Assembly: GCA_018654605.1 (NCBI GenBank)
Contig: JABILG010000019.1
Span: 88,742 to 152,741, forward strand
DNA: 64,000 nt
Source: a bacterium
GTDB lineage: Bacteria > Desulfobacterota_D > UBA1144
Reading direction: 5' to 3'
Shown: piece by piece, positions 1 through 64,000 of the stretch
Position numbering within the stretch: the stretch's first letter is position 1
Layout of the letters: every line of letters begins with the position of its first letter
The notes under the pieces: generated by a model
What the model was told of the DNA's origin: nothing
The model's input: only the letters and a program-made list of their open reading frames with translations
The model's database searches: none
Made by a program: the position numbers and the translations under genes

Positions 1-264
1 CCGATAGTGTATGGTCAAGAGTTTACTAATTACTTGATAATGATATACAGTCTAGCTTTATTGCCGATATCATTATATTTTTGGATTGTCGGAATCTGTT
101 CCAATTTTTATGGAATTATGGCAATTATCTTGGGGCTATCTTTTTTATATTTAGTATTCCTTTCATTTAAAGAAAAGAAACATTATAAAAGCGTTTTTTT
201 GTTCTCAATTCTTTACATGCTCTTAATTAATATCTTTATCTCAGTGGACATAATTTTTTTATAA
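1..264 (+). CDS. C-terminal fragment of a polytopic membrane protein (frame open from position 1). The tail pattern K-x-x-F-x-F-S-x-x-Y...D resembles the C-terminus of UbiA-family protoheme IX farnesyltransferase.
   Basis: Open frame from window edge; highly hydrophobic; weak motif resemblance to CtaB/CyoE C-termini. Confidence 0.3.
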   Translation, partial: PIVYGQEFTNYLIMIYSLALLPISLYFWIVGICSNFYGIMAIILGLSFLYLVFLSFKEKKHYKSVFLFSILYMLLINIFISVDIIFL

Positions 265-311
265 TTAGTATTTGTATCATAATTTAAAAAATTTATTGTA
301 TAGTTTGTAGT

Positions 312-1619
312 ATGAAAATTATTAAACTAAAGTCATCAGATATTAAAATTCAAATTTATAAGATTCGAAAAAGACAGGAAAACAATTTAAATATTATAGA
401 AAAGAAAGTCAACGATATATTAAGTGAGGTTCGCCTCAGAGGTGATAAATCTCTTTTTGAACTAACCAGAAAGTTTGATGACTTTGAACTGACTAAGAAG
501 AATATAAGAATTAATCAAACTCAAATTGCGAATTCATATAAGCATCTGTCTTCTGATGTTAAATCGGCTATTAAAAAATCTATTAAAAGAGTTAAGGATT
601 ACCAAAAAAAGAAATTGCCTAAGTCGCTTAGATATAAAGATGAGTTTGGAAATATACTTGGATGGAATGTTAATCCGATTAATAGGATTGGAATATATGT
701 ACCAGGGGGAACTGCATCTTATCCATCTAGTTTAATAATGACAGCGACGCTTGCAAAAGTGGCAGGATCAAAAGAATTGGTTGTTTCAACCCCCCCGGGA
801 ATCGAAGGGGTTAACCCTGCTATTCTTTTTACAGCTGACCTTCTTGGAATCAAAGAGGTTTTACAAGTAGGGGGAGCACAGGCGATAGCCGCTCTGGCTT
901 ATGGTACAAATAGCGTGAAATCAGTTGATAAGATTGTAGGACCTGGAAATATATTTGTCGCAACTGCAAAAAAGCAGGTTTTTGGTAAAGTTGATATTGA
1001 TATGATAGCAGGACCTAGTGAGGTTTTAATTATTGCAGACATAAGTGCCAATCCTGAATATGTTGCTGCGGATTTAATTGCTCAGGCAGAACATGATGTT
1101 CAGGCATCAGCTATCTGTGTAACAACTTCTATAAGATTAGCTAAACTAATCTCGGCTCAAATTAAGAAGCAATCATTGTTATTGAAAAGAAAAGATATAA
1201 TAAATGCCTCAATTAAACGAAATGGTACAATTTTTGTTGTGAACAACCTAGATGATTGTATCAATTTTTCTAATATTTTTGCACCTGAACATCTTGAAAT
1301 TTTTGTAAAGAAATCTTCTCAAGTAGAAAATAAAATTATCAATGCAGGCTCTATTTTTGTTGGCGCAAATTCAGGAGAAGCATTCGGAGATTACATAGCA
1401 GGTCCAAGCCATGTCCTACCTACCGGAGGAAGCGCAACCTTTTCATCACCCTTAAGTGCATTAGACTTCATTAAATACTCTAGTTACACAAAAATTTCTA
1501 AGCTTGGAGCAAGGCGCTTAGGGAGAGACGTAATTTTACTAGCAAAGAAAGAAGGTCTTGATGGCCATGCTAATTCTATCGCGTTGCGGCTTCGGAAGGA
1601 TAAAGAAAATGACAAATAG
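312..1619 (+). CDS. hisD: histidinol dehydrogenase
   Basis: 435 aa; GPGNIFVATAKK and IAGPSEVLIIAD motifs typical of HisD. Confidence 0.9.
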   Translation: MKIIKLKSSDIKIQIYKIRKRQENNLNIIEKKVNDILSEVRLRGDKSLFELTRKFDDFELTKKNIRINQTQIANSYKHLSSDVKSAIKKSIKRVKDYQKKKLPKSLRYKDEFGNILGWNVNPINRIGIYVPGGTASYPSSLIMTATLAKVAGSKELVVSTPPGIEGVNPAILFTADLLGIKEVLQVGGAQAIAALAYGTNSVKSVDKIVGPGNIFVATAKKQVFGKVDIDMIAGPSEVLIIADISANPEYVAADLIAQAEHDVQASAICVTTSIRLAKLISAQIKKQSLLLKRKDIINASIKRNGTIFVVNNLDDCINFSNIFAPEHLEIFVKKSSQVENKIINAGSIFVGANSGEAFGDYIAGPSHVLPTGGSATFSSPLSALDFIKYSSYTKISKLGARRLGRDVILLAKKEGLDGHANSIALRLRKDKENDK

Positions 1620-2685
1620 AATTAGACTTAAAAAGTCTCTACAGAGCTTCAACTCGTATTCTGCTGATAAAACAAGTTTTAATTATAGATTAAATGCTAA
1701 CGAATCGCCTTTTAAGTACCAAGATATATTTAATGCTAGTGCGTTAGAAAAGAAATTCCTAAAAAGTATGAAGATAGAAGATATAAATAGGTATCCTGAT
1801 TCCACGCAAGAGGAGCTCAAAGATAGTATTTTAAAATTCTATGGTCTTAAGAAAGGTCAGGTTTTGCTTGGGAATGGTTCTGATGAACTAATTCTTTATA
1901 TTCTTTTAACCTTAACGGGAAAGTCATCCAATGTTCTTTATCTAGATCCAAGTTTCTCTATGTATGAAATTTTAACCAAAGGCTTAGGATTAAAAGGAAT
2001 AAGTGTTCCTCTAACCTCAGGATTTAAGTTAGATGTTGAGAAAGTCTTAAAAAAAATAAAGTCACATGATCCTGATATTGTCTTTATAGCTAGCCCTAAT
2101 AATCCTACAGGAAATGCTTTTAAGAAAGAGGACATAATTAAAATTGTTAGTTTTTCTAAGGGAATCGTTGTTCTTGATGAAGCGTATTCAGATTACTCTG
2201 ATTTTTCTTTTATTAAATCTTTAAAAAAGTATAAGAATATGTTGATTATGAAAACTATGTCGAAAGTAGGCTTTGCCTCTCTAAGGCTAGGTTTCTTGTT
2301 GGGAGAAAAGAGGCTTATTGATAGCATTAACAAATTAAGACTTCCATATAATATTTCATCTTTTTCACAGTCAGTAGCGAATAAGTTCTTTAAAAATCCA
2401 TTTATCATAGGAAAACATATTGATATTATTAAAGCTGAAAGAAGTAAAGTCGAAGCTTTTTTAAAAGAAATTTCAAATGTTAAGGTTTATAGTTCAGACT
2501 CTAATTTTATTCTCATCAGATTAAAGAGGTCCAATGCACTTTTTAATTTTTTGAGATCTAATGATTTGATTGTAAAGAATTTCCCTAACAATAAGAAGCT
2601 ACATGATTGTTTAAGGATTACTATTGGCTTACCAAAAGAAAACAAGAGACTTATGCTACTTGTTTCTCAGTTCCTTAATAAATAG
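1609..2685 (+). CDS. hisC: histidinol-phosphate aminotransferase (start chosen at internal Met MTNRIRL preceded by AAGGA; longest ORF begins 1558)
   Basis: LNANESPF N-terminus, NPTGN motif, class I/II aminotransferase length; overlaps hisD stop. Confidence 0.85.
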   Translation: MTNRIRLKKSLQSFNSYSADKTSFNYRLNANESPFKYQDIFNASALEKKFLKSMKIEDINRYPDSTQEELKDSILKFYGLKKGQVLLGNGSDELILYILLTLTGKSSNVLYLDPSFSMYEILTKGLGLKGISVPLTSGFKLDVEKVLKKIKSHDPDIVFIASPNNPTGNAFKKEDIIKIVSFSKGIVVLDEAYSDYSDFSFIKSLKKYKNMLIMKTMSKVGFASLRLGFLLGEKRLIDSINKLRLPYNISSFSQSVANKFFKNPFIIGKHIDIIKAERSKVEAFLKEISNVKVYSSDSNFILIRLKRSNALFNFLRSNDLIVKNFPNNKKLHDCLRITIGLPKENKRLMLLVSQFLNK

Positions 2686-4143
2686 TAGGACTAGCGAAAC
2701 AAATATTAAATAGTAAATCATTTTAATATTCGCATAATTCATTGTATAAAAGCTTTTGTCTTTCCTTAAGACGACTTCGTCCAGCAAGTAACCACTTACG
2801 TTTGTTTCGACTTTATTCAATATCTTTCCTGTAGGTGAGATAATCGCACTTAAGCCATTATATGTAGATCTTATTAAAAATCTCTTATTTTCAATTGACC
2901 TTGGAATAGCCAGCATTAAGTGTTGATATGGAGCTAAACTGTCCCCGTACCATTTATCATTGGTTAAGTTTATCAAGATTTCAGAGCCCATTTGTGTCAG
3001 TTTCATCGAATTCTCTTCAAAGAGATCTTCATAACATATAATTACACCTATATTAGTTTTTTTCTTAAGGATTAAAGGCCTAATCTTACCTTTATCGAGG
3101 GAAATAAATGAATCATAAATAGGAATTATCTTGGCAACTAAATTTCTTAATGGGTAATATTCGCCAAAGATCATTAATTTATTCTTTGAATAAATGTCAG
3201 TGATTTCCGATTCCTTATTGATCAAAAGAGCAGAGTTATAATACCCTTGTTTGTTTTGAGTAATCGAACCAAGGAGAAGTGCTTCACTGTTAATTTTAAA
3301 TTTTCTTGCAAACTTCTTCTGAAAGTTTATATAATCTTCTTTGTTCTTTACTATAACTTTGTCCAGAGAGCTTTCGGGCCATATTGTTAGATCCTGGATC
3401 TTTGAACTTTCATTAATTGTATCTTGAAGATGAATTAGCTTCTTTAATGAACTTACAGGTTGTAAAATTGCAACTCTAATATTAGCCCCCCGCGCATGAT
3501 ATTTGTTTGTATTTTTTTCTATTGATGAACCCATCATTAATACAAATAAAAAAATTGTTATTATTATATAAGCTGCTTTATTGTTGTTTTTTATTGCCAA
3601 CTCATAACTCGCAATATTTATTGTTAAAACCAAAGCTGAGACTATATTAATCCCAAGAATCGAAATTAATTGAGACATTTCAGAGAAGAGTATTTGAGTA
3701 TTACCTATCTTATAAGGAAAGATTCTAGGAAAGTTTTCTTCAAATATAATATATAAAAATATTACGCACAGGTATTTTAGCCAAATATTGCTTGCTTTCC
3801 TAATAGACAAGCTAGTGAATAAGAATACTATTATATAAAATGAGGATTCGTATAAGCAATATAATAAGTGACTTATAATTGAGATACCCCAACCAGCTCC
3901 TGTTAGCCTTAGTAGAGTTGCTGTCATCCAATATGTTGCAATTAGAAGTGAAATTGTCCCAAAAGTTAAGCCCAACTTCGAAGGACTGATTTTATTGTTT
4001 TCGATTAAATATAATATTGGCACAAAGAAGAACCATGAAAGAAAGAATAAGTTAAAATTTAGGAAAGGAGCAGTGAATAATCCTATTGATAGGAATATTA
4101 GAAACAAAGATTGCATATGTCTATTATATGAACTTCTTAACAT
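2656..4143 (-). CDS. lnt: apolipoprotein N-acyltransferase
   Basis: N-terminal multi-TM region followed by CN-hydrolase domain (VAILQP..., ICYEDLF catalytic Cys region); 495 aa. Confidence 0.85.
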   Translation of the reverse strand: MLRSSYNRHMQSLFLIFLSIGLFTAPFLNFNLFFLSWFFFVPILYLIENNKISPSKLGLTFGTISLLIATYWMTATLLRLTGAGWGISIISHLLYCLYESSFYIIVFLFTSLSIRKASNIWLKYLCVIFLYIIFEENFPRIFPYKIGNTQILFSEMSQLISILGINIVSALVLTINIASYELAIKNNNKAAYIIITIFLFVLMMGSSIEKNTNKYHARGANIRVAILQPVSSLKKLIHLQDTINESSKIQDLTIWPESSLDKVIVKNKEDYINFQKKFARKFKINSEALLLGSITQNKQGYYNSALLINKESEITDIYSKNKLMIFGEYYPLRNLVAKIIPIYDSFISLDKGKIRPLILKKKTNIGVIICYEDLFEENSMKLTQMGSEILINLTNDKWYGDSLAPYQHLMLAIPRSIENKRFLIRSTYNGLSAIISPTGKILNKVETNVSGYLLDEVVLRKDKSFYTMNYANIKMIYYLIFVSLVLLFIKELRNK

Positions 4144-4183
4144 TAGGTAAATTTATTTATTTATTTTCAGGTAAATTATATTA

Positions 4184-4780
4184 ATGCTTAATTCACCAGT
4201 TCTTGTATTGAATAATTTTTTTTTTCCTGTTGACACAACAAGCGTTAAAAGGGCTTTTTTAATGCTCTACATAGGAGCGGCAAAAGCTGTGGATATGAAC
4301 TATGAGACATTTGATTTTGATACATGGAGTGAAATATCTATTTTAAAGAAGTCGGAATCAATTAGGACAGTTTCGAAAGTAATAAGGATACCTAGAGTTA
4401 TTATAGTCTTAAGATATGACAAGGTTCCAAATAAAGAGGTTAAATTTAATCGCTATAACATATTTAGGAGAGATAGGTCAGAGTGCCAGTATTGTAGAAA
4501 GCCGTTCCCAAGGAATGAGCTAACTATTGACCATGTCCATCCTAAATCATTGGGTGGAAAAACAATATGGGAAAATGTTGTCTGTTGTTGTATCGCGTGC
4601 AATAGGAATAAAGGTAGTAATATTCTAAGTTCCACTAATATGAGCTTGGCTGTTAAACCAAGCAAACCTTCATGGGAGTTATTATCAAATCTCTATATGC
4701 AGACAATTAAATTTGATGAATGGAAACCTTTTTTAAGTTCTATTGAGACATCATATTGGAACGTTGAACTGGAAGAATAA
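4184..4780 (+). CDS. HNH endonuclease family protein (stand-alone)
   Basis: CQYCRKPF...IDHVHPKSLGG...WENVVCCCIACNRNKG, a HNH/McrA-type zinc-finger nuclease motif; 198 aa. Confidence 0.75.
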   Translation: MLNSPVLVLNNFFFPVDTTSVKRAFLMLYIGAAKAVDMNYETFDFDTWSEISILKKSESIRTVSKVIRIPRVIIVLRYDKVPNKEVKFNRYNIFRRDRSECQYCRKPFPRNELTIDHVHPKSLGGKTIWENVVCCCIACNRNKGSNILSSTNMSLAVKPSKPSWELLSNLYMQTIKFDEWKPFLSSIETSYWNVELEE

Positions 4781-4839
4781 TTTAGAAGTATTGACAATGG
4801 CCAATAAACAGTAAAAATATATACTTTTTGGAGGACGTA

Positions 4840-5151
4840 ATGGAAGCCGTAATTAAGACTGGTGGTAAACAGTATCTCATCAAAGAAGGTGATAAAATTC
4901 AGATAGAAAAGACAGCCCATGAAGTTGGTGCTGAGATAGGATTTAATGAAATACTTTATATATCTGACGAAAAAGATGTATTAGTGGATGCGGCCCAATT
5001 AAAGTCGTTTAAAATTAAAGCGAAAGTGGTATCGGACGACAAAGGAAAAAAGCTCAAAGTATTTAAGTTTAGAAGGAGAAAGAATTCTAAGACCCTAAAT
5101 GGTCATAGGCAGCCTTATCAGACTGTCGAAATTTTATCTATAAGCAAATAG
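4840..5151 (+). CDS. rplU: 50S ribosomal protein L21 (start at MEAVIKTGGKQY, GGAGG 5 nt upstream)
   Basis: MEAVIKTGGKQYLIKEGDKI N-terminus typical of L21. Confidence 0.9.
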   Translation: MEAVIKTGGKQYLIKEGDKIQIEKTAHEVGAEIGFNEILYISDEKDVLVDAAQLKSFKIKAKVVSDDKGKKLKVFKFRRRKNSKTLNGHRQPYQTVEILSISK

Positions 5152-5160
5152 AGGTTAATT

Positions 5161-5418
5161 ATGTCAAAAACAAAAGCAGCAGGTAGTTCCAAGAACGGAA
5201 GAGATAGTGCCGGTAGAAGACTCGGAGTAAAACTTTTTGGTGGTCAATCAGTTAATACGGGTGGAATTATAGTAAGACAAAGAGGAACAAAGTTTTATCC
5301 TGGAGAAAATGTTGGGATTGGAAGAGATCATACACTTTTTGCTTTAAAAAATGGGCTAGTAACTTTTAAAAAGAAAGGTAAATCTAAAGTATTTGTCAGC
5401 GTAGCACCTCTAAACTAA
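5161..5418 (+). CDS. rpmA: 50S ribosomal protein L27
   Basis: [24 protein letters not shown]... canonical L27. Confidence 0.9.
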
Positions 5419-5475
5419 GGTTTTTAAAATTACTTATTGTTTAATCTCCTTAATATCCGATTATAATATTCTAAA

Positions 5476-8100
5476 ATGAAATCATCTGATATAAGAAAGA
5501 AGTTTTTGGATTTTTTTAATGATAAAAGTCATGGCTTAGTTGCAAGTTCTGGTCTAATTCCTAAGAATGATCCAACTTTATTATTTACTAATGCTGGCAT
5601 GGTTCAATTTAAAAATGTTTTCTTGGGTTTAGAGAAGTTTAAACATGCTCGGGCTGCATCTTGTCAAAAATCCCTAAGGGCAGGCGGAAAGCATAATGAT
5701 TTAGAGAATGTGGGAAGAACTAGTAGGCACCATACTTTTTTTGAAATGCTGGGAAATTTTTCATTTGGAGACTATTTTAAAGAAGACGCAATATCTTTTG
5801 CTTGGGAGTTTCTAACTAAAGAACTAAAGATAGATAAGAACAGGCTGTATATAACTGTCCACAATGGAGACAATGAGGCTAGAGAGATTTGGCTTAACTC
5901 AATAAAGATCAACAAAGATAGAATATATAAATTAGGTGATAAGGATAATTTCTGGTCTATGGGCGACACAGGACCATGTGGACCCTGTTCTGAGATTATG
6001 TATGACATAGGAGAGGCAAATTCGAATTGCCTAAACCCGGAGAATTGTTCTGTTGAATGTGAGTGTGGAAGATTTCTTGAAATATGGAATCTAGTTTTTA
6101 TGCAATTTAATAGAGGTGAGGATGGACAGCTTACACCTTTACCAAGGCCAAGCATCGATACTGGCATGGGCTTAGAAAGACTAGCATCAGTTCTGCAAGA
6201 TGTTAAAAGTAATTATGATACCGACCTATTTGAATATTTGACTAATTATGTTGCTACTTTCTTGGGGACAGAGTATGGGAAAGACAACGAAACAGATATA
6301 TCAATTCGAGTTTTATCCGATCATGCAAGAGCTGTGACTTTCTTAATCTCAGATGGTGTCATTCCTTCTAGCGAAGGTAGAGGATATGTAGCTAGAAGAA
6401 TACTAAGAAGAGCCGTACGTCACAATAAGAAGTTGGGAATTTCAGATCCTTTCTTACATAACCTTGTCGGTTTAGTTGTTGAGGAGATGAAGAGTTTTTA
6501 TCCGGAGTTGGGAAGTCAAAAGGATAACATTATTTCAATCGTCATAAACGAAGAAAAGAAGTTCTTATCAACCATAGATAGGGGATTTGACCAGCTTAAG
6601 GAAGCTATGAGTATGTCTTCAAGAACAAAGGTTCTCTCAGGGAAGGATGTATTTAAGCTTTATGACACCTATGGTTTTCCAGTAGATTTAATTGAAGACA
6701 TCGTAAGTGAAACAGACTATGTATTGGATATGAAAGCATACGAAGAAGAGATGCTTAATCAAAAGAATTCGTCAAAGAAAGCTTCGAAATTTAAGAATTT
6801 AGTGGGAGAGGCAATTGATTTAACAAAGATTATCAATCTGGATAATATAACAAAATTTGTTGGATATAATAGTCTTGATTTAGAGTCTAAAATTTTAGCA
6901 ATAATTAAAGATGACGAAATTGTTAGCTCTGCCTTTGAAAAAGAAAGAGTAGGGGTCGTATTAAAGTCTTCACCGTTCTATGCAGAATCTGGTGGTCAAA
7001 TAGGTGATAAAGGAGTTATTGAAACATCCTCATCCATAATTGATGTATTTGATACACAGAAAACAAAAGAAGGGTTCTTTATTCATAGTGGGATAGTAAA
7101 GAGAGGTGAAGTTAGGAATGGTGATAAAGCTAATGGTAGAGTTGATAAAATCTTCAGAGACCGAATATCTGAGCATCATTCTGCCACTCATATACTTCAT
7201 TCTTCTCTAAGAGAAATACTTGGTACCCATATTAGGCAAGCAGGCTCATTGGTAAAGAGCGATAGATTAAGATTTGATTTTAGTCATTTTTCAAATATTG
7301 ATAATGACACCCTCAAAGAAATCGAGAATTTATCAAATGAAAGAATCAGAATGAATAATGAAATTGTGATTCAAGAAAATGTTGAGTACAAAAAAGCTAT
7401 TAAAAATGGGGCAACCGCTTTTTTTGAAGATAAGTATGGTGACTTTGTTAGAGTGGTTAGAATAGGAGATTTTAGTATGGAGCTTTGTGGTGGGACACAT
7501 ATAAATAGTTCTGGTCAAATAGGTTCCCTATATATTTCATCTGAATCATCTATATCGTCTGGTATTAGGAGAATTGAGGCACATGTTGGAGAATCAGGTT
7601 TTAAGTATATAAGTAATATCAAGGATTTTTTAACAACCTCTTCTTCTTTGCTTAATTCGTCAATTGAGAAAGTACCTAATAGCATAGAAAGAATACAGAA
7701 AGAGAACGACGCTCTAAGATTAAAGGTTTCCTCGTTTGAGAAAAAAGCAACCAAGAGCCTAGCGGACCAAGTCTTGTCAGATTGTGAATCCTTTGATGAT
7801 ATCAAGATAGTTTCTTATTTAGGTAAAGATATGACTTCATCTCAATTGAAGAACCTTTGGGACGACTTAAAGAAAAATAAAAATGTTATTGCCCTCTTAG
7901 CTTCAAACAATAGAGAAAGTTCGATAATAATTTGTGCTGCTAGTAAAGGTATAAAGAATTTCGATTGTAAGGTTTTTCTAAATGAAATTGCTACTAATAT
8001 TAATGGAAAAGGTGGTGGCAAGAGCAACCTAGCACAATTTGGTTGTGACACCATTAATAGTCTTGATGAGATTGTAGTGCTTATTAAAAATCAGCTGTAA
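5476..8100 (+). CDS. alaS: alanine--tRNA ligase
   Basis: 874 aa; FLDFF..KSHGLVASS..NDPTLLFTNAGMVQFK class II AlaRS N-terminus, editing domain HxxxH motifs. Confidence 0.95.
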   Translation: MKSSDIRKKFLDFFNDKSHGLVASSGLIPKNDPTLLFTNAGMVQFKNVFLGLEKFKHARAASCQKSLRAGGKHNDLENVGRTSRHHTFFEMLGNFSFGDYFKEDAISFAWEFLTKELKIDKNRLYITVHNGDNEAREIWLNSIKINKDRIYKLGDKDNFWSMGDTGPCGPCSEIMYDIGEANSNCLNPENCSVECECGRFLEIWNLVFMQFNRGEDGQLTPLPRPSIDTGMGLERLASVLQDVKSNYDTDLFEYLTNYVATFLGTEYGKDNETDISIRVLSDHARAVTFLISDGVIPSSEGRGYVARRILRRAVRHNKKLGISDPFLHNLVGLVVEEMKSFYPELGSQKDNIISIVINEEKKFLSTIDRGFDQLKEAMSMSSRTKVLSGKDVFKLYDTYGFPVDLIEDIVSETDYVLDMKAYEEEMLNQKNSSKKASKFKNLVGEAIDLTKIINLDNITKFVGYNSLDLESKILAIIKDDEIVSSAFEKERVGVVLKSSPFYAESGGQIGDKGVIETSSSIIDVFDTQKTKEGFFIHSGIVKRGEVRNGDKANGRVDKIFRDRISEHHSATHILHSSLREILGTHIRQAGSLVKSDRLRFDFSHFSNIDNDTLKEIENLSNERIRMNNEIVIQENVEYKKAIKNGATAFFEDKYGDFVRVVRIGDFSMELCGGTHINSSGQIGSLYISSESSISSGIRRIEAHVGESGFKYISNIKDFLTTSSSLLNSSIEKVPNSIERIQKENDALRLKVSSFEKKATKSLADQVLSDCESFDDIKIVSYLGKDMTSSQLKNLWDDLKKNKNVIALLASNNRESSIIICAASKGIKNFDCKVFLNEIATNINGKGGGKSNLAQFGCDTINSLDEIVVLIKNQL

Positions 8101-8974
8101 TACCATTTTTAACAAGAATTTTTTTTATTTTTTTTATTGCAGATTTCTCAATTTGCCTCACTCGCTCCCTAGAAATCTTAAATTTTTCTCCCAATTTTTC
8201 TAAAGTAACTTGTTTGTCAGATAATAATCTATTCTTTATTATGTAAGCTTCTCTTTCATTAAGAGTTTCTATAGCTTCCTTCAAGCTGGACTCTAATTCT
8301 TTCTTTTGCTGATCCTCTATTATTATATCTTCCTGACTTTGTGAACCAGAAGGCAAAAAGTCAATCTTTGTTTGTTTTTCATTTGCCTTAATTTCGTCGT
8401 CTAGAGAGTAGTCTTTTCCACCCATCCTTTGATCCATTTCTTTTATTTCTTTAATTGAGACCTTAAGATCTCTAGATAATTTTGAATAGTATTCCTCTAA
8501 GGAAAGATCTCCAGAGTTGTATAAACTTTTAGCCGACCTTATTTTGTAGAATAGTTTTCTTTGTCCTTGTGTTGTTCCTATCTTTACAAGACTCCAGTTC
8601 TTCATTATAAAATTTTGTATGTATGCTCTTATCCACCATACTCCATAGGAAATTAATCTATATCTCTTTGTCGGATCAAATTTAGTAACTGCTTGCATAA
8701 GGCCAAGGTTTCCCTCTTGTATAACATCCATTAAATTGAGACCATAGTTTTTATATTCCATAGCAATTTTTACTACAAATTTAAGGTTTGCAGTTATTAG
8801 CTTCCTAGCGGATTCTAGGTTACCCGAGTCCCTATATTCCTGAGCATATTTTGCTTCTTCTTCACGTGATAAGATTTTATAATTACTTATTTCTGTCAGA
8901 TATTTCTCCAGTGAATTTGCTGGTACTGGCAGATTCTTATTATTATTCTTTAGCTTATTATTATTTTTCCTCAT
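8084..8974 (-). CDS. rpoH: RNA polymerase sigma-32 (heat-shock sigma factor)
   Basis: Sigma-70 regions 2-4; QGQRKLFYKIR matches the RpoH box Q(R/K)(K/R)LFFNLR; 296 aa. Confidence 0.8.
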   Translation of the reverse strand: MRKNNNKLKNNNKNLPVPANSLEKYLTEISNYKILSREEEAKYAQEYRDSGNLESARKLITANLKFVVKIAMEYKNYGLNLMDVIQEGNLGLMQAVTKFDPTKRYRLISYGVWWIRAYIQNFIMKNWSLVKIGTTQGQRKLFYKIRSAKSLYNSGDLSLEEYYSKLSRDLKVSIKEIKEMDQRMGGKDYSLDDEIKANEKQTKIDFLPSGSQSQEDIIIEDQQKKELESSLKEAIETLNEREAYIIKNRLLSDKQVTLEKLGEKFKISRERVRQIEKSAIKKIKKILVKNGITADF

Positions 8975-9033
8975 TAATATTTAGTAATCATTATACTTTT
9001 ATAGGTTTATCTTGCCAATAAGAAGTGATAATG

Positions 9034-9062
9034 CTTGACTGTTATAAGCATTTACATTAAAT
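9034..9062 (+). promoter_or_regulatory. candidate sigma-70 promoter for tRNA-Asn (TTGACT, 17-nt spacer, TAAATT), about 22 nt upstream of the tRNA 5' end
   Basis: Spacing and hexamer match seen in sequence only. Confidence 0.25.
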
Positions 9063-9084
9063 TGTTAGTTTTATAGCTTAACAT

Positions 9085-9157
9085 TCCGGAGTAGCTCAGC
9101 TGGCAGAGCAGGTGACTGTTAATCACTTTGTCGGGGGTTCAAATCCCTCCTCCGGAG
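9085..9157 (+). tRNA. tRNA-Asn (anticodon GTT), no encoded CCA
   Basis: Cloverleaf: 7-bp acceptor stem TCCGGAG/CTCCGGA, D-arm AGCTCAGCTGGCAGAGC, anticodon loop CTGTTAA (U33, GUU, A37), T-loop GGTTCAAATCC. Confidence 0.85.
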
Positions 9158-9183
9158 CGATAGTAATCGTAAACTATCATTAA

Positions 9184-9435
9184 TTGGTTATAATTTACAT
9201 TATAATTATGAGAAATTTTCTTTGCTCTTTCTTTATACTGTTCTTTTTCTCTCGTACCGCTTTTGCATATATAGACCCAGCGTCTGGAAGTACTATAATA
9301 TCGCTTATTATTGGAGGCACAGTGTTAATAGGAGTCTTTCTGAAGACTTTTTGGTATAAGCTTAAATCGTTAGTTGGGATTAAAGATGTAAACAATAAAC
9401 CTGTTAGGACAACTGAAAACAATAAGAACCTGTAA
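9184..9435 (+). CDS. small signal-peptide/TM protein, first gene of the operon (stop overlaps next start as TAATG)
   Basis: MRNFLCSFFILFFFSRTAFA signal-like segment followed by a second hydrophobic helix; translational coupling to next ORF. Confidence 0.35.
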   Translation: MVIIYIIIMRNFLCSFFILFFFSRTAFAYIDPASGSTIISLIIGGTVLIGVFLKTFWYKLKSLVGIKDVNNKPVRTTENNKNL

Positions 9436-12428
9436 TGGATACTCCTAATGTCTTCATTCTTGGTGCATCCTATCCAATAGCCGGGAAACAACCATCGAGT
9501 CTTCAAAGTATCACTGAAAAAACTAAAGTGCTCGATTGGCAGCTTGATAGTTTTAAGTCGATTAATTGGAAGAAGATTAATTTTCTAGGTGGTTACAATA
9601 TAGAAGATATTATAAAACATTACCCAGAAGTTAATTATATTTTAGTTGAAAATTGGGAATCAAATTCTTTACTAGATACTTTTTTTCAATGTCCTATGGA
9701 AGATTCTCCCGCTATTTTCACTTATGCAGATACGATTTTTCGTCCGGAGATTTTAAAGAAAATATCAAAAAGCAAAGCAGATATTGCTGTTGCGATAGAT
9801 ATTAACTATGAAACTCGTTATGATAATCGTTCGAAAGCTGATATAGGAATTGCAGAGATAATTATTCCTAATCACGGAGAATTTAAAGGTCAGAATTCTG
9901 AATTTACTGGTCTCTTTGGCATGCAACCTCATGTTGCCAAAATAGTAAGGACAATAAAGGGTAAGATTCCAGGGGTAAACCTCTTGGACCTTCTTTCTTA
10001 TTTTGAGAAAAGTGGATTACATATTGATTATATTGACGTTGGAACTAATTGGGCTGAATTGAACGAGCCACAAGATATAGCAAGGTTTATATTGGGGAAT
10101 AAAGCTCAGACATTGTCAAGATTAGCCCCTATGGTTAGGAAGAGTAAAATTGGAAAGCAGATTAGCTTTACTGTTAATGAGTGGTTCAACAAGAAGGATT
10201 TAATTATTTCAGAGATTCAAGAATTTTTTCATGAGAAGAGATTAATCATAAGAAGTAGTGCGTTAGATGAAGATGGATGGAGCAACTCCCTTGCCGGCCA
10301 ATACAAAAGTATCCCAAATGTAGATAGTGGTTCAATTAAGTCGATAATTAAAGTCGTTAAGGAAGTTATATCGTCTTATGGTGGAAGTAGAAATGATAGC
10401 AATGACGAAGTCTTAATTCAGGAATTTCTTGATGATATAAGTATTTCTGGCGTAGTATTTACATGTCAGTTAGAAACAGGTGCGCCTTATCATACTTTTA
10501 ATTTTCAAGATACTGAAGGTTCAATAGAAGCGATAACCTCAGGCACATCTCAAGATGACAGAACTATTGTATTACATAGAAGGGAAATTGCAGAATTAAA
10601 GAAGTTGGAACCAAAGCTTGAACCAGTCAGAAAGGCGATAGACGAATTAAAAGACTTGCTGTCTTTTGATAAATTAGATATCGAGTTTGCAATAGACAAG
10701 AAAGGACTAGTTCATATTCTTCAGGTTCGACCAATTGCAGTAGACCACAGAGAGTACGACGATGTAACTAATTTATTTGAGGACAAACTAGATGAGGCAG
10801 CTGCTTTATTTGTTTCTTTCCAAGATCAATCAGATGTCCTCTTAGGTAGCACAACATCTTTTAGTAATATGTCAGATTGGAATCCTGCGGAAATTATTGG
10901 AATTCATCCTAATCCTTTAGCTTTTAGCCTCTATAGGTTTTTGATAACTGATGATGTTTGGGCTGAACAACGTTCAGAGTTTGGTTATCGTAAAATTAAG
11001 GAATGCCCATTAATCATTGCATTTTGTGGTCAGCCCTATGTCGATTTACGAGCTAGCTTCAATTCCTTTATCCCAGCCAACATTGATAGCACATTAGCAA
11101 AGAAGTTAATTACAGCCTATCTAGGCAACCTATCTTCCAGACCTCAGTATCATGATAAAATTGAGTTTGATATTGCGATGACTTCATGGACGCCAACTTT
11201 TAGAAGGGATGCAGAGGAAAGATTGATTTCTTGGGGTATAAATTCTAAAGAAATTAATAAACTTGAAGAAGGATTAAAGCTAATAACCTCAAGGGCCATA
11301 ATAAATTTTGAGAAAAATACTTCTATTGAAACTTTGACAAAAAATCGCGACAAAATTTTACAAAATAAAATGGGATTGTTAAACAAAGGACTTTCTTTGC
11401 TTGTTGATTGTAAGAAGAATGGGACGCTAGCCTTCGCACATTCTGCACGACATAGCTTTGTTGCCATAAGTTTTCTTAAGAGTTTTATAGAAATTGATAT
11501 ATTCACTAAAGACGAAGTAGACTTGCTATTATCTTCCATCGAGGGTGTTTCTACTAGTATGCGAAAGAACCAAATTGCTTTACTCGATCGTAAAATTACC
11601 TTGGATGAGATGATTCTAAAATACGGCCACCTGCGCCCAGGTACATACGACGCTACGGCTCCTGCCTATTGGGAAGACTCTCAGTATTATTTAAAAGCAG
11701 AAAATAGTAATATGAATATAAAGTCCTCAAATTTTGATTTATCTAAAAAACAGGAAAACTCGATAGTGGAATTTATGAAGGATCTTGGTGTAAGTATTGC
11801 TCCCAATAAGCTAATTAATTATATGAAAAGTGCAATTGTAGCTCGAGAGGAAACAAAGCTAGAATTTACTCGTAATTTAAGCCTGGCGTTAGACTGTTTC
11901 GTAGAATTTGGCAAAGAGATTGGGTTAAGTCGTAAGGAGGTTGTTTATTTAGAATATAAGGATTTTGAACAACTTAGTTTAGATGGTTTAGATTTTAATG
12001 AAGTTAAACAAATTATTAGTTCTCGTATGACTCAAGACAAGCTGAATCATATGTTTGAGATTCCGCCATTTATAAAAAGTAAAGAAGATTTTTATTGTTT
12101 TGAGCATTATGATGCTCAAATAAATTATATTACCAATAAGAAGATTATTGGTAAATTAAAGAATTTAAATACAAGAGTTCACGACAATTTAGAAGGCAAG
12201 ATTATTTTGACACATCAGGCCGATCCTGGGTACGATTGGGTTTTTAGTCGTAATATTGTTGGATTGATAACTGAACATGGTGGCGCTAACTCTCACATGG
12301 CGATTAGAGCAGCTGAACTAGGATTACCCGCCGCTATAGGTATAGGTAGCAAGTTGTTCAATAAATTAGCCAAAAGTAATAAAATTAAATTAGATTGTGG
12401 TAACCATAATATTATAATTATTAATTGA
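9435..12428 (+). CDS. fusion protein: N-terminal LicC-like nucleotidyl(cytidylyl)transferase domain + PPDK/PEP-synthase-type ATP-grasp domain + C-terminal phosphohistidine 'swivel' domain (glutamine-kinase / rifampin-phosphotransferase-like architecture)
   Basis: aa ~1-230 N..Y...N...SL and WAELNEPQD resemble LicC-type NTases; middle RSSALDEDGWSNSLAGQYKS is the PPDK_N ATP-grasp motif; C-terminal ITEHGGANSHMAIRAAELGLPAAIG is the PEP-utilizing mobile His motif (His codon 12294-12296); no TIM-barrel domain after it. Confidence 0.6.
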   Translation: MDTPNVFILGASYPIAGKQPSSLQSITEKTKVLDWQLDSFKSINWKKINFLGGYNIEDIIKHYPEVNYILVENWESNSLLDTFFQCPMEDSPAIFTYADTIFRPEILKKISKSKADIAVAIDINYETRYDNRSKADIGIAEIIIPNHGEFKGQNSEFTGLFGMQPHVAKIVRTIKGKIPGVNLLDLLSYFEKSGLHIDYIDVGTNWAELNEPQDIARFILGNKAQTLSRLAPMVRKSKIGKQISFTVNEWFNKKDLIISEIQEFFHEKRLIIRSSALDEDGWSNSLAGQYKSIPNVDSGSIKSIIKVVKEVISSYGGSRNDSNDEVLIQEFLDDISISGVVFTCQLETGAPYHTFNFQDTEGSIEAITSGTSQDDRTIVLHRREIAELKKLEPKLEPVRKAIDELKDLLSFDKLDIEFAIDKKGLVHILQVRPIAVDHREYDDVTNLFEDKLDEAAALFVSFQDQSDVLLGSTTSFSNMSDWNPAEIIGIHPNPLAFSLYRFLITDDVWAEQRSEFGYRKIKECPLIIAFCGQPYVDLRASFNSFIPANIDSTLAKKLITAYLGNLSSRPQYHDKIEFDIAMTSWTPTFRRDAEERLISWGINSKEINKLEEGLKLITSRAIINFEKNTSIETLTKNRDKILQNKMGLLNKGLSLLVDCKKNGTLAFAHSARHSFVAISFLKSFIEIDIFTKDEVDLLLSSIEGVSTSMRKNQIALLDRKITLDEMILKYGHLRPGTYDATAPAYWEDSQYYLKAENSNMNIKSSNFDLSKKQENSIVEFMKDLGVSIAPNKLINYMKSAIVAREETKLEFTRNLSLALDCFVEFGKEIGLSRKEVVYLEYKDFEQLSLDGLDFNEVKQIISSRMTQDKLNHMFEIPPFIKSKEDFYCFEHYDAQINYITNKKIIGKLKNLNTRVHDNLEGKIILTHQADPGYDWVFSRNIVGLITEHGGANSHMAIRAAELGLPAAIGIGSKLFNKLAKSNKIKLDCGNHNIIIIN

Positions 12429-12444
12429 GGTACAATTTATAATT

Positions 12445-13074
12445 ATGAAGATATTAGCTATAAGCCAAAGAGTAGAAAATATTTATGAATACTCTGAGAA
12501 ACGCGATTGCTTAGATCAAAGGTGGACCAGCCTGATTCATAGGCTTGGTTTTTTGCCTCTTCCTTTATCTAATCTTGCTTCACCCTCAGAGTTTATAGAA
12601 AATATAACCCCTTCAGCCATTATCTTAAGTGGAGGAAACAATATAGCCAAAGTAGATAAATTAGCTTTAGATGTTTCAACTGAGCGAGATAAATTTGAAG
12701 AAAGATTAATCAAGATTGCAATAAAGAAAAATATCCCAATTATAGGTGTGTGTAGGGGGATGCAAATGATCAACTTGTTCTTTGATGGATCAATGTCGCA
12801 GGTTGTGAATCACACAGGCGTCAAACACGAGATTACTTTTGTAGGTAAATATTTAGAAGAAGAATCTAGAGAAGTTAATAGTTACCATAGATGGTGTATT
12901 CAGGAGCCAGGTCTCGGAAGGTCGTTAGTTCCATTAGCTATAGCGAACGACGGAACAGTCGAGTCTTTTTATCATGAAAAGTATCCAATTCTTGGTATTA
13001 TGTGGCACCCTGAACGAGAGGAGCCACACGTGCAGGACGATTTAAATCTTATTAAAAAGTTTGTTCAATCATGA
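12445..13074 (+). CDS. class I glutamine amidotransferase-like / peptidase C26 family hydrolase
   Basis: GVCRGMQMIN nucleophile-elbow Cys, downstream HPE catalytic His/Glu; 209 aa. Confidence 0.7.
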   Translation: MKILAISQRVENIYEYSEKRDCLDQRWTSLIHRLGFLPLPLSNLASPSEFIENITPSAIILSGGNNIAKVDKLALDVSTERDKFEERLIKIAIKKNIPIIGVCRGMQMINLFFDGSMSQVVNHTGVKHEITFVGKYLEEESREVNSYHRWCIQEPGLGRSLVPLAIANDGTVESFYHEKYPILGIMWHPEREEPHVQDDLNLIKKFVQS

Positions 13075-13850
13075 GGGCACTAATTCTAGCCGCTGGTGAA
13101 GGCTCAAGATTAAGGCCATTAACTAAAGATAAACCTAAAGCTTTAGTAGAACTTTGTGATAAGACTTTACTTGAAAGACAAGTCTCAATCTTACAAAAAG
13201 CTGGTATTACCGATATTGCGATAGCAACCGGCTACAAAGGAGAGCAAATACAAGAGTTGGGTTTTAATTGTTATCATAATCCTGATTATGCCACTAGCAA
13301 TATGGTTTATAGTCTTTTTAATGCTTTGCCGTTTTTGGAAAGAGAAGGAGATTTAATAATATCTTATGGTGATATTGTTTACGAGTTAGACAATTTAAAA
13401 AAAATAATTACGTCAGATGCAGCTGTAAATGTAATGGTAGATAAGGAGTGGTTTAAATATTGGAAGATGAGATTTGTAGATCCTTTAACAGATGCAGAGA
13501 GTCTAATATTAAATGATGATGGAACAATAAAGGAGCTGGGTTTAAAAACAGAGAGCTATAACGATATTCAAGGTCAGTATATTGGGTTAATAAAAGTAAG
13601 ACGTGATAAGTTGAAAGCTTTAATAAGTTTTTATCATAATCTAAAGATAAAAAAATCATCTAATATTAAAGATCTTAATAATATGTTTTTAACAGATTTT
13701 ATACAATTGTTAATCAATGCAGACTGGGATATAAGGGCTATATTAATTAGTGGAGGATGGTTGGAGGTAGACTCTTTAAAAGATCTTAATCTTTATGAGG
13801 GATTAGCAAAAAGTAAGGAGCTAGATTCTTATTGTAGGTTAGATAAGTGA
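13071..13850 (+). CDS. sugar-/alcohol-phosphate nucleotidyltransferase (LicC/CTP:phospho-X cytidylyltransferase-like)
   Basis: MRALILAAGEGSRLRPLTKDKPKALVEL signature; ATGA overlap with upstream gene. Confidence 0.8.
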   Translation: MRALILAAGEGSRLRPLTKDKPKALVELCDKTLLERQVSILQKAGITDIAIATGYKGEQIQELGFNCYHNPDYATSNMVYSLFNALPFLEREGDLIISYGDIVYELDNLKKIITSDAAVNVMVDKEWFKYWKMRFVDPLTDAESLILNDDGTIKELGLKTESYNDIQGQYIGLIKVRRDKLKALISFYHNLKIKKSSNIKDLNNMFLTDFIQLLINADWDIRAILISGGWLEVDSLKDLNLYEGLAKSKELDSYCRLDK

Positions 13851-14989
13851 GAACTTTTTTTAAACAACTAAGTCAATTGATTAGCTTTACTCAGTTATCA
13901 AAAGCTGAGAAAAGTATAGTCTTTTATTCTGAAGGCAAAGATTCTTGGATACATTTAAAAGGACTTATAGAGGAATTTTTGAAAACTTCTAAAATACATA
14001 TTTGCTATATAAGCTCTGAAGAGAATGACCCTGGTTTAAACTTAAAAGATCCTAAATATAAAGCTTTTTGTATAGGAAGTGGATATATGAGGGATTGGTT
14101 GTTTTCTAATATTCAGACAAACATAATGGTTATGACAATGCCTGACTTAAACTCTTTTCAGCTGAAGCAATCTAGCTATAATGTGCACTATGTTTATCTA
14201 CAGCACTCGTTAGTTAGCCTTCATATGGCATACCGTAAAGGCGCCTTTGATTATTTTCAAACTATTTTTTGTGCTGGAGCACATCACGTTAAGGAGCTGA
14301 GACGTATTGAACAGATTCAGAATTTGAAGCCTAAGAATCTTGTTCAGCATGGTTATAGCCGTTTAGATCAGATTATAAAAGAAACCCCTAGAAATTTAAG
14401 AATTACCAGATCTCTTAAACCTATTAAGCATATATTGATTGCACCTTCGTGGGGGGAAAATACTATTATTGATATGATTGGCGAGGAATTAGTTAGCATA
14501 TTGTTAACAGATGGGTTCAAAGTTACTTTGCGCCCTCATCCTCAGACTATCAAATTATCATGGCATAAAGTAGAGCAAATATTAAAAAAGCATGAAGCAA
14601 ATTCTTTATTTAATTTAGAGGTTGAGATGTCTAGCCAAGTATCTCTAAGTGAATCTGATTTGATGGTTAGTGATTGGTCAGGCGCCGCGCTGGACTATGC
14701 GTTTGGTCTCAATAAGCCTGTATTATTTATCGATCTTCCAAAAAAAGTGAATAATTATGATTATAATGAACTAGAAATTGAACCTCTTGAGGTATCTATC
14801 CGTTCAAAAATAGGCGGGATTCTTGCTTTAGATGAGTTGCCTAATATAGCAACTTGTATTAACGCTTTATTAAAGAGTTATGATAATCAAAAGCTGATGC
14901 AGCTTTCTAATGATACGGTGTATAATTTAGGGTCTGCTGACAGTGTTGGCGTCCAAGCGTTAGAAGAATTAATTAATAATAATGTATGA
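13847..14989 (+). CDS. CDP-glycerol glycerophosphotransferase (TagB/TagF) family phosphotransferase
   Basis: LIAPSWGEN (cf. TagF YAPTWR) and MVSDWSGAALDYAFGLNKPVLFIDLP (cf. LITDYSS...DF..L.KP) motifs; GTGA overlap start. Confidence 0.6.
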   Translation: MRTFFKQLSQLISFTQLSKAEKSIVFYSEGKDSWIHLKGLIEEFLKTSKIHICYISSEENDPGLNLKDPKYKAFCIGSGYMRDWLFSNIQTNIMVMTMPDLNSFQLKQSSYNVHYVYLQHSLVSLHMAYRKGAFDYFQTIFCAGAHHVKELRRIEQIQNLKPKNLVQHGYSRLDQIIKETPRNLRITRSLKPIKHILIAPSWGENTIIDMIGEELVSILLTDGFKVTLRPHPQTIKLSWHKVEQILKKHEANSLFNLEVEMSSQVSLSESDLMVSDWSGAALDYAFGLNKPVLFIDLPKKVNNYDYNELEIEPLEVSIRSKIGGILALDELPNIATCINALLKSYDNQKLMQLSNDTVYNLGSADSVGVQALEELINNNV

Positions 14990-17253
14990 CGATGAGATAT
15001 AAACAAGCAGTAAACTTATTAGCCTTCTTTAGCTTGGTAATCTTTGTAGTTATACCAGGCACTCTCTATTTGTTTAACCATAATCAATGGAACTATGATT
15101 ATTGGCTTCTAATATATTTCTGTGGATTTGGTGCGATAAGTTTTATTGCTCTATATCTTGTTTACTATGCGATTAATAAATTCTCTAACAGGTATGCAGA
15201 AATATTCGCCTATATTATCTTTTCTATAGGCTTAATTACATTATTGAATGATACATTGTCCCCAGTCCAGCTTGGCTTGTTGGATGGAAGTAGGATTCAT
15301 AGCAATGAGCCATTCTTCTATACATTAATTGAATCCATCATCACTTTTATAGCTATAGGATTTGTATGGTTTTCGGTTAAGAAAAATAAACAGTGGATAT
15401 ATATAATTATCAAACCCATATATTTCGTGAGTGCAGGACTGATTATCTTTAGCCTGGTACTTCAGGATGGCTTTCAAGAGAAAGAAGAGGCTAAGAATAA
15501 ATTGCAAGTTCGAGAGTTGCCTAATATATACCACTTCCATATTGATGGTATGCAAACAGACTATTTTTTACGTTATATAAATAATCATCCAGAAGTTAAA
15601 AAGAAGCTTGAAGGTTTTACACTATTTGAAAAGAACATTGCTAATTATCATAGTACAATGTTGTCTTTACCTAGTTATATGACCAGTACAACACATTTAG
15701 AAGGTAGGTTTGATAAATGGCTGAAGAGTTATGACCAGGGCCTACTGAGAAAATTAAAAAAGCGAGGCTATAGATTAGTCCATAATAGCAACGCTCCTTA
15801 TAGAAGTAATTATTTTGATAAGATAATCGCGATTCCAGAACTGTTAAAAAGATATAACGGTGCTCAACATCTATCTATAGTAGAATTTACCAGGATATGG
15901 CTGACTAAAATAATTCCTAATTTCTTAACAAATGAATCTTTATCCCTAGGAAAAGAAATTGGTAAACGTTTTTTTTATATACTCAATCCTAATCATGACA
16001 CAGACATTGCGTTAACCATGGAAGATGGGACAGCGGCACTATCTGGGATTCTATTATTTAAAGACATGATGTCAGATATTGATTATTACTCGCGTCCTAA
16101 TCAGTACGTATTCTCTCTTAATTCTATTCTACACGATAGCTATGTTAGTTCTCCAAGCTGTAAGATAGAAAAAAGACCTGATTTTCCGGTAGCCCAAAGA
16201 TACTACCGACAGCTTGAGTGTGCAATGATGCTCATTGAAGAATTTGTGTACACACTAAAAAGCCTAGATCGCTATAATGATTCACTAATTGTGATTCATG
16301 GTGATCATGGGTCTGCCTATGCGGGTCAACTGCTAGATTTCCAAGATAGTTCCTTTCAAACAAACATGGATAACGCGGACATGTCACCTTTCGACACTGT
16401 AATTGGGAGTAAAAGCTTAAAAGTGCTTGAATCCAAGGCTAGGGCATTGTTAATGGTTAAGCCTATATTCGCCACTGGTGAAATGGTTATATCTAATCTT
16501 CCTACACATTTACTAGATGTGTATCCAACCATCATGGGACAGATTGGTGTTAATAATCTAGAGAACATTAAAGGCGTAGATTTATTCAGCAATAAAGATA
16601 TACAAGACAGACAGCGTTATTTTTATTACATGGGTGGTAGTTCGCATCATGCTCAAATAACAAATTATCATACTATGATTCCGGATTATGATGGTAATTC
16701 GGGTATTTTATCGTTGGTTCCAAAGAGTACAGGTAAAACAACGGCAAAATCTTTCTTTAAGAATGCAAAAGATATAAAAGAATATAGAGATATTAAGTTC
16801 TATTACACAACTGTGAACGGGAAGCTTGAAAATAATAGAGCTTGGATATTCGTTGAAGGAATAGACCTTCCTCGAAATTGGGGATCCTGGACAAACAGTG
16901 ACAAGGTTACCTTAGCCTTTGTGCCAGAGAATCCAAGCCCGTTAGAATATAGAGCATTAACTTTAAGGATATCTGATATATTCGTTAACTTTAAAAATCC
17001 ACAGCTTAGCGCCAAGTTTTATTTAAATAAAAAATTAATTGGCTCACTAGTTTTTGGTATGCCTAAGAGCCAATACTCTTTTCCACAAGATGTTGAATTT
17101 GAACTCTCTAAGGATCTAATTATTTATGACCAGCCCAATGTGTTGGAGATATATATAGAAGGAGCTAATTCAGAAAGAGGTTTAGGAATAGGTGTAGATG
17201 ATAGAAAACTAGGGCTGGCTCTAGTTGAGTTATCATTAAAAAAATATAAGTGA
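14986..17253 (+). CDS. polytopic membrane protein with sulfatase/alkaline-phosphatase-superfamily catalytic domain (LtaS/EptA/OpgB-like phospho-group transferase) plus ~200-aa C-terminal extension
   Basis: ~5 N-terminal TM helices; NIYHFHIDGMQTDYF metal-site region and VIHGDHGSAYAG (GDHG) sulfatase motif; ATGA overlap start. Confidence 0.6.
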   Translation: MTMRYKQAVNLLAFFSLVIFVVIPGTLYLFNHNQWNYDYWLLIYFCGFGAISFIALYLVYYAINKFSNRYAEIFAYIIFSIGLITLLNDTLSPVQLGLLDGSRIHSNEPFFYTLIESIITFIAIGFVWFSVKKNKQWIYIIIKPIYFVSAGLIIFSLVLQDGFQEKEEAKNKLQVRELPNIYHFHIDGMQTDYFLRYINNHPEVKKKLEGFTLFEKNIANYHSTMLSLPSYMTSTTHLEGRFDKWLKSYDQGLLRKLKKRGYRLVHNSNAPYRSNYFDKIIAIPELLKRYNGAQHLSIVEFTRIWLTKIIPNFLTNESLSLGKEIGKRFFYILNPNHDTDIALTMEDGTAALSGILLFKDMMSDIDYYSRPNQYVFSLNSILHDSYVSSPSCKIEKRPDFPVAQRYYRQLECAMMLIEEFVYTLKSLDRYNDSLIVIHGDHGSAYAGQLLDFQDSSFQTNMDNADMSPFDTVIGSKSLKVLESKARALLMVKPIFATGEMVISNLPTHLLDVYPTIMGQIGVNNLENIKGVDLFSNKDIQDRQRYFYYMGGSSHHAQITNYHTMIPDYDGNSGILSLVPKSTGKTTAKSFFKNAKDIKEYRDIKFYYTTVNGKLENNRAWIFVEGIDLPRNWGSWTNSDKVTLAFVPENPSPLEYRALTLRISDIFVNFKNPQLSAKFYLNKKLIGSLVFGMPKSQYSFPQDVEFELSKDLIIYDQPNVLEIYIEGANSERGLGIGVDDRKLGLALVELSLKKYK

Positions 17254-17310
17254 TTTTTTCATATTTATTATTTATATTTACTACTATCTTGTAAACTAAA
17301 GGAGATTTTT

Positions 17311-17688
17311 ATGGTTTTATTCACTAAAGTTACCGGATTAATTTTAATTTTTCTTGGAGGATTGGGATATTATTTATATGAAACTCGTACTGTATTAATT
17401 CCTATAATCTTGGGCTCGTTAATTCTCATTTTAGGATTGGTTGCAGATAATCTAAACAGAAAAAGAATGGCTATACACATCGCTGTAATGTTAACAGTAG
17501 TGGGTCTGGTTGTGTGCTGGAGCGGAATCAAAGAACTTCCGCTATTGTTATCTTGTGGTGGAATATTGACTTGTGATGCGGTAAATAGACCCGTTGCAGT
17601 TTTATTTAGGTCAACAATGTTCATCGTTCTTTTTCCTTACTTTATTGCTTCAATAATATTTTTTATTAAAGCAAGAATGAGTAAATAA
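17311..17688 (+). CDS. hypothetical 4-TM membrane protein
   Basis: Strong RBS AAAGGAG 7 nt upstream; four hydrophobic helices. Confidence 0.4.
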   Translation: MVLFTKVTGLILIFLGGLGYYLYETRTVLIPIILGSLILILGLVADNLNRKRMAIHIAVMLTVVGLVVCWSGIKELPLLLSCGGILTCDAVNRPVAVLFRSTMFIVLFPYFIASIIFFIKARMSK

Positions 17689-17709
17689 ATATTTGGTATA
17701 ATATGATTA

Positions 17710-18153
17710 ATGGGATTCCCAAAGATAAAATCTAATATATCAGAGATTAGCTCTTATACGGGTAGCAAAGAGAAGTATCCAATGTTCATAGCAAGAGTTC
17801 AGGCAGGCTTCCCTTCGCCAGGAGATGACTATATTGAAAAGAATCTTGATTTAAATGAGCTTTTAATAAAGAACCCCTCGGCAACTTTTTTTGTAAAAGT
17901 TGAAGGAGATTCTATGGTTAACGCTGGAATAAACTCGGGGGATACTTTAGTCGTAGATAAAGCGGTAGAGGCCAAAGACAAGAGTGTGGTAATTGCTTAT
18001 ATTAATGGAGAATTGACAGTTAAAAGGATTTGGCTTGGAAAGGGAAAGGTTTTTTTAAACCCTGAGAATGAAGATTTTAGCCCTATAGAAGTTACAGAAG
18101 AGACAGATTTTGATATATGGGGAGTCGTGACCTACGTAATACATAAGGTTTGA
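17710..18153 (+). CDS. umuD: translesion DNA polymerase V accessory subunit UmuD (S24 peptidase, LexA-like)
   Basis: [40 protein letters not shown] aligns closely with E. coli UmuD including AG cleavage site, Ser (GDSM) and Lys (KRIW..GK). Confidence 0.8.
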
Positions 18154-18154
18154 T

Positions 18155-19420
18155 ATGAGTAAGTATATAGCTTTAATTGATTGTAATAATTTCTATGCCT
18201 CATGTGAGCGCGTATTTGACCCATCATTACAAGATAAGCCAGTTGTTGTTCTCTCTAATAATGATGGATGTGTTATCGCGAGGTCTGCCGAAGCTAAGAT
18301 GGTTGGAATAAAGATGGGAGAGCCATTGTTCAGGTGCAAAGATATTATTAAGAAAGAGTCGGTAAGAGTTTTTTCATCTAACTATACTTTATATGCGGAC
18401 ATGTCTAATAGGGTAATGAGCATCATTAAGAATCATTTTGAAGACGTAGAGATTTATTCTATAGATGAGGCATTTGTTTTTATTGAGACAATTTCAGTTG
18501 ATAATTTATCTAAAGAGCTTGTAGCTTTAAGAAATAAAATCTTAAAATGGACTGGGATACCTGTATCTATAGGTGTGTCGACAACAAAGACTTTGGCAAA
18601 ATTAGCAGGAAGAAAAGCAAAAAAGAATTTAGGCGTTTACTGCCTTTGTGCTCGTAAAGATTTTACCAATGTTTTGAGAGAAACACCGGTAGGATCAGTC
18701 TGGGGGATAGGACGTAGGTTAGAAAAAAGAATTCTTTTAAAGGGCATATCTAATGCTTACCAGTTAAGTTTTTTTGATCACAAAAAAGCCAGAAGTCTTG
18801 GTAGTATAAACCTTGTTCGCACCATTTTGGAGCTTAATGGGCTTTCATGTCTGGGTATTGATTCAGCACCTGAGAACAAAAGACAGATTACAACTTCTAG
18901 GGCTTTTGGAAGCCCCATATATACCTTAGATTTGCTTCAGGAGGCAGTTTCAGTGTATATGTCTCGCGCTGCCGAAAAGCTGAGATTTCAGGGTTCAAGT
19001 TGCTCTACTATTACTGTAGCTCTTTCTACAAATCGTTTTAGTCAAAGAGAAGATTATAAGTTCCTTGTTAAAACCCAATCATTAATTTCTTCGACAGACT
19101 CAACGTCTAAGCTGATTAGTGTAGGTAAAGAAATTTTAGAGTCTATATTTAAGAAAGGACTCGGCTATAAGAAGGCTCATATCTTTCTTTCCGGCCTGGA
19201 GAAATCTACCTCAAAACAATATTCGCTAGAAGATAATGTTGCTTCTATAGCCAAGGAGACGAACCTTATGAGAGTGCTGGATAGGCTAAATATTTTCTAT
19301 GGTAGAGATACATTGAAATATGCTAGTACAGGGATTTCACGTGATTGGCTTATGAAAAGAGAGAAGAAATCTCAAAGCTATACAACTAATTGGAGCGAGA
19401 TTCTTACAATACAACTATAA
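18155..19420 (+). CDS. umuC: Y-family DNA polymerase V catalytic subunit UmuC
   Basis: [20 protein letters not shown]...[16 protein letters not shown]-terminus typical of UmuC; 421 aa; 1-nt spacing from umuD. Confidence 0.85.
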
Positions 19421-19831
19421 TATTATATAAGTTATACAGATAACCTTGAGAAACCAAAGGAAAACTCTAATTATGTTTCCATTAATTAATTTATTGATTT
19501 CTAGGATTGATTTACCTGAAGAAAGTTTGTTATGGCTAGGGATTTGTAAAATAAATGTCGTAACCCAGATTAAAAAAACTATTAATAAATTAGCTAATGA
19601 GAATAGGGAGTAGTAAAAATAGCATATTAATATTGATGTAGTGGCCTCAATAATCATCAAAGGAAGGACAATGAAAGAAATATTTTTTACATGAAATTTA
19701 TGAAATTCTATAAAATTAGCATCACTAATAAATTTGAAGGACTTATAGTGTACAAAGTGAATTATTAATATAAGGCCAAGTAATGCAGATGAGGTAATTA
19801 AATTAGAGTAAAAAAGAAGTACGTATTCCAT
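19415..19831 (-). CDS. hypothetical small 4-TM membrane protein
   Basis: Hydrophobicity only; contiguous with downstream oxidoreductase gene. Confidence 0.35.
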
Positions 19832-21024
19832 TAATATAATGACACCACTAAGTTAGTGCCAGATTGAATAGAGCCATTTAAAGAAGGTTCTGATAAATAG
19901 TCACCAGCAAAATATATTTGATTAGAATATTCATAAAAACATTTATCTCTGAAGTTAAATAAATCCTTTGTTGAAGGAAGTGCATTAACAACTTTGATAT
20001 CTTTTAAGAAATTGATTTCATCCATATTCTTAAAATAACTTAAAATTTCATTTTCTATAGTGTCTTTGTCGCTATTAATTGATAAAGAGGAGGCGGAAAG
20101 AATTAGTTGATCATTGTCCAGTCTGTTGAATGACATATTGGCAATATTCTTTGATTCAGGGAATAAGTATATTAAGCAATCATCAATATCCTTAATTTTA
20201 ACTTTAAAGTAGAAGCACCTAGTACTGTTATATTCTAGATTTTTAAAAAATCCTTTATTTATTTTTTGGTCAATGGCACCCTCGATTTGAGGGTCAGTAC
20301 ATAATAGTTTTTTAAAATAAAAAGTTTCCCCACTATTTGTTGTTAAATAATTACTATAAATTTGCTCCACTTTGACATTTTGTTTGATTTTTCTATAATC
20401 AAGCTTTTCTGCAATTTTTTGGATTATCTGGTTTATTCCATATTGGGGTATGCAGACCTGACTAGTTGCAAAGAGATTGAATATGAAAAAAAAATACCTT
20501 AGAGGAACATTTAGTTTTTTATCTAAAAATACTCCTTGAAAAAAAGATATAAAGAAATCATTGATAAACGACTCTGTGAATCCAAAATCTTTAAGAAATT
20601 TTAACACCTTAATGTTTTGATTTTCATATCTATTGCTTAGCATGAAAAGCTTAATTAATAGATATTTATCTTTTATAGTAAAGCCTGGGAAAGTATTATT
20701 GAAAAATATAGCCTGAAAGTTTTTTAGAGGATTTAATACCTTGAATATCTTATCTTTTTTCTTTATAGCAAAGCCAGATTTAAACTTTTTATATGGAATA
20801 TTATTAATTTCCGGAAATAATTTTAGTGTCGGATAATCTCTTAGTAGAATTTGAAAGCCTCTATCTAAATTATATTCAGATAGACTTATTGTTGAAATTT
20901 TTCCACCCATAGTAATGTTTTTATCTAAGATTAAATAACTAATGTTCTTGGCAGATAAAAGTTTAGCTATAGTAAGTCCTGTTATACCGCTTCCAATTAT
21001 AATATTATCATATGAGTTGTTCAT
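19831..21024 (-). CDS. FAD/NAD(P)-binding amine-oxidase-type oxidoreductase
   Basis: N-terminal IIIGSGITGLTIAKLL...LDKN..GGK dinucleotide-binding fold; 397 aa. Confidence 0.65.
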   Translation of the reverse strand: MNNSYDNIIIGSGITGLTIAKLLSAKNISYLILDKNITMGGKISTISLSEYNLDRGFQILLRDYPTLKLFPEINNIPYKKFKSGFAIKKKDKIFKVLNPLKNFQAIFFNNTFPGFTIKDKYLLIKLFMLSNRYENQNIKVLKFLKDFGFTESFINDFFISFFQGVFLDKKLNVPLRYFFFIFNLFATSQVCIPQYGINQIIQKIAEKLDYRKIKQNVKVEQIYSNYLTTNSGETFYFKKLLCTDPQIEGAIDQKINKGFFKNLEYNSTRCFYFKVKIKDIDDCLIYLFPESKNIANMSFNRLDNDQLILSASSLSINSDKDTIENEILSYFKNMDEINFLKDIKVVNALPSTKDLFNFRDKCFYEYSNQIYFAGDYLSEPSLNGSIQSGTNLVVSLY

Positions 21025-21731
21025 TCTGATGGCGGCAATATCCAGTTTCCAATTTTACCCGCATTACCATGGACCCCTTTAAATATGATTGATAAACTAA
21101 ACGAAGCAAAGAAAATAATAATTCTGGAAATATTAGGCAGTCCAAAATTTTTTTCAATTTTTGAATTTAATCTTGATTGGGTTGAAGGTATTGGATAAAA
21201 AATTGATTCAACTGCTTTACTTCTATTGTAATTTTTGTCTTGATTTTCTTCATAAATATTCAAATTTTCTTTAAATAAATTTAAATCTTTCTTTTTCATA
21301 ATATTGTCTATATTATAAATACCTCTTTGGCTTAATGTAGGCAAAATTAATATATATACAAATCCAATTATATTGAATATTAGTGAAACTTTAATAGTAA
21401 AAGCTACAGCAGAGATATTAGTATTTGAATAGTATGAATAAAGAATTATGAATAAAATAGTATTAATAACGATGCTAAATATGTAAGACCTAATATGATT
21501 TTTTTTCTTGATGTTTAACTTAAACCTCTCTAAATGGAATTTATAGTTTTTGAAGTTTTGCCTGGTCCAATGTTTAGGCACCACAATTATAGTGTCTTTA
21601 AAGGTTCTTAAGATATTCATTGTCATATATGAGGGTGCTTCTGGAATAATGATTAATGAAAATCCATCTATTTTATCGGACTTACCTTTCATGAATGTTT
21701 TTATTGATAATTCCTGAAGTGGTAACAACAT
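21021..21731 (-). CDS. hypothetical membrane protein
   Basis: Central hydrophobic helices; ATGA overlap with downstream oxidoreductase gene. Confidence 0.4.
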   Translation of the reverse strand: MLLPLQELSIKTFMKGKSDKIDGFSLIIIPEAPSYMTMNILRTFKDTIIVVPKHWTRQNFKNYKFHLERFKLNIKKKNHIRSYIFSIVINTILFIILYSYYSNTNISAVAFTIKVSLIFNIIGFVYILILPTLSQRGIYNIDNIMKKKDLNLFKENLNIYEENQDKNYNRSKAVESIFYPIPSTQSRLNSKIEKNFGLPNISRIIIFFASFSLSIIFKGVHGNAGKIGNWILPPSE

Positions 21732-22070
21732 TAATTGGGTTATTGTTGATAATAGAATACAAAGGGAGAGGCTTTGTTTATGGTAGCTATAAAAAATTAT
21801 ACTCCCATATAATATAAAAATTAAAAAGAGAATTATATTGGCCGAGATTATTTCTAGTATCTTTTTTTCTTCTTTAGGATTTAGTTTTATATGAGAAAAA
21901 ATATCAAATGGTAAGGTGAATATTATTATAAAAATATGTAGACATAAACTGTTTTTATAGTGTTACCAAAGTGTAAGATTATATGATTTTCTATTTGGAA
22001 ATATAGAGCAATTATGGATGCAAGTACAATTACGCCTATATACAATATTCCAATTGATAATTTAGCATTA

Positions 22071-23027
22071 TTAAATTTCATTTTTAAGATATTTAGTAGC
22101 AATAGATATACCTGAATTAATTGCTCCATCAAACCTACCATTAGTAAATATATCGCCACATAAACCAATAAAATTATTAGTTCCTATATTGATAGAATCA
22201 CCTTCTGTGTAGAAATTTTTAGGGATAGAATATTTCCATTTATGGTTAGATAAAATTTCATATTCAGGACCGAATATATATTTTAGATTATCTTCTAACA
22301 TTAGATTAATCGAAGCGTAATCCTTTTCAAAATTTATAGCGCTAAATTCAGGTGAACATATTAATGTATAGAAGTTTTGTTTTTTTGAAACATTTTTCTT
22401 AAAATTATCAGCGATGAAACTAATAGGTCCTTCAGGGTTTTCTTGATAGAACTTTTTATCTAGATTTAAGGGCGCAGTAGATTCGATCATTAAAATTATT
22501 GCTAAATAATATTCCAACCTTTCCAAGCTCTCAAGATGAATTTTATTATAATTAATATTACTTTTTTCTATAATCTCTAGGGATTGTTTGATCGGGGAAG
22601 ATAAAATTATTGAATCAGTTAGAATCTTTTCGTTATTTTCAAAATTCATTTCAAGGGATCCATTGATTTCATTAATAGCTAATAGTTTGAATTCTTTTTT
22701 AACGTTCAGGTCTTTTGTTAAAAATTTGGCAATGTTCGTCATTCCATCTAAGCCAATAAAGATTCCAGGTTCTTCTGTTTCCGCAAGGGTCTTATTGTCA
22801 ATCAAGGTTCTTATCTCTGGACGTTGTAATAAAGAATCAATTTTGATATATTGGATTCCATGATCAAATTTTCCATCGTTTGCTCTTCTGGTTGCCAACC
22901 TGCCCCCAACACCTCTAGATTTATCAAATAACTGAACATTCTCTATTCCAGCTTTTTTTAGCTCTAGGGCTGCAAATATTCCGCTTATTCCACAACCAAT
23001 AATTGAAACTGAATTCTTACTATTCAT
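22071..23027 (-). CDS. renalase-like NAD(P)/FAD-dependent oxidoreductase (COG3380-type)
   Basis: VSIIGCGISGIFAALELKKAG...FDKSRGVGGRLATRR; 318 aa. Confidence 0.65.
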   Translation of the reverse strand: MNSKNSVSIIGCGISGIFAALELKKAGIENVQLFDKSRGVGGRLATRRANDGKFDHGIQYIKIDSLLQRPEIRTLIDNKTLAETEEPGIFIGLDGMTNIAKFLTKDLNVKKEFKLLAINEINGSLEMNFENNEKILTDSIILSSPIKQSLEIIEKSNINYNKIHLESLERLEYYLAIILMIESTAPLNLDKKFYQENPEGPISFIADNFKKNVSKKQNFYTLICSPEFSAINFEKDYASINLMLEDNLKYIFGPEYEILSNHKWKYSIPKNFYTEGDSINIGTNNFIGLCGDIFTNGRFDGAINSGISIATKYLKNEI

Positions 23028-23076
23028 TTTGTGATATATTTAACCTTGTTAAAAATTAATTATATATGATAACTAA

Positions 23077-24312
23077 ATGTTTAAAAAAATCAGAAATAAA
23101 TTAAGTTTACTAGGTCCAAGTCTTTTATGGGCTTCAGCTGCAATAGGGGTCTCACATATTGTTCAGTCAACTAGAGCAGGTGCAACTTATGGCTATGCTT
23201 TAATCGTAGTTGTTGTTCTTGCAAACGTTCTAAAGTACCCTTTCTTTGAATTTGCTACTAGATACACAGTGGTTAAAAACGAGACAGTCCTCGATGGATA
23301 CAAGAAGATAGGAAATTGGGCTATATATTTATATATTGCTTTAACTCTCGGTACAATGTTTACAATTCAAGCCGGTGTAACTCTTGTAACCGCGGCTATA
23401 TTTGAGAATTGGCTTAATTTGGATTTAGGGCTCTTTCTTTCATCGTTGATGATTTTATTGTCATGTATACTCATTATTAAATTAGTTAAAAGTAATTTCT
23501 TTATAAAATTTATAAAATCTTTAATCTTAGTCTTAATCTTGTCAACAGTTGCGTCAGCCATTCTAACAACTAATGTTGAAGCTGATGTTGCTAGTGATTT
23601 TTTGGCACCAGAGATTTTATCATATGTTGGTATCACTTTTGTAATAGCATTGGTAGGTTGGATGCCTTCACCAATTGACCTATCTGCTTGGTCATCAGTG
23701 TGGATAATGGAGAGAAGAAATGCGAATTCCAATTTTACCTTAAGAGATAATACTTTTGATTTCAATTTTTCTTATTTAACCACAACAATTCTAGCTGTTA
23801 TCTTTCTTGTTCTAGGGGCAAATGTTTTTTATGGCTCTAATGTAGAATTTGGTGCAACCGCATCGGGCTTTGTTAATCAGCTTGTAGAATTATACTCTTC
23901 GTTGGGTTCAGGTGCGAGAAATCTTATTCTTTTGTCAGCATTTAGTGCAATGTTTAGTACCACTATTACTTGCCTGGATGCATTTCCGAAAGTCTTAAGT
24001 AAATGCTCAGAATTAGTACTTAATGAAAGAAAATCTAAAGATTTACTTTTAATTATAGTCGTTGTAGGAACCTTGCTCTTAATCCAATATTTTTCCACCG
24101 AGATGAGAAGACTAGTCGATCTTGCAACTATTCTTTCATTTTTAACGTCGCCTTTTTTAGCCTACCTTAATTATAGGCTTATATATGCCTCTGATTTTCC
24201 TGTGGATTCTAGGCCACATTTTTTAATTAAGACATTAGCCCTTTTGGGCATATGGTTTTTAGTAATATTTAGTTTTTTATTTGTAGCAAATAAGATTGGA
24301 CTAATTTTTTAA
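23077..24312 (+). CDS. polytopic transporter, Nramp/MntH-like divalent-metal transporter family (tentative)
   Basis: ~11 TM; LGPSLLWASAAIGVSHIVQSTRAGATYGY resembles Nramp GPG...DPGN...AG region. Confidence 0.45.
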   Translation: MFKKIRNKLSLLGPSLLWASAAIGVSHIVQSTRAGATYGYALIVVVVLANVLKYPFFEFATRYTVVKNETVLDGYKKIGNWAIYLYIALTLGTMFTIQAGVTLVTAAIFENWLNLDLGLFLSSLMILLSCILIIKLVKSNFFIKFIKSLILVLILSTVASAILTTNVEADVASDFLAPEILSYVGITFVIALVGWMPSPIDLSAWSSVWIMERRNANSNFTLRDNTFDFNFSYLTTTILAVIFLVLGANVFYGSNVEFGATASGFVNQLVELYSSLGSGARNLILLSAFSAMFSTTITCLDAFPKVLSKCSELVLNERKSKDLLLIIVVVGTLLLIQYFSTEMRRLVDLATILSFLTSPFLAYLNYRLIYASDFPVDSRPHFLIKTLALLGIWFLVIFSFLFVANKIGLIF

Positions 24313-24353
24313 TTTATTCAACTTGGATATGAATAAGTTATAATATTAGAAGA

Positions 24354-24596
24354 ATGAAAGAAAGTTATATTAAAGAAAAAATTGAAGATTCTATACCTGG
24401 CACTTCTGTTAAGATTACTGGAGATGGTGTTCATTTTGAGGCCGTCATTATCAGCGAAAGTTTTGAAGGATTATCAACACTTGAGCGACATAAAGTAGTA
24501 TACTCTGCACTCGGTGATGATATGAAAGAAAAGATTCATGCATTGTCTATGAAGACATATACTCCTACAGAGAGTATGAAAGGAGAATTAAAATGA
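24354..24596 (+). CDS. bolA: BolA family protein
   Basis: 80 aa; HFEAVIISESFEGLSTLERHKVVYSAL BolA motif. Confidence 0.75.
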   Translation: MKESYIKEKIEDSIPGTSVKITGDGVHFEAVIISESFEGLSTLERHKVVYSALGDDMKEKIHALSMKTYTPTESMKGELK

Positions 24597-24904
24597 AAGA
24601 AGAAATCAAAGAGTTTATCGAGAACGCTATATCTAAAGATTTAGTTGTTCTTTTCATGAAAGGTAGTAGAGATATGCCAATGTGTGGTTTTTCTGCAAAA
24701 GTTATAGAGATATTAAATAATTTAAATGTCCCCTATCAGACCTACGATATATTGTCTGATGAAGATTTAAGATCAGGTATTAAAGAGTTTTCTAATTGGC
24801 CAACTATTCCTCAGCTTTATATAAATAAAGAATTTGTCGGTGGTTGCGACATTTGCATAGAGATGTCAGAGAATGGAGAGTTAGCTAAAAAGCTTAATAA
24901 TTAA
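24593..24904 (+). CDS. grxD: Grx4-type monothiol glutaredoxin
   Basis: VLFMKGSRDMPMCGFS CGFS active site; ATGA overlap with bolA. Confidence 0.85.
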   Translation: MKEEIKEFIENAISKDLVVLFMKGSRDMPMCGFSAKVIEILNNLNVPYQTYDILSDEDLRSGIKEFSNWPTIPQLYINKEFVGGCDICIEMSENGELAKKLNN

Positions 24905-27567
24905 TGAGCTCCAAAAGGATATTTCTATTAGATGCTAGCTCATATGTTTTTAGAGCCTATCATGCAGTTTCTTTTTTAACTAATTCTAAAAGTTTCCCAA
25001 CCAATGCTATTTATGGTTTTGTGAATATGTTTAATAAACTTTTGAAGGATTTTAAGCCAGAATTCCTTGTAGCAGTCTTTGATTCTGGCGGTAGTTCTTT
25101 TAGAAATGACATTTATGATCAATATAAAGCAAACAGGGGGGAGGCGCCTGAAGATATCTCGTTGCAATTTCCAAAAATTATTGAGTATTTAGAAGCATCC
25201 GGGATTAAGACAATTAAAATGGACAATTATGAGGCTGATGATTTAATTGGCTCTATTGCAGAAAAGTTTAAAGATAAGAATAAGATTTCCATTATTTCTG
25301 GCGATAAAGATTTTGTTCAACTGATAGATAAGAACGTAAATATGATTGATACAATGAAGGGAAAGACTACTAATATTAAAGAGGTCCAAGAAAAATATGA
25401 TTTAGATCCTGAGTGTATGATAGATTTTTTTGCTTTGGTTGGAGATTCAATAGACAATATTCCGGGAGTTAAGGGTATTGGACCTAAAACGGCCGCACCT
25501 CTTATAAAAGAATACGGATCGATTGAGAACTTATATAATAATTTAGAAAAGTTAGAGAAAGAAAGAATTAAAAATCTTTTAATTGAATATTCTGAAGATG
25601 CAAAGTTAAGTAAGATTCTAGTAACAATAAAGAAGAACCTGCCTGTTGATGATAAAATTGAAGATTTTAGAATTTCTGAACCTAATATTGTTTCTTTAAA
25701 TAAATTATTTAAGGAATTAGAATTTGATTCTTTTATAAAAGAGGAGAAAATAGAAGTTGCTGATATATTATCTAATTATGAAACTATATTAAAAGAAGAA
25801 GATTTCAAAAATTTGTTAAAAATATTAAACAAACAACAGCATGTATCCTTAGACTTAGAAACAACTTCAGTTCTGGCTATCAGCGCTAAGATTATTGGCA
25901 TATCTTTTTCTTTTGAACCAGGCAGTGGATATTATATACCCTTAGGGCACACAGAGGATATAGTTCAACTAGACATTAATCATGTGTTAAAAGAGCTTAA
26001 ACCAATTCTAGAAAATAAAAAGATTAAGAAGATAGGTCAAAATCTTAAGTATGAGACTATAATCTTTAAAAACTACGGTATAGATCTTGATGGTATTTAC
26101 TTTGACACAATGATTGCTGCCCACTCTATTGATAGTTCATTGCAAAGCTATAGTCTCGATAATCTAGCTAGAAGATTTCTAGATTATAAGATGATTTCTT
26201 ATAAAGATGTGACAAAAGTGGATAAGAAGTCAATCCCGTTTGCTGATGTACCTATAGATAAAGCTTCAACTTATTCATGTGAAGACGCAGATATTACTTT
26301 AAAGCTCTACAGTTTCTTTTTGGAAAGATTAAAAAAGTACAATTTGCTAGAAAACTTCTTAGATTATGAAATTCCATTTATTAAAGTCTTGGCCGATATA
26401 GAGTTTGTAGGCGTTAATATTAATGTTAAAAGACTTGCTAAGCTATCAAAAGAGTTCCATAAGATAATCACAGATATTCAAGCCAGGATTTATAAGTTGA
26501 TTGAAAAAGAGATCAACTTAAACTCTCCCATGCAACTAAGAGAGGTTCTTTTTAACGAATTAGGATTAAAGCCTAACAAGAAAACAAAGACAGGAGAGTT
26601 TTCTACTGATTCACAAACTTTACAAGGGATTGTTGATCAGCACGACGTGGTTGAATTAATCCTATTATATAGATTTTATTCTAAATTGCAGACAACTTAT
26701 ATAGATGCATTGCCCGATTTGATAGATGAAGGAACAAAAAGAATTCATACTTCATATAATCATGTAGGCACCTCAACAGGAAGGTTGTCTTCTAGTAGCC
26801 CTAATCTGCAGAATATACCAATAAAGACCAGCGAGGGTAAAAGAATTAGGGATTCATTTACTTCAGCTAATAAAAGCAAATTGATTATGTCCGCTGATTA
26901 CTCTCAAATAGAATTGAGGCTTTTAGCACACTTCTCTTTGGATCCTTTAATGGTTGAGAGTTTCAATGCAAATGATGATATTCATTCAATTACTGCGGGG
27001 GAAATCTTTAATATTGAGAAAGGTAAAGTTAGCGAGGATCAAAGAAGATTAGCTAAAACGATTAATTTTGGAATTCTATATGGAATTGGATCAAAACGTT
27101 TGTCCCAACAGATTAAACAGGATTCAAAAACTGCAAAGTCATTTATAGAAAAATACTTCAACAAATACAACTCTGTACAAAGCTATTTCCAAAAAACTAT
27201 TGATGATACAAGAAGCAAGGGTTATTCAGAGACAATTCTAAATAGAAGAAGATATCTACCAGATATTAATTCTAATAATTTCATGCTTCGTGCTGCTGGT
27301 GAAAGAGCCGCAATAAATAGCCCGATTCAAGGATCTGCTGCAGACATTATTAAGATGGCTATGATTTTAATTAATAAAGATAAAAATCTTTTGGAACACT
27401 GCTCCATGATAATGCAAGTTCATGATGAATTAGTCTTTGAAGTTGATCAAACGAAGATTAAGGAAGTATCGAAAAAGATTGAAAACCATATGATAAGTTG
27501 TATAACATTAAATGTACCTTTAGTTGTAGATATAGGTTTTGGTAACACATGGGCAGAGTCACACTAA
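24904..27567 (+). CDS. polA: DNA polymerase I
   Basis: 887 aa; 5'-3' exonuclease N-terminus, 3'-5' exo and family A polymerase motifs (RRLAKTINFGILYG, QVHDELVFE). Confidence 0.95.
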   Translation: MSSKRIFLLDASSYVFRAYHAVSFLTNSKSFPTNAIYGFVNMFNKLLKDFKPEFLVAVFDSGGSSFRNDIYDQYKANRGEAPEDISLQFPKIIEYLEASGIKTIKMDNYEADDLIGSIAEKFKDKNKISIISGDKDFVQLIDKNVNMIDTMKGKTTNIKEVQEKYDLDPECMIDFFALVGDSIDNIPGVKGIGPKTAAPLIKEYGSIENLYNNLEKLEKERIKNLLIEYSEDAKLSKILVTIKKNLPVDDKIEDFRISEPNIVSLNKLFKELEFDSFIKEEKIEVADILSNYETILKEEDFKNLLKILNKQQHVSLDLETTSVLAISAKIIGISFSFEPGSGYYIPLGHTEDIVQLDINHVLKELKPILENKKIKKIGQNLKYETIIFKNYGIDLDGIYFDTMIAAHSIDSSLQSYSLDNLARRFLDYKMISYKDVTKVDKKSIPFADVPIDKASTYSCEDADITLKLYSFFLERLKKYNLLENFLDYEIPFIKVLADIEFVGVNINVKRLAKLSKEFHKIITDIQARIYKLIEKEINLNSPMQLREVLFNELGLKPNKKTKTGEFSTDSQTLQGIVDQHDVVELILLYRFYSKLQTTYIDALPDLIDEGTKRIHTSYNHVGTSTGRLSSSSPNLQNIPIKTSEGKRIRDSFTSANKSKLIMSADYSQIELRLLAHFSLDPLMVESFNANDDIHSITAGEIFNIEKGKVSEDQRRLAKTINFGILYGIGSKRLSQQIKQDSKTAKSFIEKYFNKYNSVQSYFQKTIDDTRSKGYSETILNRRRYLPDINSNNFMLRAAGERAAINSPIQGSAADIIKMAMILINKDKNLLEHCSMIMQVHDELVFEVDQTKIKEVSKKIENHMISCITLNVPLVVDIGFGNTWAESH

Positions 27568-28811
27568 CCTTTTTATTATATTTGATTATTATCTTTGTCG
27601 GTACTTGTATCAATTCTTTCTCCTTAACAACGACTGAGATAATTAATAATCAATTAAAAATTAGTCCCAATTTAGGAATCTATATAAAGAATCTTACAAA
27701 AGGAAAAGTTATTTCTAGCCACAATTCTAACAAAAAATTTATTCCCGCTTCAAATCAAAAGATTATAACTACTCTATCTTCGTTAAACTACCTAAGTAGC
27801 AATTATAGATTTAATTCATATTTCTTTGTTAATAATATTGGCATAGATACTTTTAAACCTAATAAGCTTATCGAAGAAGGATCCGCGATAAATTTCTATA
27901 TTGATACCAGAGGTGACCCAACTCTAAGCTCGGGAGATATAGTAAGAATAGTACGATTTTTTAAAAAGAAGAACTTAAGGTCTATCAAGGGCAATATTAT
28001 CTTAGATAATACTTATTTTGAAGAACCTTATTTTAATAATAATTGGAAGAAGTCCTGGAAGGGTTTGGTTTGGGCCCCACATGTTTCTTCAGTTGCGGTA
28101 GATGAGAATCTATATAAAGCAAAGGGCAATAAGGATTTACTTATGACAGATAATCCATTGTATCTATTAGGAATCAAATTATTACGTGAGTTCAGGAAGC
28201 AGGGAATACAAGTTAAGGGTAAAGTTGTTTTGTCCAGAATACCTGTTAAAACAAAGATGAGGTTTAATAAAGTAATCTATAAACACTCATCTAAAGATTT
28301 AGGACGAATTGTTAAAGTTGTAAACAAAAAAAGTAATAATCTATATGCTGAACATTTATTTAAGAAGTTATCAGCTAATTTTTACAGAAGCGAAGGTTCT
28401 TGGAAAAGTTCCGCAGCATTTGTTAGCAGCTTTCTAGTAAAAAAGGTTGGTCTAAATAGTGGCAGTTTTTATATTAGTGATGGTTCTGGATTATCAAGAA
28501 AAAATAAGATTACCCCAAAGTCTATGGTTTTGTTGCTAGATTTTGCCAGAGAAACCGAGTATTTTCCTTATTTTTATGCCTCACTCCCCTTAGCCGGTGT
28601 TGATGGAACATTGTTAAAAAGATTTAAGTCTAAACCTTTATATAAAAACTTAAGAGCTAAAACAGGATATATAAATAAAGTAAGCTCGCTTTCTGGTTAT
28701 TTTACGTCTAAAAACGGTGACTTGTATGCTTTTTCAATAATAGTTAATAATTATAATTATTCTGTCAGACCTTTTATAGATAGGTTGCTCACAAAGATTT
28801 ATTATTTATAA
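27549..28811 (+). CDS. dacB: D-alanyl-D-alanine carboxypeptidase/endopeptidase (PBP4, peptidase S13)
   Basis: Signal peptide; IPASNQKIITT SxxK motif; 420 aa. Confidence 0.7.
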   Translation: MGRVTLTFLLYLIIIFVGTCINSFSLTTTEIINNQLKISPNLGIYIKNLTKGKVISSHNSNKKFIPASNQKIITTLSSLNYLSSNYRFNSYFFVNNIGIDTFKPNKLIEEGSAINFYIDTRGDPTLSSGDIVRIVRFFKKKNLRSIKGNIILDNTYFEEPYFNNNWKKSWKGLVWAPHVSSVAVDENLYKAKGNKDLLMTDNPLYLLGIKLLREFRKQGIQVKGKVVLSRIPVKTKMRFNKVIYKHSSKDLGRIVKVVNKKSNNLYAEHLFKKLSANFYRSEGSWKSSAAFVSSFLVKKVGLNSGSFYISDGSGLSRKNKITPKSMVLLLDFARETEYFPYFYASLPLAGVDGTLLKRFKSKPLYKNLRAKTGYINKVSSLSGYFTSKNGDLYAFSIIVNNYNYSVRPFIDRLLTKIYYL

Positions 28812-29631
28812 GTTTGTTATATAAGAGCATGAAGGTTTCAACTTTAATATCTTGAGCCCTAATATTTTCATCTAATTTTAGTTCTTTTAACTTCTCGCAA
28901 ACTAAATCTTTGGAATAGTGTTTTTGTAAGTTGTTTGTAAGTTTTTTTCTACGAACTGAGAATGAATTAAATAAAAATTTAGTAAAATCTTTATATTCAA
29001 AAGCATTAAGAAATTTTTTTTTCTTATTTTCAAGCCTTATTAATATAGATTTTATATTTGGCTGAGGCCAGAAGTCTGATTCATTTAAGTTTAAAACTCT
29101 TTTAACATTATAAAAGCTTTGTATTTTCACAACAAACCCGTTGTATAATTTCGTACTCCTGTTGGAAAGGATCTTCTCACCTACTTCTTTTTGAAGCATA
29201 AAAATTCCTGAAGTTGTATGGTCAGAATAAAAAGTATCTGTAAAGTTTTCAATAATTTTTGTTCCTATATTGTATGGCAAGTTTCCAAAGTAAAGTTTAT
29301 TACCATTCCCTATTTCTTTAAGATTACATTTTAATATGTCTCTATTTAAAATTTGAATATTAGTTTTATCTAAAAACTCCTCTTTTAAGTAATTGTAAAG
29401 AGTTGTATCTTTTTCAATGCATATTATTTTGCTCTTGCTATCAATAATTTTTTTTGTTATTGAACCTAATCCAGGACCGATTTCAATTATCGAATCGTAT
29501 ACATCATTTTTTACTTCATCCGAGATTCTATTGATTTTTCGCTTGTTTATTAGGAAGTTCTGACCCAATCCTTTTTTTGGTCTTGCGTCTATATTTTTTA
29601 GTATATCTCTTATTTCCTTGGACATTTTCAA
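28789..29631 (-). CDS. rsmA: 16S rRNA (adenine1518/1519-N6)-dimethyltransferase
   Basis: KKGLGQNFLINKRKINRI and IEIGPGLGSIT SAM-binding motifs. Confidence 0.85.
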   Translation of the reverse strand: MKMSKEIRDILKNIDARPKKGLGQNFLINKRKINRISDEVKNDVYDSIIEIGPGLGSITKKIIDSKSKIICIEKDTTLYNYLKEEFLDKTNIQILNRDILKCNLKEIGNGNKLYFGNLPYNIGTKIIENFTDTFYSDHTTSGIFMLQKEVGEKILSNRSTKLYNGFVVKIQSFYNVKRVLNLNESDFWPQPNIKSILIRLENKKKKFLNAFEYKDFTKFLFNSFSVRRKKLTNNLQKHYSKDLVCEKLKELKLDENIRAQDIKVETFMLLYNKLINNKSL

Positions 29632-29894
29632 TTACTAAATTTATATATTTTTTCGCCGTGTCTTATCATTCCAAGATTCTTTCTTGCTAGTATTGAGATG
29701 TATCTTGTATCGTTCTCTAGTAGCAAAAGTTCTGCTTTCAATAGCCTATTATGGTTTTTCTTATTCCTAATTTCCTCTTTTATATCAGCATTTTTATTTC
29801 TTAAGAATAGAATCTGTGTGGTTTCGCTTATCACTGATCCAACGAGCACGCAGACCATAAGATAGATTATTACTTTGGCTAAGTTTTTATCCAC
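29628..29894 (-). CDS. septum-formation initiator FtsB/DivIC-like coiled-coil protein
   Basis: Single N-terminal TM then coiled coil; 88 aa; position upstream of rsmA-side operon. Confidence 0.5.
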   Translation of the reverse strand: MDKNLAKVIIYLMVCVLVGSVISETTQILFLRNKNADIKEEIRNKKNHNRLLKAELLLLENDTRYISILARKNLGMIRHGEKIYKFSN

Positions 29895-30576
29895 TAAACA
29901 TTCCAGCTAGGAAAGGGTTTGATTCTCTTTCGATTTCGACTGTTGTTCGTGGGCCGTGTCCTGGAAATAGTATAGTACTTTCTTTTAGAGTTAAGATTTT
30001 TTCAGCTATATTCCCTAAAAGTTCTTCCATGTTTGTACCTCCCGTAAGATCTACTCTTCCAACACTTCCTGCAAAGACGGTGTCTCCGCATATCATTAAA
30101 TCTTTGTCTAAACCTTCTTCTGGATTTAATTCTTTTGTAAAATGAAAGCATATGCTTCCAGGAGAGTGGCCAGGAACAAGTAACGTCTTAAAGTTTAAGC
30201 CTGCAACTTCATACTGTTTCTCTTCTTCGATAAAATTGTCTATCTCCGGTATAACAGCGTCGCTAAATTCAGGGATCCCAAATCTGCTGGCTGCAGTTGT
30301 CATTGCTTGCAGTATAGGTACTTCTTTCATATGAATATTAAAATCCGCCTTATATTTTTTCATAAAGTAATCAACTCCATATGCATGATCTAAATGACCA
30401 TGGGTATTCCAAATATGAATAGAATTAAAGCTTAGTTCAGATAAGGATTCTTCAATCTCTAATGTTTGACTACCAGGATCTATTAATATTAATTCTTTGC
30501 TGTCTTTAGACTGAAGTATGTATGTGTTTTCAACAAATGCACCTCCAGGGACGATTTTTAATATCATTGTGTTCAT
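29887..30576 (-). CDS. MBL-fold metallo-hydrolase (hydroxyacylglutathione-hydrolase-like)
   Basis: HGHLDHAYG metal-binding motif. Confidence 0.75.
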   Translation of the reverse strand: MNTMILKIVPGGAFVENTYILQSKDSKELILIDPGSQTLEIEESLSELSFNSIHIWNTHGHLDHAYGVDYFMKKYKADFNIHMKEVPILQAMTTAASRFGIPEFSDAVIPEIDNFIEEEKQYEVAGLNFKTLLVPGHSPGSICFHFTKELNPEEGLDKDLMICGDTVFAGSVGRVDLTGGTNMEELLGNIAEKILTLKESTILFPGHGPRTTVEIERESNPFLAGMFSG

Positions 30577-30607
30577 AGATTACTATAACAACTTATTTAA
30601 TGTCAAT

Positions 30608-31048
30608 CTAAATAGGCTTTACTTCTATAGATACATTGCAAAAGACTTCATTATATAATTTAATTCTTACTTTAAAATCACCCAATGTATTTATTGGTTT
30701 TTTTAGTTCAATATTCCTCTTGTCAATTTTGTATCCAAGTTTAGCTAGCTTTTCATGTATGGATAAAGTAGTAATGGAACCAAAGAGCTTTCCAGAATTC
30801 TCTTTAACTTTAAAAATTACTAATTCTTTTTCAAGTTTATCAGAAACTTCCAAAGCAGACTGCTTATTTTGTAAATCATTTCTCTGAATAGATTGATTTC
30901 TTGTATTTAGAGCATTGAGGTTCTTCTTGTTAGCTTCTATAGCTAGGTTGTTTGGAATAAGATGATTTCTGGCTTGTCCATCTTTAACATCGATAACATC
31001 GCCCGTTTTTCCTAGCTTTTTTATATCTTCAACTAAGATTACTTTCAT
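30608..31048 (-). CDS. rplI: 50S ribosomal protein L9
   Basis: MKVILVEDIKKLGKTGDVIDVKDGQARNHLIPNNLA canonical L9. Confidence 0.85.
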   Translation of the reverse strand: MKVILVEDIKKLGKTGDVIDVKDGQARNHLIPNNLAIEANKKNLNALNTRNQSIQRNDLQNKQSALEVSDKLEKELVIFKVKENSGKLFGSITTLSIHEKLAKLGYKIDKRNIELKKPINTLGDFKVRIKLYNEVFCNVSIEVKPI

Positions 31049-31056
31049 ATTGTTTA

Positions 31057-31305
31057 TTACTTATGGCTTACTACATATGGAAGTAAAGCCATATATCGAG
31101 CCTTCTTTATTTCTAATGCTACTTGTCTTTGTTGTAGGGATGTGCACCCGGTCATTCTTCTTGGGGCAATCTTCTTTCTTTCGGTAATAAAATTTGTAAG
31201 AAGTTCCACATTCTTATAATTAAGTTTTGTGTCCCCCTCTAATAGTTTAGCTGGCCTCTTTCTTGGTCGCCTCTCTCTTTTATCATAATCTTTTCTATCT
31301 GCCAT
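31057..31305 (-). CDS. rpsR: 30S ribosomal protein S18 (start at internal Met MADRKDY; longest ORF extends to 31338)
   Basis: RRPRKRPAKL...ITERKKIAPRRMTG S18 core. Confidence 0.85.
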   Translation of the reverse strand: MADRKDYDKRERRPRKRPAKLLEGDTKLNYKNVELLTNFITERKKIAPRRMTGCTSLQQRQVALEIKKARYMALLPYVVSHK

Positions 31306-31324
31306 TTTTTTCTCCTTTTGGGTC

Positions 31325-31615
31325 CTAAAGTTTATCAATTAGGAATCTGAGAACTTTAGTCTTTTCAAAACTAAGTATTCCTTCTATTTCCTTAATAGCC
31401 TCTGCTGAACATTTTGTCTCTAAAATATGATAAACCCCATTTTGATTATTGTTTATACTGTAAGCGAGTTTTCTTTCAGCCCATTTCTCAAATTTTGAGA
31501 TTTCTGAAGAATGCTTTTTTTCAATGGTATCTTTTAATTTAGAAGATAATTCAGAGAAATCTTCCTCAGAAATTGTAGTTGGTACTATAAAAAGTACTTC
31601 ATATAGATTTGTCAT
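31325..31615 (-). CDS. rpsF: 30S ribosomal protein S6
   Basis: MTNLYEVLFIV N-terminus; rpsF-rpsR-rplI order. Confidence 0.85.
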   Translation of the reverse strand: MTNLYEVLFIVPTTISEEDFSELSSKLKDTIEKKHSSEISKFEKWAERKLAYSINNNQNGVYHILETKCSAEAIKEIEGILSFEKTKVLRFLIDKL

Positions 31616-31665
31616 TTCTGACCTCCTGTTATGGTCTGCTGGTCAAATAAATTGACAACAGGTTA

Positions 31666-32757
31666 TCAAACATTATACCTAAAGTGGATTATATCTCCAT
31701 CTTTCACTAAATATTCTTTCCCTTCTGATCGCATTAAGCCGTTATTCTTTGATTCTTCTTCAGAGCCGGAATCTACGAAATCATTAAACTCAATAATTTC
31801 CGCTCTTATAAAACCTTTTTCAAAGTCTGTATGAATCTTTCCAGCTGCGCTTGGAGCTTTAGTATTATTTTCGATACTCCATGCTCTAGATTCTTCTGGA
31901 CCTGCAGTGTAATAAGTTATTAAGTTTAATATGAAATACGATTTTTCAATTAGTTGAGATAGGCCAGCAACTTTGACATTGTATTCTTCTAAAAATAATT
32001 TTTTATCATTTTCATCTAAATCTTTAATCTCGTTTTCTAGTAGACCATAGATTTCCACAAATGATTCATTCCTTTTTTCTATTTCACTTTTAAGTTTTAC
32101 AATTTCTTCAGAGTCGATAGATTCGTTACCAAAGTTTAATATATATATTGTTGGTTTTGTTGAAATAAGGTTCAATTCTTTAACAATCTTCTTTTCTTCA
32201 GGATCTAAATAATTTGACAAAGAAATTGGGACATTATTGTTGATTGATTCAATGAGTTCCTTTACAATTTCAAATTCTTTAATAGCTTTCTTGTCACCAC
32301 TTCTTTTACCCTTCTCAAGTTTCAGAACTTTCTTCTCTAATATTTGTATATCACTGATGGCTAACTCTAAATTTATTATTTCCAAGTCTCTTATTGGGTC
32401 TATAGTTTCCATTACATGAGTAGTGTCACCCTTAAAGCACCTTAAGACGTGAACAATTGAGTCAACTTCTCTGATATTCCCTAAAAACTTATTACCCAAC
32501 CCTTCTCCTTTGCTGGCACCTTTTACTAAACCGGCAATATCTACGAATTTTAATGTTGTAAAAATTTTTTTCTTTGAACTTAATAGGGTAGCAAGCTTAT
32601 CTAATCTTATATCAGGAACGTCTACAACTGCGACATTTGGTTCTATGGTAGTGAATGGATAATTTGCACTTTCTACTGCGGCATTTGTAAGAGCACAAAA
32701 TATTGTAGATTTCCCAACATTTGGTAGTCCTACGATGCCGCAGCTTAAAGAACTCAT
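31666..32757 (-). CDS. ychF: ribosome-binding ATPase YchF
   Basis: [15 protein letters not shown]1 motif, C-terminal TGS domain; 363 aa. Confidence 0.9.
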
Positions 32758-32758
32758 C

Positions 32759-34804
32759 TTATAAAAAGATAGGCGCTACAACTAATGAAACAATTGTCAT
32801 CAGTTTAATTAAAATGTTCATGGCTGGTCCAGATGTATCTTTAAATGGATCGCCAATTGTATCACCTACAACTGCTGCTTTATGTGCTTCAGAACCTTTT
32901 CCGCCTTGATTACCTTCTTCAATGTATTTTTTTGCATTATCCCATGCACCACCAGAATTAGACATCATTAATGCTAGTGCTACACCTGAGATAAGAGCTC
33001 CAGCTAAGAAGCCAGCTAAGCCGCTTGCTCCTAAAAGAACCCCTACAACTATAGGACATACAACAGCTAGAATTCCTGGAAGTATCATTTCTTTAAGAGA
33101 AGCCTCAGTGCTAATTCTAATACATGATTGATAGTCCGGTTCAGCTGTACCTTCCATAATCCCTGCAATTTCTTTAAATTGCCTTCTTACTTCTTGAACC
33201 ATTTTCTCCGCAGATCTTCCCACAGCACCCATTGTTAAGGCACCAAAGAGATATGGAACCATTCCACCAAGTAAAAGGCCACAAACAACTTTAAACTCTA
33301 AAATATCAACACTCTTTAAACCAGTAGCTGCAGCAAATGCAACAAATAGCGCTAAAGAAGTTAGAGCAGCAGAACCAATAGCAAAACCTTTTCCTATTGC
33401 TGCTGTGGTATTACCTAATGAGTCAAGTTTGTCCGTGATTTTTCTTACTTCTGGACCTAGTTTGGCCATTTCTGCGATTCCACCAGCGTTATCAGCAATT
33501 GGACCGTATGCATCAACTGACATAGTAATACCAATCGTTGAGAGCATACTGACTGCAGCAATACCAATTCCGTAAAGACCGAAGCTCATATATGATAAAT
33601 AAATTGCCAGAACTATAACAATAATAGGTAGTGCCGTACTCATCATTCCGACTGATAAACCACTTATGATATTGGTTGCTACGCCACCTCTGCTAGAAGC
33701 TTCTGCAATTTCTTGAACTGGTTTCCCAGCAGTATAGTATTCGGTTATTCCACCAATTAATGATCCAGAAAAAAGACCAATTATAGAACATGTAAAAATA
33801 CTTAAGATTATAGAACTTGATAGTCCAACACTAGAGCCTACATAGTTCAGTGAAAAATATCCAAAAACTAAGAATAATATCCCAGCAGTTAGAGAAGCTT
33901 TTCTTAGAACACCAGAGGGTTCAGAATTTTGAATTACGTCAACTACTTTAGTTCCAATAAATGAAGCTAAGGTTCCAACAATTATTAAGATAATTGGAAA
34001 ACCATATAGTGCGAATTTTTGTTCAGGACCATATGCCATGCTTGAAGCTATTACAATAGTTGCAATTACTCCACCAACATATGATTCGAACAAGTCAGCT
34101 CCCATTCCAGCAACATCACCGACGTTGTCACCAACGTTATCAGCAATCGTTGCAGGGTTTCTTGGGTCATCTTCGGGTATACCCGCTTCAACCTTTCCAA
34201 CCAAATCTGCTCCTACATCAGCAGCCTTGGTATAAATTCCACCACCAACTCTAGCAAATAATGCTACTGAGCTTGCGCCCATAGCAAAACCACCAATGTT
34301 GGTTGCAAAAGCTATTAGTAATTCTTCTGTTATAGTTGCGTTATTAAAGTAGAGCGTAAAGGCAACTGCTAGCCCTAGGATTCCTAAACTTGCAACAGAA
34401 AAGCCCATGACACTTCCACCTTTGAAGGCAGTTACAAGAGCTGGTCCTTGGCCACCTGTTCTTGCAGACTCAGCTGTCCTACTATTAGCAATACATGCTG
34501 AAGTCATTCCTGCCCATCCACAAGTCATAGATAGTGCAGCTCCTCCAAAGTAAGCCAAAGCAGTAGGTATTCCAAGAAAATAAAACAGTGTTGTTCCAAC
34601 AACAAATACAAATATAACAATATATTTATACTCTTCTTTAATGAAAGACATGGCGCCATTATAAATTGTAACTCCAAGTTTCTTTTGGATATCACTTCCT
34701 CTTGCCATTGATCTTATATTTACGTAAGTCACCTGTGCATATATTAATCCTATAACTGCAAGAATTATTCCGCCATAAGTGACAAACTGATTTGTTAAAT
34801 CCAT
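32759..34804 (-). CDS. hppA: membrane-bound ion-translocating pyrophosphatase
   Basis: 681 aa, ~16 [14 protein letters not shown] motifs of V-PPase. Confidence 0.9.
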
Positions 34805-34841
34805 AGTCTCCTCCTAATATGTGATTTGGTTTGGATAATAT

Positions 34842-35444
34842 TTATTGAATTTTACTGTTAAATGTGTTCATTGCAAATGAAATAGACTTAAAAACAATGG
34901 AGTAAATTATATTTTTAGCTAAATTATTGATATTGTTGACAATTTTTGACTCATCTTTAGTGAACTTTGATAGTACATATTTATTAGTCATTGATTTTTC
35001 TAATGGCTTTCCGATACCAATCCTAATTCTTATAAAATTATTATTCCCAATATTCTCAATTATTGAATTAATTCCGTTGTGTCCTCCCGATCCCCCAGTA
35101 TCTTTTATTTTTATTTGACCAACTTGTAAATCTAGATCGTCATATATAACTATTGTTTGGTTAGAGCTAATTTTGAAGAAATCTTTTACTTTTTTAACAG
35201 CTACCCCGCTGTCGTTCATATAGGTCTGTGGCTTTAGTAAAAGTAATTTCTTACCATCTTTATTTACGTTGGAATATAGTGAATTAAATTTGGAGTCGGT
35301 AATAGGGGAATTAATTTGTTCTGAGAATTTATCTATGAAAGAAAAACCTATGTTGTGCCTGGTGGATTCGTATTTCTCACCAGGATTTCCTAACCCAACT
35401 ATCAACGCTATGTTGTTATTTGTCACTTTCTTCTTTGGAAGCAT
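34842..35444 (-). CDS. pth: peptidyl-tRNA hydrolase (start uncertain; longest ORF extends to 35495 and would overlap rplY by 80 nt)
   Basis: IALIVGLGNPGEKYESTRHNIGF signature. Confidence 0.8.
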   Translation of the reverse strand: MLPKKKVTNNNIALIVGLGNPGEKYESTRHNIGFSFIDKFSEQINSPITDSKFNSLYSNVNKDGKKLLLLKPQTYMNDSGVAVKKVKDFFKISSNQTIVIYDDLDLQVGQIKIKDTGGSGGHNGINSIIENIGNNNFIRIRIGIGKPLEKSMTNKYVLSKFTKDESKIVNNINNLAKNIIYSIVFKSISFAMNTFNSKIQ

Positions 35445-36078
35445 CGGACTCATCTGAGCCTTCTTCACTTTCTGCGCCTTCTTCTCCCTCTGCATCAGTT
35501 GTTTCTTCTGTCACGAGTCGAGGAGCAAGAATACTGATAGTTGTACTCTTCGGATTAGACAAGATGGTCACTCCATCTTTTGGAGGAAGATCCTCAACAA
35601 ACAAAGTATCGCCTATCTCTAAATCGCTTATATCAACAGTAATCTCGTTAGGTATTTTTTCTGGAACACATTCAATTAATACTTGATTAGAAAGTGTCTG
35701 TATTACTCCACCATTTTTTACACCCTCAGGTTTACCAATAAAATTTAAAGGACAAACTAATTTTAATTTTTCACCGTCTGTAATTTCATAAAAATCAAAA
35801 TGCAAAGGCGCACTTGTTAAAGTATCGAGATGAGCTTCCTTTAGTAGAACTTTTCTTTTCTCGTCTGTACCTTCAATTGATATTGAGATTATAGTGTTCT
35901 CTCTTGCCTCCGTGGCACTCAGAACTCTTTTTAGTTCCTTTCCATCTATACTGATATTTATATTTTTCTTATTTCTTCCGTAAACAACTGCAGGTACAAG
36001 GCCATTCTTCCTAATCTTGTTATTTGCCTGTTTTCCGAGTTCCTGTCTTTTTTCGGCATTCATTTCAACAACTATCAT
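35416..36078 (-). CDS. rplY: 50S ribosomal protein L25 / general stress protein Ctc
   Basis: L25 N-domain (RQELGKQANNKIRKNGLVPAVVYG) plus acidic C-terminal tail. Confidence 0.8.
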   Translation of the reverse strand: MIVVEMNAEKRQELGKQANNKIRKNGLVPAVVYGRNKKNINISIDGKELKRVLSATEARENTIISISIEGTDEKRKVLLKEAHLDTLTSAPLHFDFYEITDGEKLKLVCPLNFIGKPEGVKNGGVIQTLSNQVLIECVPEKIPNEITVDISDLEIGDTLFVEDLPPKDGVTILSNPKSTTISILAPRLVTEETTDAEGEEGAESEEGSDESDASKEESDK

Positions 36079-36087
36079 TTTTTTCTC

Positions 36088-37026
36088 CTAAGAAAATAAC
36101 TGACTAATAGATTTATTGTTCCTAATTCTATCTATTGCTTCAGCAATTAGATTAGATACGGTCAAAACTTTAATTTTATTAGACTTTTTTAACTTTTCTT
36201 GATTATCTATTGTATCAGTAATTATCAGTTCATCAATACAAGAATTATCAATATTTTCGAGTGCGTCCCCGGAAAGTACTCCATGAGTACAGAACATTGA
36301 GACGCTTTTAGCTCCAGATTTGACTAAAGCTTCAGCAGATTTAGCCGCAGTTCCTGCCGTATCAATCAAATCGTCAATTAATACAACGTTTTTACCCTTG
36401 ACGTCTCCTATTACATTTGTTATTTCCGCTATGTTTGGACCAGGCCTTCTCTTGTCAGTCATAGCTAGCCCGGCGTCATCAAGCTTCTTGGAGAAGAACC
36501 TTGCCCTTTCCATGCCACCTGCATCAGGTGATGCGATAACAAAATCTCTATATTTATTTTTTATATATTTTATAGCAATTGGTGAAGAATAAAGATGATC
36601 AACTGGAACATCAAAGAATCCTTGAATTTGTCCTGCGTGGAGGTCCATAGTTACAATCTTCTGTATTCCAGATTTAATCAACAAATCACATACAAGCCTT
36701 GCAGTTATAGGAGATCTATCAGTTACTTTTCTGTCTTGCCTTGAATATCCAAAGTACGGAATAACTGCAGTAATTTCATTTACCGCAGCTCTTTTTAATG
36801 CGTCAACTATTATAAATAGTTCCATTAAGTTTTCATTTACAGGTCCAGAAGTTGATTGAATTACATATGCATTACTACCCCTAACACTCTCGTCAACTTC
36901 TACAAAAATCTCACCATCACTGAATCGTCTTATATTTAACTTTCCTAGAGGAACTTTTAGTTTCTTGCAGATTGCTTTACTAAGTTTTACATTTGAAGTT
37001 CCAGAAAAAATTTTTATCTTGTTCAT
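36088..37026 (-). CDS. prs: ribose-phosphate pyrophosphokinase
   Basis: KIFSGTSN..., RFSDGEI, DLHAGQIQGFF, PRPP-binding DDLIDTAGT motifs. Confidence 0.9.
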   Translation of the reverse strand: MNKIKIFSGTSNVKLSKAICKKLKVPLGKLNIRRFSDGEIFVEVDESVRGSNAYVIQSTSGPVNENLMELFIIVDALKRAAVNEITAVIPYFGYSRQDRKVTDRSPITARLVCDLLIKSGIQKIVTMDLHAGQIQGFFDVPVDHLYSSPIAIKYIKNKYRDFVIASPDAGGMERARFFSKKLDDAGLAMTDKRRPGPNIAEITNVIGDVKGKNVVLIDDLIDTAGTAAKSAEALVKSGAKSVSMFCTHGVLSGDALENIDNSCIDELIITDTIDNQEKLKKSNKIKVLTVSNLIAEAIDRIRNNKSISQLFS

Positions 37027-37071
37027 AGAAAAATTGTAAAATATATGTTCTATAAAGTAAATTAAAATGAT

Positions 37072-37383
37072 ATGTTGTTACTTAAGAAGGTTTATTCTAA
37101 AAAAACTAATTCAGAGCTAAATTTATTAATTTATAACAATAAATATCTTTTTTATTTCTCTTTACTTACTTGTGAATATAGGTATACAGAAAGTCCAGTT
37201 TGGTTAAGAAACTTTCTTAAAGCCCCTGCTTTAGTTCAGCATGAGTTGGAAGGTTATTCTAAGGGAGAGGTTGAATATCTGATCTCGATTGGAAGAAGGT
37301 CTCTGGTAAACAACAAAATGTTTCCTATTTATGATCAAGTTTATATTGATATCTTTACTAAATTAGTTCTTAAGAAAGCCTAG
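37072..37383 (+). CDS. hypothetical small protein (103 aa), only ORF in a 350-bp gap between prs and efp
   Basis: ORF ends inside a hairpin+T-run (37375-37392); no recognizable motif. Confidence 0.3.
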   Translation: MLLLKKVYSKKTNSELNLLIYNNKYLFYFSLLTCEYRYTESPVWLRNFLKAPALVQHELEGYSKGEVEYLISIGRRSLVNNKMFPIYDQVYIDIFTKLVLKKA

Positions 37384-37392
37384 GCTTTTTTT
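37375..37392 (+). terminator. weak intrinsic-terminator-like hairpin AAAGC-CTAG-GCTTT followed by TTTT, overlapping the convergent stop codons of ORF 37072-37383 and efp
   Basis: Palindrome plus 7-T run seen in sequence; stem is AT-rich so stability modest. Confidence 0.3.
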
Positions 37393-37952
37393 ATTCTTTC
37401 AAGGTATTTGCCATCTCGAGTGTCAACTTTGATGATATCGTCAATATTAATAAAAAGAGGGACAGCGATATCTGCACCTGTTTCTAGTTGGGCCGGTTTG
37501 CTTCCACCAGTAACAGAGTCACCTTTAAGCCCTGGTTCTGTTGTTGATATTCTGAGTTCAACGCTAGTAGGAAGGTCTATTCCAATTATTTCACCTTCAT
37601 AATTGAGAAGCTGAACATTCAATTCTTCTTTCATAAAGTTGGATTTATCTCCCACTATATTCTTCGATACTTCTATTTGCTCATAAGATTCCAAGTCCAT
37701 AAAAGTGAAGCTCTCTGTGTTAGAGTAAAGAAATTGAGCATTCTTGTTTAATAAATCAGGAAGTTGAAATATATCCCCTGATCTGAAGCTTTTTTCTTGT
37801 GTTAGCCCACTAATAATATTTTTTAATTTTGTCTTCACTATTGGTTTCCTGGCTTGCATAACACGATGTTGAAATTCAACTATTTCCCATATTTCATTTT
37901 CTACAAGTATCTTTTGGCCTCTATAAAATTTAGTTGTATCAGTTGATCCCAT
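37380..37952 (-). CDS. efp: elongation factor P
   Basis: 190 aa; KPGKGQA-like region replaced by ARKPIVKTKLKN..., three OB-domain layout, strong N- and C-terminal similarity pattern to EF-P. Confidence 0.85.
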   Translation of the reverse strand: MGSTDTTKFYRGQKILVENEIWEIVEFQHRVMQARKPIVKTKLKNIISGLTQEKSFRSGDIFQLPDLLNKNAQFLYSNTESFTFMDLESYEQIEVSKNIVGDKSNFMKEELNVQLLNYEGEIIGIDLPTSVELRISTTEPGLKGDSVTGGSKPAQLETGADIAVPLFINIDDIIKVDTRDGKYLERIKKA

Positions 37953-38048
37953 TTTTTAATTCCTTAGACTTTTAAAAATTTAAGAACTAAATTAGTAATT
38001 AATTATTGTATCTAATCCTTACTGTTATTCTATCAGTAAATTTTTATA

Positions 38049-38540
38049 TTATCTTATACTTTTCTTTCTATTCTTGTACAGGCTGAGAATCTTACCCTTT
38101 AGGTTTTTTTCAAAATAAATTCTTAAGGTCTTCGTAAATGATGGATTTTTCCCATCTGTACTTAAATTGATTCTTATATCTCTATTTATATTTATAGTTG
38201 AAGTAAATGAGAATTCACTGTCATTTTTGTCTGAGGCATTTGATACTAATATTTTCTTTGATTTTGCAGTAGCTACTATATCCCTGTTAACTCTAACACT
38301 ATCAGTGCAAGCTAATACAAAGTCCTGGTTTCCAATATCACTTTTCCTAAATTTCCTTTTAACTATCTTTAGATTCTTATTTTGAGACTCAATCTTAAGA
38401 AGTGGTTTGGATACTACAGGAGAAATGAGCCTTACATGCCCTTCTTCTTTAAGGATTTTTTTTACTCTTCTAGTGGCAACTGTACCTCCTCCTATTACAA
38501 GCCATTTCTTTGATTCTAAACTGATGTTTAAATTAAGCAT
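38049..38540 (-). CDS. precorrin-2 dehydrogenase / sirohydrochlorin ferrochelatase-like protein (SirC/CysG N-terminal domain only)
   Basis: KKWLVIGGGTVATRRVKKIL NAD-binding start typical of CysG N-domain; 163 aa, no methyltransferase domain. Confidence 0.55.
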   Translation of the reverse strand: MLNLNISLESKKWLVIGGGTVATRRVKKILKEEGHVRLISPVVSKPLLKIESQNKNLKIVKRKFRKSDIGNQDFVLACTDSVRVNRDIVATAKSKKILVSNASDKNDSEFSFTSTININRDIRINLSTDGKNPSFTKTLRIYFEKNLKGKILSLYKNRKKSIR

Positions 38541-38698
38541 TTATAACATTATAGAATAAAATAAATATTAGATATAGGATAGGAAGAATAATCCCGATAA
38601 TAGAAATATAAATGTAAACTTTTAAGATTTTCTTTGCTTTATAGCCAGGAACTGCAATTGCCTGTTCCTTAACTTTATTGAGTAAATTCCTAACAATA

Positions 38699-38995
38699 TT
38701 AATCATTGTCCACATTTAACTTTTCTATGAAATTATCTATATCTATTGCTGGTAAAGTTGTAATTTGCAATGTGCCACGAGAAGTAAGTTCAATGGAAAG
38801 TTTGCTTATTGCCTCATTGTTTGGTGCTTCTACAATATTTATGAAATCAAAAGGTCCTAGAGTTGCAAATTGACCAAGTATCTTAATCCCCATAGCTCTT
38901 ATCTCATCATCAACTTCTTTCATCCTTGCTGGCCTTTCTTTTAAAGTCCTTCGGCCCAATGTTGTCAAAGAAGTAAGTAAAATATATTTCTGCAT
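38699..38995 (-). CDS. GYD-domain protein
   Basis: 98 aa; spacing of G.K.....A.LGPFDF.NIVEAP...A..KLS..L.S.G matches GYD family pattern. Confidence 0.5.
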   Translation of the reverse strand: MQKYILLTSLTTLGRRTLKERPARMKEVDDEIRAMGIKILGQFATLGPFDFINIVEAPNNEAISKLSIELTSRGTLQITTLPAIDIDNFIEKLNVDND

Positions 38996-39056
38996 ATATC
39001 CTCCATTGGTAATTACATGGTAGAGTTTATCAGATATTATTTTTTAACAAAACATT

Positions 39057-40550
39057 ATGAAAAAATTAAACAATATTTTTATCCTCTTTTCTTTATCTTT
39101 TGCACTGTTTTTAGCTATGCCACTTTTATATGGGAATGCTCAAAATGAGGAAAACGAGGCGGAATTAAGAGCAAATATTAATAAGGTTAACTTATCTAAG
39201 ATTCAGGTCACTGATTTTAGATGGAAACATAAAGCAAAAAGCACAATAGGTGTATTCGAGTATATTGAGGTTGCTAATAATTCAAATCTTACTTATAAGA
39301 ATCTTAAATTAGAGATAATCATTTATAGTCAAAATGGATCACCCTATAAGTTTCAGATTTCTCTTCCTGGTGATATAGGTCCAAATAGCAAAAAGAGGTT
39401 TAGCTCAGTTTCGTCTATAATGTTGAGCTTCTCACCAGAAAAGACTTTAATAAATATTGAGTCTGCAAAAGTTGCTTACGACAAAGACACAATTAGGATA
39501 AAAGCAAAGAATGCTATTAAAGTTAACGAGTTCAAATATATTCCTGATAGTATTGCAACTAAAACTATTCAAGTAAAGAAGCTTTCATATACTAACAATA
39601 GTAAGAATTTTTTTAAAGATATTATTTTCTCTGTGAATTTTTTAGACCAAAAAGGCAAGCTTCTTAAAGCCATAACTTTTAAAGATCGATTGGTGATAGG
39701 CCCTGGAGAAACAAAAATTTCTAAAGAATTCCAGATTCCTGGTCTTAACCTAAATTATTTTTCAGATATAAATTTGACAGTATATGACGGAACATTAATT
39801 GGAGGCTCCGAGTATTTAAGCAAGGGAGGCGATTCCAGGCTCGCGAGCAAGGTTCAGTCTACTAGTTTTGATAGCCCATATCCCAAAGAAGATTTGATAA
39901 TAGAAAGTTTTGATATATTAAATAAAAATAAAAATACTATGGGGTTGATGAACATTAACTTATCAAACAACAGTAGGTACGAATATAAGGATATTGCTCT
40001 TATTGTTGGTTTTGTGAACTCGTCAGGGAGCACGACTACATCAAAGAAAATTAAAATTAAAGATACAATTAATCCTTATTCATCAAGGCTCTTTTCTAGT
40101 GTAAATTTTGGAATTATTGACAATAACTTTGATACAATTTCTCTTTCTATTTCATCAGCTGAAATGATTAGTTCTGTGCAAGAGATTAATAGAGATGATT
40201 CAATAAAAAAGGAATCAAAATTAAAAGAAAATGTAGATGTTCCTGAAGGAAATGACAACTTGGTTGCTTTTGATTCTAATGATGAGCTTTTGATTCTAAA
40301 TGTTGACATAGCCAGGCTTGCTTCTGTAAAGGTTCTTAATATATCTTCACATGTAATATTCGATCCAATCTTTAATTTAATTTTATTAAATAAGGACAAT
40401 GAAGTTGTTAAGACTTTATTATTGAAGGGATCTGGCAAGATTAATCCAAAAGAAGAACGAACCTATAGGTCAATTAATATTAATAATATTAATTCTTATA
40501 ATTACGATCAATATAGGGTGGAGTTTGTTTCGGGGCAAAAAGTAAAATAA
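39057..40550 (+). CDS. secreted protein with signal peptide and ~4 tandem copies of a ~100-aa domain
   Basis: MKKLNNIFILFSLSFALFLAMPLLYGNA signal peptide; recurring [YF]K[ND][IL].L.I......G + I.PG motifs at ~aa 75, 185, 300, 410. Confidence 0.5.
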   Translation: MKKLNNIFILFSLSFALFLAMPLLYGNAQNEENEAELRANINKVNLSKIQVTDFRWKHKAKSTIGVFEYIEVANNSNLTYKNLKLEIIIYSQNGSPYKFQISLPGDIGPNSKKRFSSVSSIMLSFSPEKTLINIESAKVAYDKDTIRIKAKNAIKVNEFKYIPDSIATKTIQVKKLSYTNNSKNFFKDIIFSVNFLDQKGKLLKAITFKDRLVIGPGETKISKEFQIPGLNLNYFSDINLTVYDGTLIGGSEYLSKGGDSRLASKVQSTSFDSPYPKEDLIIESFDILNKNKNTMGLMNINLSNNSRYEYKDIALIVGFVNSSGSTTTSKKIKIKDTINPYSSRLFSSVNFGIIDNNFDTISLSISSAEMISSVQEINRDDSIKKESKLKENVDVPEGNDNLVAFDSNDELLILNVDIARLASVKVLNISSHVIFDPIFNLILLNKDNEVVKTLLLKGSGKINPKEERTYRSININNINSYNYDQYRVEFVSGQKVK

Positions 40551-40586
40551 ATTGAAAAAAATCGTTTTTGAATCATAATTACTTTC

Positions 40587-41642
40587 ATGAAAAAGACTAA
40601 CTACACTATATGGGATAAGCTTGCTAATTATTTTTCTATTGATATAGGCCTAGATTTAGGAACGGCCAATGTAGTTGTTTATATAAAAGATAAAGGCATA
40701 GTCGCAAATGAACCATCCGTTGTTGCAGTACAGATAGATAAGGCAGGTGAGGTTAATATTTTAGCAGTTGGTGACGAAGCTAAGCAAATGATAGGAAAAA
40801 CGCCAGGTACTATCGAAGCTATTAGACCTTTAAGAGAAGGAGTTATAGCAGATTTTGAGGTAACTCAAAAAATGCTTGAATATTTTATTTCCAAATATCA
40901 TAAAAACAATTTTCTTGTTAGACCAAGAGTAGTTGTCTCAGTGCCCATAGGGATTACACCTGTTGAAAAAAGAGCTGTAGTTGAAGCAGCCGAATCTGCA
41001 GGTGCTCGAGAGGTCTATCTCATCGAAGAAACAATGGCAGCAGCTCTAGGTGCAAATATGGACTCTGTCCTTAATTCTAGGGGTGGAATGATTATTGATA
41101 TAGGTGGCGGTACTACAGGCATATCCGTTATCTCACTTGGTGGACTTGTTATAAGTAGGTCTATAAAGACAGCTGGTGACTCAATGAATCAGGCCATTAT
41201 AGGATATGTAAAGAATACTTATGGATTATTAATTGGTGAGAATATGGCAGAGAGCGTTAAAAAAACAATATGCGATGTTACGGACGTTCCTAGTGAAAGT
41301 TTAAAAATGTCTGTAAGAGGGAGAAGCTTAGAATCAGGTTTGCCAGAGTCAATACAGTTGACAGCTATTGATACTAAAAGGGCTCTTGATGAGTCTGTAA
41401 TAGATATTCTTAATACGGTTGTTGAAACTTTAGATTCAACTCCTCCAGAATTGTCTGGTGATATTATGGTAGACGGGATAGTACTTGCCGGTGGCGGAGC
41501 GTTGCTTGGCGGGTTAGCTGAAAGATTGTCAAAAGCTACAAGATTAAAAGTAACAGTAGCTGATGATCCATTGATGTGTGTTGTAAGAGGCTGCGGAAAA
41601 GCGTTAGAGGAAATTAATACTTTAAGAAAGATTTCTCTTTAG
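40587..41642 (+). CDS. mreB: rod-shape-determining protein MreB
   Basis: IGLDLGTANVVVY, actin-fold phosphate motifs, 351 aa. Confidence 0.95.
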   Translation: MKKTNYTIWDKLANYFSIDIGLDLGTANVVVYIKDKGIVANEPSVVAVQIDKAGEVNILAVGDEAKQMIGKTPGTIEAIRPLREGVIADFEVTQKMLEYFISKYHKNNFLVRPRVVVSVPIGITPVEKRAVVEAAESAGAREVYLIEETMAAALGANMDSVLNSRGGMIIDIGGGTTGISVISLGGLVISRSIKTAGDSMNQAIIGYVKNTYGLLIGENMAESVKKTICDVTDVPSESLKMSVRGRSLESGLPESIQLTAIDTKRALDESVIDILNTVVETLDSTPPELSGDIMVDGIVLAGGGALLGGLAERLSKATRLKVTVADDPLMCVVRGCGKALEEINTLRKISL

Positions 41643-41649
41643 TTATTAG

Positions 41650-42375
41650 ATGTTATCTAAAAGAAACAAAAAATATCTTTTTTTAACTGCACTTGGGTCC
41701 ATCTTGATATTTGTTTTCTTATTCTTAAACTTAAATTTCTACTTCTCTAATCTTCTAATATCCAAGCTTTCTTATAAAAGTGATTACCTATCAAATAATT
41801 CTATTTTAAAAGAAAGGATTTCTCTTTTAGAAGCAAGAATAAAGTTGCAAGAGGCTATTGTTGATGAGAATCTATCACTAAAGGAAAATCTGAATTATAA
41901 TTTACCAAAATCTTTATCACTCTTAAATACAGAGCTTATAATTATTTCACCTTTTACTTTTACTTCATCAGGGATTATCAATAAAGGTTCATTGGATAGA
42001 GTTAAAAAAGGTTCTTTAGTAATCAGCCCTAAAGGATTAGTGGGAAAAGTAGCAGAAGTTAACAAACAGTTTTCCAAAGTACTTTTTACCTTTAATCCCA
42101 ATTTTGCAGTAATGGTATACGTAGGAGAGAGTAAGATACCTGGCATATTAAAAGGTAATGGGATATCTTCTCGAATTAAATACATAACTACCGATCAAGA
42201 AGTTGTTGTAGGCGATAATGTCTTTATTGCAACTAATACCATTCAAGAGTACCCAGGAATAAGAATTGGGGAGATTTCCGGTGTAGTTGATTACGAAGGA
42301 TTCTTAAATCTCTCGATAAAGGATTTAATTAATCCTAGGAATGCAAAGTTTGTCACGGTCATAATCAATGATTAG
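41650..42375 (+). CDS. mreC: rod-shape-determining protein MreC
   Basis: N-terminal TM, coiled coil, beta-rich C-domain; gene order mreB-mreC-mreD. Confidence 0.7.
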   Translation: MLSKRNKKYLFLTALGSILIFVFLFLNLNFYFSNLLISKLSYKSDYLSNNSILKERISLLEARIKLQEAIVDENLSLKENLNYNLPKSLSLLNTELIIISPFTFTSSGIINKGSLDRVKKGSLVISPKGLVGKVAEVNKQFSKVLFTFNPNFAVMVYVGESKIPGILKGNGISSRIKYITTDQEVVVGDNVFIATNTIQEYPGIRIGEISGVVDYEGFLNLSIKDLINPRNAKFVTVIIND

Positions 42376-42874
42376 AAAAAATATTTTTATATTAATTTTA
42401 GGAGGACTTGCTCTTTTATTGCTTCCTGTATACCCCAAATCAAGCACGCTTGACTTTGGAGGGCACGTAGATGCTTCATTAGTCTACATCTTTATACTAT
42501 TAATTACTGGTATCTCTAAAATAAAATTATTGATTGGCTTAATAGTCTTATTTTGTTACCTTGGTCTTTCTGATTCCTATGCTTATTTAGAATTAACTGC
42601 GAAAATCTTAACATGCTTCATCTTTATTACCTATATTCAGAAGTTTTTTTGGGAGAATTTAAGAAATGATTCAATCATGTTGTTAATATTCCTTCTACTA
42701 TTTTATTCAATAAGTTTTATTCTATATAGTGGAGTGTTTCAAGTTGGATTATCTGAATATGGAACATTTGTTGGAATCCCTATAATCTACAACTTTTTCA
42801 TTTCTATGATTTTATTGATTATAATTAAGTATACCTCATGGCCAAGAGCGAAAGATCAAACTTATCAATTCTAA
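42368..42874 (+). CDS. mreD: rod-shape-determining protein MreD
   Basis: 168-aa polytopic membrane protein in canonical position. Confidence 0.6.
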   Translation: MIRKNIFILILGGLALLLLPVYPKSSTLDFGGHVDASLVYIFILLITGISKIKLLIGLIVLFCYLGLSDSYAYLELTAKILTCFIFITYIQKFFWENLRNDSIMLLIFLLLFYSISFILYSGVFQVGLSEYGTFVGIPIIYNFFISMILLIIIKYTSWPRAKDQTYQF

Positions 42875-44604
42875 TAGTTAGCGTTTTACTGCTTGTAGTT
42901 CTTTTTAGGCTTTTTTATATTCAAATAATTAATGGAAATGAGTATAGAAGAATCTCAAGTAATAATTTCTTAAAAGAAGTTATTGTACCCTCACCCAGAG
43001 GCTCAATCTTGGATAGATTTGGTAAAGAGATAGCAGTCAGCGAGGCCGTTGTTAACTTGTATTATAAAAGGAACCCAAAAGATGATTTAAATAAATTAAA
43101 GAAATTTCTTATTTCAGATTTGCAAATTGAAAGAAGAATTGTTGACAAAGCTTTTAAGGAATCAAAATTATATAATAATAAAAATAAAAGATTTATTCTA
43201 AAAGAAAACTTAGGTTTAAAAAATATTTATAGAGTTGAGAATAAACTTAATTCTTTTATGTCATTAGAGCTAGTTGTTGACTATTTGAGAGTTTATCCCT
43301 TTGCAAGCGTAGGCGCCCATAAAATCGGATATCTTAAGTCTAATGATAAGAGAGATATAGTTTATGGATCTTTCCTATCTACAAGGTTGGGAGCTTCTGG
43401 GCTTGAGAAGATATTTAATAAGAGACTTCAAGGCTCAAATGGGTCGAGATATTTGTTGATTGACAGTAGAGGAAATGAGGTGTTATCAAGAATAGTTTCA
43501 TTTGATAGAAAGAAAGTTCAGAATAAGTCTGGAAAAGATTTAACCCTTACGATTGATATAGAAATGGAGAAACTTATATATTCTTCTTTTGGTAATTTTA
43601 ATGGGGCTGCAATGGTTCATGAAATAAAGACAGGTGAAATCTTAGCACTTCTAAGCAAGCCTTCATTTGACCCTAATAAGTTTTCAAAGAGTATCTCAGT
43701 TAAAGAATGGAATAAGATTAAGAAAGAACCACATAAGCCATTTTTAAACAGAACTCTGCTTTCTACAAATCCACCAGGTTCAATTATTAAGATAGTTACT
43801 GCTGTTGCGGCACTAGAAGAAGGTGTTATAAATGAAAGTAGCCAGCATTATTGTCGTGGATACTTTGAGTTGGGTGGCAGAAAATTTAGATGCTGGAAGC
43901 AAGGAGGACATGGAAAGGTTAACGTAGTTAGCGCCCTAATCACATCATGTGATGTATTCTTTTATAAGGTGGGATTGTCATTAGGAATTAAGAAGTATTC
44001 GAAATGGTTGAAAAGTTTTGGGTTCAGTAAGCGCGTATCTTTACCCTTTTCTCAAAATCGTGGCGTGATACCTTCTGCGGACTTTATTTCCAAATATTTA
44101 AAAGGAAAATGGTACAAAGGTGATATGGTTAATGTTGCAATTGGTCAGGGCTACTTAACTGTTAACACAGTTCAGGCCTCTATAATGACTTCTATAATCG
44201 CATCTAATGGCGCATATCCTGATCTTAAGATTGTTTCCCGTGAGGAGAAAGACAATAGGACTTTAGCAATCAGCAAGAAAAATCTTTCTCTAATCCAAAA
44301 GGGGCTGTTAGGAGTTGTTAATGACAGAAATGGAACTGGTTTTCATGCACGAAGCGACGGAAAATTAGCGGGCAAGACTGGAACTGCTCAAGTAATTTCT
44401 AAAAGTTCTACAGACTATAATGTAGGCGAATTTAAGAATCATGGGTGGTACACCTCTTACTATCCATTTGAAGACCCCAAGATTGTTATTACTATTTTTG
44501 TAGAAAATGGAGTATCTGGGGGAAGGTCGGGTGGACCCATAATTAAGAATATTGTTAATTACTACAAAAAAAACTATCTAATTAGACCTGGTGCAATTAA
44601 TTGA
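42838..44604 (+). CDS. mrdA: peptidoglycan D,D-transpeptidase PBP2
   Basis: SIIK (SxxK), GKTGTAQ (KTG) motifs; 588 aa; N-terminal TM. Confidence 0.85.
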   Translation: MAKSERSNLSILIVSVLLLVVLFRLFYIQIINGNEYRRISSNNFLKEVIVPSPRGSILDRFGKEIAVSEAVVNLYYKRNPKDDLNKLKKFLISDLQIERRIVDKAFKESKLYNNKNKRFILKENLGLKNIYRVENKLNSFMSLELVVDYLRVYPFASVGAHKIGYLKSNDKRDIVYGSFLSTRLGASGLEKIFNKRLQGSNGSRYLLIDSRGNEVLSRIVSFDRKKVQNKSGKDLTLTIDIEMEKLIYSSFGNFNGAAMVHEIKTGEILALLSKPSFDPNKFSKSISVKEWNKIKKEPHKPFLNRTLLSTNPPGSIIKIVTAVAALEEGVINESSQHYCRGYFELGGRKFRCWKQGGHGKVNVVSALITSCDVFFYKVGLSLGIKKYSKWLKSFGFSKRVSLPFSQNRGVIPSADFISKYLKGKWYKGDMVNVAIGQGYLTVNTVQASIMTSIIASNGAYPDLKIVSREEKDNRTLAISKKNLSLIQKGLLGVVNDRNGTGFHARSDGKLAGKTGTAQVISKSSTDYNVGEFKNHGWYTSYYPFEDPKIVITIFVENGVSGGRSGGPIIKNIVNYYKKNYLIRPGAIN

Positions 44605-45707
44605 TACGTTTAATTAGAAGTCCCGAAGCTAAGATTCTTATTGTAGGTTTTTTGATTATGTTTTCTGGCTTTATTAATCTTATTTTTATTAAAGATAATT
44701 CTTTCTTTAGTTCCTACTCCTTTAAACAGTTTGTTTGGATAGTAGTGTCAGTATTGATTTTTATCATTATTACTAGACTTAGACTTCAAACAATTAAGAA
44801 TATGTCCATTCCATTTTATGTTTTCTCAATACTATTACTTATTTTCGTACTAATGTTCGGCCAAGAAATATCCGGTGCTAAAAGCTGGATTAAAATTGGT
44901 AATTTTATGTCTTTTCAACCATCTGAGCTAGTTAAGATCTCGTTTATATTTGTGATTGCTAAATTTTATTCAGAATTAGGTGCTTACTCTAAGTCCTATC
45001 TAGTAAAATATTCCATAGGGACTGTATTCTTCCTTGTTCCTTTCATTCTAATAATGTTTCAACCAGATCTTGGTTCTGCATTGATGCTACTAATAATCTC
45101 TTTAACAGTAATTATAAGCTTTTCTTATAACAAGAAAGCGCTAATTGTTATAAGTATTTTAATTCTAGCCTTATCTGTTCCAATATGGAACTATGCGCTT
45201 AAGGATTATCAAAAAGAAAGAATTATTAGTTTTGTATCTCCTGAAAATGACCCATCTGGCTATGGTTACAATATAATTCAATCTAAGGTTGCTATAGGGT
45301 CTGGTAAGTTGACAGGCAAAGGCTTAGGTAATAGTTCTCAAGGAAAACTTAAATTTTTGCCCGAGAAACATACCGATTTTGCCTTTTCTGTTTGGGCGGA
45401 ACAAACGGGGTTCCTAGGATCTGTCTTTCTAATTAGTCTCTATTCGTTCTTAGTAATCTATTCTTTGTTGTTTTTAAATAAGATAAAAGATAACTTTTTA
45501 CAGGTTCTACTCTTTGGTTTAAGCTCCTATTTCTTTTTCCATTTGTTAATTAATGTATCTATGACAATAGGACTCTTCCCAGTAGTAGGAATTCCATTGT
45601 TGATGTTTAGTTATGGAGGTTCTTCGTTAATATGCGGAGCTGTTGCACTTAGCCTAATAGCCTTAATTGTTAGAGATTATAAAGATGTTAACAGGTTGGG
45701 ATTGTAA
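44601..45707 (+). CDS. mrdB: peptidoglycan glycosyltransferase RodA (SEDS family)
   Basis: FtsW/RodA family membrane topology and PDLGSALM region; ATGA overlap with mrdA. Confidence 0.85.
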   Translation: MIRLIRSPEAKILIVGFLIMFSGFINLIFIKDNSFFSSYSFKQFVWIVVSVLIFIIITRLRLQTIKNMSIPFYVFSILLLIFVLMFGQEISGAKSWIKIGNFMSFQPSELVKISFIFVIAKFYSELGAYSKSYLVKYSIGTVFFLVPFILIMFQPDLGSALMLLIISLTVIISFSYNKKALIVISILILALSVPIWNYALKDYQKERIISFVSPENDPSGYGYNIIQSKVAIGSGKLTGKGLGNSSQGKLKFLPEKHTDFAFSVWAEQTGFLGSVFLISLYSFLVIYSLLFLNKIKDNFLQVLLFGLSSYFFFHLLINVSMTIGLFPVVGIPLLMFSYGGSSLICGAVALSLIALIVRDYKDVNRLGL

Positions 45708-46490
45708 GTGCTACGGAATTTAAGAGAGAAGATATCAGGTAACGAGATACTTTGTTCAGCCATAAAGAGGGTTATTGTTCTTGATAAAATTGATTCCACG
45801 AATTCTTATGCTCAATCATTAGATAGACCCGCCGATTCAACAGTTGTAATAGCAAGCAGTCAAACGAAAGGAAGAGGAAGAGACAATAGAGAATGGAAGT
45901 CTTTTGCAGAAAAGAATATATCCATGTCTATAATTTTAGACTATCCAAAAGATAAGGACAATCTTGGTCTAATTTCCATTTTGTCCGCCAATTCACTAGT
46001 AGAGGCTTTGGAGGAATTAAACATTAAGTCTCAAGTTAAATGGCCTAACGATGTTCTTGTAGGTGCAAAAAAAATCTCAGGAATATTGTCAGAAGCCTCA
46101 TTTAAAAACAATGTAGCAAGATCCATTATTGTTGGCGTTGGTATTAATGTTAATTGTACTTCAGATGATTTTCATAAAGATGATTACAAATACCGCTTAG
46201 AGCCGACAAGTATTTTACTAGAGAGTGGAAATGTTACTCAAAGGGAAGATTTGATAGTGAGCTTTCTTAGCTTTTATTTTAAATGGACAAAAGAGTTCAA
46301 AATCAGGAACTATAATAAGATTTTAGATTTTTGGAAATCTAGGTGGGATGATTCAGGAAAAGAAATATCTATTGTTAGCAATGGAAAGAAAATATCTGGA
46401 ACAATGTCAGACGTAAATAAGAATGGAGAATTGGTTTTAGATGTTGGGGGTCAGATGAAAGTTGTAAACTCCGGCGAGATTCTAGTTTAA
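45708..46490 (+). CDS. birA: biotin--[acetyl-CoA-carboxylase] ligase (class I, no HTH); GTG start
   Basis: QTKGRGRDNREWKS biotin-binding loop motif; 260 aa. Confidence 0.8.
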   Translation: MLRNLREKISGNEILCSAIKRVIVLDKIDSTNSYAQSLDRPADSTVVIASSQTKGRGRDNREWKSFAEKNISMSIILDYPKDKDNLGLISILSANSLVEALEELNIKSQVKWPNDVLVGAKKISGILSEASFKNNVARSIIVGVGINVNCTSDDFHKDDYKYRLEPTSILLESGNVTQREDLIVSFLSFYFKWTKEFKIRNYNKILDFWKSRWDDSGKEISIVSNGKKISGTMSDVNKNGELVLDVGGQMKVVNSGEILV

Positions 46491-46879
46491 ATAATTTTAG
46501 TAATTTCTTCTTTCAATTTTGTCATTAAGTCTGTCCATTTTTCACCACTCTTAAAGTCGTTAATTGGCAGTTCTTTGTTTATTTCTATCCCATTTTCAGT
46601 GATATTTATATCATAATCTTTCTTTTTTTTTAAGATTTCACCAAATTTAACTAAAGCATCTATGCTTTCCTCATCCCTACCTTTGAAAGTTGTCCTTAGA
46701 TTAATATTCTGTTCCATTCCCTCATATAAAAGGTTCCACATAGAGCCAGGAGCTGTAAGACCAAACCTAAGCTCGATTCTTTTGTTTTTACTCATACCCA
46801 ATATAATTTTCCTATAATATTTACTAAGTATAACATTATGAACATAATTAAGAATAAAATGGATAATAAAATTTGGCAA
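46487..46879 (-). CDS. hypothetical protein (likely true start at MSKNKRIELRF, ~46798)
   Basis: ORF only; N-terminal extension would overlap rluD start on opposite strand. Confidence 0.3.
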   Translation of the reverse strand: MPNFIIHFILNYVHNVILSKYYRKIILGMSKNKRIELRFGLTAPGSMWNLLYEGMEQNINLRTTFKGRDEESIDALVKFGEILKKKKDYDINITENGIEINKELPINDFKSGEKWTDLMTKLKEEITKII

Positions 46880-47794
46880 TCAGAAATTGAAATAAAGGAT
46901 GTTGAGCAAAGGCTAGATAAATTTTTAGTCGATAATTTTCCTGATAAATCTCGTTCATATATATCAAAGCTTATAAAAGACGAATTTGCCCTCTGTAATG
47001 GCTTAACAACTAAAGCTTCATATAAATTAAAGCTAAATGATAGAGTTTCAATATCTTTTCCGAAAGTTGTGGATTCATCCCTAGAGCCTGTTAATTTGCC
47101 CTTAAATTTTTTCTTAGAAGATGACTATCTTGCCGTTGTAGACAAGCCTCCTATGGTCCCTGTTCATACCGGTGCAGGTATAAATACTCCAACTTTAGTA
47201 AATGCTTTGTTGTTTCATTGTAAAAATCTCTCTGGTATCGGAGGGATTCTGAGACCTGGTATTGTTCATAGATTAGACAAAGAAACTTCCGGGGTAATGA
47301 TAGTAGCAAAGAACGATTATGCTCACACTAGATTGTCGAACCAATTCAAAGAAAGAATAGTCAAGAAAACCTACTTAGCAATTGTATATGGAACTCCAAA
47401 AACTGAGGAAGGTATAATTAGTTTTGAAATTGGAAGAGATAAGAATAATAGAGTTAAGATTTCTAACAATTCAAGATCACCAAGGAATGCTGAAACAAAA
47501 TGGAAAGTTAAGAATGTATTTGGCAATTTCTCTTTAATAGAAGCTTCTCCTTTAACTGGAAGAACACACCAAATTCGAGTACACCTAGATTTAATTGGAC
47601 ACCCCATAGTTGGAGATAAGCTTTATGGAAAAGGGTTTGGAGGCAACCTGGACCCCAAATTAAAAAAGATAGCTTGTAGACATTTGCTTCATGCTAAGTC
47701 GATTGAATTTATACATCCCAAGAATGGGGACAAGGTGAAAATAGATTCTGAAGTCCCAGGTGATTTTAATAGGTTTATCGAGGCCTTAACTTAA
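46838..47794 (+). CDS. rluD: 23S rRNA pseudouridine synthase, RluA family (RluD-like, with S4 domain)
   Basis: HRLDKETSGVMIVAK catalytic Asp motif, N-terminal S4-like region. Confidence 0.8.
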   Translation: MNIIKNKMDNKIWQSEIEIKDVEQRLDKFLVDNFPDKSRSYISKLIKDEFALCNGLTTKASYKLKLNDRVSISFPKVVDSSLEPVNLPLNFFLEDDYLAVVDKPPMVPVHTGAGINTPTLVNALLFHCKNLSGIGGILRPGIVHRLDKETSGVMIVAKNDYAHTRLSNQFKERIVKKTYLAIVYGTPKTEEGIISFEIGRDKNNRVKISNNSRSPRNAETKWKVKNVFGNFSLIEASPLTGRTHQIRVHLDLIGHPIVGDKLYGKGFGGNLDPKLKKIACRHLLHAKSIEFIHPKNGDKVKIDSEVPGDFNRFIEALT

Positions 47795-48456
47795 TGAGAG
47801 AAAAATATGTAAAGTCGAATATCTTGAGTGCTAATCAGAATATAGAACATTTTTTTGGAAGAAAGGATTTTATCGTTCCTAATAATGAAAAGGTGTTCTT
47901 CTTAAATCAGGTACATGGAGACGCCGTGGTCAATATTGACAATATATCCTCTCTTGATTCTGAACTTGAGGGTGATGCTATTTTAACAACTAAGAAAAAC
48001 TTGTTTGTTGGTGTTAAAACTGCAGATTGTGTTCCAATTTTGTTGACCTCAAGAAAGGCATCTTTCGTAGCTGCTGTTCATTCTGGATGGAGAGGTACCT
48101 ATAGTAAAATTATTGAAAATGTCATAAGAAAGATCCTCATGAAGTATCAATGCTCGGCTGACGATATACTCTGTTCAATAGGACCATCAATTGGAAAATG
48201 TTGCTACGAAGTTGGAAGATCGATGATGACTAGATTTGATAATAAGTTTGTTTTATCAAAGGAAGATTTTTCTACAATAGATGGTAGGTCTTTTTTGAAT
48301 TTGGCTAACATAAATAAAAAAGTTATTAATAAACTCGGAGTTTCTAATGTAGAATTACTGACTAATTGTACTTCCTGTGAGGATTCTTTTTTTTCTTACA
48401 GAAGAGATGGTTCAAGAATGAATAATCAGATTAGTATTATTAAAACAATTAGATAA
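47794..48456 (+). CDS. pgeF: YfiH/PgeF family purine-nucleoside phosphorylase / peptidoglycan editing factor
   Basis: NQVHGDAVV, C..PIL, HSGWRG motifs. Confidence 0.75.
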   Translation: MREKYVKSNILSANQNIEHFFGRKDFIVPNNEKVFFLNQVHGDAVVNIDNISSLDSELEGDAILTTKKNLFVGVKTADCVPILLTSRKASFVAAVHSGWRGTYSKIIENVIRKILMKYQCSADDILCSIGPSIGKCCYEVGRSMMTRFDNKFVLSKEDFSTIDGRSFLNLANINKKVINKLGVSNVELLTNCTSCEDSFFSYRRDGSRMNNQISIIKTIR

Positions 48457-48484
48457 AATAATACTATCCTAGGAGGAGTATGAA

Positions 48485-48919
48485 ATGTTAAATATTGGAT
48501 GTCTTGTGGTAAATGAGGACTATGATAGATTGAGATTATCAATAGTAGAAAATAAGCTGCCTCATTTTACGTATACTCTAACAGTTAGCGGTGCACCTGA
48601 GGGTGGAACTTCGTCAACTTTAAAGCTTTATATTATAGAGCTTGTATCTTCTAACCTGTCAATTGGTTTTACATTGCCACCTGATAAGGAAATAGACAAA
48701 GACTTAGAGATTGTATTTACTACGCAGCCCACTGCTGACGTTAAAATGCCAGAAGACTTAAAATTAATTTGTGAGTTCTCGGATGAAAAGAAAGAAACGG
48801 AGTATGCCGGTGAGAACTTGGAGAAATTGGAATATATAGGATATTCATTAGAAAAATTTTATGAGACTAAAAAGGCCTCATTTTATTTGTTTGATTACGA
48901 AGGAATAACAAAGCTTTAA
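48485..48919 (+). CDS. hypothetical protein, 144 aa
   Basis: Strong RBS AGGAGG 8 nt upstream; no recognizable motif. Confidence 0.45.
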   Translation: MLNIGCLVVNEDYDRLRLSIVENKLPHFTYTLTVSGAPEGGTSSTLKLYIIELVSSNLSIGFTLPPDKEIDKDLEIVFTTQPTADVKMPEDLKLICEFSDEKKETEYAGENLEKLEYIGYSLEKFYETKKASFYLFDYEGITKL

Positions 48920-48923
48920 TTTT

Positions 48924-50120
48924 ATGAAAAAGAGATCAATAGTTCTAGCATACTCAGGAGGCCTCGACACTTCCATTATACTTCATTGGCTAAAAGAAAA
49001 TTATAATGCCGACATTATTGCTTATATAGCAGACCTTGGTCAAGGGGAAGACCTGAAAGGTATTGCAAAGAGGGCCAAAGAAGTAGGTGCTAAAAAGGTG
49101 TATGTAGAGAACCTTAGGAATGAATTTGTTAAAGATTATATATTTCCAATGATACAGGCAAGCTCTGTTTATGAAGGAAATTATTTACTCGGAACTTCAA
49201 TAGCTAGACCATTAATTGCAAAAAGACAAATTGAGATAGCAAAAAAAGAAAAATCTTTTGCTGTTTCTCATGGCTCTACTGGAAAAGGAAATGATCAAAT
49301 TAGATTTGAACTTTCTTTTAATGCTCTAAGTCCAGATATTGAGATCATTGCACCATGGAGAATCTGGGACCTTAAATCCAGAGAAGATTGTATTCGCTAT
49401 GCAAGAAAAAACAAGATCCTAGTTCCTGTTACAAAAGCTAAGCCCTATAGTTGCGATAGAAATATCTATCATATTAGTTATGAAGGTGGGGTGCTGGAGG
49501 ATCCTTGGACCGAGCCCCCTACTGAAATGTACGAGTCTGTAAAGGTACTTGAAAAGACCCCCAATAAAGCTATAAGTATGATAATTACTTTTAAGGATGG
49601 TATTCCAGTCGCTATTGATAATAAAAGACTCTCTCCGGTTAATCTTTTAGAAAAGCTTAATAAAATAGGTGGTATTAATGGAGTTGGAGTTGTTGATATT
49701 GTTGAGAATCGTTTTGTAGGAATGAAATCCAGAGGTGTTTATGAAACACCTGGAGGGACAATCTTAAATATAGCTCACCGTGCAATTGAGTCTCTAACTA
49801 TGGATAGAGAAGTTATGCATATTCGTGATTCTTTAGTACCTAAGATTTCACAGCTGATTTATAATGGTTTCTGGTTTTCACCTGAAATGGAAACCGTAAT
49901 GGCATTAGTTAAGCAATCGCAAAAAAATATATCTGGTGATGTTAGATTGAAGATTTTCAAAGGGAACGTTGTAGTTACAGGAAGAAAATCTAGGTTTTCA
50001 TTATATAATAACAATCTTGCTACATTTGAAGAAGATAATCTTTATAATCAAAAAGACGCAACAGGATTTATTAAACTCAATTCATTAAGACTTATACTTG
50101 ATAAACTTAAAAATAAATGA
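48924..50120 (+). CDS. argG: argininosuccinate synthase
   Basis: VLAYSGGLDTS PP-loop; 398 aa. Confidence 0.95.
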   Translation: MKKRSIVLAYSGGLDTSIILHWLKENYNADIIAYIADLGQGEDLKGIAKRAKEVGAKKVYVENLRNEFVKDYIFPMIQASSVYEGNYLLGTSIARPLIAKRQIEIAKKEKSFAVSHGSTGKGNDQIRFELSFNALSPDIEIIAPWRIWDLKSREDCIRYARKNKILVPVTKAKPYSCDRNIYHISYEGGVLEDPWTEPPTEMYESVKVLEKTPNKAISMIITFKDGIPVAIDNKRLSPVNLLEKLNKIGGINGVGVVDIVENRFVGMKSRGVYETPGGTILNIAHRAIESLTMDREVMHIRDSLVPKISQLIYNGFWFSPEMETVMALVKQSQKNISGDVRLKIFKGNVVVTGRKSRFSLYNNNLATFEEDNLYNQKDATGFIKLNSLRLILDKLKNK

Positions 50121-51121
50121 ATCTATCTAGATATGATTTTAATCTGCCTAGCCAATTAATTGCGGATAGACCTAGGAAGCCGAGGGGAACCTCCAGGCTA
50201 TTAGTGGTAGAAAAAGAATCCGGAAGAATAACTGCTACAAGTTTTGATAAGATATTTAATTACTTTTCCGAAAAAGACTTATTTATCTTTAATGATACAA
50301 AGGTAAATCCTGTTTCCTTAATCTTGTCAGATCAAGATGGTAAAGAGCAAAGAATACTCTTGGTTGAAGAAGTAGAGGATAATACTTGGAAAGTTCTTAC
50401 CAGAAAGCCAAAAGAGAGAAGCTTTATCCTTGATGGAGGACTAAGTTGTTACCTTTTTAAAGACTCTAATACAAAAGAGTGGATGATTACTTTTAGTGAT
50501 AAGTCTCAAATATTTATTGATAAGTATGGGATGATGCCAATACCCCCATATCTCAATAGAGAACCAGATTCAATGGATTTTGAAGATTATCAAACAGTTT
50601 ACGCTAAAGCGTTAGGCTCTATAGCTGCTCCTACTGCAGGACTACATTTCACTAAAGATTTATTAAACAAAATTGATATCAAAAAGATTAGTACCGAATT
50701 TCTAACTCTTCATGTTGGAATAGGGACTTTTCTGCCAATTAAAGTTAAAGAAGTGAGTAACCATGAAATGCACAAAGAGAAGTTCTTTATAAATCCAAAA
50801 CTTTTAAAGAAAATAAGTAGAGTAAGAAACAGTAAGGGTAGAGTTCTAACTGTTGGGACTACTACTTTAAGAGCACTCGAGGCATTTAGTCTTATTGAGG
50901 AACAATCTAATGATTGGTTTGAAACAGATATTTTTATTAATGAAGGCTTTGAATTTAAATCAACAGATGCTTTGCTTACAAATTTTCATTTACCTAAGTC
51001 CACGTTGTTGATATTAGTATCCACTTTTTTGGGCAACGAGTTAACAAGGTTGTGTTATGATTTTGCTATAAAAGAAAAATTCAATTTTTATAGCTATGGG
51101 GACGCAATGCTTATCATTTAA
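50117..51121 (+). CDS. queA: S-adenosylmethionine:tRNA ribosyltransferase-isomerase
   Basis: YDFNLPSQLIADRP N-terminus, 334 aa. Confidence 0.9.
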   Translation: MNLSRYDFNLPSQLIADRPRKPRGTSRLLVVEKESGRITATSFDKIFNYFSEKDLFIFNDTKVNPVSLILSDQDGKEQRILLVEEVEDNTWKVLTRKPKERSFILDGGLSCYLFKDSNTKEWMITFSDKSQIFIDKYGMMPIPPYLNREPDSMDFEDYQTVYAKALGSIAAPTAGLHFTKDLLNKIDIKKISTEFLTLHVGIGTFLPIKVKEVSNHEMHKEKFFINPKLLKKISRVRNSKGRVLTVGTTTLRALEAFSLIEEQSNDWFETDIFINEGFEFKSTDALLTNFHLPKSTLLILVSTFLGNELTRLCYDFAIKEKFNFYSYGDAMLII

Positions 51122-51169
51122 GAGCCTTTTCAAATTGCATTATGTGAATTTGAATATAAAATCATTTAA

Positions 51170-52252
51170 ATGTCGGGAAATTCATTTGGCAATATTTTTA
51201 AAATTACTACATGGGGAGAATCTCACGGCAAGGCTTTGGGTGTTGTTGTTGATGGATGCCCAGCTGGACTTAAAATTTCTAATAAAGATATTCAGTTAGA
51301 ACTTGATAGAAGAAAGCCAGGTCAGAGCAAATATACAACTCAAAGAAAAGAGTCTGACAAGGTGGAAATATTGTCAGGCATTTTTAATGGAACAACTACG
51401 GGGACCCCAATCTCGATGTTGATTCCAAACGCAGATGCGATATCTAAGTCTTACGAAAATTTTAAAGACATATATAGACCGGGACATGCAGATCTTAGCT
51501 ATGATGAAAAATATGGTATTCGTGATTATAGGGGAGGCGGTAGGTCATCAAATCGCGAAACAGTTGGGAGAGTAGCAGCAGGCGCAATAGCAAAAAAAAT
51601 TTTAAAAACCATGAAAATTAAAACTTTCGGTTTTGTTTCTCAGATTGGAAACCTAAAGTGTGAGAAGATTGATGTAAATTATATTGAAAAAAATCCGTTG
51701 AGGATTCCTGACAAGTCTAAACTTAAAGATATGGGTGACTTGATAGATAAAGTTAGAAAGCAGGGAGATTCTATAGGTGGCATCATAGAAGTTAGGTCAT
51801 TAGGTGTTCCAGCCGGTCTTGGTTCACCAGTATTTGAAAAATTTGATGCAAGGTTGGCATCCGCAATAATGGGAATTGGAGGTGTTAGGGGCTTTGAAAT
51901 TGGTTTGGGTTTTTCCATTGGTTCCATGAGGGGGTCTGAGGTTAATGATATTATGGTTGGCAAGTCAAAGGGTAAAGTTAAATTCAATAGTAATAATGCT
52001 GGTGGGATTCTTGGTGGTATTACAAATGGGAACGATGTTGTCTTGAGGTTTGCTTTAAAGCCTACTTCGTCAATTTCTCAAATTCAGAAATCTATAAACA
52101 GTAAAGGTAAAGTGAAAAATCTTCAAGTTAAAGGTAGACATGATCCATGTCTATGTCCTCGTGCTGTTCCTATTGCTGAGGCGATGGTTAACTTGGTTCT
52201 TCTGGATTGCATATTAGAAAATAAACTTACAACGCTTAAAAAAATTATATAG
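51170..52252 (+). CDS. aroC: chorismate synthase
   Basis: GNSFGNIFKITTWGESHG N-terminus, 360 aa. Confidence 0.95.
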   Translation: MSGNSFGNIFKITTWGESHGKALGVVVDGCPAGLKISNKDIQLELDRRKPGQSKYTTQRKESDKVEILSGIFNGTTTGTPISMLIPNADAISKSYENFKDIYRPGHADLSYDEKYGIRDYRGGGRSSNRETVGRVAAGAIAKKILKTMKIKTFGFVSQIGNLKCEKIDVNYIEKNPLRIPDKSKLKDMGDLIDKVRKQGDSIGGIIEVRSLGVPAGLGSPVFEKFDARLASAIMGIGGVRGFEIGLGFSIGSMRGSEVNDIMVGKSKGKVKFNSNNAGGILGGITNGNDVVLRFALKPTSSISQIQKSINSKGKVKNLQVKGRHDPCLCPRAVPIAEAMVNLVLLDCILENKLTTLKKII

Positions 52253-52254
52253 TC

Positions 52255-53394
52255 TTAAAGTTTGTCTAAAATCTGTGTAGTTCTTGCAACTCCAGCCCCA
52301 GACTTGAAGTTGTAGCCTAATTCACACAATATCCCCTCAACACCGGCAACGACTGCAATAATATCACCCTTATCTACGTATCCCATATGTGTTATACGGA
52401 AAATCTTACCTTTTGCTTGGTCTTGACCTCCAGCAACTATCATCCCATATTTTTCCTTTAAACCTTTTACGATTAAATTTGCATCAATATCCTTAGGTGC
52501 TTTAATTACTGAAAGAGCCGTACTAGTGCAGCCCTTAGCAAAATTTTCAAGTCCTATTGCTTCGAAACCTTCTGTTGTAGCCTGTGATAAGATTGAATGT
52601 CTCTTAAATAGATTATCTAGACCAATTTTATTGAAATATTCTAGAACAGCATTAAGTCCAATTACGAGAGTAACAGCAGGAGTCCACGGGGAGGTCTTTT
52701 TTAGACTATTTTTATGCGCTTGATTTAAATCTAGATAAAATTTTGGAAGATTTGATTTCTTGTTAAATTCCCATGCCTTCTCACTGAGAACAATAAAAGC
52801 AAGTCCTGGAGGCATCATAAATGCTTTTTGTGAGCCTCCGATTAGAATATCTATTCCCCATTTGTCAAACTCAACAGGGAACGCTCCTACAGCTGTAATT
52901 CCATCAACAATTAGGATTATGTCGTCTCTGTTTTTAGTTAGTTTAGCTATTTCTTTTATAGGATGTTCGGCTCCAGTGGAAGTCTCACTTGCTTGAACAA
53001 GAATAGCTTTGATAGACGAATCTTTTTTAATAATTTCTTTAATCAGAGATGGGTCAACTGACTTTCCCCATTCAACCTTAATCTCCTCTGTATCAACTCC
53101 ATATGCTTTACAAATCTTTAACCATCTTTCTCCAAATTTTCCACCATTAACAACTAAAGCTTTATCACCTTTACTCAGAGTGTTACATATCGCTGCATCC
53201 ATAGCACCTGTACCCGATGAAGCTAGGATTAAGACTTCTTCTTTTGTCATAAAAACTTTTTTAAGGCCCTGAGTTGCCTTTGAAAAAATTTCTTCAAACT
53301 CTTCAGTTCTATGATGTATAATAGGCTTTGCCATTTCAAGCATGACAAATTCTGGAACTGGTACTGGACCTGGTGTTAAAACATAATTTTTCAA
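52255..53394 (-). CDS. class V aminotransferase (alanine/serine--glyoxylate aminotransferase-like)
   Basis: GGSQKAFMMPPG PLP-lysine motif; 379 aa. Confidence 0.75.
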   Translation of the reverse strand: MKNYVLTPGPVPVPEFVMLEMAKPIIHHRTEEFEEIFSKATQGLKKVFMTKEEVLILASSGTGAMDAAICNTLSKGDKALVVNGGKFGERWLKICKAYGVDTEEIKVEWGKSVDPSLIKEIIKKDSSIKAILVQASETSTGAEHPIKEIAKLTKNRDDIILIVDGITAVGAFPVEFDKWGIDILIGGSQKAFMMPPGLAFIVLSEKAWEFNKKSNLPKFYLDLNQAHKNSLKKTSPWTPAVTLVIGLNAVLEYFNKIGLDNLFKRHSILSQATTEGFEAIGLENFAKGCTSTALSVIKAPKDIDANLIVKGLKEKYGMIVAGGQDQAKGKIFRITHMGYVDKGDIIAVVAGVEGILCELGYNFKSGAGVARTTQILDKL

Positions 53395-53457
53395 AATTTA
53401 CTCCCTTGAGATAATAAAATGTTAAGTTTAATATAACATTAATTATCGAGTTGAAAA

Positions 53458-54553
53458 ATGATTGAATTTATACAAACCTTAAAATTGCTTACAAAGAAAA
53501 TTGAAGTTATACGAGGCTATCTTTGACCTTAAAAGCTTGGAAATTAAACTAAAAGATTTAATTTCTAAATCTGAAAAGAATGATTTTTGGTCGAATCAAC
53601 AAGCTGCTCAGCTAGTTTTAAAGGATATTTCACAAATTAATAAGAAATTAGATTTATTTAGATCTCTTGAGAATGATTTGAGAGAGTTAAAAGAAATTAG
53701 CGAATTATATAAAGATGAAGAAGTTGACGATTCTACAAGTAAGGAAATTGAAGAATCATTATTAGATTTAAAGAAATCAATTGAAGCTTTCGAGGTTAAA
53801 GTAATGCTTTCAGGTAGAGATGATAATAAGAATGCTATTCTATCAATTAATTCTGGTGCTGGTGGGACAGAGGCACAAGATTGGGCTAGCATGTTGTCCC
53901 GAATGTATTTTCGATATTCTGAAATTAATAGTTTTAAGGCTGAATTTCTAGATTTCTTAGATGGCGAAGAAGCTGGTATAAAAAATTGCTCAATTCTTAT
54001 TAAAGGAGAATTCGCTTATGGGTATCTTAAAAATGAAATTGGTGTTCATAGATTAGTAAGAATTTCACCATTTGATTCTAATAAAAGGAGACATACTTCG
54101 TTTGCATCTGTTTCTGTTTCACCAGAAGTTGAACTTGATATTGATGTTGAAATAGAAGATAAAGATTTAAAGATTGATACTTTCAGGGCAGCCGGTGCTG
54201 GAGGTCAGCATGTTAATAAAACAGATTCTGCAGTAAGGATAACTCATTTGCCTACTGGAATTGTAGTTGGATGTCAGAATCAAAGATCTCAGCATCAGAA
54301 TAAAAATGCGGCTATGAAGATTCTTTCATCAAAACTTTATGATTTAGAATTGGAGAAAATAAAAACCAAAGAGGAAAAGGTAAATTCTAAGAAAAAAGAA
54401 ATAGGGTGGGGAAGCCAAGTACGATCATACATTCTTCATCCTTATAGAATGGTTAAGGACCACCGAACTGATACAGAAATAGGAGATATAGATTCATTTT
54501 TAGATGGCAGCCTCCAAGACTTAATAGAGAAACTTCTTTCATCTGAAAAATAG
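53458..54553 (+). CDS. prfB: peptide chain release factor 2, expressed via programmed +1 frameshift (frame 0: 53458-53523, then +1 from 53525)
   Basis: Frame-0 leader MIEFIQTLKLLTKKIEVIRGYL ends at CTT TGA C; +1 frame continues DLKSLEIKLKDL...; SPF and GGQ motifs downstream. Confidence 0.9.
53512..53527 (+). promoter_or_regulatory. RF2 autoregulatory +1 frameshift site (SD-like GAGG, then UAU CUU UGA C)
   Basis: CGAGGCTATCTTTGAC resembles the E. coli prfB shift cassette AGGGGGUAUCUUUGAC. Confidence 0.85.
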
Positions 54554-54594
54554 TTAGGGATACAAAATTATTAATCTAATTTATAATATATATA

Positions 54595-55461
54595 ATGATT
54601 TTTGGTATTCTAGCAAAACCTAATCTTAATAATTTTCAAAAGGTTCAAGAAACTTTAGGAAAATTTCTTCGTAATAGAAATTCTAAAATTTTAATTGAGG
54701 AATCATTAAGACAGAAACCTGATTCTTCTTTTGAATACACTTCAAAAAAAGAGCTAATTAAAGAATCGGATGTACTAATTGTGATGGGTGGAGATGGAAC
54801 CTTGTTGCGTATAGCTGAAGATGCAGCAAAAAATAAAAAACCTGTCATAGGTATTAATCTAGGAAATCTTGGCTTTTTGACCGAGGCACCCATTAGCAAA
54901 TTGGAGAACTTGTTAGATGACTTTTTTGAAAATAACCTTGTTTTAGACACAAGAGAACTTCTACAGGCAAAAATAATCAAATCAAATAAATTGCTTTTCA
55001 AAACTAGCTTTCTGAACGATGTAGTTATAAATAAGGGGGCATTGGCAAAAATTATTAACCTTGATCTATTTATTGATAAATCTTTAGTATCTAATATGCG
55101 TGCCGATGGAATTATTCTTTCTTCACCTACGGGGTCAACTGCATACTCTATGTCTGCTGGAGGTCCTATTGTCACACCTTCCTTACCTTTAGTAATTGTA
55201 ACTCCAATTTGTCCTCATACTTTATCCAACAGGCCTCTCGTTATATCTAATAAATCTGTAATCAATGTTCGCATAGAGCCCTTGAATTCGCCTGTTTTTA
55301 CTACTTTTGATGGAAATCTCAGCATGGAAATGGAAGCAGGTGTTGAACTAGAGATTTCTAAGTCTCCACTTAAGTTGAAACTCTTAAGATCCAAAAAGAC
55401 AGAATATTTTAATGTCTTAAAGGATAAGTTGATGTGGAGTAAAAACTATGGAAGAAAATAA
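54595..55461 (+). CDS. nadK: NAD(+) kinase
   Basis: GGDGTLL, NLGFLTE, DGIILSSPTGSTAYSMSAGGPIV motifs. Confidence 0.85.
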   Translation: MIFGILAKPNLNNFQKVQETLGKFLRNRNSKILIEESLRQKPDSSFEYTSKKELIKESDVLIVMGGDGTLLRIAEDAAKNKKPVIGINLGNLGFLTEAPISKLENLLDDFFENNLVLDTRELLQAKIIKSNKLLFKTSFLNDVVINKGALAKIINLDLFIDKSLVSNMRADGIILSSPTGSTAYSMSAGGPIVTPSLPLVIVTPICPHTLSNRPLVISNKSVINVRIEPLNSPVFTTFDGNLSMEMEAGVELEISKSPLKLKLLRSKKTEYFNVLKDKLMWSKNYGRK

Positions 55462-55819
55462 AAGAGAAATGTTTCTCCACGATTGGGTTGTGGAGGAAAT
55501 TAAGGTCCAATATTATAAGGAATTTAATGAAATTAAAATAAATAAATTTGGTGTAGAAGATAATGAAATTGATGGATTGTTTCCGGATGTTATCTTTGGC
55601 AATTACGGTCAAATTATTATGTTGGGAGAGGTTGAAGTAGACTCAACTATTAATAGCGAATCAATCAAAAGATGGAAGATGATTCAGGATTTAGGCATCA
55701 GTCTTATTATTTTTGTACCCATAGTAAAATTAAAAATTGTTAGAGATATGTGTTGGGAGAATAAATTAATAGAGAGAGTTAAGGTTTCTTCTTTCTCGGT
55801 TGACATACCACTTAAGTAA
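55448..55819 (+). CDS. hypothetical protein, 123 aa (overlaps nadK by 14 nt)
   Basis: ORF only; D...GEVEVD arrangement faintly nuclease-like, not supportable. Confidence 0.3.
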   Translation: MEENKREMFLHDWVVEEIKVQYYKEFNEIKINKFGVEDNEIDGLFPDVIFGNYGQIIMLGEVEVDSTINSESIKRWKMIQDLGISLIIFVPIVKLKIVRDMCWENKLIERVKVSSFSVDIPLK

Positions 55820-56738
55820 AGCGTGGGTTTTCTATCTTGGAAATTCCGTTAATAAAATCCTTACCAGCGACCTGCCTTTGTCCGCTTTTCTGGATTTTAA
55901 TTATTTCTATATTCTTGTCTTTGCATCCCACTACCATTGATTTATCAATCTTTTTTATCTCACCCTGACTAATTTTTTCCGAGCTATGCTCTTTTATTTC
56001 GTATATTTTTACGATTTGCTTGTTCAAATGTGTGAATGCAATTGGCCATGGATTACAGCCTTTTATTAACTTGTCTATTTCCCTAAAACTTTTCCCCCAA
56101 TTAATTAAACCATCATCTTTTAACATTTTTGGTGCGACAGTAGCTTTGTTATTATTTTGTTTGGTTGATAAGAGTTTGGAGCCAGATTCGATACTTTTGA
56201 TTAATTTTATTATTTCACTTGCACCTAAATCTGCAAGCTTCATTGTTAATGTAGATGCTGTATCAATACCATCTATCTGTAATTTAAAACTAGATATTAT
56301 GTCACCAGTATCCATACCTGAATCCATCTTCATTAATGTTATTCCGGTTTCCGTGTCACCATTGATTATTGCTCTGTTTATTGGGGCCGCACCACGATAC
56401 TTAGGAAGCAAGGATGCATGAATATTGATACAACCTATAATAGGTATATCAAGAAATTCCTGTGGGAGTATTTTCCCATAAGCTGCAACACATATAATAT
56501 CAGGGTTAATTTCCCTAACAATTTTTAATAGTTCTTTATTGTTTTTTATTTTATCAGGTTGAATACAGTCTAAACCTTCTTGAATGCAGAAAGTTTTTAC
56601 TGGAGAAAAGATAATTTCTTTTTTTCTTCCTATTGGTTTATCAGGTTGTGTAATAACAAGAGCTACATTAAAGTTCTTATTTAAAGCAGTTAGGCTCTGA
56701 AGAGCAAAATCTGGAGTTCCCATAAAAATGATTTTCAT
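55812..56738 (-). CDS. fmt: methionyl-tRNA formyltransferase
   Basis: MKIIFMGTPDFA N-terminus, HASLLPKYRGAAPI motif. Confidence 0.9.
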   Translation of the reverse strand: MKIIFMGTPDFALQSLTALNKNFNVALVITQPDKPIGRKKEIIFSPVKTFCIQEGLDCIQPDKIKNNKELLKIVREINPDIICVAAYGKILPQEFLDIPIIGCINIHASLLPKYRGAAPINRAIINGDTETGITLMKMDSGMDTGDIISSFKLQIDGIDTASTLTMKLADLGASEIIKLIKSIESGSKLLSTKQNNNKATVAPKMLKDDGLINWGKSFREIDKLIKGCNPWPIAFTHLNKQIVKIYEIKEHSSEKISQGEIKKIDKSMVVGCKDKNIEIIKIQKSGQRQVAGKDFINGISKIENPRFT

Positions 56739-58238
56739 TTATTCAAACAAATCTAAGATGCTTTTAACATTCCTTCTCGCAAAAAATTTAATTTGATCAA
56801 CATAGGAAGTTTTCCTAAAATAAACTACGTTGTTTTCTTTAAATATTGTTATTCTTCTACCTATTTCAAATTCTCCCTCAAATAAGGCTCGGGCAAAAAC
56901 TCTTTTATATTTCACTGTATCAATTATTCCTAGTGTTAAAGGAGAGTCAAACCCTTCTGGTGTTACATAAAGGGTTGTATAGCTTGCAAGTCTTCCTTCT
57001 AGTTCCTCATCCTCGTTTATAAGTTCACTACTATCGGGGATTTTTGGAATTATTTCATGGATAACATCATGTGAACCAAGGGCTCTTCCTTTTGAAGAGG
57101 GAACTTTCTCAAGTATATTCACGAAGATATTGTTACCCATTCCCCCAATAGAATGGCATAAAGCAATGTTATTTTTTTCTACTTGTCTATTGCTGGAAAC
57201 CTCATTTCTCATTTGGTATACACAGTCTACAATCTGTGCTAACCCGGTAGCACCAACTGGGTGACCTCTTGACTTAAGACCCCCAGATGGATTAATAGGT
57301 AGTTTTCCATTAATTTTTGTCTCATCTTTTAAAATATGAATGCAAGATTCACCTTCATCAAAGAACCCCAGATCCTCGGTATTTATTGCTTCAAAACTAG
57401 TAAAGGCATCATGAACCTCAGCGAAATTGATATCCTTGGGCGATAGCGATGATGAAGCATATGCTTTTTTAGCAGCGAGTTTAGTCGCAGCAAAATGACT
57501 TAGAAATACCCTGTTCTTTAAGCTTACTGTATCTGTTGCTTGACCAGTCCCACTTACTCTTATATCTGTTTTTTCAGATGTTAATATTAAAGCCGCTGCA
57601 CCATCAGAAATCGGTGAGCAGTCATACATTTTTAAGGGATTTGAAATTACTTTACTATTGTTATAATCATCTTCAGAAATCTCTTTCTGAAAGTGGGCCA
57701 ATGGATTCAATGAACCATTATGATGGTTTTTAATCGCTATCGTCTTTAATAATTCATTTAGCAACTCTTTATTTATTTTATATTTAAGCTTATATGCCAT
57801 AGTTACCATTGCGGCTAAAGAAGGCATGCTAGCGCCCGATTGTCTTTCTTCTTCTTCGATAACTTTAGCTAAGATTTTTGTAACCTTTTGCGTCTCAAGC
57901 CCCGACATTTTTTCCGCGGCTACTAATAGTATATTACTATAAGCGCCAGACGCGATTAAGTTACATCCTAAGCTGAAGATTGCTGCACCTGAGGATGATG
58001 CCGTCTCAATTCTCATTGATGGAATTCCTTGAACATTTAGATAGTCGGCAACTAAAGAGGAAATATTAGAATTGCTACTGAATTCTTCAGGATTCATAGA
58101 TCCAATTAGTAGGCAATCTATTTTTTTTCTTGTTCTTTCGAGACACTTTTCACCAGCACTAGTAGTTAAATCTCTCAAGCTTGAATCAAACCTACCAAAT
58201 TTAGTCATAGAAACATTTTCTATAAAAACTTCTCGCAT
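56739..58238 (-). CDS. thiolase-fold (SCP-x/archaeal-type) protein with ~110-aa C-terminal extension; predicted nucleophile position reads Ser not Cys
   Basis: GHPVGATG and CHSIGGMGNN C-terminal thiolase motifs present; N-terminal RIETASSSGAAI where thiolases have ...ETACxSG... Confidence 0.6.
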   Translation of the reverse strand: MREVFIENVSMTKFGRFDSSLRDLTTSAGEKCLERTRKKIDCLLIGSMNPEEFSSNSNISSLVADYLNVQGIPSMRIETASSSGAAIFSLGCNLIASGAYSNILLVAAEKMSGLETQKVTKILAKVIEEEERQSGASMPSLAAMVTMAYKLKYKINKELLNELLKTIAIKNHHNGSLNPLAHFQKEISEDDYNNSKVISNPLKMYDCSPISDGAAALILTSEKTDIRVSGTGQATDTVSLKNRVFLSHFAATKLAAKKAYASSSLSPKDINFAEVHDAFTSFEAINTEDLGFFDEGESCIHILKDETKINGKLPINPSGGLKSRGHPVGATGLAQIVDCVYQMRNEVSSNRQVEKNNIALCHSIGGMGNNIFVNILEKVPSSKGRALGSHDVIHEIIPKIPDSSELINEDEELEGRLASYTTLYVTPEGFDSPLTLGIIDTVKYKRVFARALFEGEFEIGRRITIFKENNVVYFRKTSYVDQIKFFARRNVKSILDLFE

Positions 58239-58310
58239 TATATTCTAATATTATCATATTCAAATATTTAACTGGATAGAATTCTTTGAATTGTATATAT
58301 TCTATTAACT

Positions 58311-59672
58311 ATGAGTAGGCTCTTCAAACTTCTTTTTACTTTATCTTTATTCTTTGTTATTTTACCTTTGACTTCATCTCTGAGAGGTTCAGAGCTACCT
58401 GATTTAGTGGAAAGCCTAACTAGTTCTGTAGTTAGAATCGAGACTAAGAATATTAGCAAGCAAAATCTTAATATTACAGGCGACCCTTTCTTTGACCAAT
58501 TCTTTAATAGGCAATTTGGTGAAGATTCACAACCTAGAACTTCTAAAGGCCTTGGTTCCGGATTTATCTATTCTGAAGATGGTTTTGTTGTAACAAATTT
58601 TCATGTTGTTAAGGAAGCAAATGATATATTAGTTGTTTTAGAAAATGGAGATCGTTATCCTGCCGAAATTGTAGGCGCTGATTTTAGAACAGACCTTGCA
58701 CTCCTTAAAATATCTACTGAAAGAAACCTGAATAAAGTTAAGATTGGAAACTCTAATAAGTTGAGAATTGGTGAAGGTGTTATTGCAATAGGAAACCCTC
58801 TGGGATTCGGTGCTACTGTAACAACAGGAATAATAAGTGCCAAGGGAAGATATATTGATGGTCTAGGTACCTATGTTGATTTTCTTCAAACAGATGCTGC
58901 TTTAAATAGAGGTAACAGTGGAGGTCCATTGTTTAATTTTGATGGCGAAGTTGTAGGAGTTAATACCGCAATAGCGGCAAATGGTCAAGGAATAGGGTTT
59001 GCAATTCCTATATCTATGGCAATTAATGTTATACAAGCTTTACAAGAGGATGGAAAAGTTCAAAGAGGATGGATGGGAGTTGTTGTTCAAAAGATAACTC
59101 CAGAAATAGCCGATTCTTTAAATCTTAAATCAACCAGAGGAGCTTTAATTAGCAGAGTGCTTAATGATGGACCAGCCTTTAAGGCAAGTTTAAAAAGAGG
59201 CGACATCATCCTTTATATAAATAAGGTTGAAATATTAACTTATGAGGACTTACCGAAAGAGATAAGCCAGCGAAAGCCTGGGGAAACGGTCGACTTAGTT
59301 GTATTAAGAGATTTAGATAAGATAAATATTGTTGTTGAGTTAGGGGAGATACCCGAGCCAAAAGTTCAAAAGGTTGCTAAGTCTGATTTAGGTGCTAAAA
59401 AGTTTGGAATCATAGTGAATGAAGTTCCTGATGTTTTAGAAAAGAATAATACACAAATAATTATCTCTAATATTGGAAAAACTTCAGCTAAATCTAGAAT
59501 CTTTTTAAAAGGAGATATTATTTTAGAAATCAATAGAGAGCCTATTGATTCAATAGAGTCTTACAACCTTGCTATTAATAAAATAAAATCAGGACAAAAT
59601 TGCCTCTTCTTAATTCAGAGGAGGAGTAAGAATTCTGAAGTGACGTTGTATAAGTCTGTTAAATCAAATTAA
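58311..59672 (+). CDS. degP: periplasmic serine endoprotease DegP/HtrA (two PDZ domains)
   Basis: Signal peptide; TNFHVV (His), D, GNSGGPL (Ser) triad; 453 aa. Confidence 0.85.
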   Translation: MSRLFKLLFTLSLFFVILPLTSSLRGSELPDLVESLTSSVVRIETKNISKQNLNITGDPFFDQFFNRQFGEDSQPRTSKGLGSGFIYSEDGFVVTNFHVVKEANDILVVLENGDRYPAEIVGADFRTDLALLKISTERNLNKVKIGNSNKLRIGEGVIAIGNPLGFGATVTTGIISAKGRYIDGLGTYVDFLQTDAALNRGNSGGPLFNFDGEVVGVNTAIAANGQGIGFAIPISMAINVIQALQEDGKVQRGWMGVVVQKITPEIADSLNLKSTRGALISRVLNDGPAFKASLKRGDIILYINKVEILTYEDLPKEISQRKPGETVDLVVLRDLDKINIVVELGEIPEPKVQKVAKSDLGAKKFGIIVNEVPDVLEKNNTQIIISNIGKTSAKSRIFLKGDIILEINREPIDSIESYNLAINKIKSGQNCLFLIQRRSKNSEVTLYKSVKSN

Positions 59673-59674
59673 AA

Positions 59675-60439
59675 TTATTTTTTGAAGGGAATTCCAATTG
59701 TTGTAGTAGAAGGGGTTGCAAAATTTCGCTTAGGAATTAGGCCAGATTTGATTGATTTTTTAACTGCTTCCATCGATAAGCTTAATGCTCTTGCGAATTC
59801 TTCAGGATACTCAGCTTTTGATATAGCAGTATTTAAGAGTATCCCGTCGTATCCGATTTCAAAAGTTTCGCACACATGGGAGATTCTTCCTATACCTGCG
59901 TCTATGATTAATGTTAGATCGGGCATCTCTTCTCTTATCTTTAAAAGCTTTTTTGGATTTTCTAGACCCCTACCTGAGCCTATTTGAGATCCCCAAGGCA
60001 TTATAACTTTACACCCTAGAGACTTTAATGATTTGGCAAAATTAATATCATCTGTTGTATAAGGCAGGACTTTGAATCCTTTTTTGATTAAAGCCTCAGC
60101 AGCTCTAATTGTATACTTTTTAGAAGGCTTTAAGGTTAAATCATCTTCCATTACTTCAAGTTTTATTAAATCTGTTTCAAACATTTCTCTGGCCATCTCA
60201 GCTGTTACTATTGCTTCTTTGGCTGACAAGCATCCAGCTGTATTTGGAAGAATTCTACATTTAGTCTTTTTAATAAGGTTCAAGAAATTGTTGTCCTCAT
60301 TTTTGATTAATCTACGAATCGAGACTGTAACCATTTGACACTTTAGTATCTTGATACAGTTAAGGAAGATTTTAGGTGACGGGTATCCAGATGATCCGAG
60401 AATTATATCTGTATCTAGATTTATATCATATATTTGCAT
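59675..60439 (-). CDS. thiG: thiazole synthase
   Basis: 254 aa TIM-barrel ThiG pattern (ILPNTAGC, IMPWGSQIGSGRG). Confidence 0.85.
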   Translation of the reverse strand: MQIYDINLDTDIILGSSGYPSPKIFLNCIKILKCQMVTVSIRRLIKNEDNNFLNLIKKTKCRILPNTAGCLSAKEAIVTAEMAREMFETDLIKLEVMEDDLTLKPSKKYTIRAAEALIKKGFKVLPYTTDDINFAKSLKSLGCKVIMPWGSQIGSGRGLENPKKLLKIREEMPDLTLIIDAGIGRISHVCETFEIGYDGILLNTAISKAEYPEEFARALSLSMEAVKKSIKSGLIPKRNFATPSTTTIGIPFKK

Positions 60440-60643
60440 TTATCCTCCTGGCTGAGCAGAGACAACTTCAATCTCATCTCCATCGTTTATAACTATATCA
60501 CGGTAGCTTGATTTAGGTACGAATTTGTTATTAAATGCAACGGCATATGAAGAAGATAAGTTTGAGAAATGTTCTTCTAAGAATTTCTCTAAGCTAATGC
60601 TTCTATTAAGTTTAGTTTTATCACCATTAATAAAAACTATCAT
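60440..60643 (-). CDS. thiS: sulfur-carrier protein ThiS
   Basis: 67 aa ending ...AQPGG; adjacent to thiG. Confidence 0.7.
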   Translation of the reverse strand: MIVFINGDKTKLNRSISLEKFLEEHFSNLSSSYAVAFNNKFVPKSSYRDIVINDGDEIEVVSAQPGG

Positions 60644-60648
60644 TGGTC

Positions 60649-61710
60649 TTAATTATAAATGTAATTCAAGTTTTTGTCTTTTTTATCTTTCAAGCAGTAG
60701 TTAACTACCAAGTCCGCAATTAATGGTGACAATAAGTAACCATGCCTAAACAGTCCATTGGCAGAAATATAATCTTTTCGTATCCTAATTTTAGGTAAGT
60801 TGTCACTATAAGCTGGCCTGCAATTCGTTGACAATGATATGATTCGAGCTTCAGAGAATCTTCTTGATACTGCAATTGAAGAATTTAATAGCTCAATTGC
60901 GGATCTAATTGATACTGGCGAAAAGTCTTCACTTTCTATCTCGGTTGCACCAATTAAATAAGCCCCATTTTCTCTAGGTATTATATAAACTGGGTACCTG
61001 TAATGATTTAACCTTATTGGTCTTGATATTTTTATTTCTGGGGCTGAAACCTCAATTATTTCTCCTCTTACAGCTCGTATATTGTTGTTGTTAAGTGTAT
61101 GTGATCCAGTACATTCTATGACATGATCAAATTTAATCTTCTCATCATTGTCTAGTATTATAGAATTATTCTGAATCTTTTTTACTTCGGTTTTAAAATT
61201 AATTGAGCAATTATGTGTCGATAAGAAATTTATTAAAGTATTGATAATCTGCTTACAATCAATCTGACCTTCTTCCTTGAAGAATAAACCTATTAAATCA
61301 TTACAATCAATATCTGGCTCAAGGGCTGAAATTCTTTTGCTTGTAATTATTTTAAAATTTGAGTTTGTGTACCTATTTGTTCTTGTACATATAGATTCTA
61401 ATTCAGACCTATGTTCTCTCTCCGCAAGAATAAGGCTACCTTTTGTTTTAAAGTAAACTTTCATTTCTAACTCGCTAATAATTTTTTTCCATCTATGGAT
61501 TGAATCAAAACCTAAATCAAAGATTTTCTTGTCGCTGTGAATTTGTTCAGAGTATGGAGATATCATTCCCCCAGCTGTTGTACTACAATTTGCAAAACCC
61601 TGAAGATCCTCTTTCTCAAATATCGTTACTTTATGTCCTAACTTAAAAAACTTATAAGAAATTAAAAGGCTAATGATTCCGCATCCAACTATACCAATAT
61701 TCTTTTTCAC
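60649..61710 (-). CDS. thiO: FAD-dependent glycine oxidase ThiO
   Basis: IGIVGCGIISLL...FEK dinucleotide fold; thiO-thiS-thiG order. Confidence 0.7.
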   Translation of the reverse strand: MKKNIGIVGCGIISLLISYKFFKLGHKVTIFEKEDLQGFANCSTTAGGMISPYSEQIHSDKKIFDLGFDSIHRWKKIISELEMKVYFKTKGSLILAEREHRSELESICTRTNRYTNSNFKIITSKRISALEPDIDCNDLIGLFFKEEGQIDCKQIINTLINFLSTHNCSINFKTEVKKIQNNSIILDNDEKIKFDHVIECTGSHTLNNNNIRAVRGEIIEVSAPEIKISRPIRLNHYRYPVYIIPRENGAYLIGATEIESEDFSPVSIRSAIELLNSSIAVSRRFSEARIISLSTNCRPAYSDNLPKIRIRKDYISANGLFRHGYLLSPLIADLVVNYCLKDKKDKNLNYIYN

Positions 61711-61777
61711 GTCATTATTTTACACAATATAGGGAGATGTTGTTAAATTGTAGCTCTTATATGCTATATTCTTATCT

Positions 61778-63289
61778 ATGTTTTTCTCTTATCTTAAAAA
61801 CTTTATCAGTAAATTTATTATAGTTCTTTTAGGTGTTGGCCTAGTTGTTAGTCTTGGTGTTGGTACTGATATTATTTCTTTTGGTATGTCGGACAAGATA
61901 GTAGCCAAAATTAACGACAAAGATATTACCATTGAGGAGTTTAACTATTTTAGAAGGTTAAGGTTCGCTGACGCTTCAAAAAAACTTTTATCTGACAAGG
62001 AAGCAGTAAAGATTATTGATAAACAAATTGTTAATACTATTGCCAGAAGGAAGGTTTCATCAGAACAAGCGGCTCAACTAGGATTATATGTATCTGATGA
62101 TGAAATTGAAGATAAGATAAAAGGGTCGAGTTTATTTAGTAATCAAGGAAGGTTTATAGGATTTTCGGGCTATAAAGCAAAAGTTAAAGATATTTTTGGA
62201 TTAAAGATAGAAGTATTTGAACAAATATTAAGGGAAGAAGTGCTAACGGACAAGCTAGAGTCGTTCTTCTCCTCTTTCGTTTTTGTTTCAGATTTAGAGA
62301 TAGAGCAAAAATATAGAGATGATTCTACAAAGCTTAATTTTTATACTCTTAGGGCTAATAGCTCTCAATATGAGGCTCCTAATTTTACAGATATTGATAT
62401 TAACAATTTTATAATGAGCAAGAAAGAGGAAGCCCCTATCTCGAACTTAACTTACATATTAGCACAATTAGATTTTGAGGAACTAACAAAAGATATAAAT
62501 ATTACAAAGAAAGATATTGATTCTTTTATCTTAAATTATTCATCTGATGATGAAAGCATTAGCGATGAAAGTGCAAAAACCCTAATTAGAAAGAGGATTG
62601 CACTCAATCTCCTCCCTAAGAAATTTAAATCACTCAATGAAATGGCAGAAAGTAAAAGTTTTGACGAAATTATTAGTGAGAATGGTATAAAAAATAAAGT
62701 AATTAGTCTTAATCTTGATACCCCACAAAGAATAATCTCTAAAGATTTATTAAGTAAAATTGTTTCTACTAATTTCTCTGACAGAAAAGTTCAAGTCTTT
62801 ATTTCCATTGATTCACTTTGGATAGTAACCACACTTGGTGAAAAAATTCTTTCTAAACAGGAGGCATTGGCAAGTTTGAGAGCAAATAGCTTACATAATT
62901 ATCAAATGGATCTTTTAACTTTATTGTTGGATGATGATAAAAGTAATGATAGATTAGTCTTTGACTCAACTAAAAGTGATATAAAATATAGTTATGAATT
63001 TAATTATGACCTAAGTTTTGCTGATTTTAGTAAAGTTACAAATTCCAAGATAGGTTATCCGGTTATCAAAGAAGGCCATTTTGTACCAAGAGTGATATCC
63101 GCTGGTTCTGAAAACTTTATTGTGTTTATAGAAAAAGTAAGAAAAGCCGATACAGATTTCCTGTTGCTAGATAAAGATAAGATAAAGAAAGATCTATCAC
63201 GACCAAGAAAAGAAAAAATTTATAGAACTTTCTTGACAGAAATATTTACCAACTCAAACATAAAATATAATCCCAAATATATTAATTAG
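61778..63289 (+). CDS. periplasmic chaperone, SurA/PpiD-like (N-terminal TM anchor; no obvious parvulin domain)
   Basis: TM anchor then SurA-N-like region (IVAKINDKDITIEEFNYFRR); 503 aa. Confidence 0.45.
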   Translation: MFFSYLKNFISKFIIVLLGVGLVVSLGVGTDIISFGMSDKIVAKINDKDITIEEFNYFRRLRFADASKKLLSDKEAVKIIDKQIVNTIARRKVSSEQAAQLGLYVSDDEIEDKIKGSSLFSNQGRFIGFSGYKAKVKDIFGLKIEVFEQILREEVLTDKLESFFSSFVFVSDLEIEQKYRDDSTKLNFYTLRANSSQYEAPNFTDIDINNFIMSKKEEAPISNLTYILAQLDFEELTKDINITKKDIDSFILNYSSDDESISDESAKTLIRKRIALNLLPKKFKSLNEMAESKSFDEIISENGIKNKVISLNLDTPQRIISKDLLSKIVSTNFSDRKVQVFISIDSLWIVTTLGEKILSKQEALASLRANSLHNYQMDLLTLLLDDDKSNDRLVFDSTKSDIKYSYEFNYDLSFADFSKVTNSKIGYPVIKEGHFVPRVISAGSENFIVFIEKVRKADTDFLLLDKDKIKKDLSRPRKEKIYRTFLTEIFTNSNIKYNPKYIN

Positions 63290-63359
63290 CCGAATTAAAT
63301 TCAAAATTCTTAATATTAACTATTGCCTTTATAACTAATGTATTTTATTATTTGCAAAA

Positions 63360-64000
63360 ATGAGAATAAAGTCCCTCTATATTAAAGGTTTTAAGACATT
63401 CTATGAAAAATCCGTTATAAATTTTGATTCAGAAATTTCCACAATTGTTGGTCCTAATGGATGTGGCAAGACAAATCTCCTTGATGCGATGCGATGGGTG
63501 CTTGGTGAGCAAAACCCAAGACTTTTAAGACTTGATTCTATGTCTCAAGTAGTAGCTGATGGTAACGATAATCTTCCAAAACAAAATTACGCTGAAGTTT
63601 CATTGTTAATTGAAAATAATGAAGAAGATGATTTTGTTGAAACTGAGATAAAAAGAAAGCTCTATAGGTCTGGTGAGAGTGAGTATTATTTAAATGGAAC
63701 ACAATGCAGACTTAAGGACATTTCAGATATTATTATGTCGGCAGGCGCTGGGTCTAGGAGTTTTACAATAATTCCTCAAGGTCAGATAGATACCTATATA
63801 ACCTCTAAGCCTGAGGAAAAAAAGAATTTAATTGATGAAGCTGCAGGTCTTGCAATATATAAATCAAAGAGAGCTGAAACAGAAAGAAAAATGCTTCTAG
63901 TGCAAGATAATCTAGAAAGAACAAGAGATATTCAATTGGAGATTGGGAAGCAAAAGGATTCTTTGGAAGAGCAAGCTAAGAAAGCTAATGCATATTCTGA
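63360..64000 (+). CDS. smc: chromosome segregation protein SMC, N-terminal part (continues past window end)
   Basis: MRIKSLYIKGFKTF...IVGPNGCGKTNLLDAMRWVLGEQ Walker A head. Confidence 0.85.
   Translation, partial: MRIKSLYIKGFKTFYEKSVINFDSEISTIVGPNGCGKTNLLDAMRWVLGEQNPRLLRLDSMSQVVADGNDNLPKQNYAEVSLLIENNEEDDFVETEIKRKLYRSGESEYYLNGTQCRLKDISDIIMSAGAGSRSFTIIPQGQIDTYITSKPEEKKNLIDEAAGLAIYKSKRAETERKMLLVQDNLERTRDIQLEIGKQKDSLEEQAKKANAYS

What the first reader, a model, noticed from the sequence alone, without database searches (positions are those of the whole stretch)
13847..17253. TagF-like phosphotransferase and LtaS/sulfatase-family membrane enzyme in what appears to be a diderm bacterium
Seen: LIAPSWGEN and SDWSGAALDYAFGLNKPVLFIDLP match the CDP-glycerol glycerophosphotransferase family. 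The next gene has ~5 TM helices plus a GDHG sulfatase-superfamily domain and an extra ~200-aa C-terminal module. Established: TagB/TagF enzymes transfer alcohol-phosphate from CDP-alcohols releasing CMP. The LtaS/EptA/OpgB family transfers phospho-head groups onto periplasmic or surface glycans. Inference: these are the two candidate transferases that install the CDP-activated product of the upstream genes. One could act from the cytoplasmic side and the other from the periplasmic side, or the TagF-like enzyme could use CDP-amidate directly, which would make a 3'-phosphorylation step unnecessary.
Basis: partly seen in the sequence, partly recalled or inferred. Interest (0 to 1): 0.65.

Follow-up and report, generated by a model that had tools for sequence, protein, structure and literature searches.

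The report
Phosphoramidate transferase pair in marine bacterium
Two adjacent genes, a TagF-like enzyme inside the cell and an LtaS-like enzyme outside the inner membrane, are the likely installers of an unusual phosphorus-nitrogen group on the cell envelope, and they belong to a widespread, uncharacterised marine gene cluster that elsewhere sits beside methylphosphonate synthesis genes.

Summary
ORF 13847-14989 (380 aa) is a divergent TagF-like GT-B enzyme: Pfam PF04464 is above its cut-off, and TagF and TarL are the best structural matches. ORF 14986-17253 (755 aa) has five TM helices, an outward-facing alkaline-phosphatase-superfamily domain and a C-terminal beta-sandwich. Its profile matches LtaP/LtaS best.

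Both genes end a six-gene operon joined by overlapping stop and start codons. The order is: small membrane protein, Cj1418-type glutamine kinase, C26 amidohydrolase, LicC-like nucleotidyltransferase, TagF-like, LtaS-like.

The TagF donor-side histidine is present (H231 = TagF H584). An invariant H120 sits where the acceptor-side histidine should be, but that equivalence is topological only. The LtaS-like protein keeps D187, T224, H383 and D440-H441.

No APS-kinase-type (Cj1415-like) gene occurs in the window or in any of 87 related loci. The same TagF-like family also sits next to PEP-mutase/MpnS phosphonate genes.

Best reading, inferred and not shown: the TagF-like enzyme uses CDP-amidate directly, releases CMP, and modifies a membrane-bound acceptor. 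The LtaS-like enzyme then acts in the periplasm. I class this as a new variant of known kinds. Acceptor, donor identity and chemistry are untested.

The parts
9208..9435 (+). Small membrane protein 'sm' (75 aa). It has a signal peptide ending AFA, then YIDPASGS, one TM helix, then FWYKLKS and a polar tail. It is the first gene of the operon.
   Evidence: Translation. Called as a gene on public contigs. The motif Y[IL]DP[GA][ST]GS was found in 53 of 56 homologues next to TagF-like genes. No Pfam or NCBIfam match; sources name it 'hypothetical'. Its stop overlaps the kinase start (TAATG).
9435..12428 (+). 997-aa protein. Residues 213-996 are a Cj1418-type L-glutamine kinase (PPDK_N plus the PEP-utilizer mobile His domain). 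Residues 1-212 are an extra domain distantly related to nucleotidyltransferases.
   Evidence: NCBIfam NF004508/PRK05849 equivalog, 873.8 bits against a cut-off of 501. Pfam PF01326 and PF00391. The N-domain hits NTP-transferase ORFs weakly. It has no Pfam hit of its own.
12445..13074 (+). C26/class-I glutamine amidotransferase-like hydrolase, a candidate gamma-glutamyl-CDP-amidate hydrolase (Cj1417-like).
   Evidence: Pfam PF07722 at 95.8 bits. The best NCBIfam hit is NF045546, gamma-glutamyl-CDP-amidate hydrolase, at 158 bits, which is below its cut-off of 250. The GVCRGMQ and WHPE motifs are present.
13071..13850 (+). Nucleotidyltransferase (259 aa), a candidate CTP:phosphoglutamine cytidylyltransferase (Cj1416-like).
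   Evidence: Pfam PF12804 and PF00483. The best solved relative is LicC, CTP:phosphocholine cytidylyltransferase 1jyk, at E 5e-15. It overlaps both neighbours by 4 nt.
13847..14989 (+). TagF-like GT-B phosphotransferase (380 aa), a candidate CDP-amidate:acceptor phosphoramidate transferase.
14204..14206 (+). Codon for H120 (YLQHS, just after strand 114-118). This is the candidate acceptor-side catalytic base, the position of TagF H444 and TarL H300.
   Evidence: Invariant in 79 of 79 family members. It occupies the same place in the strand order as QTWHG of TagF. Sequence alignment of the N-domain failed, so this equivalence is inferred.
14537..14539 (+). Codon for H231 (RPHPQ), the equivalent of TagF H584, the donor-side histidine.
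   Evidence: hhalign aligns TLRPHPQ with LLRMHYL of TagF. H584 was identified from the H584A entry 3l7m. H231 is invariant in 79 of 79 members.
14986..15486 (+). Five-helix transmembrane domain of the LtaS-like protein (res 1-167).
   Evidence: Model. Lys/Arg-rich loops at the N-terminus and between TM2/3 and TM4/5 give an N-in topology with the catalytic domain outside. Full-length Foldseek alignments with PbgA 6xlp and MCR-1 9nww.
15523..16545 (+). Alkaline-phosphatase-superfamily catalytic domain (res 180-520), with D187, T224, H383 and D440-H441.
   Evidence: PF00884. Family profile against PDB: LtaP 4uop E 1.3e-8, LtaS 2w5q E 1e-6. In those alignments D187 matches the E of HLESFQT, H383 the H of NHYPF, and D440-H441 the GDHY of LtaS. 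Conservation in 51 homologues: D187 50, T224 47 T plus 4 S, H383 50, D440 50, H441 50. There is no C/S-x-P-x-R sulfatase motif.
16666..17250 (+). C-terminal beta-sandwich module (res 561-755), possibly glycan-binding.
   Evidence: All-beta in the model. Only sub-threshold Pfam hints: DUF7024 at E 0.005 and BetaGal_ABD2 at E 0.005. It is missing or replaced in more distant homologues.
17311..17688 (+). 125-aa multi-pass membrane protein directly downstream. Its membership of the system is uncertain.
   Evidence: Conserved only in the closest relatives (L008, L049). No family match above cut-off.

Best explanation
The two genes are the transfer end of a phosphoramidate (P-N) envelope-modification operon.

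Upstream steps, by homology to the C. jejuni MeOPN pathway: glutamine kinase makes N-phospho-L-glutamine. The LicC-like nucleotidyltransferase makes CDP-L-glutamine. The C26 hydrolase releases glutamate, leaving cytidine diphosphoramidate (CDP-amidate).

Inferred step 1: the TagF-like enzyme is a peripheral cytoplasmic GT-B protein. It binds CDP-amidate in its C-terminal domain (H231, R229, D276-W277-S278). It uses an N-domain histidine, probably H120, to activate a hydroxyl on a membrane-associated acceptor. It transfers the phosphoramidate and releases CMP. A 3'-phosphorylated donor (the Cj1415 step) is therefore not needed.

Inferred step 2, more weakly supported: the LtaS-like protein has its active site outside the membrane. 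It takes the head group from that membrane-anchored intermediate through a covalent Thr224 intermediate and passes it to the final periplasmic or surface acceptor. This is how LtaS, EptA and OpgB use lipid donors.

Shown here: the folds, the conserved catalytic residues, the operon structure and the conserved gene neighbourhood. Not shown: the donor, the acceptor, the product and the order of action.
For: Operon:
- Stop and start codons overlap at TAATG, ATGA, GTGA and ATGA.
- The same gene order recurs in Dadabacteria, Gammaproteobacteria (including cultured Vibrio), Flavobacteriales, Acidobacteria and others.

Upstream pathway:
- The kinase passes the PRK05849 equivalog cut-off.
- The best NCBIfam hit of the C26 protein is gamma-glutamyl-CDP-amidate hydrolase.
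- The nucleotidyltransferase is closest to a cytidylyltransferase, LicC.

TagF-like enzyme:
- Pfam match above cut-off.
- hhalign gives 95.5 % probability, with H231 aligned to TagF H584.
- H120, H126, R229, H231 and D276-S278 are invariant in 79 sequences.

No need for a 3'-kinase:
- No APS-kinase-family ORF was found in the window or in 87 loci. The query was validated.

Donors of the CMP-P(X) type:
- The same family sits next to cytidylyltransferase-PEP mutase fusions, phosphonopyruvate decarboxylase, Fe-ADH and MpnS homologues in 11 loci.
- A TagF-like enzyme that uses a non-polyol CDP donor is already documented: FtaD with CDP-N-methylthreonine (bioRxiv 10.64898/2026.02.12.704994).

LtaS-like enzyme:
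- Five TM helices with an outward-facing AP domain.
- LtaP and LtaS are the best sequence-profile matches.
- The metal ligands and the Thr nucleophile are conserved in 51 homologues.
- The gene co-occurs with the TagF-like gene in 30 of 41 loci that have full flanks.
Against: - There are no biochemical data for any member.
- The N-terminal domain of the TagF-like protein cannot be aligned to TagF by sequence, so H120 = H444 rests on strand order only.
- The C26 hit is below the NCBIfam cut-off.
- In about 26 loci the TagF-like gene has only a 219-aa methyltransferase in place of the kinase trio.
- TagF-like sequences do not cluster by neighbouring module. Donor specificity therefore cannot be read from the sequence, and the donor may not always be made by neighbouring genes.
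- Four of the phosphonate-type loci lack the LtaS-like gene, so the two enzymes are not obligatorily coupled.
- No flippase is evident.
- It could not be tested whether the C. jejuni MeOPN transferases Cj1421/Cj1422 are related.
Confidence: 0.55

Rival explanations
1. The TagF-like enzyme transfers phospho-L-glutamine from CDP-L-glutamine onto the acceptor, in the way FtaD transfers phospho-N-methylthreonine. The C26 hydrolase then trims glutamate from the installed group, leaving the phosphoramidate on the acceptor.
For: FtaD shows that TagF-like enzymes can accept CDP-amino-acid donors. The C26 protein is below the cut-off for the CDP-amidate hydrolase equivalog, so its substrate may differ from that of Cj1417.
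Against: The kinase, C26 and NTP genes always travel together, as in C. jejuni. There, according to the FtaD preprint, CDP-glutamine is hydrolysed to CDP-amidate rather than used as a donor. The C26 protein has no signal peptide or TM segment, so it could only trim a cytoplasmic-face product.
Confidence: 0.12
2. The two enzymes act independently on different acceptors. The TagF-like enzyme decorates a cytoplasmic-face glycan precursor that is exported by unlinked machinery. The LtaS-like enzyme adds an ordinary lipid-derived head group (phosphoglycerol or phosphoethanolamine) or acts as a hydrolase/phosphodiesterase on the envelope.
For: Some loci have the TagF-like gene without the LtaS-like gene, including four phosphonate-type loci. 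LtaS, EptA and OpgB normally use bulk phospholipids (established knowledge). Foldseek also matches true hydrolases.
Against: There is a 4-nt overlap between the two genes. They co-occur in 30 of 41 complete neighbourhoods across phyla. The LtaS-like protein matches no curated EptA, LtaS or OpgB family in NCBIfam.
Confidence: 0.2
3. The TagF-like protein is a conventional CDP-glycerol/ribitol phosphotransferase that makes a teichoic-acid-like polymer. Its position beside the glutamine-kinase genes is coincidental.
For: Pfam and public annotations call it a CDP-glycerol glycerophosphotransferase.
Against: No tagD/tarI/tarJ-type gene is in the cluster. The gene order is conserved and stop and start codons overlap. 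The N-domain is too divergent to align with TagF. The protein is a single 380-aa unit without the extra domains of the polymerases.
Confidence: 0.05
4. The LtaS-like protein is a non-catalytic PbgA/YejM-like sensor or lipid-binding protein.
For: PbgA/YejM is among the best full-length structural matches.
Against: The metal ligands and the Thr/Ser nucleophile are conserved in 47-51 of 51 homologues. LtaS and LtaP outrank YejM in profile searches: E 1e-8 to 1e-6 against 0.6.
Confidence: 0.05

Closest known systems
TagF / TarL / TarF wall-teichoic-acid phosphotransferases and TagF-like capsule polymerases (Cps3D, Bcs3); Pfam PF04464
   Same: GT-B fold. The C-terminal donor-binding domain aligns, including the APxW, HGYxRxD and DxSx motifs and the TagF H584 histidine. 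The mechanism expected is CMP release from a CDP-linked donor.
   Different: The N-terminal acceptor domain cannot be aligned by sequence. The protein is a 380-aa single unit with no polymerase extensions. No polyol-CDP synthesis genes are nearby. The neighbours make P-N or P-C compounds instead.
FtaD (CD0244) of Clostridioides difficile, a TagF-like CDP-N-methylthreonine:GlcNAc phosphotransferase (bioRxiv 10.64898/2026.02.12.704994)
   Same: It is a TagF-like enzyme that follows a dedicated nucleotidyltransferase in an operon and transfers a non-polyol phospho-head group from a CDP donor.
   Different: FtaD's donor is a CDP-amino acid and its acceptor is a flagellin glycan in a Gram-positive organism. 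It has no partner LtaS-like, YidC-like or small membrane protein. Sequence relatedness to FtaD was not tested here.
Campylobacter jejuni O-methyl phosphoramidate pathway (Cj1418, Cj1416, Cj1417, Cj1415; transferases Cj1421/Cj1422)
   Same: The first three biosynthetic enzymes have counterparts in the same operon, so CDP-amidate is the expected product.
   Different: No Cj1415-type 3'-kinase is present. There is no methyltransferase in the window's operon. The kinase carries an extra N-terminal domain. The transferases here are TagF-like and LtaS-like. Whether Cj1421/Cj1422 share either fold could not be tested.
LtaS/LtaP, EptA/MCR-1, OpgB: five-TM alkaline-phosphatase-superfamily head-group transferases
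   Same: Five TM helices followed by an extracytoplasmic AP domain. A Thr nucleophile at a helix N-terminus, an Asp/Glu metal ligand and a D-H pair are conserved. LtaP and LtaS are the best profile matches.
   Different: No curated NCBIfam family matches. It carries an extra C-terminal beta-sandwich. It is genetically tied to a cytoplasmic CDP-dependent transferase, which suggests a dedicated donor rather than a bulk phospholipid.
Phosphonate tailoring (PntC/LicC-type nucleotidyl activation; Rice et al. 2019, PMC6697681) and methylphosphonate synthesis (MpnS)
   Same: A small phosphorus head group is activated as a CMP conjugate and then transferred to a surface molecule. Members of this TagF-like family lie next to Ppm-Ppd-FeADH-MpnS genes.
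   Different: The transferases discussed in that paper are LicD-like enzymes or glycosyltransferases. A TagF-like transferase for CMP-phosphonates or CDP-amidate was not found in the literature searched.

Membership tests
TagF/TagB/TarL family (PF04464, CDP-alcohol:acceptor phosphotransferases) | Profile match above the curated cut-off | tested here: met
   35.6 bits against a cut-off of 22.1, E 6.7e-9, but covering only residues 155-295. hhalign against TagF/TarL/Cps3D gives 95.5 % probability.
TagF/TagB/TarL family (PF04464, CDP-alcohol:acceptor phosphotransferases) | GT-B two-Rossmann fold, with TagF-type enzymes as the nearest structures | tested here: met
TagF/TagB/TarL family (PF04464, CDP-alcohol:acceptor phosphotransferases) | Donor-side histidine (TagF H584) | tested here: met
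   H231 aligns with H584 and is invariant in 79 of 79 members.
TagF/TagB/TarL family (PF04464, CDP-alcohol:acceptor phosphotransferases) | Acceptor-side catalytic histidine in the WHG motif (TagF H444, TarL H300) | tested here: inconclusive
   The N-domain shows no significant profile alignment. An invariant H120 follows the fifth strand, as H444 does in TagF. No residue-level superposition was available.
TagF/TagB/TarL family (PF04464, CDP-alcohol:acceptor phosphotransferases) | CDP-glycerol or CDP-ribitol as donor (tagD/tarIJ context) | tested here: not met
   No such genes are in the operon or flanks. The neighbours are glutamine kinase, a C26 hydrolase and a LicC-like NTP transferase.
LtaS/EptA/OpgB-type membrane head-group transferases (alkaline phosphatase superfamily) | N-terminal five-TM domain followed by an extracytoplasmic AP-fold domain | tested here: met
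   Model, loop charges, and full-length structural alignments to PbgA and MCR-1.
LtaS/EptA/OpgB-type membrane head-group transferases (alkaline phosphatase superfamily) | Metal ligands plus a Thr nucleophile (LtaS E255/T300/D475/H476 pattern) | tested here: met
   D187, H383 and D440-H441 align to the LtaS residues. T224 lies at the N-terminus of helix 224-233, after strand 212-218. All are conserved in 47-51 of 51 homologues. The Thr equivalence rests on position, not on a printed alignment.
LtaS/EptA/OpgB-type membrane head-group transferases (alkaline phosphatase superfamily) | Match to a curated family model (LtaS, EptA, OpgB and others) | tested here: not met
   No NCBIfam family matches at E <= 0.01. 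Only the generic Pfam Sulfatase domain matches.
True sulfatases (formylglycine enzymes) | C/S-x-P-x-R formylglycine motif at the nucleophile position | tested here: not met
   The sequence around the nucleophile is NYHSTMLSLPS, with Thr or Ser conserved and no CxPxR.
C. jejuni-type (O-methyl) phosphoramidate pathway | L-glutamine kinase (Cj1418 type) | tested here: met
   NF004508/PRK05849 equivalog, 873.8 bits against 501. That PRK05849 corresponds to Cj1418 is from my own knowledge.
C. jejuni-type (O-methyl) phosphoramidate pathway | gamma-Glutamyl-CDP-amidate hydrolase (Cj1417 type) | tested here: inconclusive
   NF045546 is the best hit, but at 158 bits against a cut-off of 250.
C. jejuni-type (O-methyl) phosphoramidate pathway | CDP-amidate 3'-kinase (Cj1415, APS-kinase family) | tested here: not met
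   No APS-kinase-family ORF in the window or in 87 loci at E < 0.01. The query was validated against PDB APS kinases. The rest of the genome is unseen.
C. jejuni-type (O-methyl) phosphoramidate pathway | Cj1421/Cj1422-type MeOPN transferase | not tested
The papers read give no fold family.

The most novel reading that the evidence does not exclude
The two genes may be half of an unrecognised four-part envelope machine:
- a procoat-like small membrane protein, whose mature N-terminus is YIDPGSGS;
- the TagF-like CMP-P(X) transferase;
- a dedicated YidC-like paralogue;
- the LtaS-like periplasmic transferase.

This machine would install small P-N or P-C head groups (phosphoramidate, hydroxyethyl- or methylphosphonate) on the surface of many marine bacteria. 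The small protein or a lipid would carry the group across the membrane. If so, the machine would be a missing transferase step behind marine high-molecular-weight phosphonate esters. It would also point to an unnoticed P-N pool outside Campylobacter.
Probability: 0.2. Interest if true: 0.85.

Novelty: new variant of a known kind. Interest (0 to 1): 0.65.

Why it matters
A 2019 review states that phosphoramidate sugar modifications have so far been identified only in Campylobacter (PMC6429109). In Campylobacter the transfer step is still uncharacterised.

This operon offers a simple candidate route: CDP-amidate plus a TagF-like transferase, with no 3'-kinase. The route is directly testable, because some carriers are cultured:
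- with the glutamine-kinase genes: two Vibrio strains;
- with a methyltransferase in place of the kinase genes: Marinicella litoralis;
- with the kinase genes on the same contig but in a different order: Glycocaulis profundi.

The family is widespread. It occurs in 205 of about 185,600 species-representative genomes and in more than 3,500 metagenomic protein clusters.

Relatives of the same transferase sit next to methylphosphonate synthase genes. The family may therefore also explain how marine phosphonates, the substrate for aerobic methane production, become attached to macromolecules.

Tried and rejected
- Direct phmmer and profile searches of the TagF-like protein against PDB sequences found nothing. 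I retrieved the TagF, TarL and Cps3D sequences with a recalled TagF-family consensus and then used hhalign.
- hhalign on the N-terminal domains alone (local, global and low-mact modes) gave no meaningful alignment. The H444 equivalence stays inferential.
- Promoter and terminator scans were no better than shuffled sequence.
- The afdb50 fold library was unavailable.
- The Raushel and Metcalf primary papers were not held. Statements about Cj1415 being APS-kinase-like, and about sulfatase/nucleotidyltransferase genes in the N. maritimus MPn cluster, are from memory and are not used as evidence.
- I could not establish whether Cj1421/Cj1422 are TagF-like. The 'CGPTase' of PMC8949473 is a different capsule gene.
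- I tested whether TagF-like sequences cluster by neighbouring donor module. They do not: A-A and A-B identities are both 47.5 %. I therefore dropped the idea of donor-specific subfamilies.
- The homologue search with the small protein returned only 8 unannotated hits.
- The window contains no YidC-like paralogue, no 219-aa methyltransferase and no second TagF-related paralogue.

Full report
**Observation.** ORFs 13847-14989 (GTG start, 380 aa) and 14986-17253 (755 aa) are present as described. The first contains LIAPSWGEN (res 197-205) and SDWSGAALDYAFGLNKPVLFIDLP (res 275-298). It matches Pfam PF04464 (Glyphos_transf) at E 6.7e-9, 35.6 bits against a gathering score of 22.1, but only over residues 155-295. 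The second matches PF00884 (Sulfatase) at E 1.1e-8, 35.2 bits against 25, and contains HGDHG at 438-442. Neither protein matches any curated NCBIfam family.

**Operon context.** The two genes are the last of six same-strand genes:
- a 75-aa membrane protein, 'sm' (9208-9435);
- a 997-aa protein whose residues 213-996 pass the NCBIfam PRK05849 equivalog (873.8 bits against 501), which is the Cj1418 glutamine-kinase type;
- a C26/GATase hydrolase whose best NCBIfam hit is gamma-glutamyl-CDP-amidate hydrolase (158 bits, below the cut-off of 250);
- a 259-aa nucleotidyltransferase whose closest solved relative is the cytidylyltransferase LicC (E 5e-15);
- the TagF-like gene;
- the sulfatase-fold gene.

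Stop and start codons overlap at four junctions: TAATG, ATGA, GTGA and ATGA. The flanks are housekeeping genes (alaS, a sigma factor, umuDC, polA). GC content is uniform, so this is not an obvious island. The exact TagF-like protein is seen on 62 contigs in public assemblies. The nearest named genome, at 70 % identity with the same gene order, is a Candidatus Dadabacteria MAG, UBA1144. Lnt and a SurA_N-domain protein in the window fit a diderm envelope.

Plain sequence searches against the PDB found nothing. I therefore recovered the TagF, TarL and Cps3D sequences with a family consensus. The mutant entries identify TagF H444 in QTWHG and H584 in LLRMHYL. Profile-profile alignment of the family with these three proteins gives 95.5 % probability (E 1.5e-8) over residues 154-295. 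It aligns HGYSRLD with IGYPRND, LIAPSWG with MYAPTWR, TLRPHPQ with LLRMHYL and SDWSGAALDYA with TDYSSVMFDYG. H231 is therefore the H584 equivalent.

The N-terminal domain does not align by sequence. The model's strand order matches TagF one-to-one, and an invariant H120 (YLQHS) directly follows the fifth strand, as H444 does. Across 79 family members from all neighbourhood types, H120, H126, R229, H231, D276, W277 and S278 are 100 % conserved.

One histidine is demonstrated by alignment. The other is supported only by position.

**The LtaS-like protein.** The model (mean pLDDT 79.5) has five helices in residues 5-167, an alpha/beta domain at 180-520 and a beta-sandwich at about 561-755. Lys/Arg-rich loops at the N-terminus and between TM2/3 and TM4/5 place the catalytic domain outside the inner membrane. 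Foldseek finds sulfatases, PbgA/YejM, MCR-1 and LtaS. Only PbgA and MCR-1 align over the full length, which reflects the shared five-TM-plus-AP architecture.

A family profile searched against PDB sequences ranks LtaP (E 1.3e-8) and LtaS (E 1e-6 and 2.5e-5) above all sulfatases. It aligns D187 with the Glu of HLESFQT, H383 with NHYPF and D440-H441 with GDHY. T224 sits at the N-terminus of the helix after the second strand, which is the canonical nucleophile position. There is no CxPxR sulfatase motif.

In 51 homologues from many phyla, D187 (50), T224 (47 T, 4 S), H383 (50), D440 (50) and H441 (50) are conserved. The protein is therefore an active-looking member of the LtaS/EptA-type group. 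It is not a sulfatase, it is unlikely to be a non-catalytic PbgA-like protein, and it belongs to no curated family. The C-terminal module has only sub-threshold hints (DUF7024 and a beta-galactosidase all-beta domain).

**Comparative genomics.**
- The TagF-like family has more than 3,500 hits at about 50 % identity in metagenomic proteins. It occurs in 205 species-representative genomes. These include Gammaproteobacteria (Woeseiaceae, Marinicella, two cultured Vibrio), Alphaproteobacteria, Flavobacteriales, Acidobacteriota, Nitrospinaceae, Myxococcota, Planctomycetota and Chloroflexota.
- I clustered the neighbours in 85 loci. A recurring core emerged: sm (66 of 87 loci by phmmer), the TagF-like gene, a YidC-like paralogue (50 loci) and the LtaS-like protein (49 loci).
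- Among the 41 loci with at least 7 kb on both sides, 30 have the LtaS-like gene, 28 the YidC-like gene and 31 sm.
- Three neighbouring modules alternate:
  - (A) kinase, C26 and NTP, in about 36 loci including the window;
  - (B) a 219-aa methyltransferase in exactly that position, in 26 loci, e.g. Marinicella litoralis;
  - (C) phosphonate genes, in 11 loci. These comprise cytidylyltransferase-PEP mutase fusions, phosphonopyruvate decarboxylase, Fe-alcohol dehydrogenase and, in 8 loci, an MpnS/HEPD homologue. For the L084 copy the matches are E 1.8e-88 to methylphosphonate synthase 6b9s and 7.9e-64 to HEPD.
- One locus pairs an HTH-nucleotidyltransferase and a phosphonate ABC importer with the TagF-like gene.
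- No APS-kinase-family ORF (the Cj1415 type) occurs in the window or in any locus. The query was validated.
- TagF-like sequences do not separate by module.

**Mechanism.** The common theme of modules A and C is a small phosphorus head group activated on CMP. That matches the CMP-releasing chemistry of TagF-type enzymes. It also matches the precedent of FtaD, a TagF-like enzyme that uses CDP-N-methylthreonine.

I therefore conclude, at about 0.55 confidence, that the TagF-like enzyme uses CDP-amidate directly to phosphoramidate a membrane-associated acceptor at the cytoplasmic face. This makes the Campylobacter 3'-phosphorylation step unnecessary. The LtaS-like enzyme most plausibly performs a second, periplasmic transfer from that membrane-bound intermediate, by analogy with LtaS, EptA and OpgB. 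This part is weaker, because some loci lack the gene and because the intermediate and its route across the membrane are unknown.

The alternatives are set out under rival explanations:
- transfer of phosphoglutamine from CDP-glutamine, with later trimming;
- independent action of the two enzymes;
- a conventional teichoic-type role;
- a non-catalytic PbgA-like role.

**Literature.** A 2019 review states that MeOPN-type sugar phosphoramidates are known only from Campylobacter (PMC6429109). Cj1421/Cj1422 were assigned as MeOPN transferases by genetics (PMC9561416), and I could not establish their fold. Work on phosphonate tailoring names LicD-like transferases and glycosyltransferases (PMC6697681). 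Searches for a TagF-like CMP-phosphonate or CDP-amidate transferase found nothing. Acker et al. propose phosphonates on cell-surface glycoproteins in marine bacteria (PMC8931226), but none of the transferase-related terms I searched in that paper occurs in it.

**Verdict.** This is a new variant of known enzyme kinds, set in an uncharacterised and widespread cluster. The strongest open points are the identity of the acceptor, the role of the small procoat-like protein and the YidC-like paralogue, and direct proof of the donor.

Noticed in passing
window 9208-9435 (+); homologues in 66 of 87 loci, e.g. L027 9079-9294: A tiny, very conserved membrane protein opens the operon. It has a signal peptide with an AxA site, then YIDPGSGS, a TM helix rich in small residues, YWYKLKS and a variable acidic tail. 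After cleavage only about 8 residues would face the periplasm. Tyr1 and Ser8 are nearly invariant. The layout resembles M13 procoat, a YidC substrate. It has no family assignment anywhere.
   Followed up: partly
related loci, e.g. L027 11139-12260, L005 10115-11293, L007 11893-13050: A dedicated YidC/Oxa1-like paralogue (about 370-440 aa; TIGR03592 at 112-120 bits) sits next to the TagF-like gene in 50 loci. None was found in this window. It may insert the small protein or move a lipid-linked intermediate across the membrane.
   Followed up: partly
window 9435-10070 (+), residues 1-212 of the 997-aa kinase: The glutamine-kinase homologue carries an extra N-terminal domain distantly related to nucleotidyltransferases. 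The domain lacks the usual GxGxR signature (its sequence is GASYPIAGK). It is conserved in the roughly 995-1045-aa kinases of other loci, and it falls outside the region matched by the PRK05849 model.
   Followed up: partly
L084 3881-11086; also L050, L057, L058, L067, L076, L078, L085: Methylphosphonate-synthase-like genes (E 1.8e-88 to 6b9s), together with PEP mutase, phosphonopyruvate decarboxylase and Fe-ADH, lie directly next to members of the same TagF-like family. This suggests the family also transfers phosphonates.
   Followed up: partly
L015 12357-13709, L004 8511-9911, L007 13010-14452 and about 26 loci in all: A second protein of about 450-480 aa is linked to the TagF-like family by BLAST and has a weak Formyl_trans_N segment. 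It recurs in these clusters but is absent from the window.
   Followed up: no
L066 5440-9912: An HTH-fused nucleotidyltransferase and a phosphonate ABC importer (binding protein fused to the permease) sit just upstream of a TagF-like gene. This hints at salvage of external phosphonate for surface decoration.
   Followed up: no
window 17311-17688 (+): A 125-aa multi-pass membrane protein follows the LtaS-like gene after 57 nt. It is conserved only in the closest relatives (L008, L049). Its function is unknown.
   Followed up: no
window 17710-19420 (+): A umuD/umuC-type pair (Peptidase_S24, then IMS/DUF4113 translesion polymerase) lies immediately downstream of the cluster.
   Followed up: no
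window 19415-23027 (-): A minus-strand run holds two NAD_binding_8/amino-oxidase-like proteins and unannotated membrane proteins. GC content drops to 0.26 at 20-22 kb.
   Followed up: no

Follow-up and report, generated by a model that had tools for sequence, protein, structure and literature searches.

A cysteine-less sister family of archaeal-type acetoacetyl-CoA thiolases with a fused DUF35 OB domain

The minus-strand gene at positions 56739–58238 encodes a thiolase-like protein that lacks the nucleophilic cysteine and carries a DUF35-type OB domain at its C-terminus. It belongs to a broad Cys-less sister clade of the archaeal-type acetoacetyl-CoA thiolases (ACATs), which extends over many bacterial phyla and the Thermoplasmata, and this family descends from an archaeal-type ACAT/DUF35 pair. 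The whole explanation that we prefer, and hold with about equal measures of confidence and doubt, is that of a Cys-less ACAT relative with a fused OB domain that would carry out non-covalent thioester-enolate chemistry.

Gene, domain architecture and closest relatives

The ORF list gives the frame as 499 amino acids (aa) and it represents a real gene, with Pfam matches to Thiolase_N, Thiolase_C_1 and, weakly, OB_ChsH2_C. The thiolase N-terminal domain occupies residues 5–222 (57573–58226; PF00108, E 3.6e-20) and the thiolase C-terminal domain residues 232–377 (57108–57545; PF22691, E 1.5e-37), both on the minus strand like all features of the gene given below. An AF2 model of the 499-aa protein reached a pLDDT of 88.2 and a pTM of 0.89, and Foldseek comparisons with 6et9, 7yvy and 4yzo gave TMt values of 0.89–0.93.

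Archaeal-type ACATs (6esq/6et9; 7yvy of P. furiosus) are the closest characterized homologs, with 32–35% identity and a Foldseek TMt of ~0.90. They share with the query the HDxF motif, the GHx motif, the Asn316 loop, E109, the GG loop and the association with a DUF35 OB domain. Unlike them, the query has SxS for CxS and thus no nucleophile, carries DUF35 in cis without the Zn ribbon, has no HMG-CoA synthase neighbor that we could find, and shows the fixed, clade-specific residues N49/E51/E52, M138, A142, F282 and N370. Its scores stay below the cutoffs of PRK06064 (366.6 versus 420 bits), of the ACAT equivalog NF053570 (303 versus 600 bits) and likewise of every other NCBIfam thiolase model.

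The top PDB sequence match (E 1e-73) is ST0096 of Sulfolobus tokodaii (4yzo), an uncharacterized "thiolase-like protein" to which PMC6392133 refers only as a structural neighbor. In ST0096, too, Ser occupies the nucleophile column ("NTSGSG"), and the HDxF loop lacks Cys, reading HDMA versus HDAF in the query. The protein has 373 aa and is unfused; the look-alike sequence P0149 places it in the same Cys-less super-clade, but on a different branch. Like the query, MsTLP1 of Mycobacterium smegmatis (4egv; 15–16% identity) combines a thiolase-like domain with a fused C-terminal beta-barrel. At the nucleophile position, however, it has Gly, not Ser, and its remaining thiolase fingerprints are not conserved (PMC3406046), whereas the query keeps Ser81, HDAF, GHP and the Asn316 loop. 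PhlC and MucB appear among the structural neighbors found by Foldseek. They belong to the PhlABC/MucABC Friedel-Crafts acyltransferases, bacterial ACAT/HMGS/DUF35 derivatives that came to serve chemistry other than that of thiolases (PMC12960953, PMC6392133). PhlC and MucB retain the catalytic Cys and have lost HDxF, the opposite of the query family, which has lost the Cys and kept HDxF. Moreover, PhlABC and MucABC depend on PhlA and PhlB as separate subunits; no such subunits were found for the query.

Nucleophile position and active site

The first-pass annotation had proposed by eye that Ser replaces the nucleophilic Cys, and this reading held in HMMER alignments to solved archaeal thiolases that could well have placed a Cys at the column. 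The query motif "ETASSSG" stands opposite "EAACASG" of 7yvy and 6esq, so that CxS becomes SxS and Ser81 (codon TCA, 57996–57998) falls on the acyl-accepting Cys; 4yzo was aligned as well, and Foldseek returned the same homologs as HMMER. All 119 aligned homologs have Ser at this column, never Ala, Gly or Thr. The 87 fetched loci represent many bacterial phyla as well as the Thermoplasmata; Cys does not occur once at this column, and 46 of the 48 fused-length genes among them have Ser, the other two Thr. In the codon survey Ser81 was encoded by TCT, TCC, TCA, TCG and AGC. The use of five codons, including a switch between the TCN and AGC classes, amounts to synonymous turnover and rules out a sequencing error. 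Sister clades that also have HDAF and GHP carry Thr (ACN) or Pro (CCN) at the residue-81 column and may have different functions; the one Pro-variant sequence inspected (L046) retains the NP[DE]EF motif, too.

The remaining active site is largely intact. The motif GHPVGATG had been named as the site of the catalytic His, and indeed it aligns with the GHP motif (residues 325–327; 57258–57266), whose conserved catalytic/oxyanion-hole His326 is present in 120 of 121 homologs. The Cys of "CHSIGGMG", by contrast, had been taken for the acid/base residue in error. This Cys361 (57156–57158) is out of register and not a conserved catalytic residue: Cys occurs in 12 of 121 homologs, with Ala, Thr or Leu in the rest, and the solved archaeal ACATs 7yvy and 6esq have Thr or Ala opposite. 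It stands four residues ahead of GG, versus two in the classical CxGGG register, which we take as the yardstick for its position. The query and all homologs contain HDAF (residues 276–279; 57402–57413), their version of the HDxF motif known from archaeal-type ACATs. Thiolases of the SCP2/archaeal class have their second cysteine, the acid/base residue, in this motif, as the C of HDCF (PMC12329534, PMC12960953), and here Ala takes its place. Some Cys-bearing ACATs such as 7yvy have HDAF as well. With Ser81 and HDAF combined, both thiols of the SCP2-type mechanism are absent.

Two sets of residues surround these positions. E78, E109, M111, H172, N178, D206, C207, D212, H276, D277, N316, G319/G320, K322, H326 and G365/G366 are common to canonical ACATs and kept at ~100%. 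A second set, N49/E51/E52, T79, A107/G108, M138, A142, F282 and N370/N371, is fixed specifically in the Ser clade. N49, E51 and E52 are part of the "NPEEF" motif (residues 49–53; 58080–58094), which forms invariant alignment columns; according to the clade-specific position analysis these three residues show no variation within the Ser clade and are missing from canonical ACATs. Cys207 is invariant in the family and was considered as a substitute nucleophile. It is, however, also Cys in 60 of 69 canonical ACATs, which possess the normal nucleophile. As it is conserved alike in both groups, it is not a compensating change, and this candidate was dropped.

The C-terminal extension

Beyond the thiolase domain the chain continues for about 120 residues, slightly more than the roughly 110 noted in the first pass, and the Pfam domains stop at residue 377. 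The supposed lack of Zn-ribbon cysteines is borne out: residues 379–499 contain no Cys, CxxC occurs there in 0 of 54 fused homologs, and in the alignment the CxxC..CxxC segment is confined to free-standing DUF35 partners. The segment is replaced by a linker (residues 379–411; 57006–57104) that is modeled with low confidence, at block-mean pLDDT values of 51–69. The search for an OB fold in the extension was successful, as residues 412–476 (56811–57005) form a DUF35-type OB fold of five beta-strands that is homologous to DUF35/OB_ChsH2_C (PF01796). The N-terminal rubredoxin-like Cys4 (or Cys3His) Zn ribbon of a full two-domain DUF35 protein is lacking. The chain ends in an amphipathic helix (residues 479–498; 56745–56804), which is predicted in both models and has a hydrophobic moment of 0.55 versus a shuffle mean of 0.34. 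Across the family this terminal helix is conserved and amphipathic, and the tails are basic with a median net charge of +8. In the fused clade, the thiolase-like protein has thus gained at its C-terminus the OB-fold half of its DUF35 partner, the Zn ribbon was deleted, and an amphipathic, usually basic helix follows.

Genomic context

The window, that is, the whole stretch of 64,000 nucleotides that was analyzed, contains nothing but housekeeping genes around the gene. As noted before, the gene abuts fmt (methionyl-tRNA formyltransferase; 55812–56738, minus strand; Formyl_trans_N/C domains in syntenic loci) with zero spacing: the TAA stop is directly followed by the fmt ATG. With Trf in mind, a translation factor of the DUF35 kind (PMC6996347), we asked whether this adjacency hints at function. 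It is limited to a close marine lineage (relatives with 67–94% identity) and was found only in relatives of at least 67% identity, and thus conveys no family-wide functional signal.

Neither an HMG-CoA synthase nor a separate Zn-ribbon DUF35 gene lies within the window, and no recurrent HMGCS-like neighbor cluster emerged in 48 fused loci. Inspection of four distant contigs and an unbiased clustering of neighbors at 84 loci revealed no conserved partner or pathway neighbor of the fused clade. Several large neighbor "clusters" were discarded as antisense-ORF artifacts of high-GC loci, and the clustering showed lineage-level synteny only. Besides fmt in the marine lineage, this comprised the dnaX-ybaB-recR and yceD-plsX-fab synteny in one Aquificota-like lineage, and a metallopeptidase-like gene together with a polysulfide-reductase-like cluster in one group of Thermodesulfobacteriota. 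Genes for an acyl-CoA carboxylase and an epimerase-like protein accompany the gene at the L046 locus, and a family-III CoA-transferase gene is found near the gene in Rokubacteria-type operons. The carboxylase with the epimerase-like gene, the CoA-transferase and the plsX-fab neighbors lend a thioester theme to the context, which speaks for the mechanism preferred below.

Functional interpretation

The first-pass annotation had suggested an aldolase-type or otherwise non-canonical thiolase-fold enzyme. The second part of this suggestion is supported, because the family as a whole lacks the nucleophile but conserves the other parts of the active site; the Ltp2-type aldolase part is not supported, because His stands where those aldolases have their catalytic Tyr (see below). 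In the mechanism that we prefer, a CoA (pantetheine) thioester would be bound in the thiolase tunnel, and the oxyanion-hole machinery of His276, Asn316 and His326 would polarize its carbonyl. The covalent thiolytic or Claisen ping-pong cycle would be out of reach for a Cys-less protein. The enzyme may decarboxylate a malonyl- or methylmalonyl-type CoA ester, or catalyze another C-C or C-H step at the alpha-carbon, with the Ser81 hydroxyl as a putative hydrogen-bond or proton-relay group and not as an obligatory nucleophile. The fused OB domain would have a structural, pocket-shaping role like that of DUF35 in trans for the relatives. Malonyl-CoA decarboxylase activity of TbSLP, another Cys-less SCP2-thiolase-like protein, is implied by the study on Sal (PMC12329534). 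The occurrence of Thr or Pro at the nucleophile column of sister clades with HDAF and GHP favors non-covalent chemistry over a Ser-acyl intermediate. However, the missing HDCF cysteine leaves the enolate without an evident proton donor, which counts against the preferred mechanism; so do the failure to find a conserved partner or pathway neighbor of the fused clade at the inspected loci and the purely housekeeping content of the window. A Ser that never varies among the 119 aligned homologs would, moreover, suit a nucleophile no less than a hydrogen-bonding role.

Ser-dependent covalent catalysis is a rather unlikely alternative in our judgment. Here, Ser81 would be activated by His326 and by His276/Asp277, form an O-acyl enzyme from acyl-CoA and pass the acyl group to an acceptor. 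The protein would then be an acyltransferase, a thioesterase or a slow Claisen-condensing enzyme resembling DpsC, a Ser-His-Asp KAS III-like priming ketosynthase with a natural Ser for the active-site Cys. Such a role agrees with the persistence of Ser81 despite identities of 43–94% and the use of five codons, and with the invariance of His276, Asp277 and His326, and a new acceptor might be served by N49/E51/E52 and N370/N371, polar residues that have newly become invariant. Besides DpsC, a precedent may be the Cys-to-Ser mutant of the Zoogloea thiolase, which reportedly still yields an acetyl-O-enzyme, albeit far more slowly. DpsC is a member of the thiolase superfamily but of its KAS III branch, lacks a DUF35 domain, and the query barely matches PF08545 of that branch (24.5 bits). 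Furthermore, oxyesters donate acyl groups poorly to carbon nucleophiles, and the crystallized Cys-to-Ser variants of related enzymes (PDB titles 3zbl, 9skm) presumably represent inactive controls. Acceptor-related neighbor genes were not found at the loci, and the close clades with Thr or Pro keep the rest of the site.

The absence of both catalytic thiols would also agree with an inert pseudoenzyme that binds acyl-CoA or acts as a regulatory or scaffold protein. Like DUF35 proteins and PhlA/MucA, such a protein may organize other enzymes, and it could be membrane-associated via its amphipathic C-terminal helix, whose conservation and basic character match this idea. Scaffolding roles of DUF35 modules are established (PMC12329534, PMC6996347, bioRxiv 10.1101/2024.07.05.601840). 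Yet relatives of the scaffold or relic type, such as MsTLP1 (PMC3406046) and PhlA/MucA (PMC12960953), have lost their fingerprints, whereas HDxF, GHP, N316, E109 and the GG loop are kept at ~100% in the query family and extra residues became fixed. No recurrent partner gene accompanies the fused form. We regard an inert protein as improbable, and favor an enzyme over a relic because the ACAT fingerprints are kept, clade-specific residues are fixed and the Ser81 codons turn over synonymously.

A retro-aldolase of the Ltp2/Sal type acting on a 3-hydroxyacyl-CoA is very improbable. Ltp2 depends on Tyr294 of its YDHF motif and on Tyr344, and Sal on Tyr302/Cys304 of YDCY and on Gln352 (PMC12329534). 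The catalytic Tyr of YDHF/YDCY corresponds to His276 in the query, where all members read H-D-A-F, and A278 occupies the column of Sal Cys304. An approximate offset mapping based on the 9myr_A match places the retained His326 at the column of Ltp2 Tyr344 and Sal Gln352. The hits to 6ok1_A and 9myr_A are distant (E 2.6e-16 and 1.2e-18, versus 1e-73 for 4yzo), and PRK07937 ("lipid-transfer protein"), which we take to be a model of the Ltp2 type, scores 52 bits versus a cutoff of 419. In the Ltp2-ChsH2(DUF35) and Sal-Shy(DUF35) pairs, DUF35 is part of the hydratase and retains its Zn finger, whereas in the query it forms one chain with the thiolase-like domains. MaoC hydratase or steroid-catabolic neighbors were absent from all inspected loci. 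Finally, a working acetyl-CoA C-acetyltransferase, which might use another thiol such as the invariant Cys207, would match the automated name "acetyl-CoA C-acetyltransferase" of many members and the strong overall similarity to archaeal ACATs, but is extremely unlikely as the CxS cysteine is missing in every member, Cys207 is no peculiarity of the family, and all NCBIfam thiolase cutoffs are missed.

Annotation and significance

Judged from these sequence features, the database name "acetyl-CoA acetyltransferase" is almost certainly wrong for the Cys-less family. Its automatic transfer can create a false capacity for acetoacetyl-CoA, PHB, butyrate or mevalonate metabolism in metagenome-based reconstructions. 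Thiolase folds without the nucleophile have repeatedly given rise to unexpected chemistry, as in the Ltp2/Sal aldolases and the TbSLP decarboxylase; PhlABC/MucABC acquired unexpected chemistry, too, but with the Cys kept and the pocket rewired. The Cys-less fused family is a further such case, and we found no description of it in the searchable literature, nor any functional study of the Cys-less family, of 4YZO or of 7YVY/PFC_04095.

A more far-reaching proposal, which we make only tentatively and with considerable doubt, is that the protein is a true enzyme whose active site was rebuilt for thiol-free chemistry (through Ser-O-acyl or a non-covalent enolate) and that it serves a conserved, housekeeping-level step in the lipid or acyl-CoA metabolism of numerous poorly studied bacterial phyla. 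If so, a whole sister family of the ACATs, now called acetyl-CoA acetyltransferase, would run a reaction that is absent from the metabolic map, and the Zn-less DUF35 OB domain in cis with the amphipathic tail would make the protein a self-contained and possibly membrane-associated unit.

Distribution and evolution

The 120 homolog clusters with 44–94% identity all contain Ser81, HDAF and GHP. Carriers include Thermodesulfobacteriota, Aquificota-like bacteria, MAGs labeled as Nitrospinota/Tectomicrobia and a streamlined marine lineage; one member is BAT71191.1 (WP_068549111.1) of Thermosulfidibacter takaii. In a rough neighbor-joining tree, the Cys-less HDAF group is separated from the canonical Cys-containing ACATs, and unfused members are nested within the Ser clade. 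This nesting suggests that the loss of the Cys probably preceded the fusion. The evolutionary route would lead from a two-gene ACAT/DUF35 pair via Cys loss to gene fusion and deletion of the Zn ribbon, and is relevant to the part that the DUF35 OB domain plays on its own. An apparent fusion of RRF with the thiolase-like protein (P0010) was treated as an assembly artifact, as it is a chimeric ORF on a contig with 3.5x coverage, where a prs-L25-pth block is joined to the thiolase-fmt block. In the marine lineage, a compact low-GC genome still keeps the gene.

Identity of the gene and of its active-site residues

The ORF at 56739-58238 (minus strand) encodes a protein of 499 residues, in which Pfam recognizes Thiolase_N (residues 5-222), Thiolase_C_1 (residues 232-377) and, below threshold, OB_ChsH2_C/DUF35 (residues 414-449; E 0.013). 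In HMMER alignments to solved structures, the stretch R76-I-E-T-A-S81-S-S-G lies opposite K-I-E-A-A-C-A-S-G in 7yvy, the Pyrococcus furiosus thiolase, and R-V-E-A-A-C-A-S-G in 6esq, the archaeal-type acetoacetyl-CoA thiolase (ACAT) of Methanothermococcus, and Ser81 therefore occupies the column of the acyl-accepting cysteine. The first-pass annotation had read this replacement correctly. The GHP histidine, H326, also aligns as expected. The presumed acid/base cysteine of the CHSIGGMG motif, however, was misassigned: C361 stands opposite Thr or Ala of the solved archaeal ACATs, and its column holds Cys in 12 of 121 family sequences. The second thiol of the SCP2-type thiolase class resides in the HDCF loop (PMC12329534), and archaeal ACATs are defined by the motifs CxS, HDxF and GHx (PMC12960953). 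The HDxF motif of the query reads HDAF, and both thiols of the SCP2-type mechanism are absent. Archaeal ACATs are the closest characterized relatives, but the query lacks their defining CxS feature.

Ser81, HDAF and GHP recur in every one of the 120 top database clusters (about 500-550 aa, at 44-94% identity), and none of 87 genomic loci examined encodes Cys at the nucleophile column. Because the cysteine is absent in every member, canonical thiolase ping-pong via a thioester acyl-enzyme is impossible for this protein. A sequencing error at Ser81 is ruled out by the five codons used across genomes (TCT, TCC, TCA, TCG and AGC), a variety that reflects synonymous turnover under purifying selection.

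A DUF35-derived OB domain in cis

AlphaFold2, run on the full-length protein with an alignment of 54 family sequences, gave a confident model (pLDDT 88.2, pTM 0.89). Behind the thiolase core, the model contains a linker of low confidence (residues 379-411), a beta-domain of five strands (residues 412-476) and a terminal helix (residues 479-498; 56745-56804, minus strand). PF01796 was matched individually by 48 of the 54 family members. Moreover, an HMM of the fused C-termini matched small proteins encoded directly downstream of unfused relatives (E 1e-8 to 6e-26). These matches cover only the OB half of the free DUF35 proteins; their CxxC...CxxC zinc ribbon segment aligns with a gap in every fused protein, and none of the 54 fused members has a CxxC in the extension, bearing out the reported lack of zinc ribbon cysteines. 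A profile of the extension retrieved only four PDB sequences, weakly (E 0.03-1.5), all of them DUF35 (6esq_E, 6ok1_B, 9myr_B and 3irb_A). As several lines of evidence identify a DUF35 OB fold, the proposed test for such a fold is positive, and the extension corresponds to a DUF35 protein reduced to its OB half, minus the zinc ribbon. Amphipathic in character (hydrophobic moment 0.55 versus 0.34 for shuffles), the terminal helix may serve in membrane binding or protein packing. It is conserved, and in most members of the family alignments it runs on into a strongly basic tail of up to 75 residues. The median net charge of this tail is +8 across the family and only +1 in the query, whose tail is short.

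Distribution and evolutionary history

A scan of species-representative genomes yielded 80 loci with relatives. Bacterial MAG labels comprise Thermodesulfobacteriota/Deltaproteobacteria, Aquificota, Binatia, Methylomirabilota/Rokubacteria, Elusimicrobiota, Acidobacteriota, Deferribacterales, Verrucomicrobiota and Dehalococcoidia; archaeal labels are Thermoplasmata and Methanobacteriota. The genome nearest to the window (94% identity) is labeled 'MAG: bacterium isolate NAT510', and one cultured carrier was identified, Thermosulfidibacter takaii ABI70S6 (BAT71191.1). Almost all fused-length genes (n=48) encode ETASS[STA]G. The unfused genes (n=39, about 375 aa) mostly encode ETATSSG, with Thr, and in some cases Ser or, in a few, Pro; in at least 21 loci they are followed by a separate DUF35 gene (~70-150 aa), in most cases with the zinc ribbon.

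Among 1.84 billion representatives searched exhaustively, 7033 relatives were recovered. The closest are all Cys-less, and canonical ACATs with E[AS]ACASG/HDCF appear from about 274 bits down. In a rough neighbor-joining tree, calculated without support values, a Cys-less super-clade with HDAF is set apart from the canonical ACATs. A look-alike of ST0096 of Sulfolobus tokodaii (4yzo) falls inside this super-clade; ST0096 itself, which also bears Ser and is uncharacterized, is the closest solved relative. Because unfused members are nested within the clade carrying Ser (Ser clade) in this tree, an ACAT/DUF35 gene pair likely lost the cysteine first, followed by gene fusion and loss of the zinc ribbon. 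Loss of the nucleophile is recurrent in ACAT/DUF35-type thiolases: beyond the super-clade with Ser, Thr or Pro, scattered representatives within the canonical clade have Asp, Asn, Gly or Ser in this column (for example EGADASG, EASNASG and EAGGASG), often with an altered HDxF motif (HDSY, HDSS). These may represent further neofunctionalizations.

Most members, including that of T. takaii, have been automatically annotated as 'acetyl-CoA C-acetyltransferase', which amounts to a systematic misannotation. Cys-less thiolase-fold proteins associated with DUF35, to which the query belongs, are an already known type; a description of the Ser-bearing, OB-fused family was not found in the literature searched. 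The family is a solid and testable candidate for new thiolase-fold chemistry.

Active-site constraint and possible function

When 119 sequences of the Ser clade were compared with 69 canonical representatives that bear the Cys, almost the entire catalytic scaffold was common to both sets (E78, E109, M111, H172, N178, D206, C207, D212, H276, D277, F279, N316, G319/G320, K322, H326 and G365/G366). Invariant in the Ser clade but different in canonical ACATs are N49/E51/E52 (the 'NPEEF' motif), T79, S81, A107/G108 and N370/N371; in addition, M138 replaces a canonical Phe, A142 a Phe/Tyr, and F282 an Ala. As the scaffold is kept, the clade-specific set is invariant and Ser81 shows synonymous turnover, the pocket bears the marks of remodeling under constraint.

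We favor non-covalent enolate chemistry, that is, a decarboxylase-type or other alpha-carbon reaction. The conserved SDGAAA region, loop-domain motifs and oxyanion-hole residues suggest that a pantetheine thioester is still bound. His276, Asn316 and His326 would stabilize the thioester enolate or oxyanion, and Ser81 may serve as a hydrogen-bonding or proton-relay group. Acting in cis, the OB domain would have the structural task of shaping the pocket, as DUF35 has in trans in the complexes of ACAT/HMGCS, BbsAB, Ltp2, Sal and PhlABC. A precedent for such chemistry is the malonyl-CoA decarboxylase activity implied for the Cys-less TbSLP (PMC12329534). Confidence is high for the identity and architecture of the protein and low for this specific chemistry.

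One main rival is a Ser-O-acyl mechanism. Such chemistry has reportedly been found in DpsC and, at a slow rate, in thiolase mutants with Ser in place of Cys. In sister clades that keep HDAF and GHP, however, column 81 is occupied by Thr or Pro, an argument that the super-clade as a whole does not need a covalent nucleophile there. The other main rival is an inert acyl-CoA-binding or scaffold protein, but known relatives of that kind differ from the Ser clade. MsTLP1, which is closest in architecture, is only 15-16% identical to the query and differs in its active-site state, with Gly at the nucleophile position and the other fingerprints described as not conserved (PMC3406046). PhlA and MucA have lost the catalytic tetrad (PMC12960953), whereas the Ser clade retains almost the entire scaffold. 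An Ltp2-type aldolase, as initially suggested, is disfavored because the catalytic Tyr positions of the Ltp2/Sal aldolases (PMC12329534) are His276 and His326 in the query.

Genomic context

Together with fmt the gene forms a two-gene unit, of which it is the first member, and it is oriented divergently from htrA; its TAA stop is directly followed by the fmt ATG, confirming the zero spacing noted before. Beyond htrA lie thiG-thiS-thiO, and beyond fmt nadK and prfB. The entire 64 kb window is of housekeeping character, and its annotated ORFs include no HMG-CoA synthase, KAS III or acyl-CoA gene. Adjacency to fmt is limited to relatives of at least 67% identity; more distant fused members have unrelated neighborhoods, and unbiased neighbor clustering found no recurrent partner of the fused genes. 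P0010, which resembles a ribosome-recycling-factor/thiolase fusion (L088, ENA NODE_1552, 6001-7362), is most likely an assembly chimera: on its contig (3.5x coverage) the prs-L25-pth block, which in the window lies at about 34.8-37 kb, is joined to the thiolase-fmt block, and pth is truncated.

An Aquificota-like lineage has the order dnaX-ybaB(-recR)-[fused gene]-yceD-plsX-fabH-fabK-fabD-fabG. The upstream block occurs in six loci, three of which (L005, 7001-15503; L036, 6669-13100; and L014) also have the downstream cluster, while L013, L015 and L029 have the upstream block only. The fused gene is on the same strand as yceD, 56-123 nt upstream of it in L036 and L014 and about 1 kb in L005. 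A link to fatty-acid/phospholipid synthesis is possible, apparently in this one lineage only. An operon-like arrangement in Rokubacteria/Methylomirabilota, seen in L066 (7995-12498) and about 10 further loci, consists of a Thr-type thiolase-like gene, a zinc ribbon DUF35 gene, and genes named by eye from sequence motifs, without a Pfam run, as family III CoA-transferase-like (420 aa) and citramalate/isopropylmalate-synthase-like (about 558 aa). In Thermoplasmatales archaeon bin50 (L046, 4252-9835; genes also named by eye), an unfused pair of a thiolase-like gene with Pro at the nucleophile column and its DUF35 partner divergently adjoins acyl-CoA carboxylase subunits (carboxyltransferase, biotin carboxylase and BCCP), followed by a glyoxalase/methylmalonyl-CoA-epimerase-like gene. 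A thioester or lipid theme runs through these three associations at lineage level, none of which is replicated independently across phyla.

Other features of the window

Release factor 2 (prfB, 53458-54553, plus strand) contains the classic, well-known programmed +1 frameshift. A short ORF in frame 0 runs from ATG 53458 to CTT TGA C at 53521-53527, with an AGG in the sequence before this site; from there the main ORF is read in the +1 frame, whereas mechanical ORF calling starts the gene at TTG 53501. An ORF of 123 aa without a Pfam match (55448-55819, plus strand) fills the space separating nadK from the 3' end of fmt; it shares a few bases with each of them and converges on fmt. It is conserved in the syntenic loci L001-L003, as a called gene at the same position and also without a Pfam domain. 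No Pfam match was obtained either for ORFs of 497 aa (39057-40550, plus strand) and 236 aa (21021-21731, minus strand), the latter between two amine-oxidase-like flavoprotein genes in the lowest-GC part of the window (20-22 kb, GC 0.26). A 168-aa ORF (42368-42874, plus strand) between mreC and the PBP2 gene is, by position, presumably mreD. Finally, a stand-alone HNH endonuclease gene (4184-4780, plus strand; HNH_5/HNH domains) is located between an lnt-like gene and alaS in otherwise housekeeping surroundings.
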